A stretch of 64,000 nt of DNA, from positions 20,217 through 84,216 of the IMG/VR virus record IMGVR_UViG_3300001598_000040; one strand, 5' to 3'. Shown piece after piece: positions 1-64,000 of this stretch. The translations under genes were made by a program, and so were the position numbers. The DNA comes from a virus. Lineage: Duplodnaviria > Caudoviricetes. Within the stretch, counting starts at the first letter, position 1, and each line of letters starts with the position of its first letter. The notes below the pieces were generated by a model, which was not told the origin of the DNA, searched no databases, and saw nothing but the letters and a program-made list of their open reading frames with translations.

Positions 1-242
1 TGTTGGAATATAGCTTCAGAACGAGGTCGAGCTTGAAGATAATCTTCAACTGCTTCTAATGTTATATTCTTAGTTCCACCTCCAAATAATCTATAAATTG
101 TACCAAATACTATTTGATGAAATTCATTAGGAAAATCATCATCAATAAACCAATATTTATCTGTTTGATTCATTAATGAAGGAGTATTTATTAATGTTCC
201 TATTATTTGAACAGTAGCATTTATATCAATATACTTTTCCAT
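1..242 (-). CDS. 5' part of putative replicative helicase (truncated by window edge)
   Basis: Manual translation from ATG at 242: MEKYIDINATVQIIGTLINTPSLMNQTDKYWFIDDDFPNEFHQIVFGTIYRLFGGG..., resembling DnaB-type N-termini; lies in the replication cluster. Confidence 0.55.
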   Translation of the reverse strand, partial: MEKYIDINATVQIIGTLINTPSLMNQTDKYWFIDDDFPNEFHQIVFGTIYRLFGGGTKNITLEAVEDYLQARPRSEAIFQ

Positions 243-243
243 T

Positions 244-753
244 TCATCTCTCCTTATCTAATATACTAAATCTATTTGAATATTTAGGTTTTAATTTTGG
301 TGGAGATATTGTAATTACTATTTCTTCTTGAGGTTCTATATCAAAATTAATTTGACTATGTCTTTCTTTTATTTCGCTAATATTTTTATAATAATTACAA
401 GCATCTGTGTATATATATGGTACAATACCTATTCCTCCATAGGCTTTATCTGGAGAGTTCTCTTTAACTTCATACCAATATTTTAACGCATTTAAAATAC
501 CATTATAGGTATATCCATTCTCTTGAATAAAAGTTTTTATTTGCTTTTCAATTCTATTTTTAGAAAAACTTTCTTTTAAAATAGTTTGAGCGTACGAAAG
601 AATAGCATTATATGATAGCTCATCTGTAACTATTTCTGGCTCTTTCTTTTGAACACATTTTTCGTGCGCCCATCGATTAGAACTAGTTTGAATACAGGGT
701 TTTGTGTCTCTATCAAATTTGATGCCACAAACTGAACACTTCACATAATGCAT
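244..753 (-). CDS. Zn-ribbon-containing replication-cluster protein (possible helicase loader)
   Basis: N-terminal CxxC...C...H motif; abuts the helicase-like gene. Confidence 0.4.
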   Translation of the reverse strand: MHYVKCSVCGIKFDRDTKPCIQTSSNRWAHEKCVQKKEPEIVTDELSYNAILSYAQTILKESFSKNRIEKQIKTFIQENGYTYNGILNALKYWYEVKENSPDKAYGGIGIVPYIYTDACNYYKNISEIKERHSQINFDIEPQEEIVITISPPKLKPKYSNRFSILDKER

Positions 754-794
754 ATTCTCACACTCCTTGTAAATTTTATTATATCATAATTTTT

Positions 795-1793
795 TTAATT
801 ATTCAATCTTTCAATTATTGTTTCAAGTTCTATATTAATTAAATTAACTTGATCAACTTGTTGACTAGAACAATCCATTACTTTCTTTCCAACTCCAAGA
901 TATTTATTAACAATATTAGGAATTTCTTTTCCATAACTATCTGCGTCTATTGCCATCAATTTTGAAACAAGAATATTGAATTTATCTAATTCATCTTGAA
1001 ATGATAATTGAGTATCTTCAATCATATGATTTGTACTTCTCTTATCAGTAACAAATGCATTATCATATTCTGCGGCTTCCTTGTCGATGGCATCCGCAAT
1101 TGCATTAACTAAAGCATCATAAGAAAAATCAATATAATCTGGTGTATATTTAAATCTTGATCCTGCCATAAATCTTGAATTATCTCTTAAAAATAATTTA
1201 GTTACGCTCTTTTTATCTTCAGTTTCTACTACCCTTGAATATCCAATAATATCACAAGTTCTTTCGCATACCAATCTTCCTCTTTTTTCAATTGTAGGAA
1301 TGATTTTTGTGTATTCTTTACCTTCAGGATCGACAAATGTCTTTTCCGCAGAGTGACTAATTAAAATACATCCATATCCTAATTTTAAAATTTCTCTAAT
1401 TGTTTCATCAAACTCTTTCATAATCATGCCATATCCTTGACCATATGGAATATCTCCAACTTTCATACATCCATTTTGATCGCAGATATATTTAGTAACA
1501 CATTCATATGCTAAGTCCGCAGTATCAATAATAACATTATAAAACATTTCTTTTACTTGCGGATCTGCCAATTCTCGAAGTGTATTTTTCATTTCTCTCC
1601 AAGATTTCATAGGCTTCGCCATAACTCCTGGCAGCGCGTTATAACCCATTTCAAAAGCTAAAATCAAAGATTTAGGAAAATGTGAAGCTGTTGTTGTTTT
1701 ACCGCTTTTAGGAGCGCCATATAATAAAATACTATATCCTCTCAAATCTTTAGATACTATGTGTGGTTGTAAATCTAACAATGAATTTCCCAT
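795..1793 (-). CDS. AAA_24/Sak4-like P-loop ATPase
   Basis: Walker A GAPKSGKT, Walker B-like VIIDTAD, LISH motif typical of this phage family. Confidence 0.75.
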   Translation of the reverse strand: MGNSLLDLQPHIVSKDLRGYSILLYGAPKSGKTTTASHFPKSLILAFEMGYNALPGVMAKPMKSWREMKNTLRELADPQVKEMFYNVIIDTADLAYECVTKYICDQNGCMKVGDIPYGQGYGMIMKEFDETIREILKLGYGCILISHSAEKTFVDPEGKEYTKIIPTIEKRGRLVCERTCDIIGYSRVVETEDKKSVTKLFLRDNSRFMAGSRFKYTPDYIDFSYDALVNAIADAIDKEAAEYDNAFVTDKRSTNHMIEDTQLSFQDELDKFNILVSKLMAIDADSYGKEIPNIVNKYLGVGKKVMDCSSQQVDQVNLINIELETIIERLNN

Positions 1794-1863
1794 ATAAACT
1801 CTCCTTTTTTTTAATCATAATATAAATGAGAGAATGATTGCTCATTCTCTCTTAATTTATCTA

Positions 1864-2802
1864 TTAGAAATTAAAATCATCATTTGAAATATTCATAGTT
1901 GGTGCTGCTTTTGTTGTTGAAGCTGAAGCATTCTTCTTTGCTTCTCTATAAGCATCTCCATTAGCTTTAATTTCTGCAAGATACAATTCTCTATTTTTTA
2001 ATAATGTTTGGAACTCTGATACTAAAATTGTATCTGGGCTATCCCAAGCGCCTTCTTCAGGACTTCCGCCATTAATAATAAATTCTTTCTTATAACTTAC
2101 TTTCTCTTCTACTAAATCTTCACCAAAAGCATTCTCAGTTATAATCTCTTGCTTAAATACTGTGTTAATAGATTTTCCCCAAATATCAATTAAAATAGGT
2201 GAATTAGGTGAAATATCTTTAGCCATCCAATAATCTTGAGCTTGTTTACCATAAGCTACAAACGATACAGGAATAAGAGCATTCTTATAGCCAAATACAT
2301 ATCCTTTAAATTCCGTCTTAGGAATTTGATCAACATCTGTAGGATATTCAAATACATTACCAATTATCATTGAAACTTTAAATGAATTTTTCTTTTCCTT
2401 TGGATTATCAAAATCGATAGGGTTCTTTAGCTTATTTACAAAACCACCCTCATATCTTAGAGTACTCTTTAATTGACCACTTTCATCATAATACTCATTT
2501 ACATTAAACATAACTCCGCTTGTTGATACATTATAGGCTTCATCAAAATTACTGCCCATAACTGTACAAGAAGGATTTTCTATAATCTCTTCAAAGAATT
2601 GATATGTCTTATTAGGCTTTCCGCTAGCAAATTCCGCTGTAACATATCTATAATAAATATCTACAGTGTTATTACCTTCTTTTTCTGTCAAGATTGATAT
2701 TCTTCCTGAAATATATTCAATTCCTTTTTGTGATACTTTCTTTTCTAAATTATGACTGTACAATTTACCTTTTACTGAAATTTCGTGTAACATATTTCTC
2801 AT
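1864..2802 (-). CDS. putative single-stranded DNA-binding protein
   Basis: Beta-rich OB-like repeats, acidic/aromatic C-tail (ISNDDFNF), adjacent to Sak4-like gene. Confidence 0.55.
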   Translation of the reverse strand: MRNMLHEISVKGKLYSHNLEKKVSQKGIEYISGRISILTEKEGNNTVDIYYRYVTAEFASGKPNKTYQFFEEIIENPSCTVMGSNFDEAYNVSTSGVMFNVNEYYDESGQLKSTLRYEGGFVNKLKNPIDFDNPKEKKNSFKVSMIIGNVFEYPTDVDQIPKTEFKGYVFGYKNALIPVSFVAYGKQAQDYWMAKDISPNSPILIDIWGKSINTVFKQEIITENAFGEDLVEEKVSYKKEFIINGGSPEEGAWDSPDTILVSEFQTLLKNRELYLAEIKANGDAYREAKKNASASTTKAAPTMNISNDDFNF

Positions 2803-2803
2803 A

Positions 2804-3178
2804 TTATTCTTCCTCCAATTTTTCTAACTCTTCAACTACATTTACTTTCATACCTGTTTCAGAAATTGTATATACTGCGGGATGCTCAGCTATTTTAACT
2901 AAATAACCGTCATTTTCAAGTTTTCTACACCATCCAGATGTAACTCTTGATGACACTTCAAATACCTCTCCCATTTCTTTAGCCTTAATTTCTGCTTTAG
3001 GATTCTGCTGGAATAAACCAATTACTTTCAAGCCGCCTTCAGTAAACTTAGCTTTCTTTGGTGGTTCTGCAGCTTTCTTAAAATCCTCAAAATATTCTAA
3101 TACAGATTGAGGAATTTCATCTTCATTTGCCTCAAAATAAGGCTCAACAATTTCTATAAATTGCTCTTTAAGTGACAT
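2804..3178 (-). CDS. winged helix-turn-helix protein
   Basis: KAKEMGEVFEVSSRVTSGWCRKLENDGYL...PAVY wHTH pattern. Confidence 0.6.
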   Translation of the reverse strand: MSLKEQFIEIVEPYFEANEDEIPQSVLEYFEDFKKAAEPPKKAKFTEGGLKVIGLFQQNPKAEIKAKEMGEVFEVSSRVTSGWCRKLENDGYLVKIAEHPAVYTISETGMKVNVVEELEKLEEE

Positions 3179-3210
3179 ATCAATACTCTCCTTATCTTTA
3201 TTGTATAATT

Positions 3211-3239
3211 ATTATATCATAATTTTTTTATAAAATCAA
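3211..3239 (-). promoter_or_regulatory. sigmaA-type promoter embedded in the thyX 3' end
   Basis: TTGATT-17bp-TATAAT with extended TG; the thyX TGA stop overlaps the extended -10. Confidence 0.7.
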
Positions 3240-3900
3240 TTATAGGTTTTTTACAAGACATTGCACCTTCAGGACAGTGACCTGTTACACAACCTGCTCC
3301 TGCGTTTTCAAATAATTTAGGGGAAACTTCCTTGCATAATTTTAACATTTGAATTGCTAATTCTCTAATCTCCCATTGCGCTCTATTGCAAGTTCTCAAT
3401 TTAAAAAAGTTATATAAAGAGCGAACATTCATCGTACAAATTAATGATGTACTACAAGCATTTGGTAGTATATATCTTGCATCTTCTGCGGGAATACCAT
3501 CTCTTATTAATTCACTATATACATCATTAATCTGTTGCATTAACTTATTATACTTTCCATAGCAATAATTTTCATTTTTAAGAATACTATCTGGTACTAT
3601 AAAATTAAATCCATTTTCATTACAATATCTTTGAGATTTTTGAGAATATGAAGCTATTCTATGTCTAACTAATTGATGAGAACAAGCTCTAGATATTCCT
3701 TCTATACCGAAGGTAAATGTTACGTGTTCAAATGGACTTTCATGACCGAGAGAAACTAATTTATCAATAAATTTATTTAAACTCTCTTCTGTGAAATTAA
3801 CCATAATCTCAGATATTTCTTTATTACTATAGCATAGGCGTGCGGCTGCTGCTATTGCTTTTTCTGGTTCTGGAGTATGTGCTAATAATATTACTTTCAT
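3217..3900 (-). CDS. thyX: FAD-dependent thymidylate synthase
   Basis: HESPFEH and RHRIASYSQKSQRY ThyX signature. Confidence 0.95.
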   Translation of the reverse strand: MKVILLAHTPEPEKAIAAAARLCYSNKEISEIMVNFTEESLNKFIDKLVSLGHESPFEHVTFTFGIEGISRACSHQLVRHRIASYSQKSQRYCNENGFNFIVPDSILKNENYCYGKYNKLMQQINDVYSELIRDGIPAEDARYILPNACSTSLICTMNVRSLYNFFKLRTCNRAQWEIRELAIQMLKLCKEVSPKLFENAGAGCVTGHCPEGAMSCKKPIIDFIKKL

Positions 3901-4193
3901 TCTAAAATATGTCCTTTCTTAATTGAGTCTGAATATCCTTTTACTTTAGATGTTCTACTATAAATATAATCTTCAAGATTGTCAATATATATATTTTGAT
4001 TTACTTCATCTTCAAGACTATAGTCAAAGTAGTGAATAAATAACATCTTAGAAGTATCAATATTATATTTAGCTGCGCGTGTTCGCATCTTATTCGGATC
4101 TTTACAAACAATAATTGCAGGTTTGTTTTCAGACGCAGCTAATAATAATCTTTTAGTTTTACCCGTCCCTGGTTGTCCTATGTACTTATTCAT
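3897..4193 (-). CDS. small P-loop-containing protein
   Basis: GQPGTGKT at the N-terminus; only 98 aa. Confidence 0.5.
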   Translation of the reverse strand: MNKYIGQPGTGKTKRLLLAASENKPAIIVCKDPNKMRTRAAKYNIDTSKMLFIHYFDYSLEDEVNQNIYIDNLEDYIYSRTSKVKGYSDSIKKGHILE

Positions 4194-4197
4194 TTCA

Positions 4198-4956
4198 TTA
4201 ACCTCCAGCTTTCATATTATAGCCATAGCTATTTGTTTGAAATAATTCTATATAAAATTTTTCTCTTGAAGATAATTGCTCTTTGGGACATTTTTCTAAT
4301 ACTTCAAAAGTAAAATTCCATACTCCATCCTTAATCATTGCGGAATATAATTTATTAGTTATATTCTTATCGAGTCCCAATCCTCTTTTTACATGGGTTC
4401 TCCATCTATCTTTAAAATTAACGCATTGTCCTATGTATTGTTTATTATCTAATGTATTAGTAATCTTATAAATACCACTCGCTTCTGAGTTAATACCAAC
4501 AACTCTACCTAACAAATCATTTAGATTATGTTCAAAATAGGTTTTATATATTAATTTTAACAACACATCAGGAGCATTTAATGTAGATGAAAAATCTAAA
4601 AGTTTTTGAATATCTTCTAAATCTTTCTCCTCTATATTAATTTTATAAAATCGAGATTGTTTTTCAATTTCTTCTTTTCTTTTTTCATTTTCTATAAGAG
4701 CTTCTAAGATTTGTTTCTTTTGATCGATTTGCTCCTTTATATTATCTAATTTATAATTATATTCTACACATTGAAGATCTATTTGATTTTTTTCATTATA
4801 TAAATTATCAATGCGATCATCAAGATCTTCTATAGTTTCTTTCTTTTGTTTAATTCTATCTTCAAATGTTTCTATAATTTCATTTTGCCTTTTTAGATTT
4901 GTCCCATCTAATAAAGAAATAATAAAACAACAAAATCGTCTAATTAACTTTTTCAT
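4198..4956 (-). CDS. coiled-coil protein with C-terminal GIY-YIG nuclease domain
   Basis: GIYKITN...YIGQ...R...H motif and FEVLE; long heptad-rich N-terminal half. Confidence 0.75.
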   Translation of the reverse strand: MKKLIRRFCCFIISLLDGTNLKRQNEIIETFEDRIKQKKETIEDLDDRIDNLYNEKNQIDLQCVEYNYKLDNIKEQIDQKKQILEALIENEKRKEEIEKQSRFYKINIEEKDLEDIQKLLDFSSTLNAPDVLLKLIYKTYFEHNLNDLLGRVVGINSEASGIYKITNTLDNKQYIGQCVNFKDRWRTHVKRGLGLDKNITNKLYSAMIKDGVWNFTFEVLEKCPKEQLSSREKFYIELFQTNSYGYNMKAGG

Positions 4957-5158
4957 TCTTTTCCTCCAAGAGTTTAAGTGTGTTTATCATTTTATCTAAT
5001 TCAAGCATCTTCTCACATCCATATTCATCGATAAAATCATTAACTAATTTATCTATAACTTGTTCATTCTCAGGATAATAATCTAAACTCTTTTCATAAT
5101 ACCATATTTGATTTGCGTATTCAGTTATTTTCATTTGAATATATCCTCCACTAAACAA
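4940..5158 (-). CDS. hypothetical protein
   Basis: ORF track; overlaps neighbours in operon fashion. Confidence 0.45.
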   Translation of the reverse strand: MFSGGYIQMKITEYANQIWYYEKSLDYYPENEQVIDKLVNDFIDEYGCEKMLELDKMINTLKLLEEKNEKVN

Positions 5159-6204
5159 TCAAAATCATTTTTATCATCTCTAAACCCCTTAAAGATTCCG
5201 TGTCTAATTGTATATTCTTTTGAATCTAGAGACATACAGTCAACTCTGCATACTTTATTTATATATTTATCAGGTTCATCCGCAAATGCTTGTCTTAAAT
5301 CATCAGTTAATCCTGAAGCTATTGTGCCTATTGATTTTAATGTACCATCAGGCATATATGCTCCTATTTCTATCGCAGTTTTCCAACCATAAAAATAACC
5401 TTTAGTAACAGGTATATCATCTTCCCAAAACTCCCAAGTATCTAATTCTTTACCTGTATACTCTTTTGTTGCATCACAAAAACCTATACATATTACATCT
5501 GCAGTATCGTGTTGTTTCATTTTAATAGTTGACCAAGCAGGACGCTTTTCTGGTGTATATTTATAATCTTTCTTTTTAAGAACTATACCTTCTTCTCCTG
5601 AGTTAAGAGTATTAATAGTTATTTCAGAGAGATTGTCAAGATATACTTCAGCCAATTCAATAAAATCATATTGGTCTAAATTAAAAGAATGATAAGTTTC
5701 TTTTAATATTTCATATCTTTCTAAAGCTCCTTTAGATGTCAAATCTTCTCCATTAAGTTCAATAATATCGTGAATATAATAATGTATTAATCCTTTTTCA
5801 TTCTGTCTATCAATAGCTTTCTGCGGCAGACAGCCCATTATCGTAGTTACAGTTTTAGAAGTTCCATTAGGATAATAAACTTCTCCTACTATAATTGTAT
5901 TAGTAGGTAAACAATTCAAAGCAGCCATAATATGCGGAACATTAGCAGATTTCTCAGTTAATACTCCTGTAGTTTTAGACTCCGTCTTTCCAAACAAATA
6001 TGAATAATGTTCTGTTTTTTCAAATTCATACCAATATCCATCTTTTTTAATTTGACCAAAATATTCTCCACTTTCTGCTTTTTCTTCATACATATGCTCT
6101 TTTCCCTGTGGCAGTTTCCATACTTTCATTGCAGGTATCATTAATGCTTCTGGATAATATTCATCAATAGCTTCTCTAGTATACATATTATTTCCACCTT
6201 TCAA
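5131..6204 (-). CDS. ATP-dependent DNA ligase
   Basis: Motif I KKDG, GEVY, DII, EEGIVLK, IKMK and a C-terminal OB fold ending in RDDK; true start probably at MYTRE. Confidence 0.9.
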   Translation of the reverse strand: MKGGNNMYTREAIDEYYPEALMIPAMKVWKLPQGKEHMYEEKAESGEYFGQIKKDGYWYEFEKTEHYSYLFGKTESKTTGVLTEKSANVPHIMAALNCLPTNTIIVGEVYYPNGTSKTVTTIMGCLPQKAIDRQNEKGLIHYYIHDIIELNGEDLTSKGALERYEILKETYHSFNLDQYDFIELAEVYLDNLSEITINTLNSGEEGIVLKKKDYKYTPEKRPAWSTIKMKQHDTADVICIGFCDATKEYTGKELDTWEFWEDDIPVTKGYFYGWKTAIEIGAYMPDGTLKSIGTIASGLTDDLRQAFADEPDKYINKVCRVDCMSLDSKEYTIRHGIFKGFRDDKNDFDCLVEDIFK

Positions 6205-6751
6205 TTATCTGGTCTAAAGTTACAGGTTTCCATTCATAAAATCCGCACCAGCAATTATAGAACTGACATTTTGAACAACTATCTCCTCGCTCATCTTTTT
6301 CAAGAATTTGTTGTTTAAAATCTTGTATCATTTCTTCTTCCCAAGTATTATGCAAATGTCCATATAGATGATAAATATTCCTATTCCAATCGGATTTATA
6401 AAAAATCATAGGATAATGTGACATAAGAATCTTTCGTCCATTGTCTGTAATTTCTTTATAATCTTTAATATCTGTAAAATACTTTTTTACCTTTGCGGTC
6501 ATATGTCTTAAATCGTGATTGCCTAGTATCAAACATTTCGATCCATTTAGTCTATTAAGAATTTTAATCCATTCATCTTCTTTTGCCCAACAGAAATCTC
6601 CAAGAATATAGACTGTATCATTTTTGGAAACGACAGAGTTCCAATTATTAATTAGAATCTCTGTCATCTCCTCAATAGAATCGAAAGGTCTGTTATCAAA
6701 TTTAATAACATTTGTATGTAGAAAATGCAAATCAGATATATAATAATTCAC
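6188..6751 (-). CDS. calcineurin-like metallophosphoesterase
   Basis: SDLH, LGDF, GNHD, SHYP, GHLH motifs. Confidence 0.9.
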   Translation of the reverse strand: MNYYISDLHFLHTNVIKFDNRPFDSIEEMTEILINNWNSVVSKNDTVYILGDFCWAKEDEWIKILNRLNGSKCLILGNHDLRHMTAKVKKYFTDIKDYKEITDNGRKILMSHYPMIFYKSDWNRNIYHLYGHLHNTWEEEMIQDFKQQILEKDERGDSCSKCQFYNCWCGFYEWKPVTLDQIIERWK

Positions 6752-6820
6752 ATCATCACTCCTTTCAACTTTCTATATATATTATATAATAAATTATTTA
6801 ATAAAACAATTAATAGATTT

Positions 6821-9145
6821 TTAAATTTCATTAATTGTATTTGCTTTAGATGTTTTAATTAATATATTACCATTAGCAGTTCTTGTAGTTAAAGGAATAT
6901 CTTTTATTTTAATGCATAAAGTATTATCTTCTCCTGAAATTAAAATATCTTTATTTTCATCTGTGATAATGCAAGTATCTGCTACTGGATTTTTAGCAAT
7001 AATAACACCTTTTCCGCTTCTTTTTTGTAAAGGTATATCTTCAATTTTTATTCTATTACCCGTTCCATTATATTTAAGTATTGCTAATTGTCCTGCGGCA
7101 TAGTGTAATCTTTTTACTACATCTCCTTCTTCTAGATTAATAGCTTTAACTCCACAAGTTGCTCTTCCTGTTGGATTAACATCTTTTAAGCTAAATTTTA
7201 TTGCATATCCGCATTCAGTAGTTACAACAACATTTGCATCTTCGCCTACTATAACATCTACCAAATTATCATCTTCTTTTAATTTCAAAGCTACAATACC
7301 ATTTTTCTTTTTAACATTTTTAAATTCAGTTAAGAATGTTTTCTTTATTAATCCTTTTTCTGTTATAAAGGTTATAAATAATTCCTCTTTATCGCATTTA
7401 CATACTGCTTTAACAGATTGAGATGATGGTAGATTAATAAGACTATATAATGATGTTCCCGCACTTGTATTCTTAGTTTCGGGGATATCATTTACTAATA
7501 ATTTATACGCTTTACCATCGGAAGTAAAAATTGAGATATTATCTAAAGTAGTTAAACTTTCAGTATAAAGAATTAAATCATCTTGTGACTTTGTTCCTTT
7601 TCTATTTCTAGATTGCGGTTTATATGTCTGTCTAGGTACTCGTTTAATATAACCTTTTTGAGTTACTACTACAACAACATCTTCTTTTTCTATTGCGGGT
7701 TTTTCTATTTTCTCTTTTTTAGTTTCAATATTAGTTATTTCAGTTCTTCTGTTGTCACCAAATCTATCTACAATATCTTTTAGTTTTAATCTTATAGTGT
7801 TTATTTGTAGATCTTTATTAGTCAATAGTAAAGATAATGATTCTATTTCTGATGATAATTGTTTCTGCTCTTCTTCAAGTTGGATTCTTTCCAATCCTGC
7901 TAATTTACCTAGCTTCATATCTACAATAGCTTTAGCTTGAGCTTCTGAGAATTTATATTTCTCTTTTAAATTATCTTTTGCCTTTGCGGCACTTTCACTC
8001 TTCTTTATTAAAGTGATAATATTATCAATATCTTCTAAACACTTTAACAATCCATCTACTATTTCTTTTCTATCTTTAGCTTTATCTAAATCAAATTGAG
8101 TTTCTCTCTTTAAGCAATCGATATTATGATTTAGATATATTTCAATACAATCTTTTAATCCTAATTCTGTAGGCACTTTATCTACTAAAGCTACTTGATT
8201 GTAAGAGAATGAAGTTTCTAATGATGTTTCTTTAAACAAAGATACAACAATAGATTCTGGATTTATTCCTTTTTCACATTCAATTACTATTCTTAAACCT
8301 TTTTTATTACTTTCATTGCGGATGTCCGCAATATTAATTAACTTTTCTTCTTCACAGAGTTTGCCTATATCATTAATCAATTCTTCTACTTTTATACCAT
8401 ATGGAACTTCATAGAATATAATATTTTGTTTCTCAATTTTATATTTACCTCTAATTTTTACAGAGCCTCTTCCTTTTGATATAATTTGAGGTAAATCTTT
8501 ACCATTGATGATTAATCCTCCTGTAGGAAAGTCTGGACCTGGAAGAGTAGGTTCTTTACCATCCATATAATCATAAATAGCATCTGCTACTTCTCTAAGA
8601 TTATGACAAGCCCAATTCGCTGCCAAAGCAACTCCAATACCCATATTAGGATTACACAGTAGATTAGGAAAAATTGCGGGCAGAGTAATAGGTTCATTAT
8701 CTGTTTCGTCATAATTAGGAATGAAATCTACATTATTTTTCTTTATTCCTTTTAACATTCCTTCTTCAGCTAATTTTGTAAGTCTTGCTTCTGTATAACG
8801 AGCTGCAGCCGCATCATCTCCATCTATATTACCAAAATTACCGTGACCATCTATAAGAGGATAACGCATTACCCAATTTTGAGATAGTCTAACTAAAGCT
8901 CCATAGATTGAAGAATCTCCGTGAGGATGTAGCTTAGCCATAACTTCACCTACGATATTTGCACACTTTACATGAGGCTTTGATGAAATTCTTCCTCCAG
9001 ATAATGCTCCCCATAAAATTCTGCGGGCTACTGGTTTAAGTCCACTTTTTGCATCTGGAATAGCTCTATCTGAGTTTACAGCCGCACTGTACTCTATAAA
9101 ATTATCACTTAATTCTTGTATAATATCAATCTGTTGCATTGTCAT
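6821..9145 (-). CDS. gyrA: type II topoisomerase A subunit (GyrA/ParC family)
   Basis: DGLKP-like SGLKPVARR, HPHGDS, catalytic AARYTEARL, GPDFPTGG, beta-pinwheel C-terminal repeats. Confidence 0.9.
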   Translation of the reverse strand: MTMQQIDIIQELSDNFIEYSAAVNSDRAIPDAKSGLKPVARRILWGALSGGRISSKPHVKCANIVGEVMAKLHPHGDSSIYGALVRLSQNWVMRYPLIDGHGNFGNIDGDDAAAARYTEARLTKLAEEGMLKGIKKNNVDFIPNYDETDNEPITLPAIFPNLLCNPNMGIGVALAANWACHNLREVADAIYDYMDGKEPTLPGPDFPTGGLIINGKDLPQIISKGRGSVKIRGKYKIEKQNIIFYEVPYGIKVEELINDIGKLCEEEKLINIADIRNESNKKGLRIVIECEKGINPESIVVSLFKETSLETSFSYNQVALVDKVPTELGLKDCIEIYLNHNIDCLKRETQFDLDKAKDRKEIVDGLLKCLEDIDNIITLIKKSESAAKAKDNLKEKYKFSEAQAKAIVDMKLGKLAGLERIQLEEEQKQLSSEIESLSLLLTNKDLQINTIRLKLKDIVDRFGDNRRTEITNIETKKEKIEKPAIEKEDVVVVVTQKGYIKRVPRQTYKPQSRNRKGTKSQDDLILYTESLTTLDNISIFTSDGKAYKLLVNDIPETKNTSAGTSLYSLINLPSSQSVKAVCKCDKEELFITFITEKGLIKKTFLTEFKNVKKKNGIVALKLKEDDNLVDVIVGEDANVVVTTECGYAIKFSLKDVNPTGRATCGVKAINLEEGDVVKRLHYAAGQLAILKYNGTGNRIKIEDIPLQKRSGKGVIIAKNPVADTCIITDENKDILISGEDNTLCIKIKDIPLTTRTANGNILIKTSKANTINEI

Positions 9146-9401
9146 CCTCCTTTAAAAAATCTTCTATATTATAATCTAAAATTGAACTTTTATTCTCATT
9201 AACTTGAGGTAGATATACATTAGTTATTTCTTCATTACAGTAAGGACAAGTAAAAGGATAAATAATTGTATTTCCCTCTCCTCCTAAATAAATATTATCT
9301 TCATATATTATATGTCTTTCAAAGTCATAGATATTTATTTTGTCTAATACTGAATGACAATTATTACATACTGGAACAAAACCTATAGTAGTACTCATCA
9401 T
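9126..9401 (-). CDS. small Zn-ribbon protein between the topoisomerase B and A genes
   Basis: CNNC...CPYC; overlaps both neighbours. Confidence 0.55.
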   Translation of the reverse strand: MMSTTIGFVPVCNNCHSVLDKINIYDFERHIIYEDNIYLGGEGNTIIYPFTCPYCNEEITNVYLPQVNENKSSILDYNIEDFLKEDDNATD

Positions 9402-9797
9402 ATATCTCCTTTAGCTTCCGCACTATGATTTTTGATAAATGTTTTTCTTGCAGTAACCCCATCGCCCATTAAGTCTTCAAAAATTTTATCTGTTTGTGCT
9501 ATGTCTGAGATTGTAAGTTGCTTTAATATACGATTTTCAGGATTAGTTAAAGTTTCTTCTGTTTCATCTATCGACATTTCTCCTAGACCCTTCATACGAC
9601 CAACCTGATATTTCTTATTAGCATTTTCTTTTCTATATTCTTCTAATGCTCCATCGTTCTTTAAATACTTATACCCTTTAGATGTTGTTATTTTATATAA
9701 TGGCGGAACAGCCGCATACACATAACCTTTTTCTATAAGTTCTGGACAGAAGTTCCATATAAAAGTGTAGAATAATGACTTGATATGCGCTCCATCG
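9398..9797 (-). CDS. gyrB: type II topoisomerase B subunit, exon 2
   Basis: Translates (V)DGAHIKSLFYTFIWNFCPELIEKGYVYAAVPPLY...RMKGLGEM, the canonical continuation of DADV. Confidence 0.92.
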
Positions 9798-10846
9798 CGT
9801 GTAATTCTTATGTTTCCATAAGCACTGACTATCTTTTACTCTCTTTATTGAGAGGAGACCTTTTCGGTTTGAAAGAGGCTTCATTTCTTAAAACCTCGCA
9901 ACGTATCAATAGTTGCCCTACTTCCCCGCCCAGAAGGCAAAGGGAATAGTCGATACGGCTTCAAATATTTATCCATTTCTTTTCTTTTTTCTTATAAATA
10001 GGAAGTGTTTTATAACTTCTTCTCCAAAGCATTGCCTGAAACGTTGGATAAGACACTCTGTCTTTATAATCTTCATATATTTGTTTAGCATTTTCTTTCA
10101 CATATCTTTCTCTGATTTTAATCACTTCTTCATCAGAGAATTGCGCAGATGCTCCATTTTCGCCATTGCTATTTTTATAAATATAATATTCTTTATTTTC
10201 TTTTGTAAACACTTCAGGCATTACGTGCGCCCAAGATCTGCCCTGCCATAAATTTTGGAAGTACTTAAAAGAAATAATGTCTTTATATTTTTCATAAACA
10301 TCTCTTTGCTTTAAGTGATTATTATATGCTTTTCGTATTTCAACAACATCTTCCTCTGTCAATTTTGCTTTTGGATTATTTTTTCCAACTACATCGGTAA
10401 GTCCACCATCAAATTTGTTTCCAGATTTTGTTGCTTGAAGTTTATCAGTCCAATACTTTTCTTTAATATTCAACTCTTCTATTGAACATTCTTCCAATAC
10501 TTCATAAGTAAAAGCATCTTTACCCTTTTTATCAATATAATCATCAAAAGGTATTCTTGATTGAGAGTAAGACTTTTGAATATGTTTTTTAAATCTTCTC
10601 TCTATATCATTTGATTTTCCTATGTAAAACATTGTAGGATTATCTTTTTCAGTGATTTTATAAATTCCTATCATTTTTTATTCTTCTTTATTATTTATTA
10701 AAAGAGAATGGATAAATATAAGTTTGCCACGGGATTCCCATATCTTGTTTAAGGACTTAGAGTTCCCCGTTAGCATATATACTATTTTTTCAATGTATAT
10801 ATACCCACCTGATTAGGCGAAAAGTCTTTCATACGCCGTATTACTG
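9798..10846 (-). mobile_element. group I intron in gyrB (1049 nt)
   Basis: Exon 1 ends in U (GAC GU), intron ends in G (..UUACACG); joining restores GTC GAT GGA = V-D-G. Core motifs AACGGGGAA, AAUCCCGUG and the P7 pair GACUA/UAGUC are present. Confidence 0.92.
9961..10674 (-). CDS. intron-encoded GIY-YIG homing endonuclease
   Basis: GIYKIT...FYIGKS..IERR, YEVLEE; duplicated C-terminal DNA-binding module. Confidence 0.88.
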   Translation of the reverse strand: MIGIYKITEKDNPTMFYIGKSNDIERRFKKHIQKSYSQSRIPFDDYIDKKGKDAFTYEVLEECSIEELNIKEKYWTDKLQATKSGNKFDGGLTDVVGKNNPKAKLTEEDVVEIRKAYNNHLKQRDVYEKYKDIISFKYFQNLWQGRSWAHVMPEVFTKENKEYYIYKNSNGENGASAQFSDEEVIKIRERYVKENAKQIYEDYKDRVSYPTFQAMLWRRSYKTLPIYKKKEKKWINI

Positions 10847-12351
10847 ACGTCTGCATCACTTAATATAATAATTTTACCATATCTAAGACTATCTTCATTA
10901 AATGATAGCTTCATAGTTTTTGAATCCGCAGTCAATCCAAATGCTTCTATCATTGTCATAATTTCTGCATTCTTCATTATCTTATCTAAAGTTGCTTTTT
11001 GAGTATTTAAGATCTTACCTCGTACAGGCATAACAGCTTGAAATTCATTATTTCTTGCTTGTTTAAGATTACCTGCGGCACTGTCTCCCTCAACTACCAT
11101 TATTTCACATTTTAATCTATCTTTACTATAACAGTCCGCAAGTTTACTATCAAATTTTAACGCCTTCTTTTTCTTTTCTGTCTTTTTTCTAACAGTATCT
11201 CTAGCTTTTTTAGCAGCTTCTCTAGCTTTACGAGATGTTAATGCCTTATCAACAATTTTCTTTAGTTCTTTTTCATTCTTAGTCATCCACAGATATAATT
11301 CATCTGCAAAAACTTTTATAAATTCTTTAGTATCAATATTAACTATTCTTGATTTAACTTGTGCATCATAACTTACTCCTGAAGTAGTTAAATTAAATAT
11401 TAAATATATTCCCTCTTGAATATCATCACCTGATAAATTAGCATCACTATCTTTTAACCATTTCTTTTCTTTAAAGAATTTATTCATTTCTCTTGTGACT
11501 GCGGTTTTAAAGGCTGTAATGTGCGGTCCAGAGTCTGTCAATCCGGTATTTACATAAGGAATAATAGTTGATGAATAATTATCCGCATAAGTCATAATTA
11601 AATTCATCTTATTTTTCCCATTTTGATAGTTAATATTTAATCTATCATTTAAAATTTCGTTGTCTATATGATGATCTACATAATCATCAAGTCCATTTGT
11701 AGATTTATAAGTAATCGGATCTTTATTATCTTCTGTTAGTACAATAGTTAATCCTTTACAAAGGCATACAATAGTCTCAAATAAAGATTTTATAGCTGAC
11801 ATATCTATATTTGAATTAGTAAAAAATTCTTCAGAAGGATTCCACGATACTGTAGTACCGTGAATATTATTATCACACTCTCCCACTTCTCTATTTTCAA
11901 AAACACCTTCTTTAAACTTTACAGTTTCATATTTAGAATTTCTATAAGTACTTACAGTTAACCAGTGCGAAAGATAAGTAGTTATCTTCGATCCTATACC
12001 AAAGTTTCCTAAACTAACGCCTTCATAAGTACCATCTTCTCTATATTTACCAGAAGTATTTAATACACTAAACGCTGCTTCTAGAATACTCTTTCCATCA
12101 TCTCTAAAAGAATTTGGAATAAAACCTTGTCCCGAGTCTTTTACTGTGTATATTTTATTTTTATTATCACATATTATATTAATTGTATCACCGTGTCCAA
12201 GATTATATTCATCAACTGCATTTGATAATATTTCTACTAAAAGTTGAGTAGAATAAGTTGTATCTCCACAATATACACCAGGTTTTAGACGAGTAAATTC
12301 TAAAGGAGATAATGATTCAATTGATTTCTTATTATAAACTTTATTACTCAT
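10847..12351 (-). CDS. gyrB: type II topoisomerase B subunit, exon 1
   Basis: GHKL ATPase motifs (EILSNAVDE, DSGQG, GIGSK), TOPRIM VEGDSA, PVRGKILN, ends at SDADV. Confidence 0.92.
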
Positions 12352-12824
12352 AAATTCATTCCTTTCTTTTTAGTTTCTACTGCTAGTTTATCAACCTCTT
12401 CATTCCACTTATGACCAGAATGTCCTTTAACCTTAATAAAATTAAATTGCTTATTCTTAAAAAATGGAATTAATCCTAACCATATCTCTTTATTAGCTAC
12501 TGGCTGTTTTTTAGAGTTTTTCCAATCATTTTTTAACCAATTTTCATACCATTGATCACAATAGCAGTTAATTAAATAAGCACTATCACTTATAATATTA
12601 ATTATATCATCATTATTAAGATAACATTCAATTGCCTTGCAGGCTTTTTGTGCGGCTAGTAATTCACATATTTGATTGGTTGCATTTATAACAACTCCAC
12701 TGTTCTTTACTCCATATAAAAAATGGTTATCATCAGAAGTTGTTATAATATATGCCCAAGCTCCTATCGCCTCTTCTTTACCATTCATAGATACTGCGCC
12801 GTCCGTATAAATATCATATATCAT
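12348..12824 (-). CDS. rnhA: ribonuclease HI
   Basis: YTDGA, TNQICEL, SDSAY, VKGHSG...NEEVDKLA. Confidence 0.92.
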   Translation of the reverse strand: MIYDIYTDGAVSMNGKEEAIGAWAYIITTSDDNHFLYGVKNSGVVINATNQICELLAAQKACKAIECYLNNDDIINIISDSAYLINCYCDQWYENWLKNDWKNSKKQPVANKEIWLGLIPFFKNKQFNFIKVKGHSGHKWNEEVDKLAVETKKKGMNL

Positions 12825-13020
12825 CTTCTTCAGACTCCTTTATAAAACAAATATGAAAACACGCTAAAGATATCCATAATATAGAAGCTGTTGTTTCGTC
12901 ATTATCATCTTCGACTTGTTCTAATTCTATACAATATGGATATACTATTTTATTCAAGTCTATTCCAATTCCAATAGAGAATTTATTACTAAAATAGAAA
13001 TAAAGCCATTTTCCAAACAT
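12814..13020 (-). CDS. hypothetical protein
   Basis: ORF track; RBS upstream; follows a sigmaA-type promoter. Confidence 0.45.
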   Translation of the reverse strand: MFGKWLYFYFSNKFSIGIGIDLNKIVYPYCIELEQVEDDNDETTASILWISLACFHICFIKESEEDDI

Positions 13021-13085
13021 TTTTTTTCATCACCTTTCTATTATATTATATCAAAAATTTTTTTTAAAATCAAAAGAACTCTGAT

Positions 13086-13598
13086 TTAATCAGAGTTCAA
13101 TAAATCGCATTTAAACTTATATTCTTTTCCATTTTTTAAATTATCAATTATTTCTTTAGTTTTTTTCATATCGCTAAAGTATTCTTGTAACTGCTTTCTA
13201 TAATCTTCTTTATTGGCTTTATATTCATTGCAGAGTTCTTGCTTTTGAGATATATAGGCTTCAAATCTTGATCTAGTAGCATTAACTCCAAATCCTTGAA
13301 TTTTATTTGGATAAACATATACTAAAGCATTAGTAAGTTGTTTAATCTCTTTTTTAAGTCTATTATATTTTTCTCTCCAATATTTTTCCATAGCTCTAAT
13401 ATAAGCTATTCGTTGTCCAATGCGTCTTGAATATAAATCATCTTCGTGACATCTTGAAATAGCCATTACACATACATCTGTTTTAGACTCAAACACAAAA
13501 CATCTAGTTTCTTTTCCTTCTTCAGAGAAGGCTACATTTAAATTCTCCATTAAATTGTTTTTCTCCTTTAGTATTATTTTTTCCTTTATGCGTGACAT
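13086..13598 (-). CDS. hypothetical protein
   Basis: ORF track; co-oriented with neighbours. Confidence 0.55.
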   Translation of the reverse strand: MSRIKEKIILKEKNNLMENLNVAFSEEGKETRCFVFESKTDVCVMAISRCHEDDLYSRRIGQRIAYIRAMEKYWREKYNRLKKEIKQLTNALVYVYPNKIQGFGVNATRSRFEAYISQKQELCNEYKANKEDYRKQLQEYFSDMKKTKEIIDNLKNGKEYKFKCDLLNSD

Positions 13599-13846
13599 TG
13601 TAATTTCGTATTGTTACTAGATGTTCGTTGTCCATTACGGAATACACCTTTGTTAAATTCTTCTAAGAAATCTTTATGAGTATATGTATAATCATTACAC
13701 TCTGCAAAATTTCTTTCTTGACGGCAAGTAACGCAATACATTTTCTTCAAATGACCTGTTTCTCTTTGTTTTCCGTGCCGTCTTGGAATACTCATCTTTT
13801 GTCCGCAACAGGTACAATAAAAATCATTAATAATCATCTTTGGCAT
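13586..13846 (-). CDS. Zn-ribbon protein (weak bL33-like resemblance)
   Basis: CTCC...KKMYCVTC...NFAE. Confidence 0.5.
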   Translation of the reverse strand: MPKMIINDFYCTCCGQKMSIPRRHGKQRETGHLKKMYCVTCRQERNFAECNDYTYTHKDFLEEFNKGVFRNGQRTSSNNTKLQCHA

Positions 13847-14130
13847 AGTAAATTCTCCATTCTTTTATCACACTCTTTAGCAAATCTTTCTGCATCTTTG
13901 ACATTCTTAAAATCAAATATGATATAAACACTTTTCTTATCGCTTAAAGTTGCATTATATTCATCTCTTACCATTCTAAAGAAATCTGGATAAGATAAAC
14001 CAAAAATGCGGGCAAATAATATTGAATATGAACCTTTAATTCGTCCCGCAATTATATCCATAGTCTTTTCTGATAATCTCACGCAATGTCTACCTGTACT
14101 AACATAAGTATCAATAAAAAAATATTTCAT
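13834..14130 (-). CDS. hypothetical protein
   Basis: ORF track; overlapping operon arrangement. Confidence 0.55.
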   Translation of the reverse strand: MKYFFIDTYVSTGRHCVRLSEKTMDIIAGRIKGSYSILFARIFGLSYPDFFRMVRDEYNATLSDKKSVYIIFDFKNVKDAERFAKECDKRMENLLCQR

Positions 14131-14420
14131 ATTTCAATCTCCCTAAATAATTCTTTCATTCCTTCTTTTTCTTCTTCTGTTAAAGATAAAATAGTCCACC
14201 AATCTGGATTAGTAAAATCAAACTCTATTCTATTTGGTTCATATTGTCCCCATCTTTTAATCTCACTAACATCTACTTTTTTAAAATTTGGAATTATATA
14301 TTTCTTCACTGTTGAGGGAGAACATCCTATTTCTCGTGCTACACCTGCGTATGTTTTTATTGTTAGATATAACTCATTCATTTTTGCTATATCTGCCTGT
14401 GTTATTTGCATATTTATCAA
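14127..14420 (-). CDS. HTH-containing protein
   Basis: TYAGVAREIGCSPSTVKKY HTH. Confidence 0.6.
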   Translation of the reverse strand: MINMQITQADIAKMNELYLTIKTYAGVAREIGCSPSTVKKYIIPNFKKVDVSEIKRWGQYEPNRIEFDFTNPDWWTILSLTEEEKEGMKELFREIEI

Positions 14421-14504
14421 TTCCTTTCTTAATTTCTATATATATTATATAATATTTTTTTATAAAAAACAATAAAAGACACTATAATAGTGTCTTTTAT
14501 ATCT

Positions 14505-14876
14505 TTAACCCATATACCAAGTCCATTTATCTTCTGTATCAGATTGTTCTAATAGAAAATTGATAATAATAATTAATTCTTTGTTTTGAGCAATTAGATC
14601 GTCATTTTCTTTAATAGAGCAAATTTCAGACCAAATACGCTCTTCATCAGAGATGCTTTTAATAAACTCTCTTGACATATCAGATAATCTTTCATATCGT
14701 TTAATGCTATCTTTTAATTCTTCAATAGCATTATTCATCGCTATAATAGGATTAAACTCTTCTTCATTCTCAAATGGAATATAATTTGAACCGTCAAAAG
14801 CCTCATACATAGGATGATTTCTTGACCATTCTCCAATTATAACTCCATTTTTTTTCATAGTTAAATAACAACTCAT
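14505..14876 (-). CDS. hypothetical protein
   Basis: ORF track. Confidence 0.55.
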   Translation of the reverse strand: MSCYLTMKKNGVIIGEWSRNHPMYEAFDGSNYIPFENEEEFNPIIAMNNAIEELKDSIKRYERLSDMSREFIKSISDEERIWSEICSIKENDDLIAQNKELIIIINFLLEQSDTEDKWTWYMG

Positions 14877-14890
14877 ATTTTATATCCTTT

Positions 14891-15193
14891 CTACGCATTT
14901 GTACATCCTGTTTTTTCTGTTATATAGCATTGACTATAGTTGCTACCGCATTTAACATTAACTAAAACCGCGTCACCAACTTCTAAAGACTGTCCTGTTC
15001 GATTATATATACTTTTAATAGTAGTATCTCCTAAATCAACATCATACTTTCCTGCCGTACTATTTGCAATAATCTTTCCTGATACAGTTTGATATATATT
15101 ATTTTCTTTCAATAATTGATTAAACTTTTTCTCTATCATATCATTAATCAATTCTTGAAACTCTTTCATTGACGCTTCATTCATTACAATCAT
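14891..15193 (-). CDS. hypothetical protein (small beta-barrel)
   Basis: ORF track; beta-rich C-terminal half. Confidence 0.5.
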   Translation of the reverse strand: MIVMNEASMKEFQELINDMIEKKFNQLLKENNIYQTVSGKIIANSTAGKYDVDLGDTTIKSIYNRTGQSLEVGDAVLVNVKCGSNYSQCYITEKTGCTNA

Positions 15194-15851
15194 CCTTTAA
15201 ATAACAAGGTATTTCATATATAAAATCTCTATATTTAGATAACAATTCTTTTTGATAGTTTGTTAAATCTTTTTTTCTGTAAAAAGTGTTATATCTAAAC
15301 TCTTCTTGCATATCAGCTCTCATTGTTCTTGTAGGATTAATAATAAAGCCATCTGGTATCCATTCTTCCTCTTCTTCTTGAAGATATTTCTTTCTTAATG
15401 TCTTAAGTTTAAGCAACACTTCTTCTCTGTCTTTAAAACCTTTCAATTCTAACTTTCCAGCTCTTACTCCATCAACATAAACTTCTGCTAATGTTTTATC
15501 GTCTTCCATAGTAATTTCATAGCTAGTTTCAAAGTCGCCATTATATTCTGTAAAACTATAGAAACAATAAGTGTTCTTTTCTTCTTTTTCCTTTTCTTCT
15601 TGTTGGTTTTCTATTTTTTCTAAATACTTAGAGTCAAATACATATGGACAATAATCTTCAAAATTTGGTATTGATACTTTATACCCAATTCTGCCCTCTT
15701 CGTTCACAGGAACAATTTCATCCACTATTTTTCCAATTTTATTTATATATTTTGCCATCGCTGGAGCCCATCCTCCTATATAATTATCATAACCATTTTC
15801 CTCTATCGGTCTAAGAATTTTTACATAATCTCCAATATTAAATCTATTCAT
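15177..15851 (-). CDS. hypothetical protein with SH3-like N-terminus
   Basis: FNIGDYVKI... pattern. Confidence 0.5.
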   Translation of the reverse strand: MNRFNIGDYVKILRPIEENGYDNYIGGWAPAMAKYINKIGKIVDEIVPVNEEGRIGYKVSIPNFEDYCPYVFDSKYLEKIENQQEEKEKEEKNTYCFYSFTEYNGDFETSYEITMEDDKTLAEVYVDGVRAGKLELKGFKDREEVLLKLKTLRKKYLQEEEEEWIPDGFIINPTRTMRADMQEEFRYNTFYRKKDLTNYQKELLSKYRDFIYEIPCYLKDDCNE

Positions 15852-16163
15852 ATATCTTCCTCCTCTAAATCATACTCTTCCAATACTTCTTCTTCATCTT
15901 TACCTTGTCTAATTTCTTCTTTAGCATCTTCTACTCTAGAAAAATAATCAGCAGCCATCATTTCTACTACATCCATCATCGTTTTCATCCTCTTCTAAAA
16001 AATTTTTTAAACATCGTGAACATAAATTTTCACCCTCTGGTATTTCGCGTCCGCACACATCACAGACATTACCATTAGTATAGTATATATCACTCATAAA
16101 ATTTTTCTACCTTTCTTTATTTTCTATAATTATTATATCATAAAATTTAATATAAAACAAATA

Positions 16164-16427
16164 TTAAAGAATAGTCCACCAATAATCAAAAATCCTACGG
16201 TAGAATTTACCATTTTTACACTCCTCCGCTCTTCTTACTCTATGATTTCCTACTTTTTTAAAATAAGTAGTTAAGTTATGATCCATAGAATAGCGAATAT
16301 ATCTATTCTTTTTTGAGTCGTAATACGCGCCCGCGCCATAGTATGTTTTAGTTTTTTCATACAATTTTTTCAATCGTCTTTTGTCTTCTTGCTTTCTTCT
16401 ATGACTCATAACACAAACCTCCTTCAA
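16164..16427 (-). CDS. basic hypothetical protein
   Basis: K/R-rich ORF with its own promoter. Confidence 0.5.
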   Translation of the reverse strand: MKEVCVMSHRRKQEDKRRLKKLYEKTKTYYGAGAYYDSKKNRYIRYSMDHNLTTYFKKVGNHRVRRAEECKNGKFYRRIFDYWWTIL

Positions 16428-16466
16428 TTTATATAATTATTATATAATAAATTATAATAAAAAACA

Positions 16467-16491
16467 AAAGAGAGGAATAAATCCTCTCTTT
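16467..16491. terminator. intrinsic terminator after the SLH gene
   Basis: aaagagagga-ataaa-tcctctcttt inverted repeat. Confidence 0.7.
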
Positions 16492-16497
16492 ATAAAA

Positions 16498-19041
16498 TTA
16501 ATATCTAAATATTACAATGTCTTTAATTTCATCGTCATATTGATATACATAAACAAAGGATTCAGTTCCTTCTGTAAATAATGACTTAGAACCTGTTTTA
16601 GATTTAATATTTACTTTGCCGCCAGACGAATAATCAACCAAAGTATAGGTTATATTAGATTTAATTGTAATACCATCTTCTGCAGGATAATTATCTATAT
16701 CTTCTGCTAAATAGAATTTATTATATTTAGCATCAACTACTCTATTTCCAATCTGAATAGCTTCAGCAGATTTAAATAATACATCAAAATCTTTAACAAC
16801 ATCCTCTTTGGAATTACCTAATAATAAAACATCACCTTTATCTAAAGATGGTAAATCTTTATAATCATTATAGAATGTAAATGATACTGATTTTCCTTTT
16901 TGTAAACCAGATACTAATAAAGCATCATCATCTTGATATTCAATATTACTAATTGAAGTTACAATAAATACATTATTATCTTCAACTACTCTATCAAAAT
17001 TATATCCAATAACAATAGTAACTTCATCTTCATCTTTTTCTGTTAAAGCAATAAAATCTAAATCTTCATCTTTATCATTAAAGAAATTATCAACAGAACC
17101 AATTTCAATATCACTATCTGTAATAACAGTAGCATCATTACAGATTGAGAATACTAATGTTGATTCATTAAAATCAGAAGCGCCATAACTCATATTCTCA
17201 GCATCATAAACTTTAGAATTAGATGAATCATATGTTTTAGTTGAACCTTCAAAAAGATTTAATTTAGTAATTTCATTACCTCTTAGAGTAATATCAAATA
17301 GTGCGGAATTCACATTGCTCTTTTGAAGTTTTGTTCCTCCGAGCGCAGTTTGTAAATATTCATATACCTCTTCGTCAGAATCCGCAATCAATGTTTTTCC
17401 ATCATACAATTTAGCTTTTGAAGCTAAAGTATATTTGTTAGTACCTTTTGATGTAACAACTTTTACTGTATACTCTTCATCTGATGTATAGCCTGTTGAT
17501 AATACTAAACCATAGTTAGTTCCAATTGAACCTGAAGTTGTATCATTATATACAATCTTTCCGTCCACATTTAAGTAGAATGTTCCACTTTCTCCTAACA
17601 AATCTTCTGGAGATTCATTAAAGAATGGTGATAATTCATAAGATTCACCTGCGATTGTAACGGTATCTTCATCGATATCATATGAAGTAACTGAGCCTGT
17701 AATAGTTTTGTCAGAAATGTATAAAATTCTGAAAGTTTCCATTTCAATTTCTGTAACGGTGTCATTAATACTAATGTCATAAGGATCAATCTCCTTTCCG
17801 TTTTTAAATACTTTTACAGTATCTTCAGTTAAATCGATCTCAGATAAAATACCTGCGCCCTTAGCATCAAAGGTAATATATTCATCATCAATATCAATAG
17901 CTTTTACTACTGCTTCATTTGTATAAGAAGTACCTATAATATAATCAATTTTATTATCATCATTATTATCAATAAATTGAATATTTCCATTCTCTACATA
18001 TGATAATAAATCTAAAGTATTATAAATATTAACTTCTTTATAATTAATAAAACTAATTACATTTTCATCTAATTTCAAATATGAAGGCTTTGAAGAATTA
18101 TTTTCATAATAATAAATTTTACCATTCTCATCCGCATATTTATAACCAGCTTCCGCAATATCAGATACTGATAAATATAAATTAGATGTCTTTGTATCTT
18201 CTGCAACTGAAATTAAATCATCATCTTCATTTACATAAGCAATTACAGTAGTACCAAGATATGCACTCAAATCTTCTTTTGTATTGACAGTAATATTATC
18301 ATAATCTTTTGCATAAACACCATCATTATAAGTGTCTTTATAACCGTCAATAGATAAAGTAAAATTTGTATTATCATATCCATCTAAAATAGGTGCATCA
18401 TATACAACACCGTGCCACACATCTACATCAAATACTTTAGATAACAAAGTATCATCAGATTTGGTATAAGATGTTTCACCATTAGAATTCCAACTATCTG
18501 CTTTAAACAATTGACTATTTAATGCGTTATAAATCAATTGAGCTAAATCTTTTCTAAGAATTGGTTTTCCAATAGCTACTGATACATTTTTGTTTATTTT
18601 TTCTGAAGCTACGATGTTTAAATATCCTGACGGATAACCGCCACTCTTTTCTGCTAATACATCATAACCAAGTGCGCAACAAACTACCTTTGCTGCTTGT
18701 TCATAAGTAACATTTTCCTCAGGTCTAAAAGTTCCATCTTCAAAACCATTAATAAGACCTAACTGCGCGCAGGTTGCAATATATCCTGACGCCCAGTGTG
18801 ATTCATCTACATCACTAAAATTAGTAGTAGATTTCTCAGGAACTTCCGCATTTAAAGTTCTTGTTACAATAGCAGTAAATTCTGCTCTACTTAACTCTTT
18901 CTCTAACTGTAAATCACCATTTTCATCGCCTTGTAAAATACCTAATCCAATGAGTAAGTCATCTTTAGAATCGGCATTTACTGAAAGTAGTGGAGTACAA
19001 GCTATAGATAAAGAGATAAGCACTCCTAAAAGTTTCTTCAT
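16498..19041 (-). CDS. secreted S-layer homology (SLH) domain protein
   Basis: Signal peptide MKKLLGVLISLSIA; SLH motifs LGILQG..SRAEF, FSDV..HWASGYI..LGLINGFEDGTFRPEENVTYEQ, ILRKDLAQL; acidic beta-rich body. Confidence 0.88.
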   Translation of the reverse strand: MKKLLGVLISLSIACTPLLSVNADSKDDLLIGLGILQGDENGDLQLEKELSRAEFTAIVTRTLNAEVPEKSTTNFSDVDESHWASGYIATCAQLGLINGFEDGTFRPEENVTYEQAAKVVCCALGYDVLAEKSGGYPSGYLNIVASEKINKNVSVAIGKPILRKDLAQLIYNALNSQLFKADSWNSNGETSYTKSDDTLLSKVFDVDVWHGVVYDAPILDGYDNTNFTLSIDGYKDTYNDGVYAKDYDNITVNTKEDLSAYLGTTVIAYVNEDDDLISVAEDTKTSNLYLSVSDIAEAGYKYADENGKIYYYENNSSKPSYLKLDENVISFINYKEVNIYNTLDLLSYVENGNIQFIDNNDDNKIDYIIGTSYTNEAVVKAIDIDDEYITFDAKGAGILSEIDLTEDTVKVFKNGKEIDPYDISINDTVTEIEMETFRILYISDKTITGSVTSYDIDEDTVTIAGESYELSPFFNESPEDLLGESGTFYLNVDGKIVYNDTTSGSIGTNYGLVLSTGYTSDEEYTVKVVTSKGTNKYTLASKAKLYDGKTLIADSDEEVYEYLQTALGGTKLQKSNVNSALFDITLRGNEITKLNLFEGSTKTYDSSNSKVYDAENMSYGASDFNESTLVFSICNDATVITDSDIEIGSVDNFFNDKDEDLDFIALTEKDEDEVTIVIGYNFDRVVEDNNVFIVTSISNIEYQDDDALLVSGLQKGKSVSFTFYNDYKDLPSLDKGDVLLLGNSKEDVVKDFDVLFKSAEAIQIGNRVVDAKYNKFYLAEDIDNYPAEDGITIKSNITYTLVDYSSGGKVNIKSKTGSKSLFTEGTESFVYVYQYDDEIKDIVIFRY

Positions 19042-19092
19042 CCGAAGTCCTCCTTAAATATATATATTTAAAAAGTAGTGCGGGTACACTAC

Positions 19093-19314
19093 TTAATTAA
19101 CAATATATGATTGTATGATAGTATAAATAGGAACGGTTGATTCAACATACAATTCTTTCCATTCCGCAGTATACATAGCTCCAAGAACAGATTTAGCATT
19201 TATTCTAAACTTATCTCCGTCTGTTAAATATACTTCACCATTTACTAATGAAACTGCGGCAACAAATGCATATATTTCTTTCATAGTGTTTAATGCAATT
19301 TTATACGAATTCAA
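19093..19314 (-). CDS. HPr-like protein (Ser46 motif present, His15 absent)
   Basis: INAKSVLG matches the HPr regulatory-serine motif; TTG start with RBS. Confidence 0.7.
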   Translation of the reverse strand: MNSYKIALNTMKEIYAFVAAVSLVNGEVYLTDGDKFRINAKSVLGAMYTAEWKELYVESTVPIYTIIQSYIVN

Positions 19315-19491
19315 TCAAATCATCCTCCTTTAACGGTTCAACAACCTTATAAAATAAATTAATAATTTCAAATGTTCTACAAGACTCTAATTTCTTTCCT
19401 GCTTCACTTTTTCTAACTCCTAAAGATTTAAGAACTTGTATCATTTTACCCTTTGTCATCATCATATTTCTTCATTCCTTTCTAAAATCAT

Positions 19492-20098
19492 AAAATGATT
19501 TTATTACGATTTTAAATTAGACCTTCGCCTTGCAATTAAATATTTTCTATTTTCTTCAGTCACAGTGTAGATATATGTGAACTTATAGCCGCTAAACCAT
19601 AAGCTATATATCTAATGAATATTTCGCAATCCAACTTCGCACTTGTTGGGATGTTTACCAACAACTTTCACCCGTCATTCACATAATTTGATACATTTTA
19701 TCATAATTGTTAATTTACTCAATGTTATCGCCAATTTGGGCTACTCGAACTTTAAACTCATCTTATACTCTACTTTCATAGTATCAACAGCGAACCTTAT
19801 TATTGGTATTTCTTGAGTTTGCTATAAACTACCAATTTATAACCTTATCAAGATTATTCTCCACAGGAGCGTCTATTATTAAGGCGATGAGAATAATACT
19901 TTAAATAGCAATATTCAATTGTACATTCTACCAGAACTCTTTGATTTATACTCAAGCAATAACTATATCACTATAATTATTTTCATATATACCAAGTATC
20001 CTTAGTATAAAATCCTATCCCTCTTTAAGGTAGAACTCTCAGCCGCATAACATTGCGGTTTACACTGAGTTAATTTAAAACCATAATAAAATCATCTT
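19492..20098 (-). ncRNA. large ornate RNA, ROOL-like (~607 nt)
   Basis: 28-bp terminal helix (20071-20098 with 19492-19519, G-U pairs included), many internal hairpins, no ORF, next to tRNAs; segments AAUUGGUAGUUUAUAGCAAACUC..AUACCAAU and CGAGUAGCCCAA match ROOL as I recall it. Confidence 0.8.
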
Positions 20099-20264
20099 AT
20101 AGTTTGGGAATTTAAGGAGTTGCACCTTCTGTTTCACTGGTATTCCCATATTCGGGGTGGTTAACCCCGATTAATTTATCTTAGAAAGGATGATAAATTT
20201 TTATGGAGTTTTAAAGTCAACTAACTGCACATCTGTTGTCATAGGAAGTTTTGCTATTCCTTTA

Positions 20265-20341
20265 TGGGTGCGAGAACAGGATTTGAACCTGTGACCTTCT
20301 GATAATGAGTCAGACGAGCTACCAAACTGCTCCATCTCGCT
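20265..20341 (-). tRNA. tRNA-Met(CAT), initiator-like
   Basis: Cloverleaf, CU-CAU-UA anticodon loop, 1:72 mismatch, encoded CCA. Confidence 0.9.
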
Positions 20342-20429
20342 ATATGTAAAGATGTGATAACCTTAACTAAAAGGGAGGATGCACTATGGAAAACACATTT
20401 TATTTTTATCACATCTTCATTACATATAT

Positions 20430-20458
20430 ATTATATCAAAAATTTTTTTTAAAATCAA
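20430..20458 (-). promoter_or_regulatory. sigmaA-type promoter upstream of tRNA-Met and the ROOL-like RNA
   Basis: TTGATT-17bp-TATAAT with extended TG. Confidence 0.7.
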
Positions 20459-20587
20459 ATTTTTATATAATATATTTTTAAACATCTCTAATCCGCACGA
20501 TAGTCCGATAACTTGATGTTTTGAGTTTGTCGAAAGACTTGAGAAAAAAAATTTTTTTTGAAAGGAGGCATTTAAACTAGAAGCCTC

Positions 20588-20663
20588 TGGAGCTAGTGAT
20601 AAGAATCGAACTTACAACATCCTCATTACAAGTGAGGTACTCTGCCTATTGAGCTACACTAGC
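20588..20663 (-). tRNA. tRNA-Thr(TGT)
   Basis: Cloverleaf, CCUCA-CUUGUAA-UGAGG, GUUCGAUUC T-loop, CCA. Confidence 0.95.
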
Positions 20664-20669
20664 ATAAAT

Positions 20670-20757
20670 TGGAGGAAAGTGTGAGATTTGAATTCACGGA
20701 GGTATTACCCTCTACACATTAGCAATGTGTTGGTTTAAGCCGCTCACCCAACTTTCC
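20670..20757 (-). tRNA. tRNA-Ser(GCT)
   Basis: Cloverleaf with long variable arm, anticodon GCU, CCA. Confidence 0.92.
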
Positions 20758-20761
20758 ATAT

Positions 20762-20837
20762 TGGTGAGAATGGAGAGGCTTGAACTCTCAACTCCAACAT
20801 TAAAAGTGTTGTACTCTGCCTATTGAGTTACATTCTC
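20762..20837 (-). tRNA. tRNA-Lys(TTT)
   Basis: Cloverleaf, CAACA-CUUUUAA-UGUUG, CCA. Confidence 0.95.
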
Positions 20838-21067
20838 GTGTGGGCGGTTGTGTGTTATACACTAAAGACTAACCGCCTTAGCCTATTAAATATCTGCCAA
20901 GCGTTTCAAGCACTCTTTAGTTTCTATTTAATCAATAGAAACAATCACGCATAATCCATTAGTGCTATGGATGTTTGGACTCACTCTAAGTAACTACGCC
21001 GCATTTCAGCTTTGCGTTCTTAAAGGATGTTGTGTCATTTTTAAATCGCACACACATTTTGCGATAT

Positions 21068-21151
21068 TGGTGCGGAAGGAGAGACTTGAACTCTCACGAC
21101 CGAAGTCTGCGGATTTTAAGTCCGCTATGTCTGCCATTCCATCACATCCGC
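21068..21151 (-). tRNA. tRNA-Leu(TAA)
   Basis: Cloverleaf with variable arm, GCGGA-CUUAAAA-UCCGC, CCA. Confidence 0.95.
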
Positions 21152-21264
21152 AGATTTATAAGTCAACCATAAAGGAAAGTCAGAGTCCTTTTACTTTTAC
21201 AACTTATTTGGACGATTAGGATACTTATATTAAAGTGTAGTTTCCTAAACAAACACTGTGATTA

Positions 21265-21519
21265 TTAATCATCAATCGTTTTTACAACGAATACATCCCA
21301 TACTTCTGGACCTTTAAATTCTACATACTCCTGATCGTCATAATCAATAGTTGAATATGTAAAATCATTTGTCATCCAATATTCAGTAAATTCTTTTTGA
21401 ACTAATTCATCTCTATATTCTCTTGCCTTATCAATATCATTAAAAATTTTATCGCAACAAGTATTTACCATATCATCTAAATCTGTGTAATAAATGTGTT
21501 GTACTAAATATCTTTTCAT
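21265..21519 (-). CDS. hypothetical protein
   Basis: ORF track; promoter and RBS upstream. Confidence 0.55.
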   Translation of the reverse strand: MKRYLVQHIYYTDLDDMVNTCCDKIFNDIDKAREYRDELVQKEFTEYWMTNDFTYSTIDYDDQEYVEFKGPEVWDVFVVKTIDD

Positions 21520-21558
21520 AAATTTATAATCCTTTCTTAAATTATATCAAAAATTTTT

Positions 21559-21807
21559 TTAAGAGTCAATTTTTTCAATTGGACACCAATAAGTTACTTC
21601 TTCTGCTGGTAATAGTCTATCATTCACAACGAATCCGCAGAATTGTTTACCATCATTAAAGAAATCTTCTTCATATTGAGTAACATAATAACTTCCGTCA
21701 TATGCAATTAATATATCATCAGATATATTACATATAAAATCTTCAACAAAAGATTTCTTCAGTGGAGGAAGTTCATTTTTAACTAATTTCCATTCCATTT
21801 TTAACAC
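21559..21807 (-). CDS. DUF551-like small phage protein
   Basis: EWKLVKNELP...VTYWCPI matches the W..V..LP...VTHW pattern. Confidence 0.55.
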   Translation of the reverse strand: MLKMEWKLVKNELPPLKKSFVEDFICNISDDILIAYDGSYYVTQYEEDFFNDGKQFCGFVVNDRLLPAEEVTYWCPIEKIDS

Positions 21808-21862
21808 TCCTTTAACTTAATTACATATATATTATATCATATATTTTTAAAAAAATCAAATG

Positions 21863-22093
21863 TTAATTTTTACCATTTTCTTCTGTGTTCTCAATCATAA
21901 TCCAATATATATGAGAACCATAATCACAGTATTCAATATTATTTTCTATCCATCCTCGATAATATAATGCTTCTCTGCCTGTAGTCTTAACTACATAATC
22001 ATATATAAATTTATTAATCGTATCTCTATTATCAAAAGAATTAAGTAAATTTTTTTTATCTTCCATAATGGAATATAAATATACATTATACAT
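21863..22093 (-). CDS. hypothetical protein
   Basis: ORF track; RBS. Confidence 0.5.
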   Translation of the reverse strand: MYNVYLYSIMEDKKNLLNSFDNRDTINKFIYDYVVKTTGREALYYRGWIENNIEYCDYGSHIYWIMIENTEENGKN

Positions 22094-22105
22094 ATCATAT
22101 CTCCT

Positions 22106-22375
22106 TTAAGTATTCAATCCTAAAATATCTAAATACTGTTCAACTTTCTTTTCAATATCTTCTGCGGATTCACCTTGTTTACCAAAAGAATAACTATCAT
22201 TAATCTCCATAGGAGTTTTGGGAGCTGTTAGTGAGAAACATAATTGAACAACTTCTTCGTCATCTAAATGATAATTTACATATAGTTTTTTATCTATTAG
22301 TGCGGATCTTCCTTCATACATATTTAAAATGTCATTAATAGCTATTTGTTTTGCAGCATCTGAACTTTTAGCCAT
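22106..22375 (-). CDS. hypothetical protein
   Basis: ORF track; promoter and RBS. Confidence 0.55.
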   Translation of the reverse strand: MAKSSDAAKQIAINDILNMYEGRSALIDKKLYVNYHLDDEEVVQLCFSLTAPKTPMEINDSYSFGKQGESAEDIEKKVEQYLDILGLNT

Positions 22376-22427
22376 TTTATCACCTCTTTAATTTCTATAT
22401 ATATTATATAATATATTTTATAAAAAA

Positions 22428-22664
22428 TCAATTTTTAATCTCTAATGAGGACTCTTCAATTTCTTTATATTTATCCGAGTCTAAAATAAAATGAGGTTCT
22501 GGTTTAAAGTTATCACAATAGTAACAAAAATCCGCAGAATATGGAATACCAAATATCTGCAGAAATAAAGATTGAATTTGTTGTTTTGTAATATTATCTT
22601 GAACTTGAACTAGTTGTTCTCCTCGTTGTCCATTTTCTGTAAATACTCCAAGTAATAAATTCAT
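22428..22664 (-). CDS. hypothetical protein
   Basis: ORF track; RBS. Confidence 0.45.
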   Translation of the reverse strand: MNLLLGVFTENGQRGEQLVQVQDNITKQQIQSLFLQIFGIPYSADFCYYCDNFKPEPHFILDSDKYKEIEESSLEIKN

Positions 22665-23350
22665 TATATAGACTCCTTTTTATAATCGCGGCTGTCCGCT
22701 CTCATATATTCAATAGTACATTCATCATCTTCTATTATCATATAAGCCATTCTATGCTTTCTTACGCAGCCTGCGTCTAAATCAATATCATTATCTTTTA
22801 TAGGTATTACTGTTGGTGTATGACCATGCACATATATCAAATCTTCGTTTTTATAAAAATAATCCCTATTCCAACTGTAGTCATTACCAATATTTCTATT
22901 AAAGCTATTATAAAAATCTATACCATCTTTTGATGATAATAATTCTTCATCTTCATTCTGCGGATATAATGAGTGGCTAAATCTATAGTTGTCAAATTTA
23001 TATAACCATTGTGAGTTTTTAACTAGCCATTTACAGTCCTCCGTCATATCTTCAGAATGATAACTATCAATTGTCTGAAAACCGCCATTGTTATACCAAC
23101 AAGATTTTGAAGTTATATCCCTAAATAAAACAGCTTCACACCACATTATATCGTGATTACCTCTAAGTATAATACAATCATCATTATATTTATTTTTCAT
23201 TTCCTTTAATAATTCAATAACTTTTTTAGTGTTTAAACCTCTATCGCAATAGTCACCAAGAAAAATAATTTTATCAAATATATCTAAATCTATAACTTTT
23301 TTAGCCGTGTAATAAAATCCGTGTATGTCAGTTAGCACTAAAGTTTTCAT
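22664..23350 (-). CDS. PPP-family Ser/Thr protein phosphatase (lambda-phosphatase-like)
   Basis: TDIHG, GDYCDRG, RGNHD, SH, HGHTP, LDAG motifs. Confidence 0.88.
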   Translation of the reverse strand: MKTLVLTDIHGFYYTAKKVIDLDIFDKIIFLGDYCDRGLNTKKVIELLKEMKNKYNDDCIILRGNHDIMWCEAVLFRDITSKSCWYNNGGFQTIDSYHSEDMTEDCKWLVKNSQWLYKFDNYRFSHSLYPQNEDEELLSSKDGIDFYNSFNRNIGNDYSWNRDYFYKNEDLIYVHGHTPTVIPIKDNDIDLDAGCVRKHRMAYMIIEDDECTIEYMRADSRDYKKESI

Positions 23351-23444
23351 TTTTTTTCATCTCCTTAATTATTTTTATTAGCAAATAAAGCAATTGTAGT
23401 TTAATTATTTAAAAAAATTTTTTAAATTATGTATTTTCTATCAT

Positions 23445-23954
23445 TCATATAATTTCAATTAAAGAATTTTTCATTAGTGATAATGCTAGATTGTGATTAT
23501 CTTTAGTTGAACCCGCACATAAATTAGCTTTAACTTTAATAGGAATATAAGGAAAAGCGTTTCTTAATATAATAGCATTATTTAAAACACAAATATCAGT
23601 ACATACTCCAACAAGAGTAATAGATTCTATATTCTTATATTTCTGCAATTCTTTAACTAATTTTAAGCTACCAAAAGTTGATTTGCGGATAAATATAGTA
23701 TCTTCATCTGTTGTTTTCATTAGTAAAGATGGAATTTCCCATCCCTGAGAAGAATGGTAACAATGTTTTGGAATATTCTTACCTTCTATTGTAAGTTTAT
23801 ATCTAATATCGTGAGTGTCTTGAGTAAATACTTTAAGACCATTAAAATTTTTACAGAGTTTAGCTATTTTTGGTACTAAATCTTTTGCGTGCGGATTCCG
23901 CAGTGTACCATCGATAAAATCATTTTGCATATCTACTATTACTAATACATCCAT
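23445..23954 (-). CDS. pncA: nicotinamidase / isochorismatase-family cysteine hydrolase
   Basis: VDMQNDF, DTH, HC, KSTF, GVCTDICV; start moved to MDVLV because of the RBS. Confidence 0.8.
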   Translation of the reverse strand: MDVLVIVDMQNDFIDGTLRNPHAKDLVPKIAKLCKNFNGLKVFTQDTHDIRYKLTIEGKNIPKHCYHSSQGWEIPSLLMKTTDEDTIFIRKSTFGSLKLVKELQKYKNIESITLVGVCTDICVLNNAIILRNAFPYIPIKVKANLCAGSTKDNHNLALSLMKNSLIEII

Positions 23955-23968
23955 ATTATTTCTCCTTC

Positions 23969-24196
23969 TTATGAATACCATTTTAGAGCTTTTTCAAATA
24001 TTGTAACTCCTTCTTCATACCCTAAACTTTTTAATACTTTACACATTAAGTTATCCATATCTCTATGCATATCTTCTTTGTCATATTTATTATATAAATA
24101 TTGATGAGACGATTCCGCATTTTCTTCTGTGTCGATATATACTTGCATTTTAAATGCAAATTCTTCAGGCGTTATAACATCTTTTCCATTTTTCAT
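23969..24196 (-). CDS. hypothetical protein
   Basis: ORF track; RBS. Confidence 0.55.
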   Translation of the reverse strand: MKNGKDVITPEEFAFKMQVYIDTEENAESSHQYLYNKYDKEDMHRDMDNLMCKVLKSLGYEEGVTIFEKALKWYS

Positions 24197-24211
24197 TTTA
24201 ATATCTCCTAT

Positions 24212-24418
24212 TTAATCTTCAGTTATAAAAGCCAATTCAATACATTCATTATTACAATATTGAATATTAATATTATCTTCTGAAGATTCTATCTTTATAG
24301 TATAGTTATTAGTAATTAAAGTCTTTATTATATTATTAATATCATTAAAATAATCATTATTATCTTTATAATTGTATCTATACAATTTTAAAGTGTCTAT
24401 ATACTCAGTTATTTTCAT
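24212..24418 (-). CDS. hypothetical protein
   Basis: ORF track. Confidence 0.45.
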   Translation of the reverse strand: MKITEYIDTLKLYRYNYKDNNDYFNDINNIIKTLITNNYTIKIESSEDNINIQYCNNECIELAFITED

Positions 24419-24618
24419 TATTTATTCTCCTTTTCTTTTACTTTATTAATTACAGCATCACAAAATGAAAATGTTTTTAAAGGTTTTCCTGTGAACTCTA
24501 TAAACACATTAGCTAATTTATTATTTTCTTCAATAGCACAATAAAGATCATTCAACTTCTCCACAGGAAGTCCAGTTAGTTTACTAATAGTTTTCATTAA
24601 TTCAATTTCTTTATTCAT
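24418..24618 (-). CDS. hypothetical protein
   Basis: ORF track; RBS. Confidence 0.45.
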   Translation of the reverse strand: MNKEIELMKTISKLTGLPVEKLNDLYCAIEENNKLANVFIEFTGKPLKTFSFCDAVINKVKEKENK

Positions 24619-24740
24619 ATTTAATTCATTCCTTTCATATTTTCTATAATTATTATATAATATTTTTTTATTATAATCAACTTAGGAAAATTTTCTAATC
24701 CGCCGAGAAAATGTGAGATATTTATATTACTTTCCATTAA

Positions 24741-24769
24741 TTGATAATTAGAAAATTTTTTGGTATAAT
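24741..24769 (+). promoter_or_regulatory. sigmaA-type promoter of the FNT gene
   Basis: TTGATA-17bp-TATAAT with extended TG. Confidence 0.7.
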
Positions 24770-24800
24770 AATTATAGAGTAAAAATAAAGGAGAATAGAT

Positions 24801-25370
24801 ATGTTCAAAACAATAGACAAGCATTTAAAGGAAAGTTTTATAGCGGGCTTTCTTATTGCAATAGCAACAATTTTATATTTAATACTACTTCCTGTAAATA
24901 GTATATTAGCTGCATTTATGTTTTCCGCAGGGTTATATAGTGTATTTAGTTATAATGTTCCACTTTTTACAGGAGTATCAGGTAGATTTATAGAGGGACA
25001 AAAATCTTTAAGTAATATAGGTCTAATACTCATAGGTAATTTAGTAGGAGTGGCTTTTGTCGCTTTAGTGTTAGCTCCGAATATGCTAGTTACGATTCCA
25101 ACTTTAAGTATTAGTGGAATTGTCGCACGATCCTTTATCTGCGGAATTTTTATTGAAGCCGCAGTTCAAAGTAAATATAGCAATACTGCAATTCTTAGCA
25201 CTATATTATATGTGATGGGATTCCTTTTAAGTGGCGGCGCGCATTGTATAGTATGGGCTTTCTATTTTATCTATGGTTGTAATATAAATCCACTATATCT
25301 AATTGTTATAATTATAGGTAATTTCGTAGGTTGTAATTTTATAGGATTATTAAAAAAAGAGAAGAATTAA
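24801..25370 (+). CDS. formate/nitrite transporter (FNT)-family membrane protein, short form
   Basis: About six hydrophobic segments; AGFLIA, LFTG, GNLVG, CG, FLLSGGAHCI, GNFVG motifs. Confidence 0.75.
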   Translation: MFKTIDKHLKESFIAGFLIAIATILYLILLPVNSILAAFMFSAGLYSVFSYNVPLFTGVSGRFIEGQKSLSNIGLILIGNLVGVAFVALVLAPNMLVTIPTLSISGIVARSFICGIFIEAAVQSKYSNTAILSTILYVMGFLLSGGAHCIVWAFYFIYGCNINPLYLIVIIIGNFVGCNFIGLLKKEKN

Positions 25371-25658
25371 TCTTCTCTTTTTATCTATGAGATATATTCG
25401 TATTTAATAGGTAGAAATTTCCATTTTATTGTACTTTTATTTAAATACTGAAATTCAAGATCAGAAGTTAACCTATATAAAGTTTTAGTTAAATCTAAAC
25501 ATTTCATATGGTTTAACTCCTAATTCATTGAATATATTTTCAATTATTTTATTCATATTTCATTCCTCTTTCCTATTCATTTTCTATATATATATTATAT
25601 AATAATTTTTTATATAAAACAAAAAGAGTGGTCAAAAGACCACTCCTCTTTATAAGAT

Positions 25659-26045
25659 TTAGGCAAGTGTATAAACTGTCTTATTACCTTTTGATGTAGC
25701 AACCTTTTTCTTAGCAGCTTCACCAACAGTAACAAGTTGATTAAGTCTTGATTGAACAATACCGTGTGTAAGATCCTTATCACCAATCTCAGCAAGAATA
25801 TCATCAGCAGACTTCTCTGTTTCAGCATCAAGATATGACTTAACTAATGCTCTTACCTCATCGCCAAGTTCCTTTCTCTTTGCAGCTCTCTCTTGATCTG
25901 AAGCGTGTCTCTTGTCGATTAGAGTAATCTCATTCTTTACGAACTCAACAAGCTCTTCCTTAACTTCCGCAGTATAAGTTGTATCATTTGTACCTACTGC
26001 ACTAAGAATCTCCACTAACTTTTCAAACTTTTCTCTCTTTGTCAT
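25659..26045 (-). CDS. winged-helix protein (paralog of 34134-34520)
   Basis: Start MTKREK; EFVKNEITLIDKR...SRLNQLV..G...K..VYTL. Confidence 0.6.
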   Translation of the reverse strand: MTKREKFEKLVEILSAVGTNDTTYTAEVKEELVEFVKNEITLIDKRHASDQERAAKRKELGDEVRALVKSYLDAETEKSADDILAEIGDKDLTHGIVQSRLNQLVTVGEAAKKKVATSKGNKTVYTLA

Positions 26046-26221
26046 AATTAAAATCTCCTTTAAAATATTATAGTTTATTATTTTTAGATGTCTATCCATC
26101 TCTATAATTATTATATCATAATTTTTTTATAAAGTCAAAACTTTTTAAAATTTTATGCTTTTTACAAGATGGATATTCAATCTTTATTACATATTTATTA
26201 TATCATAATTTTTTGATAAAA

Positions 26222-26428
26222 TCAAATTTTTTCTTCAGGGTTTTCAAAATTTTCATATACTTCTTTAATTTCTAAAGCATCTTTTTCTACATCTTCTGAT
26301 ATTTCTTTCTTTGAAAAAACATCCAATAGAATATTATTTAAAGTATTCATTTGTCTGGTTAAAAGTATTAATTGTTTAATTATTAAATCATTTTGTGATA
26401 TAATTAGCTTTTCATTTTCATTTTCCAT
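26222..26428 (-). CDS. hypothetical protein
   Basis: ORF track; RBS. Confidence 0.45.
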   Translation of the reverse strand: MENENEKLIISQNDLIIKQLILLTRQMNTLNNILLDVFSKKEISEDVEKDALEIKEVYENFENPEEKI

Positions 26429-26875
26429 AACTATCCCTCCTTTACGACAGTAAAGTCATATTCTGTGACATCTCCAGAATCTACTCTGTCAATAAGTTCT
26501 CTTAAAGCCAATTCCTTAGCATAAGACTCAACATCAACATACTCGTAATTAAGATCTTCGACATCAACATCCATTTCAAAAACAAATCTAACATTCATAA
26601 ATTTTTCATCCTTTCGTATTTTCTATATATATTATATAATATTTTTTCATATAAATCAAATTTTTATTTTTGATATTTTTCTCTGACAAAAGACATTGCA
26701 TCTTCTAAAGAACCTTTAAAAACTTGTTTATTATCTACAAATAGAATGTAGTCATCTTTATCTTTTGAAACGCGGATTTCGCAGTTATTCATTGTCTTTT
26801 CTCCTCCTTATCATCTCTATCCATTGAAGAATACCAACTATTAGAATTAGAAAACTAAAATTACCACTTAGCATT

Positions 26876-27139
26876 TCAGTTACTATCGTAGTTATAAATT
26901 GCGTCATCGCCATTTTCCTCTCTGTCATAAAGACCTTTATATTTCTCGTTTGACATATAAATAAAACTACCTTCATCTTCAAACGCATATTCTATTCCTA
27001 TTTCAAAATCATTAGAGAAAATAGATATATTATATCCTTGTTTTAATAATATTTCAATAATTTTATTCATATCACTTAGCAACTCTGAAAAATGGTCATA
27101 ATTATTTTTTATAAGGTATAAAACTGTAGTTTTAACCAT
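26876..27139 (-). CDS. hypothetical protein
   Basis: ORF track; RBS. Confidence 0.5.
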   Translation of the reverse strand: MVKTTVLYLIKNNYDHFSELLSDMNKIIEILLKQGYNISIFSNDFEIGIEYAFEDEGSFIYMSNEKYKGLYDREENGDDAIYNYDSN

Positions 27140-27152
27140 TCTATCTCTCCTT

Positions 27153-27371
27153 TTAAATTTTATTATAAAGTTTTTGTAATACTCCCTGCGGAATATCTGT
27201 CCAGTCTAGACCGATGCCGCAGTGTTTACAAAAGTTATAACTATTATCTACAAAAGTAGAACAAATAGGACAAACATAGAATCGACAATCATACGGCGCA
27301 GGCGCTGGTCTAATATTTGTCTTTCTATCATACCATTCATTAATTATATTTTCAGTAGTAGTTCTTTCCAT
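27153..27371 (-). CDS. Zn-ribbon protein
   Basis: CPIC...FCKHCG..LDW. Confidence 0.6.
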   Translation of the reverse strand: MERTTTENIINEWYDRKTNIRPAPAPYDCRFYVCPICSTFVDNSYNFCKHCGIGLDWTDIPQGVLQKLYNKI

Positions 27372-27374
27372 TTA

Positions 27375-28151
27375 TTATTCTCCTGTATTTACAATGTTTT
27401 GTATAACATTTCTCTTTTCCGCAAAATCCATTCCATAGCCAAACATACACTGTTTCTTTCCTAGATCTTCATTTTCAATAGTATAAACAGTAAAACCTTT
27501 TTGATGTTCAGAATGGATAGATTCATAAGGATGTTCTGTTTCTCTCAGTAATTCACACACCTCGCCGCAGCTCTTTCCTTCAATAGCTTTATTACCTATA
27601 TAATATTGTCCCATAGATAAAATGCTATTTCTGACGCAATCCTGTTGACGCCAAATAAAATAATTGCATACCTCTTCTTTAGGTAAAACAAAAACTCTAG
27701 CATCAAAAATTGGATTTGACTCTACTTTTTTCATTAGTGTGTTATAATATCTCTCATCTTCAGGATGTTCCATTTTGTAAAATTTTACTTGCTCAGTAAA
27801 CTTTTTATAAAATGTGATGGTAGTTAAACTTGCGGCAATGCTGACGAGCTTTTGAATGGTATTTTTAAACCACGGATCTGTGTTTAGATGCTCATAGTTA
27901 ATTAGTAATAGTGATATTTCATCACTTTGAGTATAAGCTAAACGGCAGCCCGCAATTTGAGTAAGTAGTTCATATGCGGTCTCATGCATTGCTGTTAAGA
28001 ATAAGTCATCAAATGGTTTCTTTAAGTCGCGTGTAAAAGTGTGGAATGCTTTTCCATCAATTCTAATAATTACAGGTAATCTTTTAGTTAAATTGCTCTG
28101 TGATGCACGCTCATATTCTTTCATTCTATTTCCTAAACTTGTTCTATCCAT
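27375..28151 (-). CDS. tRNA(His) guanylyltransferase Thg1-like protein (3'-5' polymerase)
   Basis: RIDGKAFHTFT, YTQSDEISL, FDARVF, YFIWRQQD. Confidence 0.92.
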   Translation of the reverse strand: MDRTSLGNRMKEYERASQSNLTKRLPVIIRIDGKAFHTFTRDLKKPFDDLFLTAMHETAYELLTQIAGCRLAYTQSDEISLLLINYEHLNTDPWFKNTIQKLVSIAASLTTITFYKKFTEQVKFYKMEHPEDERYYNTLMKKVESNPIFDARVFVLPKEEVCNYFIWRQQDCVRNSILSMGQYYIGNKAIEGKSCGEVCELLRETEHPYESIHSEHQKGFTVYTIENEDLGKKQCMFGYGMDFAEKRNVIQNIVNTGE

Positions 28152-28242
28152 ATCAATACCATTCCTTTCATATTTTCTATATATATTATATACTATTTTT
28201 TTATAAAAAACAAAAAAGACTCTCGTAATGAGAGTCTACTAA

Positions 28243-28767
28243 TCACTTGTCCGCAATTCTTTCAGTCCAATAGTTTATTTTACAATTCTTACAATTATTA
28301 TCACATTGTTCTTCTAGTTCAGGAGTTAAAACGCAAGGAAGAATATTAATGATATTATTACTATCCATTTCAACTGTTGGATATAATTTAAGAAATTCTT
28401 CTTGTCTTGTTGTACCGTGCGTGTTTAACCAGTCGAATACTATATTATACGCTTCTTTGTTGTCATTACATATCATTCTGCCGCATTCCTCTATCTCAAA
28501 GTCATTCCGTAGTTCAAAGAATTCGCATTCATCACAACTTTTATGAGAATTGCAGAATTTTACATAATCCTTCAATGTAATCTTATATTCTCCTCTTTTA
28601 GGCTCACCTAACCAATATTCTTTTTTACAATCAGAACATTCTTGATTGCAGACTGAACTATAGTGTCCATAATTTTTATCTATATTACAAGGATCAATTT
28701 CTAATATTCCAGATCTATCAACATAAGCATCTGGATATTGTTCTAAAAATATTTGCTGTCTCGTCAT
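28243..28767 (-). CDS. Cys-rich repeat protein (paralog of 39330-39683)
   Basis: Two TRQ..FL..YP...I.PC...C..C...YW units flanking a CxxxxxCxxC module. Confidence 0.6.
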   Translation of the reverse strand: MTRQQIFLEQYPDAYVDRSGILEIDPCNIDKNYGHYSSVCNQECSDCKKEYWLGEPKRGEYKITLKDYVKFCNSHKSCDECEFFELRNDFEIEECGRMICNDNKEAYNIVFDWLNTHGTTRQEEFLKLYPTVEMDSNNIINILPCVLTPELEEQCDNNCKNCKINYWTERIADK

Positions 28768-29165
28768 TATTTTCCCCTCTTTTCTTTATATGTTATTGTT
28801 TCTTTTTTACCTTTCTCTACTTCAATGTTTAATACTGCGTCTCTAATCCATAGGTCTTTGTTATATAGAATATCCTCGAACCATTTTTTAACTGCGGATA
28901 TGTCACAGTAATCCCGCAGATCACCAAATATAGTAACTGTATATCTTATTAAATCACTTTTATCAGGATTGAGATAGATGAAATAGTCTATTCCTCCCTC
29001 TGAACCTGTTGGTGTAAATCTTTCTGGGTATTCATCTTGTTCTTTCCATACTTTAACATCACTATCATTGTATAAAACTTTACCTATCTTTTCTTCAAGA
29101 TCTATATCATCAGCTCCTGAATGATGTATTCTAATAACTCCTATAATATGTGTCCATTTACTCAT
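28767..29165 (-). CDS. hypothetical protein
   Basis: ORF track; PTGSEG, FGDLRD motifs. Confidence 0.6.
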   Translation of the reverse strand: MSKWTHIIGVIRIHHSGADDIDLEEKIGKVLYNDSDVKVWKEQDEYPERFTPTGSEGGIDYFIYLNPDKSDLIRYTVTIFGDLRDYCDISAVKKWFEDILYNKDLWIRDAVLNIEVEKGKKETITYKEKRGK

Positions 29166-29774
29166 CCTCTCGTACTCCTTCTTTTAATATATCTATTAAT
29201 GCTATAGGTTTATCTGTTTGTTGAAGATGCGGCATGTCGCATATAACCTGAGAGGAAAGATGAGAATAAGAATCTTTCCAACAATCTCTATAAAACTAAT
29301 ATCCATCTTTATATATAGGCTCTTGTTTAAAAACATAAATATTATTTTGGATATCTTTAGTCACATAATTAAAACCAATAGCATAATAATACTCCGCCAT
29401 TTTAATTTCGATATCATTCCATTTCATTATCTTGCGAATAAGTAATGGTTTACATAGTAGACTACCTAATGATAAAAGCGGTGAAACTTTCCATTCTCCA
29501 TACTTTGATTGTCTATATAATATAAGATTTTTATCTATCTTATATTTAGGTGGATTATCATTAAGCCAATAAAATTCTTCTTCTGGTTGTACATTTAAAA
29601 TACTAAATATATCTTGTACTATATTACCTTTTTTGTTAATACTTTGAAATAACCTTCATTGCCATTTATATCTCTTCCATACATCGGCATAAGTTTCCAT
29701 CCATCTTGCGTTTTCTTTTCGTAATCTTTATCACTTTTTGCTACTGTATATTGATTATATTCATAATATTCCAT
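29158..29774 (-). pseudogene. disrupted hypothetical gene (frameshift plus in-frame TAG)
   Basis: Manual translation: frame change at an A6 run (29628-29634) and TAG at 29296-29298, with the reading frame continuing to a TAA that overlaps the next start. Confidence 0.55.
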
Positions 29775-29953
29775 ATTTTTATTTTTCTTTCTATTTAAAA
29801 TATTTTATTCCTATTATAACAATACCTGTTACTCCAGCAATAATTCCTACTATTGATACTCCAAATAACATTTTTATCATCCCTTTTCTTATATATATTA
29901 TATAATAATTTTTTATATAAAACAAAAAACCTTCCTATACGGAAGGTTAAATC

Positions 29954-30352
29954 TTATAGAAACAAAGTCATAATTCTTAGAGTAAACAAAATTTGAATAA
30001 TATGAAGACATTGGTCTTGAATTAAATTAATCTTATATTTATTACATTTCAAATCGTCAATGTATGCGTGGACGCCGCAGTTGAAGATAATAAGAATAAT
30101 TGAATAGATAACTGCGGGTTGAGTGAGTGCTCCAAAGAAAAATAGATATATAAATACTGGAATATGTATCATAATGCTCCAAGATAGACTATGACACAGC
30201 AGCGCCGCAATCCAGTCATTCTTGTATTTTTCATTATATTCTTTTTGTTCTCTCCACCACTGTTTTTGCTTAAGAGATGCTAAAATTCCTTGTCTTCCAT
30301 AGTCGTCCCAGATGTGAAAAAATAACATTGCGAGAAATAGCATATATATCAA
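29954..30352 (-). CDS. DUF3307-like membrane protein
   Basis: HIWDDY..Q, CHSL, HAYID, DQCLH in hydrophobic helices. Confidence 0.75.
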   Translation of the reverse strand: MIYMLFLAMLFFHIWDDYGRQGILASLKQKQWWREQKEYNEKYKNDWIAALLCHSLSWSIMIHIPVFIYLFFFGALTQPAVIYSIILIIFNCGVHAYIDDLKCNKYKINLIQDQCLHIIQILFTLRIMTLFL

Positions 30353-30939
30353 TCCTTTCTTATTTATATATATATTATATAATAATTTTTTATATAAAAC
30401 GATATAAAAGGGTTAGGCAATCCTTTTAACTCATTCCGCTGCGCTCCATTCGTTAAAAGTCTTGTCTATAGGGTAGGGAAATTGCTGCGCAATTCCCCTA
30501 CTATCTTTGAGAAAAAAGAACTAAGGGAAGAGGTAAGAGGGTGGATGAGTTAATCTGCTGCGGCTAGAGGGATACGCATGCGCGTCTCCCTCTGCCTACG
30601 CGTAGTAAATTGTGATAGGTTCTATATAAACTTCTCCTAGCGCTGTCGCGCTGTCTTCTTAAATATAATCATTACCACCATATTTTTTCTTATAATATTC
30701 CTCAGTTTCTATAAAATCTGCTATAATTTTATCTACGTTAGGATATATACTATTCCTTATCTTTTTTTAAAACCGATAAAGATATTTTCAACCATTTACT
30801 TAATTCTTCATTAGACATATATCCCAACTTCAATTCTTGCATTTTTTTATCCTTTCTTTTACCTCTAAGGCTCTATTAATTTATTTCGGAATTATTATAA
30901 TTTCCCGAAGGTTTTCCAATAAGAAAGAGAAGAAAAATA

Positions 30940-31680
30940 TTATAAAGTATATTCATTATTTTCTCTCTCCCAGTTATGCGCGACGGGGATTCTTCCTACA
31001 TCATCGCAGTTGCAATATTGTATCAATTTCTCTTTCAATTTATAATATAAATCTAAAAATATTTGTTTTGAACATTCTGCAAATTCATCTTCATTAATAT
31101 CCCCAGATTCATATTCTTCTATGGCATTTAACATTTCTTCGCTTTCATTATATAATTCAATCCATAATTTTTTCTTTTCTTTTTGTTCCTCTAGCGTTAA
31201 AAATTCCCATCTTATATGTTTATCATAAAATCCTTTGCACCATTCTTTTGTTACATATCCTTTTTCTCCTCCTTCTGCTTTTCTTTTTACAGTAGGATTA
31301 TGACCAAATTCTTCCATTTTTTTCATATTAAAATAATTATGTACAGTAGAATATTTAATAGTTAATTCGTCTTTGTGATCTTCATATAATCTTTTAGATA
31401 ATAATGAACTGTTAAATGGCTGTTCTACATTGAAATAATCATAGAAATATTTATCTATAATTTTCTTATTACTATTTTTTACAGGCACATATTCCTCAAT
31501 ATACACTTTATCTATAAACAGTTTACTTTTTTTATTTTGTTTGATAATGTGATATTCACAATACTGTTTTAGTTCTTCTAAGTATTTTTCTTTGTTTTTA
31601 AAAAATGTACATTCACTTACTTTGAACCATTTAGAAAGATTAGAGAATTTTATTTCTCCTTCTACTAGTTTATTATTCAT
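30940..31680 (-). CDS. hypothetical protein (possibly DNA-binding), divergent from the HTH gene
   Basis: 246-aa ORF, basic N-terminus. Confidence 0.55.
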   Translation of the reverse strand: MNNKLVEGEIKFSNLSKWFKVSECTFFKNKEKYLEELKQYCEYHIIKQNKKSKLFIDKVYIEEYVPVKNSNKKIIDKYFYDYFNVEQPFNSSLLSKRLYEDHKDELTIKYSTVHNYFNMKKMEEFGHNPTVKRKAEGGEKGYVTKEWCKGFYDKHIRWEFLTLEEQKEKKKLWIELYNESEEMLNAIEEYESGDINEDEFAECSKQIFLDLYYKLKEKLIQYCNCDDVGRIPVAHNWERENNEYTL

Positions 31681-31903
31681 TATAACATTCTCCTATCGTC
31701 GCAATTATTCTCTCTATTTTGTTAGATATATATATTATATATCTCATAAAATAGAGAGGATTTTTAATTAATAGAGAGAAAAAGTTGATTTTCCCCTCTA
31801 TTATAGATGTTTTTTATTTAATGAAAAATTAATTATTTTGACCAAATTTTCAATTTCAGGATAGAATATAGGAATAAATTGGGATATGGATATGTATATA
31901 AAA

Positions 31904-32030
31904 TGAGAATATTGATAATGATTGAGAATAGTGAAAATAGTGAAAATATTGAGAGATATTGAAAATATTGAGAATAGTGAAAATATTGAAAATATTGAAA
32001 ATATTGAAAATATTGAAAATATTGAGAGAT
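31904..32030 (+). repeat. 9-bp tandem repeat (TGAAAATAT variants, about 14 units)
   Basis: Read directly from the sequence. Confidence 0.9.
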
Positions 32031-32315
32031 GGGGGTGCCCAGTCCAATCCTTTATATACCTCAACCTCCCCTTCTCCTCTTTTTTATACTCGATTCGTAT
32101 AGATACTCACCATAGGAAAATCCATATTGTCTTATAATAAAAAATATGATATAATTAATATATACTAAAGGAGAATATTACTATAAACTAGCAACTTTAC
32201 TAGTCCAAAGAGAACAGAAAATGATTAAATCAAATGCCCTGGATACTATGTCTATTACTTCAATGATAATGAAGCTGTGCGAGCGATAATAGAAGAGTTC
32301 AAAAATAAATAATCT

Positions 32316-32648
32316 ATGGGAGAATTCAAAATGAAAACAGTAGCAAATCAAAAAATAATAAAAATAGTAAAAGAAAAATGCGGCGAGGGGAATTTATATA
32401 CAGCTATTAATTTATACGCCCTGCAAGAGGCTATGCAAAACCTGAAAGGAGAAGCATTGAAACTATGGTTATATTTAGCTAAGAATCAAAATAACTACTC
32501 TCTAGCTTTAAGCCAAAAGGATGCGGCTGAGTGGGGAATAGGTAAAGATAGTTATTATAGAAGTATATCTAAATTAGAAGAGCTAGGATATCTTCAAAAA
32601 ATTGATAATAATAGTAATATATACACATTTTATGAATATAAAGAGTGA
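32316..32648 (+). CDS. small winged-HTH protein, replication-initiator-like
   Basis: ALKLWLYL...LSQKDAAEWGIGKDSYYRSISKLEELGYL; followed by iteron-like repeats. Confidence 0.6.
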   Translation: MGEFKMKTVANQKIIKIVKEKCGEGNLYTAINLYALQEAMQNLKGEALKLWLYLAKNQNNYSLALSQKDAAEWGIGKDSYYRSISKLEELGYLQKIDNNSNIYTFYEYKE

Positions 32649-32694
32649 TATTATCACATTTCGCATGAATTTTATACTGTCATCAATTGAAGTT

Positions 32695-32778
32695 TCTCAA
32701 ATTGCGAAAAATTTTTCTCAAATTGCGAAAAATTTTTCTCAAATTGCGAAAAAAAATTCTCAAATTGAGAAAAATTTT
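32695..32778 (+). repeat. 21-bp direct repeats x4 (TCTCAAATTGCGAAAAATTTT), iteron-like
   Basis: Copies start at 32695, 32716, 32737, 32758; a degenerate fifth follows. Confidence 0.9.
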
Positions 32779-33102
32779 TCGCAAAACCAGTAGAGAAATA
32801 ATACAATATATTACAAATAATATATAAATATTAAAAAAATATTACAGGCGCCGCTCCCCCCCCATCTCCCCACAGAGTGATAGCCCCGCAGTTAAGAGTG
32901 CGGTTCAGTAAATAGTGGAGTCACTTGCCTGAGGCTACGAAGGCAAGTGAAACGTAACAGAGTACCTTCACACCCTGAACCCGCTCTTCTTTTTTTTTCT
33001 TTTTCTCTGGTCTTGAAAAATTGGCGTTAGCCAATTTTTCGCTGCTTTTCCATAATTTAGGAAAAATGGAAAAATATGGAAGCGGCTCTAATTGTTTGAA
33101 AA

Positions 33103-33166
33103 AATGCCATAAAGAGGGATATATGGAAGTTCGTTTATTGCCGCAAAATCCTGCGGCAACAAACCG
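33103..33166. repeat. cassette-boundary module, copy A1 (degenerate 29-bp site plus 35-bp hairpin)
   Basis: ..ATATGGAAGTT then CGTTTATTGCCGC..GCGGCAACAAACCG. Confidence 0.6.
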
Positions 33167-33268
33167 ATCGTTAGGTAGGGGATGAGAGGGAGTACTGATA
33201 AATGGCTTAGGTATGCGGGTTTATGGGAAACACGGGTTTTAGAGCAAAGGGACGAGAATGCGGAAAAA

Positions 33269-33332
33269 GTTTCTATATATGGATAATTTTGGAAGTTCGG
33301 TTTGAGGCTAGCTTCGCGCCGCCCTCAAACCG
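33269..33332. repeat. cassette-boundary module, copy A2
   Basis: GTTTCTATATA-TGGATAA-TTTTGGAAGTT then CGGTTTGAGG..CCTCAAACCG. Confidence 0.7.
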
Positions 33333-33394
33333 CTCAAGCCTTTTGTGCAATTTGCACAAAAAAAGATATGGGAATAATTCCCATATCAGTTACT

Positions 33395-33700
33395 TTATTC
33401 CCTTTTACTTATATCAATTATAAAATCATCGGGATTGACAAAAATTTGAGTAATTGTAATATTTTCATCATATTCAAATTCTTCTATTGTGAGTGCTTTG
33501 CTAAAATTCGTTATAGTATATATTATTTCTGCGTGTTGACCACCATTTGGAAAACAGATAATATAACCGTTCATTTCTTCTCTATCACTCGATAGAAGAT
33601 AAAAATTTCCCTCATCATCTATAAATCCACTACTTTCTAATAAATCAAATTTTTTGTTCAGTTTTATATCTGTCATATTAACTTTTATCATATATAACAA
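33395..33700 (-). CDS. hypothetical protein
   Basis: ORF track; RBS. Confidence 0.55.
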   Translation of the reverse strand: MLYMIKVNMTDIKLNKKFDLLESSGFIDDEGNFYLLSSDREEMNGYIICFPNGGQHAEIIYTITNFSKALTIEEFEYDENITITQIFVNPDDFIIDISKRE

Positions 33701-33739
33701 CTCCTTTTTTTCTCAAGGGGAGTATATACTCCCTTTCCG

Positions 33740-34150
33740 CTATTTACTATCATTCCGTCTAAACTTTAAATCTATTGAATACTTTTTACCTTTATATTCA
33801 AAATTTATCTGTTTCTGCGGGTTGATAATTTCAACATTGTCAGTATTCATTAAATCATTTTTTAGTGCGGTTGATATAAAATCAATTAATTCAATTTTAT
33901 TACTATCAATTTTTTGTGTGCGTGTTGCCTTTCGTCCGTACCCATTAACAACAGTTACAACCTTTGCACAATTCTTTAAGTTTTTAATAGCTTTTTTCTG
34001 CTCTGCGGTTAAATCGTCTTCAGCTTGCTTAGTAGTCATTTTATCAACTTTTTTATCATATTCAATGATGTCTAAAGCTTCTTGCTCTGTGCAACCTAAT
34101 CTTTCAATTAGGTTGCACACTTGGTTGTTTTGATTATTCATCAACTTCAA
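33740..34150 (-). CDS. hypothetical protein
   Basis: ORF track; overlaps the upstream gene. Confidence 0.6.
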   Translation of the reverse strand: MKLMNNQNNQVCNLIERLGCTEQEALDIIEYDKKVDKMTTKQAEDDLTAEQKKAIKNLKNCAKVVTVVNGYGRKATRTQKIDSNKIELIDFISTALKNDLMNTDNVEIINPQKQINFEYKGKKYSIDLKFRRNDSK

Positions 34151-34520
34151 CCTCTGTGGTATCTTCTACCACAAGGCTATAAACCGATGACTTTTTGTCT
34201 TTAGTATTCTTTACTTTACCTTGTGCCACAAGCTCCGTCAATCTCGGTGTTAACTTTGATGTTGTATACTCATAACCTAAAGCTTTAACAATATCAGTAA
34301 CTTTATAAAGCATATTTTCTTCCATAACCGATAGAATTTCATTCTCAATGCTGATAAACTCTTCATTCGTCTTTTTAGCTTTGCTACCTGACTTTTTAGT
34401 TAACAACTCAATTTCGTGATTTGCAAAATCAATAAGCTCTGTTGCAGAATTGTCTTCAACATTTTCTAATACTTCAATAATTGCCTTGTACATTTCTTTC
34501 TTTGTTCTTGAAAATTCCAT
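34134..34520 (-). CDS. winged-helix protein (paralog of 25659-26045)
   Basis: DFANHEIELLTKK...KLTPRLTELVAQGKV...KSSVYSL. Confidence 0.6.
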   Translation of the reverse strand: MEFSRTKKEMYKAIIEVLENVEDNSATELIDFANHEIELLTKKSGSKAKKTNEEFISIENEILSVMEENMLYKVTDIVKALGYEYTTSKLTPRLTELVAQGKVKNTKDKKSSVYSLVVEDTTEVEVDE

Positions 34521-34566
34521 AATTTTACCAAACCTTTCTTTTTTTAAAATATTGTTTATTAGTTTC

Positions 34567-34603
34567 TGTAGGTGTTTTACAAGGTTTTATTCCTACAACT
34601 TGC
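34567..34603 (-). ncRNA. 37-nt predicted H-type pseudoknot in a 5' leader, copy 1
   Basis: GCAAG-U-UGUAGG-AAUAAAAC-CUUGU-AAAACA-CCUACA; a covarying copy lies at 35971-36007. Confidence 0.55.
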
Positions 34604-34651
34604 GGTACGGACACTTTAGTGAAATGAGGTTTTCTCTCATTCACTATAATC

Positions 34652-34680
34652 ATTATATCATACTTTTTTGCAAAAGTCAA
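34652..34680 (-). promoter_or_regulatory. sigmaA-type promoter
   Basis: TTGACT-17bp-TATAAT with extended TG. Confidence 0.8.
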
Positions 34681-34689
34681 TATACTTTT

Positions 34690-35466
34690 TTAATCTTTGT
34701 AGATATTGCCTAAAAGTTTAAACGGGAAAAAGATATTTTGTATATTTTTTATATTACCCTTTTTTTCTAATACTTTAGTTAAAATTTGGGCTTCAATTTG
34801 AGCATCACTTAATGCGGTATGGTCTTCTATAAATTCATTATCTTTAAATAAGTATCTATATACAATTTCCGCCCCTGTTCTATAATTACCAGCTTCTGAA
34901 ACATACTCATTATCAACACAAAATTGTTTATATCTGTCATTGTTAATAAGATATTTACAACATAATCCCCACAAATCAATTATATCATTTTTCATAGGTT
35001 TACCATTTTTCAGTTTATCACCAAAATTTACAGTAACATATGTAACTTTTTCATAATATCTATCTAAGGTATTATTATATAATGACTTTATATATTCTGC
35101 GGTTTTCTTAATGGCTCGATTATCAAAAGCACTATTGTAAGCTACCATACATTCACACTCTTGCAAATCAGTTTGTATCATATTCATAATATTATTCCAA
35201 CTGTCCGCAACTAATTTACCCTCTTGAATGGCTTTTAAATATCCGTCATATTTATCGCTAAAAAATGCTTTACTCATCATAGGTTTATTGTAAAATATTT
35301 CTTGTACAACTCTATTAACCTTTTTATATACCACTCCTTTTTTATCCACTATCACATATCCGATATCATATACCATAGGGAATATCATACCATTAGTATC
35401 AACTCCCTCTATAAATGGTCTTGTTGTTTCTGTATCTAATACCATATACTTTTTAATTTTTCCCAA
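34690..35466 (-). CDS. DEDDh 3'-5' exonuclease
   Basis: LDTET, AYNSAFD, IDLW, HTALSDA. Confidence 0.85.
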   Translation of the reverse strand: MGKIKKYMVLDTETTRPFIEGVDTNGMIFPMVYDIGYVIVDKKGVVYKKVNRVVQEIFYNKPMMSKAFFSDKYDGYLKAIQEGKLVADSWNNIMNMIQTDLQECECMVAYNSAFDNRAIKKTAEYIKSLYNNTLDRYYEKVTYVTVNFGDKLKNGKPMKNDIIDLWGLCCKYLINNDRYKQFCVDNEYVSEAGNYRTGAEIVYRYLFKDNEFIEDHTALSDAQIEAQILTKVLEKKGNIKNIQNIFFPFKLLGNIYKD

Positions 35467-35467
35467 A

Positions 35468-35947
35468 TTATACCAACTCCATTCTATTTTCTGTAATTAC
35501 ATATTTTAATTTATAGCTTTTTAGTATCTCTTTAATTGCGGCTGTTTGGTCTTTAGTTTTGCAATATACAAAGAATACTTTGTTATAACTATCAACTATT
35601 GATAATTCGCTATAGGATAATTTACTATTATGCAATAAGGCTCTAATATCATTTATGTTTTGCTTTGCGGTAAATTCAATTTTCCATAGTTTAGTTTTTT
35701 GTTTTTTTTCTTCAAATAACTTTACTATAAACACTCCTATAACATTACAAATGAATGTTATTAAACATTTTTCCCATAGGGGAAATTCTGCTACAGTATA
35801 AATTAACATCACATTATAAAAAGCAAAATATCCACCACTCAATAAACTTGCTAAACCTTTTCCGCCTTTAACAGTTAAAATTGTTCTAACTGTAGAAAAC
35901 ACCACATTAACAATGCTTAAAGCGGTAAAAAATAATAAAAATTTCAT
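35468..35947 (-). CDS. DUF2179/DUF5698-like membrane protein
   Basis: Three TM helices (STVRTILTVKG..LASLL) plus a C-terminal ACT-like domain. Confidence 0.6.
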   Translation of the reverse strand: MKFLLFFTALSIVNVVFSTVRTILTVKGGKGLASLLSGGYFAFYNVMLIYTVAEFPLWEKCLITFICNVIGVFIVKLFEEKKQKTKLWKIEFTAKQNINDIRALLHNSKLSYSELSIVDSYNKVFFVYCKTKDQTAAIKEILKSYKLKYVITENRMELV

Positions 35948-35970
35948 ATATCCAACTCCTATATTTATAT

Positions 35971-36007
35971 TACAGATGTTTTACAAGATTTAATTTCTGC
36001 AACTTGC
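35971..36007 (-). ncRNA. 37-nt predicted H-type pseudoknot in a 5' leader, copy 2
   Basis: GCAAG-U-UGCAGA-AAUUAAAU-CUUGU-AAAACA-UCUGUA. Confidence 0.55.
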
Positions 36008-36059
36008 TTGACTAACACATATTATATAGGTAACTCCTTTCCTTTACCTTACATATATT

Positions 36060-36088
36060 ATTATAGCACATAATAGGCAAAAAGTCAA
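36060..36088 (-). promoter_or_regulatory. sigmaA-type promoter
   Basis: TTGACT-17bp-TATAAT with extended TG. Confidence 0.8.
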
Positions 36089-36325
36089 TACTTTTTTATA
36101 AAATTTTTAAAATTTAAACATTTTATCTAATAGAAATGAAATAAATATCATCTCTTTAGTATAAATTGCACAATAAATTAACTACAATTGTAAATAAAGC
36201 AAAGAATTTATGCAATACAGAGAAATTTTAAGCGGTTTTCACAGTGGTATTGTGCATATTGCACAACACTTCCGCATTTTTGGGAGATATGTAAAAATAT
36301 GGAAATGGTGTCAAAATATGGAAAT

Positions 36326-36425
36326 TTTTCCTTATATAAGTAAAAATGTAAACTCGTTTCAAAGACTAAATCTCCGGCGTCTTTGAAACGCTCAAATAAA
36401 AAGAGAGGTGGGGAATACTCCCCAC
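36326..36425. repeat. cassette-boundary module, copy B (29-bp site, 36-bp hairpin, terminator)
   Basis: TTTTCCTTATA-TAAGTAA-AAATGTAAACT; CGTTTCAAAGAC/GTCTTTGAAACG; GTGGGGAATACTCCCCAC. Confidence 0.8.
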
Positions 36426-36430
36426 ACTCA

Positions 36431-37522
36431 TTATACACCGAAAGTTTTATATAAATGTTCTTGATATGCTTGTTGGAATTCATAATATTCTTTATCTAAT
36501 TCTGGGTATACTCTGCTATTATGTGCTTTTAAAAATTGAGCTATTAAACCATTATTATAAACTTCACAAGAGATTAAACTTTTATCTATATCATTTTTCT
36601 TACGGATAAATACAATATTTGTATATTCAGCAATTATCGCATCTACAAATAATCTACCTATACAATTCTGTTGTTGTCTTCCCTCATTTATCATATCTTC
36701 TATTGTATGCGGTATAACTGTGATAAATTCATCTGTTTCAAAAAATAATTTATCTTCATTGCGAGTGGCTTTTTGTGTAAATCTTGTTGCTCTGTTCTTT
36801 CGCTTCCAATCTTGAGCTATTATAGCTAAATGGTAAAAATTAGTTTTATTATCTACAATTCCTGTTTCATTAAACATTTCTATAATATCATCAATATAAG
36901 AAATTAAATCATTATATCTTATAATCTCAAAAATCCTATCACAATTTATCCATTTTTTTATTAGATTAAAATATGGTGATGTGTTATAATCTTGACGAAG
37001 AATATAACGCACTATTTCAATTGCAGAATAAGTCTGACTATCTTTTATTCCCCATTGCATACTATAATCTTCCATTTTCTTTGTTTGTATTTCTTGTAAT
37101 ATTTCAGTTAGATATGCATTTTCAATTTGAATATGTTTTTTTGTACAATACTTTAAAAATTTTTCAACAGTTTCAAATTGTTCTAACATATCCAATACTG
37201 CCCTTACATAATCTATGGTTACATTGACCGCACCTAATTTATCCGCTATTAATAAATAATTTTGGCGTCTTCCATCTTCTTTTTCAATTTCATTCAAAAT
37301 TATAAGAATATTTAGTGTTGAGATATTACCAATTCTTGTATTCGGATATTTTCTACACCCTCTTACACAATAACAATCTGCCATAAAACAAGGTGGGGTA
37401 TTCATTTTTAATTTTTTTTGTGTTTTAGTATTTCTCCATATTCCGCTATTAATATCAAACGAATATTGATTACCTCTGTTGTTAGTATAAATAATATACT
37501 GTTTATCCTTTTTAATTTCCAT
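36431..37522 (-). CDS. PcfJ-like domain protein
   Basis: C-terminal P...DMINEG..Q.NCIG...IVFIRK...CEV...IAQ; start moved to MEIKKD, downstream of the promoter at 37583-37611. Confidence 0.7.
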   Translation of the reverse strand: MEIKKDKQYIIYTNNRGNQYSFDINSGIWRNTKTQKKLKMNTPPCFMADCYCVRGCRKYPNTRIGNISTLNILIILNEIEKEDGRRQNYLLIADKLGAVNVTIDYVRAVLDMLEQFETVEKFLKYCTKKHIQIENAYLTEILQEIQTKKMEDYSMQWGIKDSQTYSAIEIVRYILRQDYNTSPYFNLIKKWINCDRIFEIIRYNDLISYIDDIIEMFNETGIVDNKTNFYHLAIIAQDWKRKNRATRFTQKATRNEDKLFFETDEFITVIPHTIEDMINEGRQQQNCIGRLFVDAIIAEYTNIVFIRKKNDIDKSLISCEVYNNGLIAQFLKAHNSRVYPELDKEYYEFQQAYQEHLYKTFGV

Positions 37523-37582
37523 AGTTAAATACCTCTCTCTTTTTTTTAATATATAATCTGTTCTCTTCTTGATTACATACTT

Positions 37583-37611
37583 ATTATACCACAGAAAAAT
37601 AAAAAAGTCAA
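37583..37611 (-). promoter_or_regulatory. sigmaA-type promoter
   Basis: TTGACT-17bp-TATAAT with extended TG. Confidence 0.8.
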
Positions 37612-37704
37612 GATATTTTGATACAAAATAGCAATATACATAAAAATAAATGCGGATTTCGGGATATATATGTACATTATGACGGAGCGTTAAGAATGTT
37701 AAAA

Positions 37705-37800
37705 TTTTGCTTATATAGTAAAATGTGGAAATTCGTTTTGTTGGCGAAATGCCGCCGCCAACAAAACGGCTAATAAAATAGAGATGAGTTTCCCCATCTC
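37705..37800. repeat. cassette-boundary module, copy C
   Basis: TTTTGCTTATA-TAGTAAA-ATGTGGAAATT; CGTTTTGTTGGCG/CGCCAACAAAACG; GAGATG..CATCTC terminator. Confidence 0.8.
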
Positions 37801-37812
37801 TACTACTTACTA

Positions 37813-38409
37813 TTACCACCGAATAGTTTGTTTGTCGCTCGATATTTCACATTCCCCTTTGGTTAATTCTTCTACTAATTGTAAAAAATGTTTATATTCT
37901 GAAGATTCATCATACTCGTATATATATTCTCCTAAACCTTGAACAATTGCTTTAGCAAGCTTTTCTAATTCTTCATTATCATCATATAATCCAAACTTGA
38001 TATTTTCCATTAAAACATCGTCATTATTTGTAATAAATTTAACTTTAGATTTATGCTTGTTAGACTTTTGTAAGCAATTTTTTGAACAACTACAACCAGC
38101 TTTAGAACAACATTGCGTTTTACAAAGAGAAGTCTTTTTTTCAAACATTGTTTGACCATTTCCACTATTCATATTCATATTATCCTCACTTTCGCTCTTT
38201 TCTGCTTCAAGTATTTTCATTCCATAAGTTACATCTTCTGCAGTTTCACCATAACCATATCCAACAAATGGAATTTTTTTATCAGTTAAAGCATTACATA
38301 TATCTGTAAAACAGTTTCTATCTTTAGTTTCAATTACATTTTTGTTATCTTCCAACTGAACATTAAAACCATTTAATACCTTTGTTAATTCTTCTCTTGC
38401 GTTTACCAT
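37813..38409 (-). CDS. hypothetical protein; C-terminal domain paralogous to 38457-38717
   Basis: YDDNEELEKLAKAI..G.Y...EY.H...GECE shared with the neighbour. Confidence 0.6.
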   Translation of the reverse strand: MVNAREELTKVLNGFNVQLEDNKNVIETKDRNCFTDICNALTDKKIPFVGYGYGETAEDVTYGMKILEAEKSESEDNMNMNSGNGQTMFEKKTSLCKTQCCSKAGCSCSKNCLQKSNKHKSKVKFITNNDDVLMENIKFGLYDDNEELEKLAKAIVQGLGEYIYEYDESSEYKHFLQLVEELTKGECEISSDKQTIRW

Positions 38410-38456
38410 AATTCAACAACTCCTTAAATATTTTTTTAATTTTAAATTAATTTTTT

Positions 38457-47099: not shown

Positions 47100-48650
47100 A
47101 TGGAAGATAACGATATAAAAAGTATTCTACCTAAAAGAGAACATTTAGACTTTAAGAAAATTAAAGTAGATGGAAGAACTTTGGATGATGTCAGCTTAAA
47201 TATAAGAACTATCTATGAACGAGTAAATAGACTTAAGGCTGACAAGAAAAGAATTGTTCAATGTTTAGGAGATAAGAATATTCCTTCTCTTAGAGCTATA
47301 TCTGAATTTTATTATGACACAGACAGTCTTTATAGACACGCAGTAGATTTTTTAGCAACCTTATTTAGATTTGATTATTTTGTTTTTCCTAATATAAAAG
47401 AAGAAGAGAAAAAGAATTTAAATAAAGATAAGCTATTGAAAGATTTTTTTAAGATACTTAACATTCTTGATGAGTCAAATATTAAAGATAAATTGGTTAG
47501 AATTACAACTGAAGTATTAAAAAATGGAAGCTATTATGGTTATATTATCCCAGATAATAAAAATTGCATTGTTCTCCAAGATCTTCCACATAAATACTGT
47601 CGTTCGCGCTATAACTATAACGCACGTCCAGCTGTTGAATTCAATCTTAAATATTTTGATGAAAATTTTAGTGATTTTAATTACAGAATGAGAGTTCTTA
47701 AATCAATGCCTGAAGATTTTCAAAAGGGTTATATACTCTGGAAAAAAGGCAAACTTCCGCCTGATCGCGCTGGCGCAGGTATAGGATGGTATTTATTAGA
47801 TCCAGAATATGCAGTAAAGTTTAATTTAGACAATACTGATATTCCATATTTAGTAGATGCCATTCCAGATATACTAGATTTACATGAAGCGCAAGAGGTG
47901 GATAAGAAGAAAGCTCTTCAGCAGCTTATGAAAATCATTATACAAAAATTACCTATTGATAAAAACGGTGAATTAGTATTTGATTTAGACGAAGCTAGAG
48001 ATTTGCATTCCAATGCGTGTGCTATGCTTAAAAATACATTTGGAGCTAATGTCTTAACAACATTTGCGGACATAGCTGTTGAGGATTTATCAGACTCTAG
48101 TGCTGAATCCCGCGATGAGAATTTAAGAAATAGTGAAAGAACAGTTTTTGATTCTCTTGGTATTTCTCAAAGTATTTTTAATGCAGAGGGAAATTTATCT
48201 TTAGATAAATCTATAACTCACAATGTAAATATAATGCGAACTTTATTAATTCAATATCAATGGTTTTTGAAATTAGCATTAAAGAAAATAGTATCTAGTA
48301 AATATAATTATGAAGTTAAGATATTGGAAACGACAAGTTATAATTATCTTGATCTATCTAAACTTTATAAAGAACAAATACAGTATGGTTATCCTAAGCT
48401 ATATCCGCAAATAGCATTAGGTCATACACAAAAAGAATTATTATCAGAATTGTATTTTGAAAAAGAAGTTTTAGGAATTAATGAAATTCTTACACCCGCA
48501 GCTTCAAGTAATACTATGTCTGGTAAAGATTTAAATAGCTCTAAGAATAATCCTAATGCGCCTAAAGAAGAAAAACAGGCTGGGAGAAAAGAATTACCTG
48601 ATGATCAAAAATCAGATAAGACAATAAAAAATATTGAAAGCAGTAGTTAA
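47100..48650 (+). CDS. portal protein
   Basis: 516 aa, located after terL and before protease/capsid; helical character. Confidence 0.75.
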   Translation: MEDNDIKSILPKREHLDFKKIKVDGRTLDDVSLNIRTIYERVNRLKADKKRIVQCLGDKNIPSLRAISEFYYDTDSLYRHAVDFLATLFRFDYFVFPNIKEEEKKNLNKDKLLKDFFKILNILDESNIKDKLVRITTEVLKNGSYYGYIIPDNKNCIVLQDLPHKYCRSRYNYNARPAVEFNLKYFDENFSDFNYRMRVLKSMPEDFQKGYILWKKGKLPPDRAGAGIGWYLLDPEYAVKFNLDNTDIPYLVDAIPDILDLHEAQEVDKKKALQQLMKIIIQKLPIDKNGELVFDLDEARDLHSNACAMLKNTFGANVLTTFADIAVEDLSDSSAESRDENLRNSERTVFDSLGISQSIFNAEGNLSLDKSITHNVNIMRTLLIQYQWFLKLALKKIVSSKYNYEVKILETTSYNYLDLSKLYKEQIQYGYPKLYPQIALGHTQKELLSELYFEKEVLGINEILTPAASSNTMSGKDLNSSKNNPNAPKEEKQAGRKELPDDQKSDKTIKNIESSS

Positions 48651-48661
48651 GGAGAATAAAA

Positions 48662-49969
48662 ATGAATACTAGTACAAGAGTTCCTGGAACTGTAGAATTT
48701 ATTAATATCACTCCTGTAAATCCGCTAATATCTAAATGTTTAATAAAAGTATGCTATGTTGGTGATGAACCTAATAGAAATAGAAGTATTATTACTAAAG
48801 AAGTAGCTAAACAAATTGCGCAATCTCTGCCTGGAAGTCCAATAGTAGGACACTTTAGTAAAGAAAAAAAAGATTTTGAGGAACATAATAGAATTATCAC
48901 AATAAAAAATGGACAAATAGAATTCACTACCGATACTGTTCCTTATGGTTTTGTTGATATGAATGCTAAAGTATTTTTTGAAAAATATGATGATAATGGT
49001 ACTGAGCATGAATATTTGGTTACTGAAGGATATATTTGGACAGGTCAATTTCCAGAGGCTGAAGCTATTATAAAAGAGGGTAGACCGCAGTCTTTGGAGT
49101 TTGATGATTCCGAAGAAACTTTAGACGCTGTTTGGACAAAAGATGAATATAATCGTAATCAATTTTATATTATCAATGAAGCAGTAATATCTAAACTATG
49201 TATATTAGGTGATGGTGTTGAACCTTGTTTTGAAGGCGCATCAATTACAGCTTTTACTCTTGGAGAAGAGTTTAAAAATACTGTTTATGAACTAATTGCG
49301 AAAATGCAGAAAATGATAGAAGGAGGACAGGAAATGGAAGAGATTAAAAAAGAAGATCTTGAATTTGCGTGTGGCGGTGCAGAAGGCGAAAAGAAAGCTG
49401 AAGACCCCGCAGTTAAAAAAGAAAATCCTGAAGAGTCAAAAAAAGATGGCAAATGCCCTGAAGAGTCAAAAAAAGATGGTAAATGCTCCGAAGGAGATTG
49501 TTCTGATAAAAAAGATCCAAAAGATAATGCGTGCGGCGCTAAAAAATATAATTTAGAAGAAGTCGTAGAATATACTGAACTATTAGAAAAATATAATACA
49601 TTAGAAAAAGAATTAAATGATTTGAAAAGTGATTATACTAAACTTGAAAGTTCAAATCAACAACTTACAGAGTTTAAACTTTCTATAGAAAGAGAGCAAA
49701 AGAATGATTTAATTAAAGATTTTTATATGTTAGAAGATGCTGATAAGAAAGATGTTCTTGATAACATTGATACATATTCTTATGATGAAATTAAATCTAA
49801 ATTATGTGTAGTATGTTTTGAAAAGAAAGTTGATTTTTCACCAAAGAAAGATGATAATGAACCAGATGGATTAACATATTCACTCGTAAATCCGCAAGAT
49901 AATATAACTACAGATGTTCCTGAATGGCTACAGGCTGTAGAGAGTTATAAAAACAATAAAGATAATTAA
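48662..49969 (+). CDS. prohead protease/scaffold
   Basis: NRNRS, SLPGSPIVGHF, QSLE, LCILG...PCFEGA; coiled-coil C-terminal half. Confidence 0.75.
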   Translation: MNTSTRVPGTVEFINITPVNPLISKCLIKVCYVGDEPNRNRSIITKEVAKQIAQSLPGSPIVGHFSKEKKDFEEHNRIITIKNGQIEFTTDTVPYGFVDMNAKVFFEKYDDNGTEHEYLVTEGYIWTGQFPEAEAIIKEGRPQSLEFDDSEETLDAVWTKDEYNRNQFYIINEAVISKLCILGDGVEPCFEGASITAFTLGEEFKNTVYELIAKMQKMIEGGQEMEEIKKEDLEFACGGAEGEKKAEDPAVKKENPEESKKDGKCPEESKKDGKCSEGDCSDKKDPKDNACGAKKYNLEEVVEYTELLEKYNTLEKELNDLKSDYTKLESSNQQLTEFKLSIEREQKNDLIKDFYMLEDADKKDVLDNIDTYSYDEIKSKLCVVCFEKKVDFSPKKDDNEPDGLTYSLVNPQDNITTDVPEWLQAVESYKNNKDN

Positions 49970-49983
49970 GGAGGAAATAAATA

Positions 49984-50541
49984 ATGGCTAATAATAATAT
50001 TAGAGGACAATATCATGGTCAAGTAGAACCTAATAGACTTAGCGGTCAAAAAGGTGGAATGCTTCCAGCTCAATATCCATATACTGAGTCTGCTACAACT
50101 CTTGATAATGGACATTTTTGTGTTCTTACTCCTAACAGTTCAACTGGAGCTATTGAAGTAAAGAATGCAACTAATGCAGATAAAAATGCTATGTTAGTAT
50201 TTAATGAAGTAAAAGTATATGATGAAAGAGAAACTGCAAAAGATTTCTGTCTTGATAAAGGAAAATCAATTGATGGTAAAATTTATCCAAGACTTATTCC
50301 AGTTGCAGTAGGCGATGAATTTACAACAACTTATGCTGAAGATAATAATGGTACAGCTCTTGAAGTTAATGATTATTTGAAAATTGAGGCTGGTGTTCCT
50401 ACTTATGTCGCTTCGGCTTCTAAAGGTAGTGTTACAGGTATCTTACTTCAAGTTGTAAGTAAAGAAACAAATTATCCTGGTATTAACTATGTAGTAGGAG
50501 ATACAGGTAATTACGCAGTTAAAGTTCTGCGTGTACAATAA
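49984..50541 (+). CDS. capsid decoration/stabilising protein
   Basis: Between scaffold and major capsid genes; beta-rich. Confidence 0.55.
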   Translation: MANNNIRGQYHGQVEPNRLSGQKGGMLPAQYPYTESATTLDNGHFCVLTPNSSTGAIEVKNATNADKNAMLVFNEVKVYDERETAKDFCLDKGKSIDGKIYPRLIPVAVGDEFTTTYAEDNNGTALEVNDYLKIEAGVPTYVASASKGSVTGILLQVVSKETNYPGINYVVGDTGNYAVKVLRVQ

Positions 50542-50563
50542 TTAGAAAGGAGAAAATAAGATA

Positions 50564-51847
50564 ATGGATTACAAAGAACTAAGAAATTTATCAATTGCTT
50601 TAGCTAAAGCCGATAGAATCAATCCTACAGCTTATAGCTTTGATAATAAAAATTATTCATATGATGATCTTCAGAATACATTAAGACAAGAGCTTAATAA
50701 TATTGCTGGTGATTTCTATGCTTTCGAGCAAAATAAAACTACTATCTATAGACTTATCGCTGAGACAGTAGATGAAATTTTCCCTAAGAAAGTTATGGCA
50801 AGATATATGGACTTTGCTGAAGTAAGAACAGTTCCGCAAGGTGAGGAAGTTTACTTTACTCGTAAGGCTGGTAAAGATAGAGCTAAGAAACAGTTTATTA
50901 CTAAAGTAGGTCTTGCAGGTTTATATGAAACATTTAGACTTGGTAAAGAAAAGTTTAGAGTTGAAATGAGTGCTATCGGTGGAAGTGCACAAATCGGTTT
51001 GGAAGAGTGGCTTGATGGTAACGTAGATTTCAATGATCTTATGGAAGTTCTTATGGAGGGTATGGATGAGAGAATTTACGAAGAGGTTTGTAAAGCACTT
51101 GAATCTTTAGCTTCTATTACTGTTAGTGGCGGTGCTATTACTGGAGCTTCTTTTGATGGTACAAAAGGTAAAAATGGTACAAGAAATAAGGCTATTACAG
51201 CTCCTGGTTTCCATGAAGCTAAATTTGATAATGGTCTTCAATTAGCAGATGCTTATGGAAATGGTTCACCTTCTACAATTTATTGTACATATGAGTTTGC
51301 GGCTAAAATGCTTCCAACAGATGGTTCTTGGGCTTCTGAGGCTATGAAGAATGCTAAGTGGACAACAGGTTATCTTGGGAACTACAAAGGTCATAAAGTT
51401 GTAATTCTTCCTCAATCATATGATTATAATAATAGCGTAAAGAAAATCAATCCTGGATATGTTTATATTATTCCTGGATCAGACAAACCTATCAAATTAG
51501 CTTTTGAAGGCGCTACAATCATTGATGAGTTTAAGAATACTGATAGATCAAGAGAAGTACAAATGTACAAGAAATTTGGTATGTGTGTAATCACAAATCC
51601 AGGTATGGTAATCTATCTTGATAGTACATTATTTAATCCAACAACTGAAGATTGGAATATGTCTTGGGACGGCACAAGTGCTGTTAACTATTCAGCATTT
51701 AAAGTTGAAGTTACTAATACTTCAGTTCCTGTTACAGCTACACCTGCTGCAGGTGCAAAATTTGCTTTAGCAGATAATGCAGAAGTAAAAGTTAAGGGTG
51801 GAAACACAGCGGCTGTTTATACAACAACTACTGCTCCATCGGCTTAA
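50564..51847 (+). CDS. major capsid protein
   Basis: 427 aa, expected position, high-expression codon bias, followed by a terminator. Confidence 0.85.
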   Translation: MDYKELRNLSIALAKADRINPTAYSFDNKNYSYDDLQNTLRQELNNIAGDFYAFEQNKTTIYRLIAETVDEIFPKKVMARYMDFAEVRTVPQGEEVYFTRKAGKDRAKKQFITKVGLAGLYETFRLGKEKFRVEMSAIGGSAQIGLEEWLDGNVDFNDLMEVLMEGMDERIYEEVCKALESLASITVSGGAITGASFDGTKGKNGTRNKAITAPGFHEAKFDNGLQLADAYGNGSPSTIYCTYEFAAKMLPTDGSWASEAMKNAKWTTGYLGNYKGHKVVILPQSYDYNNSVKKINPGYVYIIPGSDKPIKLAFEGATIIDEFKNTDRSREVQMYKKFGMCVITNPGMVIYLDSTLFNPTTEDWNMSWDGTSAVNYSAFKVEVTNTSVPVTATPAAGAKFALADNAEVKVKGGNTAAVYTTTTAPSA

Positions 51848-51859
51848 TTGATTAATATA

Positions 51860-51883
51860 AGAGAGGGAGTAATCTCCCTCTCT
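51860..51883 (+). terminator. intrinsic terminator after the capsid gene
   Basis: agagagggag-taat-ctccctctct. Confidence 0.75.
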
Positions 51884-51915
51884 AATAAAACAATGGAGAA
51901 AAAGGAGTTATAAAA

Positions 51916-52422
51916 ATGAATACAGTACAAATTAAAAATCGTTCAAATAATATCTGCGTATTAGAAGTACCCGATATGAATTTATCTAGAACTTTTCAAC
52001 CTAGAGGTGTTCAAGATATTGATTTAAAAGATTTAGAACAATTTATGAGATATGAGCCTTCATTAAAAATTATTTTAAATTATTTTATTATTCTTAATAA
52101 AGAATTTGCTCAAAATCTATTACCTACAATAGCAACTGAACCAGAATATTGGATGGAAGATGAAGATATTATAAAGTTATTAAAAGAAGGATCGACAGAA
52201 GAATTGTTAGATTTCTTTGATTTTGCACCTTTAGGCGCGATTGATATTCTAAAAACATATTCTGTTGCTTTGCCTGTTACAGATCTTAGTAAAATAGAAA
52301 TTATCAAAGAAAAAACAGGTCTTAATATTTTACGAGCTATTGAACTTGAAAAGGAATTAATTGAGGAAGAAAATGTAGAAGATTCAATATCTCAAGGCAG
52401 AAAACGCAGAGTCCAAAAATAA
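51916..52422 (+). CDS. virion morphogenesis hypothetical protein
   Basis: Position in the structural operon. Confidence 0.5.
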   Translation: MNTVQIKNRSNNICVLEVPDMNLSRTFQPRGVQDIDLKDLEQFMRYEPSLKIILNYFIILNKEFAQNLLPTIATEPEYWMEDEDIIKLLKEGSTEELLDFFDFAPLGAIDILKTYSVALPVTDLSKIEIIKEKTGLNILRAIELEKELIEEENVEDSISQGRKRRVQK

Positions 52423-52434
52423 AGGAGTGATATA

Positions 52435-52920
52435 ATGCCTACTCCATTTCAAAATATATATGAAATGTTTTTTGATAAAATAACAGATGATTTATATTTA
52501 GAATTAACGGAAATTGATACTAAAGAAGATTGTCACAGAATGCTTGTAAATGCTATACCTAAATTTGAATTTCCTAAACAAAGTTTGTCTTATGTAGTTA
52601 GTTTCACTCCTGGATATGATGATGTTGATAATTCTTATTTTAATAATACATTAACTATGGATGAAAAAAATATTTTAGCTACTTTAATGGTATTAGAGTG
52701 GCTACAAAGACAAATTAATTCAATTGAAAATACTGCGCAGAAGTTTTATGGAAATGGATTCAAATTAACATCCCAAGCGGCGCATTTAAATAAACTATTA
52801 GCTCTCAAAGAGAGTGTCAAACAAGATGCAAAATACCTTCAAAGATTATATAAAAGGAGAAACATAAAAGCAGATGGGCAAATAGCTTCATCTTGGTCTA
52901 TGTTTAATACTTATAACTAA
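52435..52920 (+). CDS. head-tail adaptor
   Basis: Helical 161-aa protein at the neck position; SQAAHL motif. Confidence 0.6.
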   Translation: MPTPFQNIYEMFFDKITDDLYLELTEIDTKEDCHRMLVNAIPKFEFPKQSLSYVVSFTPGYDDVDNSYFNNTLTMDEKNILATLMVLEWLQRQINSIENTAQKFYGNGFKLTSQAAHLNKLLALKESVKQDAKYLQRLYKRRNIKADGQIASSWSMFNTYN

Positions 52921-53225
52921 TGAAAACTAAATATGAAGATTTAAATTTTAATATTTTAACTATTCATAGAGATATAAAAAGATTGACCAATCAACTATGG
53001 AAATTAATACCAATGAGGGAAAATAATGAAAATTGGAAAACACAATTAACTATGGTATTAATAGAGATGAAAGGATTACAAGAATTATTTGAAAATAGAT
53101 TAAATTTTTTAATAATCATTTCACAACTTGAAGGATTATTAAATATCGAATGTGATTTTATTAATTATAGAAGATCTATATTTAATTCTATACATTTATT
53201 AAATGAGGTGTTGCCTAATGAATAA
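52920..53225 (+). CDS. structural-module hypothetical protein
   Basis: Overlapping stop/start with neighbours. Confidence 0.55.
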   Translation: MKTKYEDLNFNILTIHRDIKRLTNQLWKLIPMRENNENWKTQLTMVLIEMKGLQELFENRLNFLIIISQLEGLLNIECDFINYRRSIFNSIHLLNEVLPNE

Positions 53226-54453
53226 AAAACACTCAATAAATCCTGAATATAAAGATGAAACTTTAGAAGAGATTGCGGGTTCTAATGCTCCAATTCATAG
53301 TGAAAATTTAGCATCTACTAAAAAATATTGGATTCTAGATAGTGAAGGAAATGTTCAACCTTTATTAAATAATCACGATGAGCAATATGCTTCGACCGCA
53401 GGTGAAGATTTCACTGTAGAAAGTGTTATTAGTGAAAACTCTCCTATTCATCAAACATTTCAAATATCTAAAAGAAAATATTGGGTTTATGATGATAATG
53501 GAGAACTTCAACCTTTATTAAACACAGATGAAGAACAATATACTTCTGAAGAAGATGAAGATTTTTCTATTTATAAAAAAAGAGTAAGTGCTAAAAGAGA
53601 AACTGCTCAATCATATTTAATCAAGCGCAAGAAGAAGACATTAAAAGATGCAATATTACATTCTTACTATGGCGCAAATATTAAAATAATGCCTGATACA
53701 ACAACTATAGATAGAATACTAATAGTTCCAAAAAGAGAAAATTATGAAGATTTTAGTACAGAAAAAATTATAGATGCATTCTTTACTTCAGGCTTATCCG
53801 TAGGTTCTGTTATCTTTTGGATTGCTACTAATAGTTATTGGTTAATATATCAACAAAATGAAAATGAATTAGCATTTTTTGAAGGTTATGCGAAACAATG
53901 TAAAAACTATACTATCTCAAGTGCAGTAGGTTCACATTCAACATATGCCGCGATTTCTATGATAGAAGATGCAAAAAATGATATGTTTGATGAAACTTTG
54001 TTAAATAGAGATACTTCAATATTAGAAATATATATACCAGATAATAGTAACAATAGACAATATTTTGCTATGAATAAAAAACTAAAAATAGATGGTGAAA
54101 TTTGGAGAGTACGTTCTGTAAATCATTTTTCTACTACTGGTATTATAAAAATTAAATGTATTAGAAGCTATGATATGACTTCTGAACAGATAGTAGAATT
54201 AAATCCAACTCCTTCTACCAATGATAATACTTTAATAGAAGGATCTAATGAGATTGTACCACTTCGTACATATACATATAAATATAAAGGAACAGAAAAT
54301 TCAAACTGGACAATTTCGTCAAATAATTATATTGAAAAAAATATTAATAATAGAGGAGAATTAGAAATTACATATACTAATTCTAGAAAAAGACAGAATT
54401 TTACTATTACATATGGTTCTGCAAGTAAAAATATAATAGTAAAATCTTTATAA
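53218..54453 (+). CDS. head closure/neck protein with a duplicated N-terminal repeat
   Basis: Start MNKKH; two ~50-aa repeats; C-terminal Ig-like segment. Confidence 0.5.
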   Translation: MNKKHSINPEYKDETLEEIAGSNAPIHSENLASTKKYWILDSEGNVQPLLNNHDEQYASTAGEDFTVESVISENSPIHQTFQISKRKYWVYDDNGELQPLLNTDEEQYTSEEDEDFSIYKKRVSAKRETAQSYLIKRKKKTLKDAILHSYYGANIKIMPDTTTIDRILIVPKRENYEDFSTEKIIDAFFTSGLSVGSVIFWIATNSYWLIYQQNENELAFFEGYAKQCKNYTISSAVGSHSTYAAISMIEDAKNDMFDETLLNRDTSILEIYIPDNSNNRQYFAMNKKLKIDGEIWRVRSVNHFSTTGIIKIKCIRSYDMTSEQIVELNPTPSTNDNTLIEGSNEIVPLRTYTYKYKGTENSNWTISSNNYIEKNINNRGELEITYTNSRKRQNFTITYGSASKNIIVKSL

Positions 54454-54474
54454 TGGAGAAAAAGGAGTGAGAAT

Positions 54475-54999
54475 ATGCCAAGACAAATTATTGATTTATG
54501 GGCAGTACCTAGTTTTATGAATGTAGAAAAAGATTTAGGTATTATATTAGAACGAATAGCTCAATGTCAAGATTTATTAAAATTACTTATTCTAAAAGAA
54601 AAATCAACAAATCCTTTAACTGACGATGAAAAAGCAAAGGCTCTTAGTAATGTAAGAATTGTTCCTAGTATAGAAAATTTAAATACTTCATCTGATTCTT
54701 ATATAGTCGTAGTATTTGATAACTTTATGCCTAATGGAACAAATAGTGAACATTTAAATAAAACTTTACATTTTAATATTATTTGTAATATGGATACTTG
54801 GGATATGGGTGATTGTAAATTAAGACCATATAAAATTGCGGGCTATTTAAATATGCTATTTGATCGAAAAAGTTTAGATGGTACATATAATATTAATTTT
54901 ATGAATGCTAGTAATCTAATTATAGATCAAGAAATAGCGGGTTTGATGTTAAATTATGATGTTATATATTCTAGAGGATCTGATACTTATGATGAGTAA
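54475..54999 (+). CDS. tail completion/terminator-like protein
   Basis: Position before the major tail gene; RPYKIA motif. Confidence 0.5.
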   Translation: MPRQIIDLWAVPSFMNVEKDLGIILERIAQCQDLLKLLILKEKSTNPLTDDEKAKALSNVRIVPSIENLNTSSDSYIVVVFDNFMPNGTNSEHLNKTLHFNIICNMDTWDMGDCKLRPYKIAGYLNMLFDRKSLDGTYNINFMNASNLIIDQEIAGLMLNYDVIYSRGSDTYDE

Positions 55000-55013
55000 G
55001 GTTATAGAATATA

Positions 55014-55757
55014 ATGAATAATTTAGCAGGAATTGCGCAATGTGATTATGATTTTTGCGGCGTAACATTTCATCAACCCACTATAAAAGAAATAGCCAGA
55101 CTCATTCCAAATGAAGATACTCTATTATTTATTTTAAAACTTTTTACTATTGATTTAATTTCTCTTTTACCAAAAGAAATTATAAATACTGAAGATGTAA
55201 CTGAATTTAAAGTATTTATTTTTTTATTAACGAATGATACTCAATTTTTAGGAAAAAATAAGAAAAAAGGTTTGTTAAATTTCTTTAAATTAGTATTTCC
55301 TAATACTGATATCACTATTGGTGAAAACGAGATAGTTATTTCTAACGAGGAAGAAAATCAAATATGTATTATGGATGATAAAGTTTTTGATAGATTTAAA
55401 AAATTAATATATAAGTTTTTTAAATTAGATATATTATTTAATAATGGTGAAGAAGAATTTAAACCTGCGAATGCGCAAGTTGCTGCAATTATAGAAAAAA
55501 TTAAAAAGGGAAGACAAAAGATTGCAGAACAAAAAGGAGCAAAAGAAAGAACATTGCCATTATTAGATAATTATATTTCGATTCTTTCTGTTGGATTAAA
55601 ACTTAGTCCTGCGGAATTATCGAATTTAACTATGTATAATATCCTTTCCGATTTTAAGCGTTTCCAAATGAATGAGGAATGGGATATAGATATAAAATGT
55701 CGTCTTGCGGGAGGCGATCCAAAAGAGCATCCAGAATATTGGATGACTATGATTTAA
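55014..55757 (+). CDS. tail-module protein (possible chaperone)
   Basis: Position; AGGD C-terminal motif. Confidence 0.45.
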   Translation: MNNLAGIAQCDYDFCGVTFHQPTIKEIARLIPNEDTLLFILKLFTIDLISLLPKEIINTEDVTEFKVFIFLLTNDTQFLGKNKKKGLLNFFKLVFPNTDITIGENEIVISNEEENQICIMDDKVFDRFKKLIYKFFKLDILFNNGEEEFKPANAQVAAIIEKIKKGRQKIAEQKGAKERTLPLLDNYISILSVGLKLSPAELSNLTMYNILSDFKRFQMNEEWDIDIKCRLAGGDPKEHPEYWMTMI

Positions 55758-55777
55758 AATTAAGGAGGAAAATAATA

Positions 55778-57028
55778 ATGCTATATGGTGTTAGAGAAAT
55801 ATGTGACGTATTTTTTAAAGCAAATTCAGATAGACAAATTGGTGGTAAAACCTTTTCAAAAGGAGATATAGTATGTCACTTTGATACTTTAAAAACTTCA
55901 ACGCTTGAAGGTAGCTCTACAGTTGTATACGCGCAGGGTGGAAAAGGTAATCCAAGACTAGTAACTTGGGAAGGTGAGCGTGTCGTAACATTTACTATGG
56001 AAGATGCGTTAATTTCTCCTATTGGTATTGGTATTTTAACCGGTGCTACAGGTAATGTAGGAAATATTACTACAGATACCGTTGGAGGTTCAATTACTTG
56101 GGAGGCAGACGCAGATTTTGTATCATTTACAGGAGCAGGTGCTGAATTTAAAATAAAAACATTTGACCAGGGAGATAAAGTTACTGTAACCTTTAGAAAA
56201 GCAACTACTACTTCTTATGAAACTAAAGTTTTAGAAGCAACTGTTAATGAAGCTAAAAGTTCTGATTCATTGATTCTTAAGTTGAATTGGAATGATATAT
56301 TCGGAACTAAAACAACTGCACCAGACGTTAATTTAGAAGCATATGTTACTTATATAACAAGTGGTAGTTCAACAGCTTCAACTTATAGACATATTACAGT
56401 AAAAGCAAAAGGAGTTAATGGTAACGTTTTTACTTGTAGTAAAAACGATATCATGGGTATTGAGTCTGGAACGATATCTATTGATTCTGAAAAAGGACTT
56501 GATTTTCAATATGGTAAGTATGATACCTATGGAGATATAACTTCATTTACTAAAATAAATACTGGTTTTGGAGGAAGTGTTACTGTTGGTGAAGAAACAG
56601 TTAACATATCTGTTTCAGGGGCAACTCCAACTGAGGGCGGAAATTATTTATTAAGTTTCTATATGGCTGCCAATCCGTCATTAAAAGAATTTAATATTGA
56701 ACCTGGTGAATTCGGTGGCAACTTCTATATTGAAGGACAAACTTATTTCAGAGGTAAAAATGGTATAGATTATCCAGCAGAGTTTATTATTCCTAATGGT
56801 AAAGTTCAATCTAATTTCACATTTACAATGGCTAGTTCTGGTGATCCTTCAACATTTACATTTACAGTAGATGCTCTTGAGGGATATCTACCATGGAATA
56901 CAAGTAAAAAAATTAATGCTACCATTCAGGTATATGATAATAGTGATACTAGCACAAATATAAATGCTTCAAGTTCTTACAATTTAACAAATGGCAATAG
57001 CTATTTTGATGAAGATTTAGAAGATTAA
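55778..57028 (+). CDS. major tail protein with central beta-rich insertion
   Basis: RBS AAGGAGG before ATG 55778; YGVREICDV..AQGGKGNPRL.., GDPSTFTFT; terminator downstream. Confidence 0.75.
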   Translation: MLYGVREICDVFFKANSDRQIGGKTFSKGDIVCHFDTLKTSTLEGSSTVVYAQGGKGNPRLVTWEGERVVTFTMEDALISPIGIGILTGATGNVGNITTDTVGGSITWEADADFVSFTGAGAEFKIKTFDQGDKVTVTFRKATTTSYETKVLEATVNEAKSSDSLILKLNWNDIFGTKTTAPDVNLEAYVTYITSGSSTASTYRHITVKAKGVNGNVFTCSKNDIMGIESGTISIDSEKGLDFQYGKYDTYGDITSFTKINTGFGGSVTVGEETVNISVSGATPTEGGNYLLSFYMAANPSLKEFNIEPGEFGGNFYIEGQTYFRGKNGIDYPAEFIIPNGKVQSNFTFTMASSGDPSTFTFTVDALEGYLPWNTSKKINATIQVYDNSDTSTNINASSSYNLTNGNSYFDEDLED

Positions 57029-57038
57029 TTTATAAAAC

Positions 57039-57064
57039 ATAGAGAGGAATAAACTCCTCTCTAT
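57039..57064 (+). terminator. intrinsic terminator after the major tail gene
   Basis: atagagagga..tcctctctat followed by a T-run. Confidence 0.8.
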
Positions 57065-57094
57065 TTTTTTTTATCAAAAAGGAGTTGACGAAAT

Positions 57095-58555
57095 ATGGGA
57101 TATATATACTGGTGGCCGCGTACAGAATATAATACTCTAATAAGTAATTTGCAAAACAATATTAATAATTTAGATGGTACAAAACTATTAGAAGTAGCTA
57201 AAAATCAATTCTATAAAGGTATTGAACAAAAATATAATACAGCAATAAAAGAAGAAGATTATACAAAAATTATTAATTCCATTATAAGAACAATAAATGG
57301 AATGGATAATAATAAAGATGTTAATAACGCTTTTAAAGCTATACAGTCTGATTTTCTACCAGACTATGAAACATCTTATTCATATTTATCTAAACAAAAA
57401 GGATATTGTAATGAATTAATAGATCAATCTCAAAGTTCTATAAACGCTCTTTATACAGTGATTAAAACTTTAAACGATTTTGCTCAAGAGGTTCAAACAA
57501 CAGATTTTAGTAAATATTTTAATTTTCAAGATATGAAAAATGATAAGATTGTAGATATAAATGAAGTTATAAAAATACAAGATAATGTAAAAAATACTTT
57601 AAATGAAATGGAAAAGAAGTTAAATAATATATCCACTAAGACTGGAGAGAAAATAGATTTTAATAATTTATTCAATTTAGATCTCAAACAGAATTTCACT
57701 AATAAGAAAAATTTTTTAGAGTTTTATAAAACAATTTTTTCTCCATTGACTAAACTATCAGGTAAGGCGTATGAAGCTATTGTGGCAAATACATTATCTA
57801 AATTAGATTCGGATTTATTAACTATAAAAGGAATAGAGCTAGTAGGCGATAAAAATAATGAAAAAGGTGATGTTTGGAATAAAAACACCACAGATGTAAA
57901 AATGAAAGTAGATTTAGATACTGCAAAAATAAATATTAATCTTCCAGTTTCAACTACCGTTGACCTAAGTATTAAAAAATATCATGAAGGTAAGAAAAAT
58001 TTCAATCTTGGAATTAAAAGCACTAAATTTGGTAAATTATTACAAATGAGCGGATGGGACTCTACAGATAAAAATAGTTTATATAATTATTTAGCAAATA
58101 GAGGAAGAAAAGTATTTCCACCTCCTCCAAAAGGAATACCTAAAACCTTTAAGCAAGTTAGTGGTATGGGTATACGAACTAAAATTGCTCCCATAATAAC
58201 AAAATTAGCTTTGGTTTCTTGCCTAGCTGGTAGTTTAACCAAAGAAGATACATCTGATATTTTAATAGTTAACGGAAAAGCGTATAGTATTATTGATATT
58301 ATAATGAATTTTTTTAGCGATGGTAATATGAAAAAATATGTTAAATTTTATTTAAATGGTAAGATAGAAGATTTAAAAGGACAATCTGCTTTATCAACTA
58401 CATTATTATCAATTCCAGAATTACATAATTCATTCTATCTTATAGGAAGAGGTGAAGGAGATTCTTTAATGGAAATAGCTAGAAAAAGATCCTCAAATTT
58501 AGAAAGATTTATAGATAATATTAATATTAATGCAAAACTTGTTATTAAAAAATAA
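57095..58555 (+). CDS. tail-module hypothetical protein
   Basis: 486-aa ORF with RBS. Confidence 0.55.
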   Translation: MGYIYWWPRTEYNTLISNLQNNINNLDGTKLLEVAKNQFYKGIEQKYNTAIKEEDYTKIINSIIRTINGMDNNKDVNNAFKAIQSDFLPDYETSYSYLSKQKGYCNELIDQSQSSINALYTVIKTLNDFAQEVQTTDFSKYFNFQDMKNDKIVDINEVIKIQDNVKNTLNEMEKKLNNISTKTGEKIDFNNLFNLDLKQNFTNKKNFLEFYKTIFSPLTKLSGKAYEAIVANTLSKLDSDLLTIKGIELVGDKNNEKGDVWNKNTTDVKMKVDLDTAKININLPVSTTVDLSIKKYHEGKKNFNLGIKSTKFGKLLQMSGWDSTDKNSLYNYLANRGRKVFPPPPKGIPKTFKQVSGMGIRTKIAPIITKLALVSCLAGSLTKEDTSDILIVNGKAYSIIDIIMNFFSDGNMKKYVKFYLNGKIEDLKGQSALSTTLLSIPELHNSFYLIGRGEGDSLMEIARKRSSNLERFIDNININAKLVIKK

Positions 58556-58559
58556 AAAT

Positions 58560-58588
58560 TTGACAAATAAAAAAATTTATGCTATAAT
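58560..58588 (+). promoter_or_regulatory. sigmaA-type promoter
   Basis: Perfect TTGACA-17bp-TATAAT with extended TG. Confidence 0.8.
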
Positions 58589-58693
58589 ATTTATAGAAAG
58601 AAGTTAAAAAGAAAAACAAAAACAATTTAGCTTCTTTTTTATTTATACTTATATAATACAGCGGATTCCCGCTAGAGAAAAAGGAGAGTTAAA

Positions 58694-59161
58694 ATGAAAT
58701 ATACAATTATTGAATATCTTCCTATGAAAGATAAAATTAAATTAGTTGAGGAAATTATAGCAGAATTAACTACGGATGAAGTAAATGGAACTTTTATTAA
58801 TCCTATTAAACAGCGGGCTATCACAATGATATATATAGTTAAAGAATACTGCCCGCAGTTTAAAGAAATATTTGATTCTACTGAAAATATATATGAATTA
58901 TATGAAAAAGCACAAGAGGTTATAAAATACGCAGATGATCAAGAGAATGATAAATTTCTTTACGAGAGAGAAGAAATTTATTATTACATCGAATCTATGG
59001 TGAATAGTATCAATCAATATCAGTTATCATTGCCATATTTCTTAGAGAAGTTTAATAAGAACGCTCTTGAAACCGCAGCTGATTTTGGTCATGCAATAGA
59101 ATCTCTTAAAGATCCGGATCTTAAAAATATTTTATCAGATTTAAAATCTGTACAAGAATAA
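58694..59161 (+). CDS. tail assembly chaperone-like protein
   Basis: Acidic helical 155-aa protein directly upstream of the tape measure gene. Confidence 0.5.
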   Translation: MKYTIIEYLPMKDKIKLVEEIIAELTTDEVNGTFINPIKQRAITMIYIVKEYCPQFKEIFDSTENIYELYEKAQEVIKYADDQENDKFLYEREEIYYYIESMVNSINQYQLSLPYFLEKFNKNALETAADFGHAIESLKDPDLKNILSDLKSVQE

Positions 59162-59229
59162 GAATATCAACTGTAAAGGACTTATAGAAATATAAGTCCT
59201 TTTTTAATTGAGAAAAAGGAGTGGTAATA

Positions 59230-62200
59230 ATGGCAGGAGATAAAAAAATAACTTATACTCTTGATTTTAAAGCTAATACTAAAGATATACAAAAACAGTT
59301 AAATAATTTAAGAACAAGTTTAAGTGAAGTTGCAAAAATGGGAAATGCCGGTGTCACAGATTTAGGCGCGAAGAAACAATTAGAAGAAGCGTCTATGGCC
59401 GCCATGGATTTGCATAAGCACTTACAAAAAGCTCTTGATCCTAATACAGGAAAACTTGATTTAACAAGATTAAATATGTCACTTAAAAATTCTGGACAAA
59501 CTGTAGAATTATTTGGTCAAAAATTTAAAAATGCTGGAGATAAAGGACAAAAAGCCATTCTTGAGTTATCAAATGCTATTGTTAATGCGCAAAATTCTAC
59601 TGTAAAATTAAATGAAATAACTGAAAAATTTGGACATACTCTTATGAATTCTCTTCGTTGGAATATATCTAGTTCTATTTGGAATAGTATGTATCAAGCA
59701 TTGAATACTGCGGTTAGTTATGCTAAAGATTTAAATAAGACTTTGACAGATATTAGAGTTGTTACTGGAGATAGCGCAGAACGAATGAAGCAGGTTGCTA
59801 AATGGGCAAATAAAGCAGCTAAAGATGTAGGAACAACAACTAACGAAATGGCGAAAGCTAGTTTGATTTATAGACAACAAGGTGACTCTATGGCTGAAGC
59901 TGCGAAAAAGGCAGAGATTACTGCTAAAGCTGCTAATGTAGCATTTACAGCGAACGCACAAGAAATGTCACAGTATTTAACCGCAATTTGGAACTCTTAT
60001 CAAGTCGGTGATGATGAGTTAGAATTATATGTAGATAAACTTCAAAAGGTTGGTGCTACGACAGCAACTTCTGCGGAAGAAATGGCTACTGCTTTACAAA
60101 AAGTTGGTGCTACAGCTAATACTGTTGGTATTAGTTATGATCAATTATTGGGTGTTATTTCTACTGTATCTTCTGTAACAAGAGAAAGTGCGGAAACTAT
60201 TGGTACTGCGTTTAAAACTATCTTTGCCCGCATGGAAGATTTAAAATTAGAAGGATCTGTTGATGAAGAAGGTGTAACTACTACTTATGGTCAAGTTTCT
60301 AGTGCTTTAGATTCTATAGGAGTAGACATTAAAGATGCAAATGGTGCACTCAAAGAAGAGGGTGTTATTATTGAAGAGATGGCAGCTAAATGGCAAACTC
60401 TATCTGAAGATCAAAAGACAGCAATCGCGCAAGTTGTTGGTGGTAAAAGGCAATATACTCAATTATTTGCATTGATGGAAAACTGGGACATGTATGAAGA
60501 TACAATAAAAAATGTATCTAAAGCTCAGGGAACACTAAATAAACAAAATGAAGAGTATTTGCATAGTTTTTCGGGAGCATCTGCAGAAATTAGAGCTTCT
60601 TGGGAAGGTATTGTTCAGGATGTATTAAATGAAGATGCTATTGTAAATGCGATGGAAGGCATTTCAAAACTTATTGTTGCTATTCAGCATTTCGCTAGAC
60701 TGGTTGGTGGATTTGGTCCAATTTTTACTACTATAGGCGCGATTCTAATTAATAAATTTCAAAAACCAATTTCAAATGGACTCCTAGATATAGCTACAAA
60801 TTTTCAAATTATTAGAGGAAAAAGTAATAAAGCTACTCAAGATATACTTCAACAAGCTAAAAATATATTAGGAATAGAAGGGGAGTTAAATCCAATCCAA
60901 GAACAACAAATTGAATTTCTAAAACAAAAACTCGAAATGAGACAGTTGGAGAGTAATTTAACTAGTGATCTTGGTAAAATAGAATTAGGAATTTTAAATA
61001 CCGTATATAATATAAATGAAGCTGAACAAAATTATATAAAATCTATGGAAAAAGCTGTAGATCTAGAAAAGAAACGAGAGATATTAGAAAAAGATAGAAA
61101 AAAAACTAATACAAATTTTAACAAGTTTGTTTCAGGTGTAAATGCACCTATGTTCAAAGATTCTAAAACAAATTATGCTTTTGGAACAAAAGCACACATT
61201 TTCTCAAAAGGATGGAAGAATGTTTTTTCTGAAAACAATGGAGCTATTAGTGACGATAAAAATTCTATAACCAACTTACTTCAAAGAGCTTATGGAACAA
61301 CTAGAACTAAAATAAATAGCACTGATGATATCATGAAACTTAAAACTAACTATGAAGAATTAGCTCTAAAAATAAAAAACGTATCTGTAGATGAAGAAGA
61401 ATTTGATAAAAATTTAAATATTGTAGCAAAATCTATGAATCTAACAGAAGGTGAAACAAAAAAATTTGTTGCAGCTATGAAACAGATAGGAAATACTAAA
61501 TTTGATATAGAAGAAATAAATAAAAAGCTTAAAGAAGTAAATAGAACTACTGAAGAAGGAAAAAAAGAATATGAAGAATTATTGAAAAAGAGGAGAGAAG
61601 CTCTAAACAAAGCAAATGAGGGCGGAGAAGAGTTAAGTAAAACAGATAAAATTACATATCTTTCTTCTGGATTAATGAACGCAATGACTACAATTAATGG
61701 TATCAATAATGCTTTAGATTCTCTTGGAGATAAGAGTGCTTCAGCTGGAGAAAAAATAGAAAGAGTTGCTGGAGGAATTACATCTAGTATAATGGGAATT
61801 GGAATGATGTTAAAAAATCCTCTTTTTGCGGGCTTATCTAAAGGTCTTCAGGCGGCTATAGGATCGGCGGTAATATTAATACCACTTCTTATAAAAGCTG
61901 GTAAGGCAATTTATGATGCTACTAGCGCATACAAACAATTAGAAAAAGCTAAAAAAGATTATGATGAGTCAGAAAACAACATAAAAGAAATAAATCAAAA
62001 TTTAAAAGAAAAACAAGAAAGATTAAATGAAATAAAAGCTTTATATTTAGAAGATCCTTCTGCTAAAATACATGAACTAGAAATATCTAATTTAATAACT
62101 GAAATTGCATTATTAAAAGAGAAAAAAGCTGCTCAAGAGGCTTTACAAATAGAAGCTAAAGCTAGAATTGCAACAAATGAACAAATTACAGCTAATGAAG

Positions 62201-64000
62201 TACTTGGAAAAGACTATTTTAGTTATTGGAATCAATTAGTTGGAGGAGAAGGAGTTTTTTCAAATGCAATAAATGGTTTATTAGAAATATTTGGTTTTAA
62301 AAATGAAGGATATGCAAACTATAAACTTGCACAAGGTTGGATTCAATCGGATGAATATAAACAACTTATAGAGATTGCAAATTCTGAAAATTATACAGAA
62401 CAACAGAGAGAGCAAGCTCGACAGAAAATTAATAATATAAGTAGCATGGCTACGGGAACTTCAATACAACAACTAGCGCAAGAATATTATAAGAATAAAG
62501 AAAAATATAATTATAAATATCAATATACTGACGCTGAGGGTAATGAACAAACAGTTAGTCTTTTTGGTAAAAATGAAGCTGAAATTGAAACTATAATTGG
62601 AGAAAGTTTTGAGGAACAAAAAAAATTAGTAAAAAAACAAGAAGAATCTGAAAAAATATCAGCAAAAACTATTGAATATAGTAATAAGTATAAAGAAGAT
62701 CTTGTTTCTATGAATGATATCATTCAAGATTATAATAAAAATGGTAGTATGTCTTTAGATAATTTAAAAAAGATGAAAGATATACAACCTTCTGTTTTAT
62801 TCTTATTAGAGCAACAAGGCGATCAAATAGGATTAAATGCAGATAAAGAAAAAGAATTAACTACTAATTTTTTAAAATATGAGCGTCATGTTGCGATTTC
62901 CAATATAGTTCAAAAATTATATGAAGAAAAAGATGCGGTAAATGCATTAGCTGATGCTTGGAATGGAGTAAGTAATAATGCTTCTTTAGCTGCTAAACAA
63001 ATGCTATTAGATCAAGCAAATAATTTTTTATCTACTAAAGGCTTTAGCAAAGAAAATTATGAATATATTGCAAAAGTTACTAAAGTTGGACTTGAACAAT
63101 TTAATCGTAAATTAACTTTAACATCAAACGAAACTAAGAAAAAATTAAAAGATGAACAAAAAAAGTTAGCAGATGCTTTGAAAGAAGAGTTATTAGCTCA
63201 ATTAGAAAGAGATATTGAAAAATATCAAGAAGTATTCGATGATTATGAAGATAAACTTAAAAATATTGATTTTGCTAAAAAATTATTTGGTGATGATAAG
63301 GATAGTGAAATTATTGAAGAAAGAATTGATACTTTAAAAGAATATAATAGAGATATAGAGGAAGAATTTAATAGATTAAGTAAAATAGTTCCAAGAACTG
63401 GAGCTGAAGCAGAAGCTATCGCAAATCAAATGACTTCCATTTGGGATACTCATAGATCAAATATGGAAGCTATTAAACAAGAATCTGAAGAACTTGCTAT
63501 GATAGGTATCAATACTCTTACTACACAAATAGAAAAATTAAATGAAAGTTTATCGAAACAAAGTGATATACTTACAGATTTTGATAATTTAACTAAAAAA
63601 TATGGAAACACAAAAGTCAATAGAATTAAATTAAGTAATGATTTATTATTAGCAAGTCTAAAAGGACAATCTAAATCTCAAACTGCGCTTGAAAAGAAAA
63701 AAGAAGAAAATAAACGACTTCAAGAAGAAGATAAAAAACATGCGGATATAATAAGTAAAATTAGAAAAGATGCTTCTAAAAAAATGTATGAAGAAGAAGC
63801 TAAAGAGAGAGAAGAAGCTAGACAAGAAATAGAAAAAACTATTGCTGAGACTAGAGATTATTTTACTCAAGAATTGGATGGCGCAAAAATTGATGTTACT
63901 AGTTTCATTCAAGAAATGGAACAAATATTTAAAGATGCTAATGATAGTGATAAATTTAAATTAAAAATTAATGTTGAAACTGGTAAAATAGAGATTGACA
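59230..64000 (+). CDS. tape measure protein (runs off the window)
   Basis: ATG at 59230; reads as an open frame to the edge (absent from the ORF track, consistent with no stop); SYAKDLNKTLTDIRVVTG..ASLIYRQQG core, TM-like segments, long coiled coils. Confidence 0.9.
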   Translation, partial: MAGDKKITYTLDFKANTKDIQKQLNNLRTSLSEVAKMGNAGVTDLGAKKQLEEASMAAMDLHKHLQKALDPNTGKLDLTRLNMSLKNSGQTVELFGQKFKNAGDKGQKAILELSNAIVNAQNSTVKLNEITEKFGHTLMNSLRWNISSSIWNSMYQALNTAVSYAKDLNKTLTDIRVVTGDSAERMKQVAKWANKAAKDVGTTTNEMAKASLIYRQQGDSMAEAAKKAEITAKAANVAFTANAQEMSQYLTAIWNSYQVGDDELELYVDKLQKVGATTATSAEEMATALQKVGATANTVGISYDQLLGVISTVSSVTRESAETIGTAFKTIFARMEDLKLEGSVDEEGVTTTYGQVSSALDSIGVDIKDANGALKEEGVIIEEMAAKWQTLSEDQKTAIAQVVGGKRQYTQLFALMENWDMYEDTIKNVSKAQGTLNKQNEEYLHSFSGASAEIRASWEGIVQDVLNEDAIVNAMEGISKLIVAIQHFARLVGGFGPIFTTIGAILINKFQKPISNGLLDIATNFQIIRGKSNKATQDILQQAKNILGIEGELNPIQEQQIEFLKQKLEMRQLESNLTSDLGKIELGILNTVYNINEAEQNYIKSMEKAVDLEKKREILEKDRKKTNTNFNKFVSGVNAPMFKDSKTNYAFGTKAHIFSKGWKNVFSENNGAISDDKNSITNLLQRAYGTTRTKINSTDDIMKLKTNYEELALKIKNVSVDEEEFDKNLNIVAKSMNLTEGETKKFVAAMKQIGNTKFDIEEINKKLKEVNRTTEEGKKEYEELLKKRREALNKANEGGEELSKTDKITYLSSGLMNAMTTINGINNALDSLGDKSASAGEKIERVAGGITSSIMGIGMMLKNPLFAGLSKGLQAAIGSAVILIPLLIKAGKAIYDATSAYKQLEKAKKDYDESENNIKEINQNLKEKQERLNEIKALYLEDPSAKIHELEISNLITEIALLKEKKAAQEALQIEAKARIATNEQITANEVLGKDYFSYWNQLVGGEGVFSNAINGLLEIFGFKNEGYANYKLAQGWIQSDEYKQLIEIANSENYTEQQREQARQKINNISSMATGTSIQQLAQEYYKNKEKYNYKYQYTDAEGNEQTVSLFGKNEAEIETIIGESFEEQKKLVKKQEESEKISAKTIEYSNKYKEDLVSMNDIIQDYNKNGSMSLDNLKKMKDIQPSVLFLLEQQGDQIGLNADKEKELTTNFLKYERHVAISNIVQKLYEEKDAVNALADAWNGVSNNASLAAKQMLLDQANNFLSTKGFSKENYEYIAKVTKVGLEQFNRKLTLTSNETKKKLKDEQKKLADALKEELLAQLERDIEKYQEVFDDYEDKLKNIDFAKKLFGDDKDSEIIEERIDTLKEYNRDIEEEFNRLSKIVPRTGAEAEAIANQMTSIWDTHRSNMEAIKQESEELAMIGINTLTTQIEKLNESLSKQSDILTDFDNLTKKYGNTKVNRIKLSNDLLLASLKGQSKSQTALEKKKEENKRLQEEDKKHADIISKIRKDASKKMYEEEAKEREEARQEIEKTIAETRDYFTQELDGAKIDVTSFIQEMEQIFKDANDSDKFKLKINVETGKIEID

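Follow-up and report, generated by a model that had tools for sequence, protein, structure and literature searches.

The ~607-nt stretch without a credible open reading frame (ORF) that follows a tRNA cluster in the phage DNA studied here (the window, 64,000 nt long and part of an 84,216-nt IMG/VR record) raised the question of whether it encodes a ROOL RNA, as the original prediction proposed. ROOLs are non-coding RNAs of ~580 nt (family mean 581 nt) that are carried by phages and prophages in the vicinity of tRNA islands and assemble into RNA-only octameric cages (PMC5737381, PMC12286853, PMC12515178). We scanned the window against all 4227 Rfam 15 families at their gathering thresholds and obtained six matches, namely one ROOL and five tRNAs. 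The ROOL model RF03087 matched 594 nt on the minus strand (19500-20093) with 271.2 bits (E 6.1e-61), as opposed to a gathering score of 99.1 bits, and the match spanned model positions 1-574 of 574 and was not truncated. GOLLD gave no match at its gathering score in the same scan against all 4227 families, OLE RNA (RF01071) had none in the window or the whole 84-kb record, and neither of the two was found anywhere in the window or record. The cmsearch with the ROOL, GOLLD and OLE models thus returned ROOL only, and the predicted identity was supported by a full-length match. The complete element, including the closing helix described below, was 613 nt long with a G+C content of 30%. The sole ORF of 40 aa or more inside the 607-nt stretch was a 57-aa TTG frame on the opposite strand (19643-19816) with no Pfam match, in agreement with the prediction that the stretch is free of ORFs. 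We put the probability at roughly 93%, a figure that covers the whole best explanation given here, that the minus strand of 19489-20101 is a genuine full-length ROOL RNA gene of a large uncultivated phage. The coordinates of its elements are listed in Table 1.

Table 1. Elements of the ROOL RNA and of its upstream region in the window
Feature	Position	Strand	Basis or remark
ROOL RNA gene	19489-20101	-	Rfam match 19500-20093 plus P1 extension; MFE z = -8.35
P1, 5' strand, 31 uninterrupted bp	20071-20101	-	Helix 1 covaries across 16 ROOLs
P1, 3' strand	19489-19519	-	Pairs with 20101-20071
P2 arm: CUCAG/CUGAG and CCGCA/UGCGG, loop AUGUUA (20053-20048)	20038-20069	-	5/5 consensus pairs canonical in each helix
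P2 loop bases, one side of cage contact B1	20052-20049	-	B1 covaries
Junction domain, closed by long-range GUUCUA/UAGAAU (20036-20031 with 19930-19925)	19925-20036	-	6/6 pairs canonical
GGAUAC-loop hairpin, within junction domain	20011-19986	-	
GUGA-loop hairpin, within junction domain	19981-19958	-	
Small hairpin, within junction domain	19954-19942	-	
Long-range helix, CAAUUGAAUAUU (19921-19910) with 19544-19533	3' strand in 19519-19545	-	12 perfect pairs in MFE
Central domain	19751-19896	-	Helices 15-19 and 21 paired 63-100% across 16 ROOLs
Central-domain helix	19891-19886 with 19762-19757	-	
Central-domain helix	19885-19880 with 19799-19794	-	
Central-domain helix	19853-19848 with 19816-19811	-	
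Central-domain helix	19843-19837 with 19827-19821	-	
P7, short hairpin, central domain	19869-19859	-	
B4, central domain: GGUA in loop AUUGGUAGU with UACC	19834-19831 with 19808-19805	-	Covaries
GAAA-tetraloop hairpin, central domain	19781-19770	-	
Variable A/U-rich linker, counterpart of the solved cage's disordered segment	19681-19737	-	Aligns to the model's unstructured insert region
Invariant junction GAAUGACGGGUGAAAGUU (19680-19663)	within 19643-19680	-	Invariant columns, alignment A1
GACG inside GAAUGACGGGUGAAAGUU, other side of B1	19676-19673	-	
Hairpin UUGUUGG/CCAACAA; loop holds conserved GUAAACAUCC (19658-19649)	19664-19658 with 19649-19643	-	
3' arm: long hairpin 19614-19567, UAGC loop 19594-19591	19564-19643	-	Loop is L18 counterpart
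AGGC-GAAG-GUCU hairpin	19530-19519	-	
tRNA-Met (CAU), nearest tRNA, 166 nt upstream of 20098	20265-20341	-	ARAGORN; Rfam tRNA 56.6 bits
Probable promoter of the tRNA-Met/ROOL unit: TTGATT, 17 nt, TG-TATAAT	20430-20458	-	10/12 consensus, extended -10
tRNA-Met/ROOL spacer; G+C-rich hairpin 20170-20152, no U-tract after it on this strand	20102-20264	-	Spacer fold z = -1.73

We searched IMG/VR for relatives with the pattern TGAATGNNNNGTGAAAGTT from a conserved ROOL junction, which was found in at least 96 stretches. Among the matches listed, 51 stretches showed nhmmer homology to the window ROOL; the best score was only 96 bits, and thus there is no close relative among the matches listed. All of the 16 relatives passed to Rfam were ROOLs (15 full-length with 292-347 bits and one 5'-truncated with 263 bits), so that the window copy at 271 bits was the lowest-scoring full-length copy in the sample of 16 compared, yet far above threshold. 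The window ROOL was aligned with the 15 full-length, Rfam-verified phage ROOLs (alignment A1), and the register-corrected structure of the window copy was scored on it. In this test, which favours the structure somewhat because it was derived from one of the aligned sequences, 70.9% of cells were paired, compared to 40-52% with the 3' partners slid by 1-3 columns. Changes on both sides were seen in 126 of the 164 pairs, and the covariation score was 0.418, as opposed to 0.215 or less in the slid controls, and was reached by none of 500 shuffles. The effect was large, and compensatory changes were clear in nearly every helix. The conserved multi-junction ROOL fold is backed by covariation, and since this is independent of the Rfam score, an artefactual Rfam match is very unlikely.

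The minimum free energy (MFE) of the 607-nt RNA was -153.7 kcal/mol, compared to -117.4 ± 4.4 kcal/mol for dinucleotide shuffles (z = -8.35), and none of the 20 shuffles equalled it. The first 28 nt of the minus-strand RNA (20098-20071) paired without a break with the last 28 (19519-19492); 3 of the pairs are G-U, and the energy of the duplex is -26.5 kcal/mol. The uninterrupted 28-bp terminal helix that had been predicted is therefore real, and three further pairs extend it to 31 bp (P1). The four pairings proposed as internal hairpins all exist, each at single positions: CCGCA/UGCGG at 20058/20047, UUCUACC/GGUAGAA at 20035/19932, UUGUUGG/CCAACAA at 19664/19649, and UAUAGC/GCUAUA at 19608/19589. 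UUCUACC/GGUAGAA, however, is not a hairpin but a long-range helix by which a junction of three hairpins is closed. The 9-mer AUGAUUUUA was observed at both borders of the ROOL (20095-20087 and 19491-19483), which could be chance in A/T-rich DNA.

We projected the Rfam consensus structure onto the sequence, which gave 159 consensus pairs, 7 of them on deleted positions. As aligned, 118 of the remaining 152 pairs were canonical and 34 were not. The MFE fold, which is blind to the family, placed a pair within 2 nt of 116 of these 152 pairs; the helices that it lacked were the long-range ones, with 6/6 pairs canonical as aligned. The energy of the raw projection was poor (-12 kcal/mol), as several A/U-rich helices are shifted by one nucleotide in the model alignment, and such slips account for most of the non-canonical consensus pairs. 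Helix-level agreement and the register-corrected structure were therefore used.

In alignment A1, the helix closing the junction domain (helix 4) had compensatory changes in 6/6 of its pairs. In the region 19519-19545, which holds the 3' strand of the CAAUUGAAUAUU helix and the AGGC-GAAG-GUCU hairpin, helix 28 was 100% paired with 3 covarying pairs. The A/U-rich linker could not be aligned among the 16 ROOLs (alignment columns about 415-485). The only consensus element largely missing from the window copy was a small hairpin between 19640 and 19616 in the 3' arm, which was mostly deleted; the same region is also length-variable in clearly intact relatives (alignment columns 541-600). The conserved motifs AAUAGACGC, GUAUAAGA, AGUAGCCC, GAAUG-N4-GUGAAAGUU and GGCGAAGG and the GAAA tetraloop were all present. 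Conserved junction nucleotides were found in AAUAGACGC (19877-19869), GUAUAAGA (19768-19761), GAGUAGCCC (19746-19738), GAAUGACGGGUGAAAGUU and GGCGAAGGUC (19529-19520), and every invariant column of the 16-sequence alignment was retained in the window ROOL.

The structure of the env-120 ROOL from cow rumen has been solved as a D4 octamer, with the inter-subunit contacts given in Supplemental Table 2 (Kretsch et al. 2025, PMC12286853); ROOLs of E. faecalis and Firmicutes CAG:227 have been solved as well (Ling et al., as referred to in PMC12515178). We mapped the env-120 contact residues by eye through the alignment; the sequence printed in the supplement seems to lose two letters after position ~122. 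In contact B1, the L2 loop pairs with the four bases that follow the linker (U20052-G20051-U20050-U20049 with G19676-A19675-C19674-G19673), through two Watson-Crick and two G-U wobble pairs in the window ROOL, where a U replaces the conserved C of L2. Contact B4, between GGUA in a hairpin loop and UACC, consists of four Watson-Crick pairs, and thus 8/8 pairs of B1 and B4 are formed. Across the 16 phage ROOLs, these columns were 82.8% paired, compared to 30-46% when slid, with compensatory changes at 4/8 pairs. One B1 pair varies among U-A, C-G and A-U, and B4 has GACA/UGUC or GGCA/UGCC in place of GGUA/UACC. Of the other contact elements, the GAAA tetraloop (the B2 donor) and the GUAA-CA-CC loop at 19658-19649 (the B5 region) were present, and the UAGC loop (B6) kept the central G-C step of L18. 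In the window ROOL, P7 is a short stem with a triloop and lacks the bulge on which B3 relies in env-120; P7 is not conserved in every ROOL (PMC12286853), and the regions of P7 and of the deleted hairpin are variable in other ROOL members too.

Because the contact motifs are retained, we infer on good grounds that the window ROOL can form a cage. The RNA would fold into a flat monomer, and eight copies would self-assemble, free of protein, into a hollow D4 cage like those of env-120 and of the E. faecalis and Firmicutes ROOLs. Assembly would proceed via B1, in which the P2 loop bases pair with GACG of the neighbouring subunit, and via B4; the GAAA tetraloop, the GUAA-CA-CC loop and the UAGC loop would also take part.

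Comparison with the solved ROOLs showed that the window copy shares their length of ~600 nt, the multi-junction fold, the invariant junction motifs, the GAAA tetraloop, the B1/B4 complementarity, the variable internal linker, the phage origin and the same-strand tRNA neighbourhood. It differs from env-120 in its shorter P7 without a bulge, and it lacks the extra hairpin that env-120 has after GAAUGA. Compared to the family as a whole, it is more A/U-rich (30% G+C), has the lowest score among the copies compared, lacks one 3'-arm hairpin and has two wobble pairs in B1. These differences fall within the variation of the 15 other phage copies. They could also be taken as marks of decay, that is, of a ROOL that has drifted in A/U-rich phage DNA and lost cage assembly or its use; the bit score, the lowest among the full-length copies compared, the 34 non-canonical and 7 gapped positions among the 159 consensus pairs, the deleted small hairpin and the reduction of B1 to two Watson-Crick and two wobble pairs would fit such a copy. 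We regard this reading as very unlikely. Most of the seeming mismatches arise where the model is out of register by one nucleotide in A/U-rich helices, whereas the real helices are perfect (the 31-bp P1, the 12-bp long-range helix and the 7-bp UUGUUGG/CCAACAA helix). All invariant columns of the 16-sequence alignment and 8/8 kissing-loop pairs are kept, the fold has a z-score of -8.35, and the deleted hairpin lies in a region that varies in length in clearly intact relatives. Within this known and structurally solved family, the window copy is an ordinary member, if somewhat A/U-rich and divergent.

The record that contains the window encodes a terminase, a portal protein and topoisomerase II subunits, and is ~54% complete according to CheckV. 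DNA similarity searches with the ROOL and 13 kb around it found no match among 50,697 sequenced phages, and therefore neither a named relative nor a named host can be given. For the portal protein, the highest identity was 44%, to its counterpart in an uncultured human-gut phage. An S-layer-homology protein of 847 aa is encoded on the minus strand 450 nt downstream of the ROOL (16498-19041), and its homologues, with 38% identity or less, come from uncultured Clostridia and Ruminococcaceae genomes, which weakly suggests a host in the Clostridia (Firmicutes). The phage is a large, uncultivated one of gut or rumen type. The original prediction had called this phage copy a tractable system, a view that did not hold up because the record is only a metagenomic fragment, ~54% complete, whose phage is uncultivated and has no known host. 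A calcineurin-like phosphoesterase gene was also observed on the minus strand (22664-23350), 1.5 kb upstream of the tRNA cluster. Its product matches in addition the phosphoesterase part of the phage 'RNA ligase' family PHROG 8238, and a link to tRNA repair is possible.

Five tRNA genes on the same strand were found by ARAGORN and Rfam within 1.1 kb upstream of the ROOL, in the transcription order Leu, Lys, Ser, Thr and Met. We counted 14 copies of the promoter motif AAAWTTTTTGATATAAT, an A/T tract with an extended -10 box, in the window, where 1.2 would be expected, and most of them point the same way as the genes around them (20430-20446, 21541-21557, 13045-13061 and 11 further sites). Owing to this recurrence and orientation, it is probably a real promoter class of the phage's own. 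On the minus strand, no terminator-like site was found between the tRNAs or the promoter and the ROOL, and none after the ROOL. Co-transcription of the ROOL with tRNA-Met is plausible, given the shared strand, the upstream promoter motif and the lack of a terminator in between. The prediction that the ROOL is transcribed with the tRNA cluster needs to be narrowed, since the four tRNAs other than Met lie upstream of the promoter at 20458-20430. With this promoter and no terminator, the likeliest transcription unit would consist of the promoter, tRNA-Met, the 166-nt spacer, the ROOL and the downstream genes, rather than the whole five-tRNA cluster. The ROOL would accordingly be transcribed with tRNA-Met from a phage promoter.

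The spacer between tRNA-Met and the ROOL contains a G+C-rich hairpin of 7 bp (20152-20170, z = -2.39), which could terminate an antisense rather than the ROOL transcript because a T-rich run follows it only on the plus strand. We also considered a 'mini-tRNA' immediately 5' of the ROOL, at 20105-20148 on the minus strand, in which a 7-bp stem would surround a 4-bp hairpin, and found no support for it. Its energy of -8.8 kcal/mol was unremarkable (z = -0.80, with 40 of 200 shuffles as good), it was absent from the MFE fold of the whole spacer, and it was detected neither by ARAGORN nor by Rfam at E up to 1. Comparison with the spacers of two related loci that also have tRNA-Met upstream (L063 and L046) showed nothing conserved beyond the tRNA.

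The spacer of L063 carries a tmRNA-like element that has no counterpart in the window spacer. This element of 83 nt, located between tRNA-Met and the ROOL (L063:2471-2553, minus strand), matches the Rfam tmRNA model at its two ends alone, comprising the acceptor stem, the T arm and a GAC/GGAC helix, and has 14 nt in place of the 308 positions at the centre of the model. Its score is 42.7-51.2 bits (tmRNA gathering score 47), and it looks like a minimal tmRNA-type tRNA-like domain without the message part. A full tmRNA gene (L010:3098-3399, minus strand, 93 bits) shares a phage tRNA island with a ROOL gene in another locus. In two further loci, matches of 84-88 nt to the 3' part of the OLE model (L031:10084-10167 and L065:2050-2137; 53 bits, just above the threshold of 50) lie inside phage tRNA arrays and are possibly tRNA-like false positives.

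The tRNA neighbourhood recurs in other phages. ROOLs have been described near tRNAs and in prophages, and as possibly co-transcribed with the tRNAs (Weinberg et al. 2017, PMC5737381), and many different phages and prophages encode them, often close to tRNA islands (Kretsch et al., PMC12286853). Among the matches listed, 40 of the 51 viral loci related to the window ROOL had tRNAs within 3 kb, always on the strand of the ROOL. tRNA-Met lies directly upstream of the ROOL in L063, L046, L036/L062 and L078. As in the window, the ROOLs of other IMG/VR phage loci (for example L029, L079, L005 and L063) are embedded in same-strand tRNA islands; in several of them, tRNAs abut both ends of the ROOL within a few nucleotides, as opposed to the 166-nt upstream spacer and the downstream protein gene of the window. 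We also took a census of the same-strand ORFs within 4 kb of the ROOL in the window and these 51 loci. Among the matches listed, no protein family was found in more than 7 of the 52 loci and none of the window's ROOL neighbours recurred in more than one other locus, so that no protein emerged as a candidate partner. Among the matches listed, nothing but tRNA genes recurs beside ROOL. Since tRNAs recur there and proteins do not, the cage may act during infection in something tied to tRNA or translation. GOLLD, the other large phage RNA that forms cages, resembles ROOL in that phages and prophages carry it close to tRNA islands, in some cases downstream of tRNA-Met, and in that its cage consists of RNA alone (PMC12286853). 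It differs from ROOL in its unrelated sequence and fold, its length of >800 nt and its assembly as a 14-mer.

The next ORF after the ROOL (19465-19301) starts 27 nt past 19492, or 23 nt past the extended helix, with no terminator in between, and the P1 3' strand can instead pair with 19491-19478, just before the ribosome-binding site of this ORF (a hairpin within 19478-19519 on the minus strand, -9.9 kcal/mol, z = -2.83), yet the resulting idea that the element is a structured 5' leader or cis-regulatory element of the genes from this ORF onward, not a free-standing RNA, is hardly credible, as the census shows that the downstream genes are not conserved among the matches listed, the ROOLs of relatives are often butted directly against tRNAs at both sides, and the 31-bp P1 is much more stable than the alternative hairpin.

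As a free-standing RNA, the ROOL would need processing to be released from the tRNA-Met/ROOL transcript. Excision of tRNA-Met by the tRNA-processing enzymes of the host would separate the 5' side of the ROOL, and a double-strand-specific RNase, for instance RNase III, may trim the 31-bp P1. Long perfect helices are the kind of substrate cut by double-strand-specific RNases. P1 exceeds the Rfam model, and helices of 19-36 uninterrupted bp were found at this place in 9 of the 15 relatives (10 of 16 copies including the window copy). We tentatively propose, as a rather doubtful possibility, that the long P1 is a dedicated RNase III-type stem for excising the ROOL from a tRNA-ROOL-mRNA transcript, and that in other phages flush tRNAs, processed by RNase P and RNase Z, provide an interchangeable second route. 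Such an excision via P1 may resemble that of ribosomal RNA.

The phage origin, the tRNA neighbourhood and the long closing helix are published or family-typical ROOL features. The window ROOL thus adds one phage copy to a structurally solved family and matters little beyond annotation. The ROOLs of E. faecalis or L. salivarius, which have cultured carriers, are better experimental entry points than the window copy, which is a poor one because it has no cultured phage or host. What bears on ROOL biology is that tRNAs are the only recurrent neighbours among the matches listed, that B1 and B4 covary and that long closing helices are common; these observations agree with published work and open no new question. 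Should the proposed excision via P1 prove true, ROOL would mature along either of two interchangeable routes that have not been described so far.
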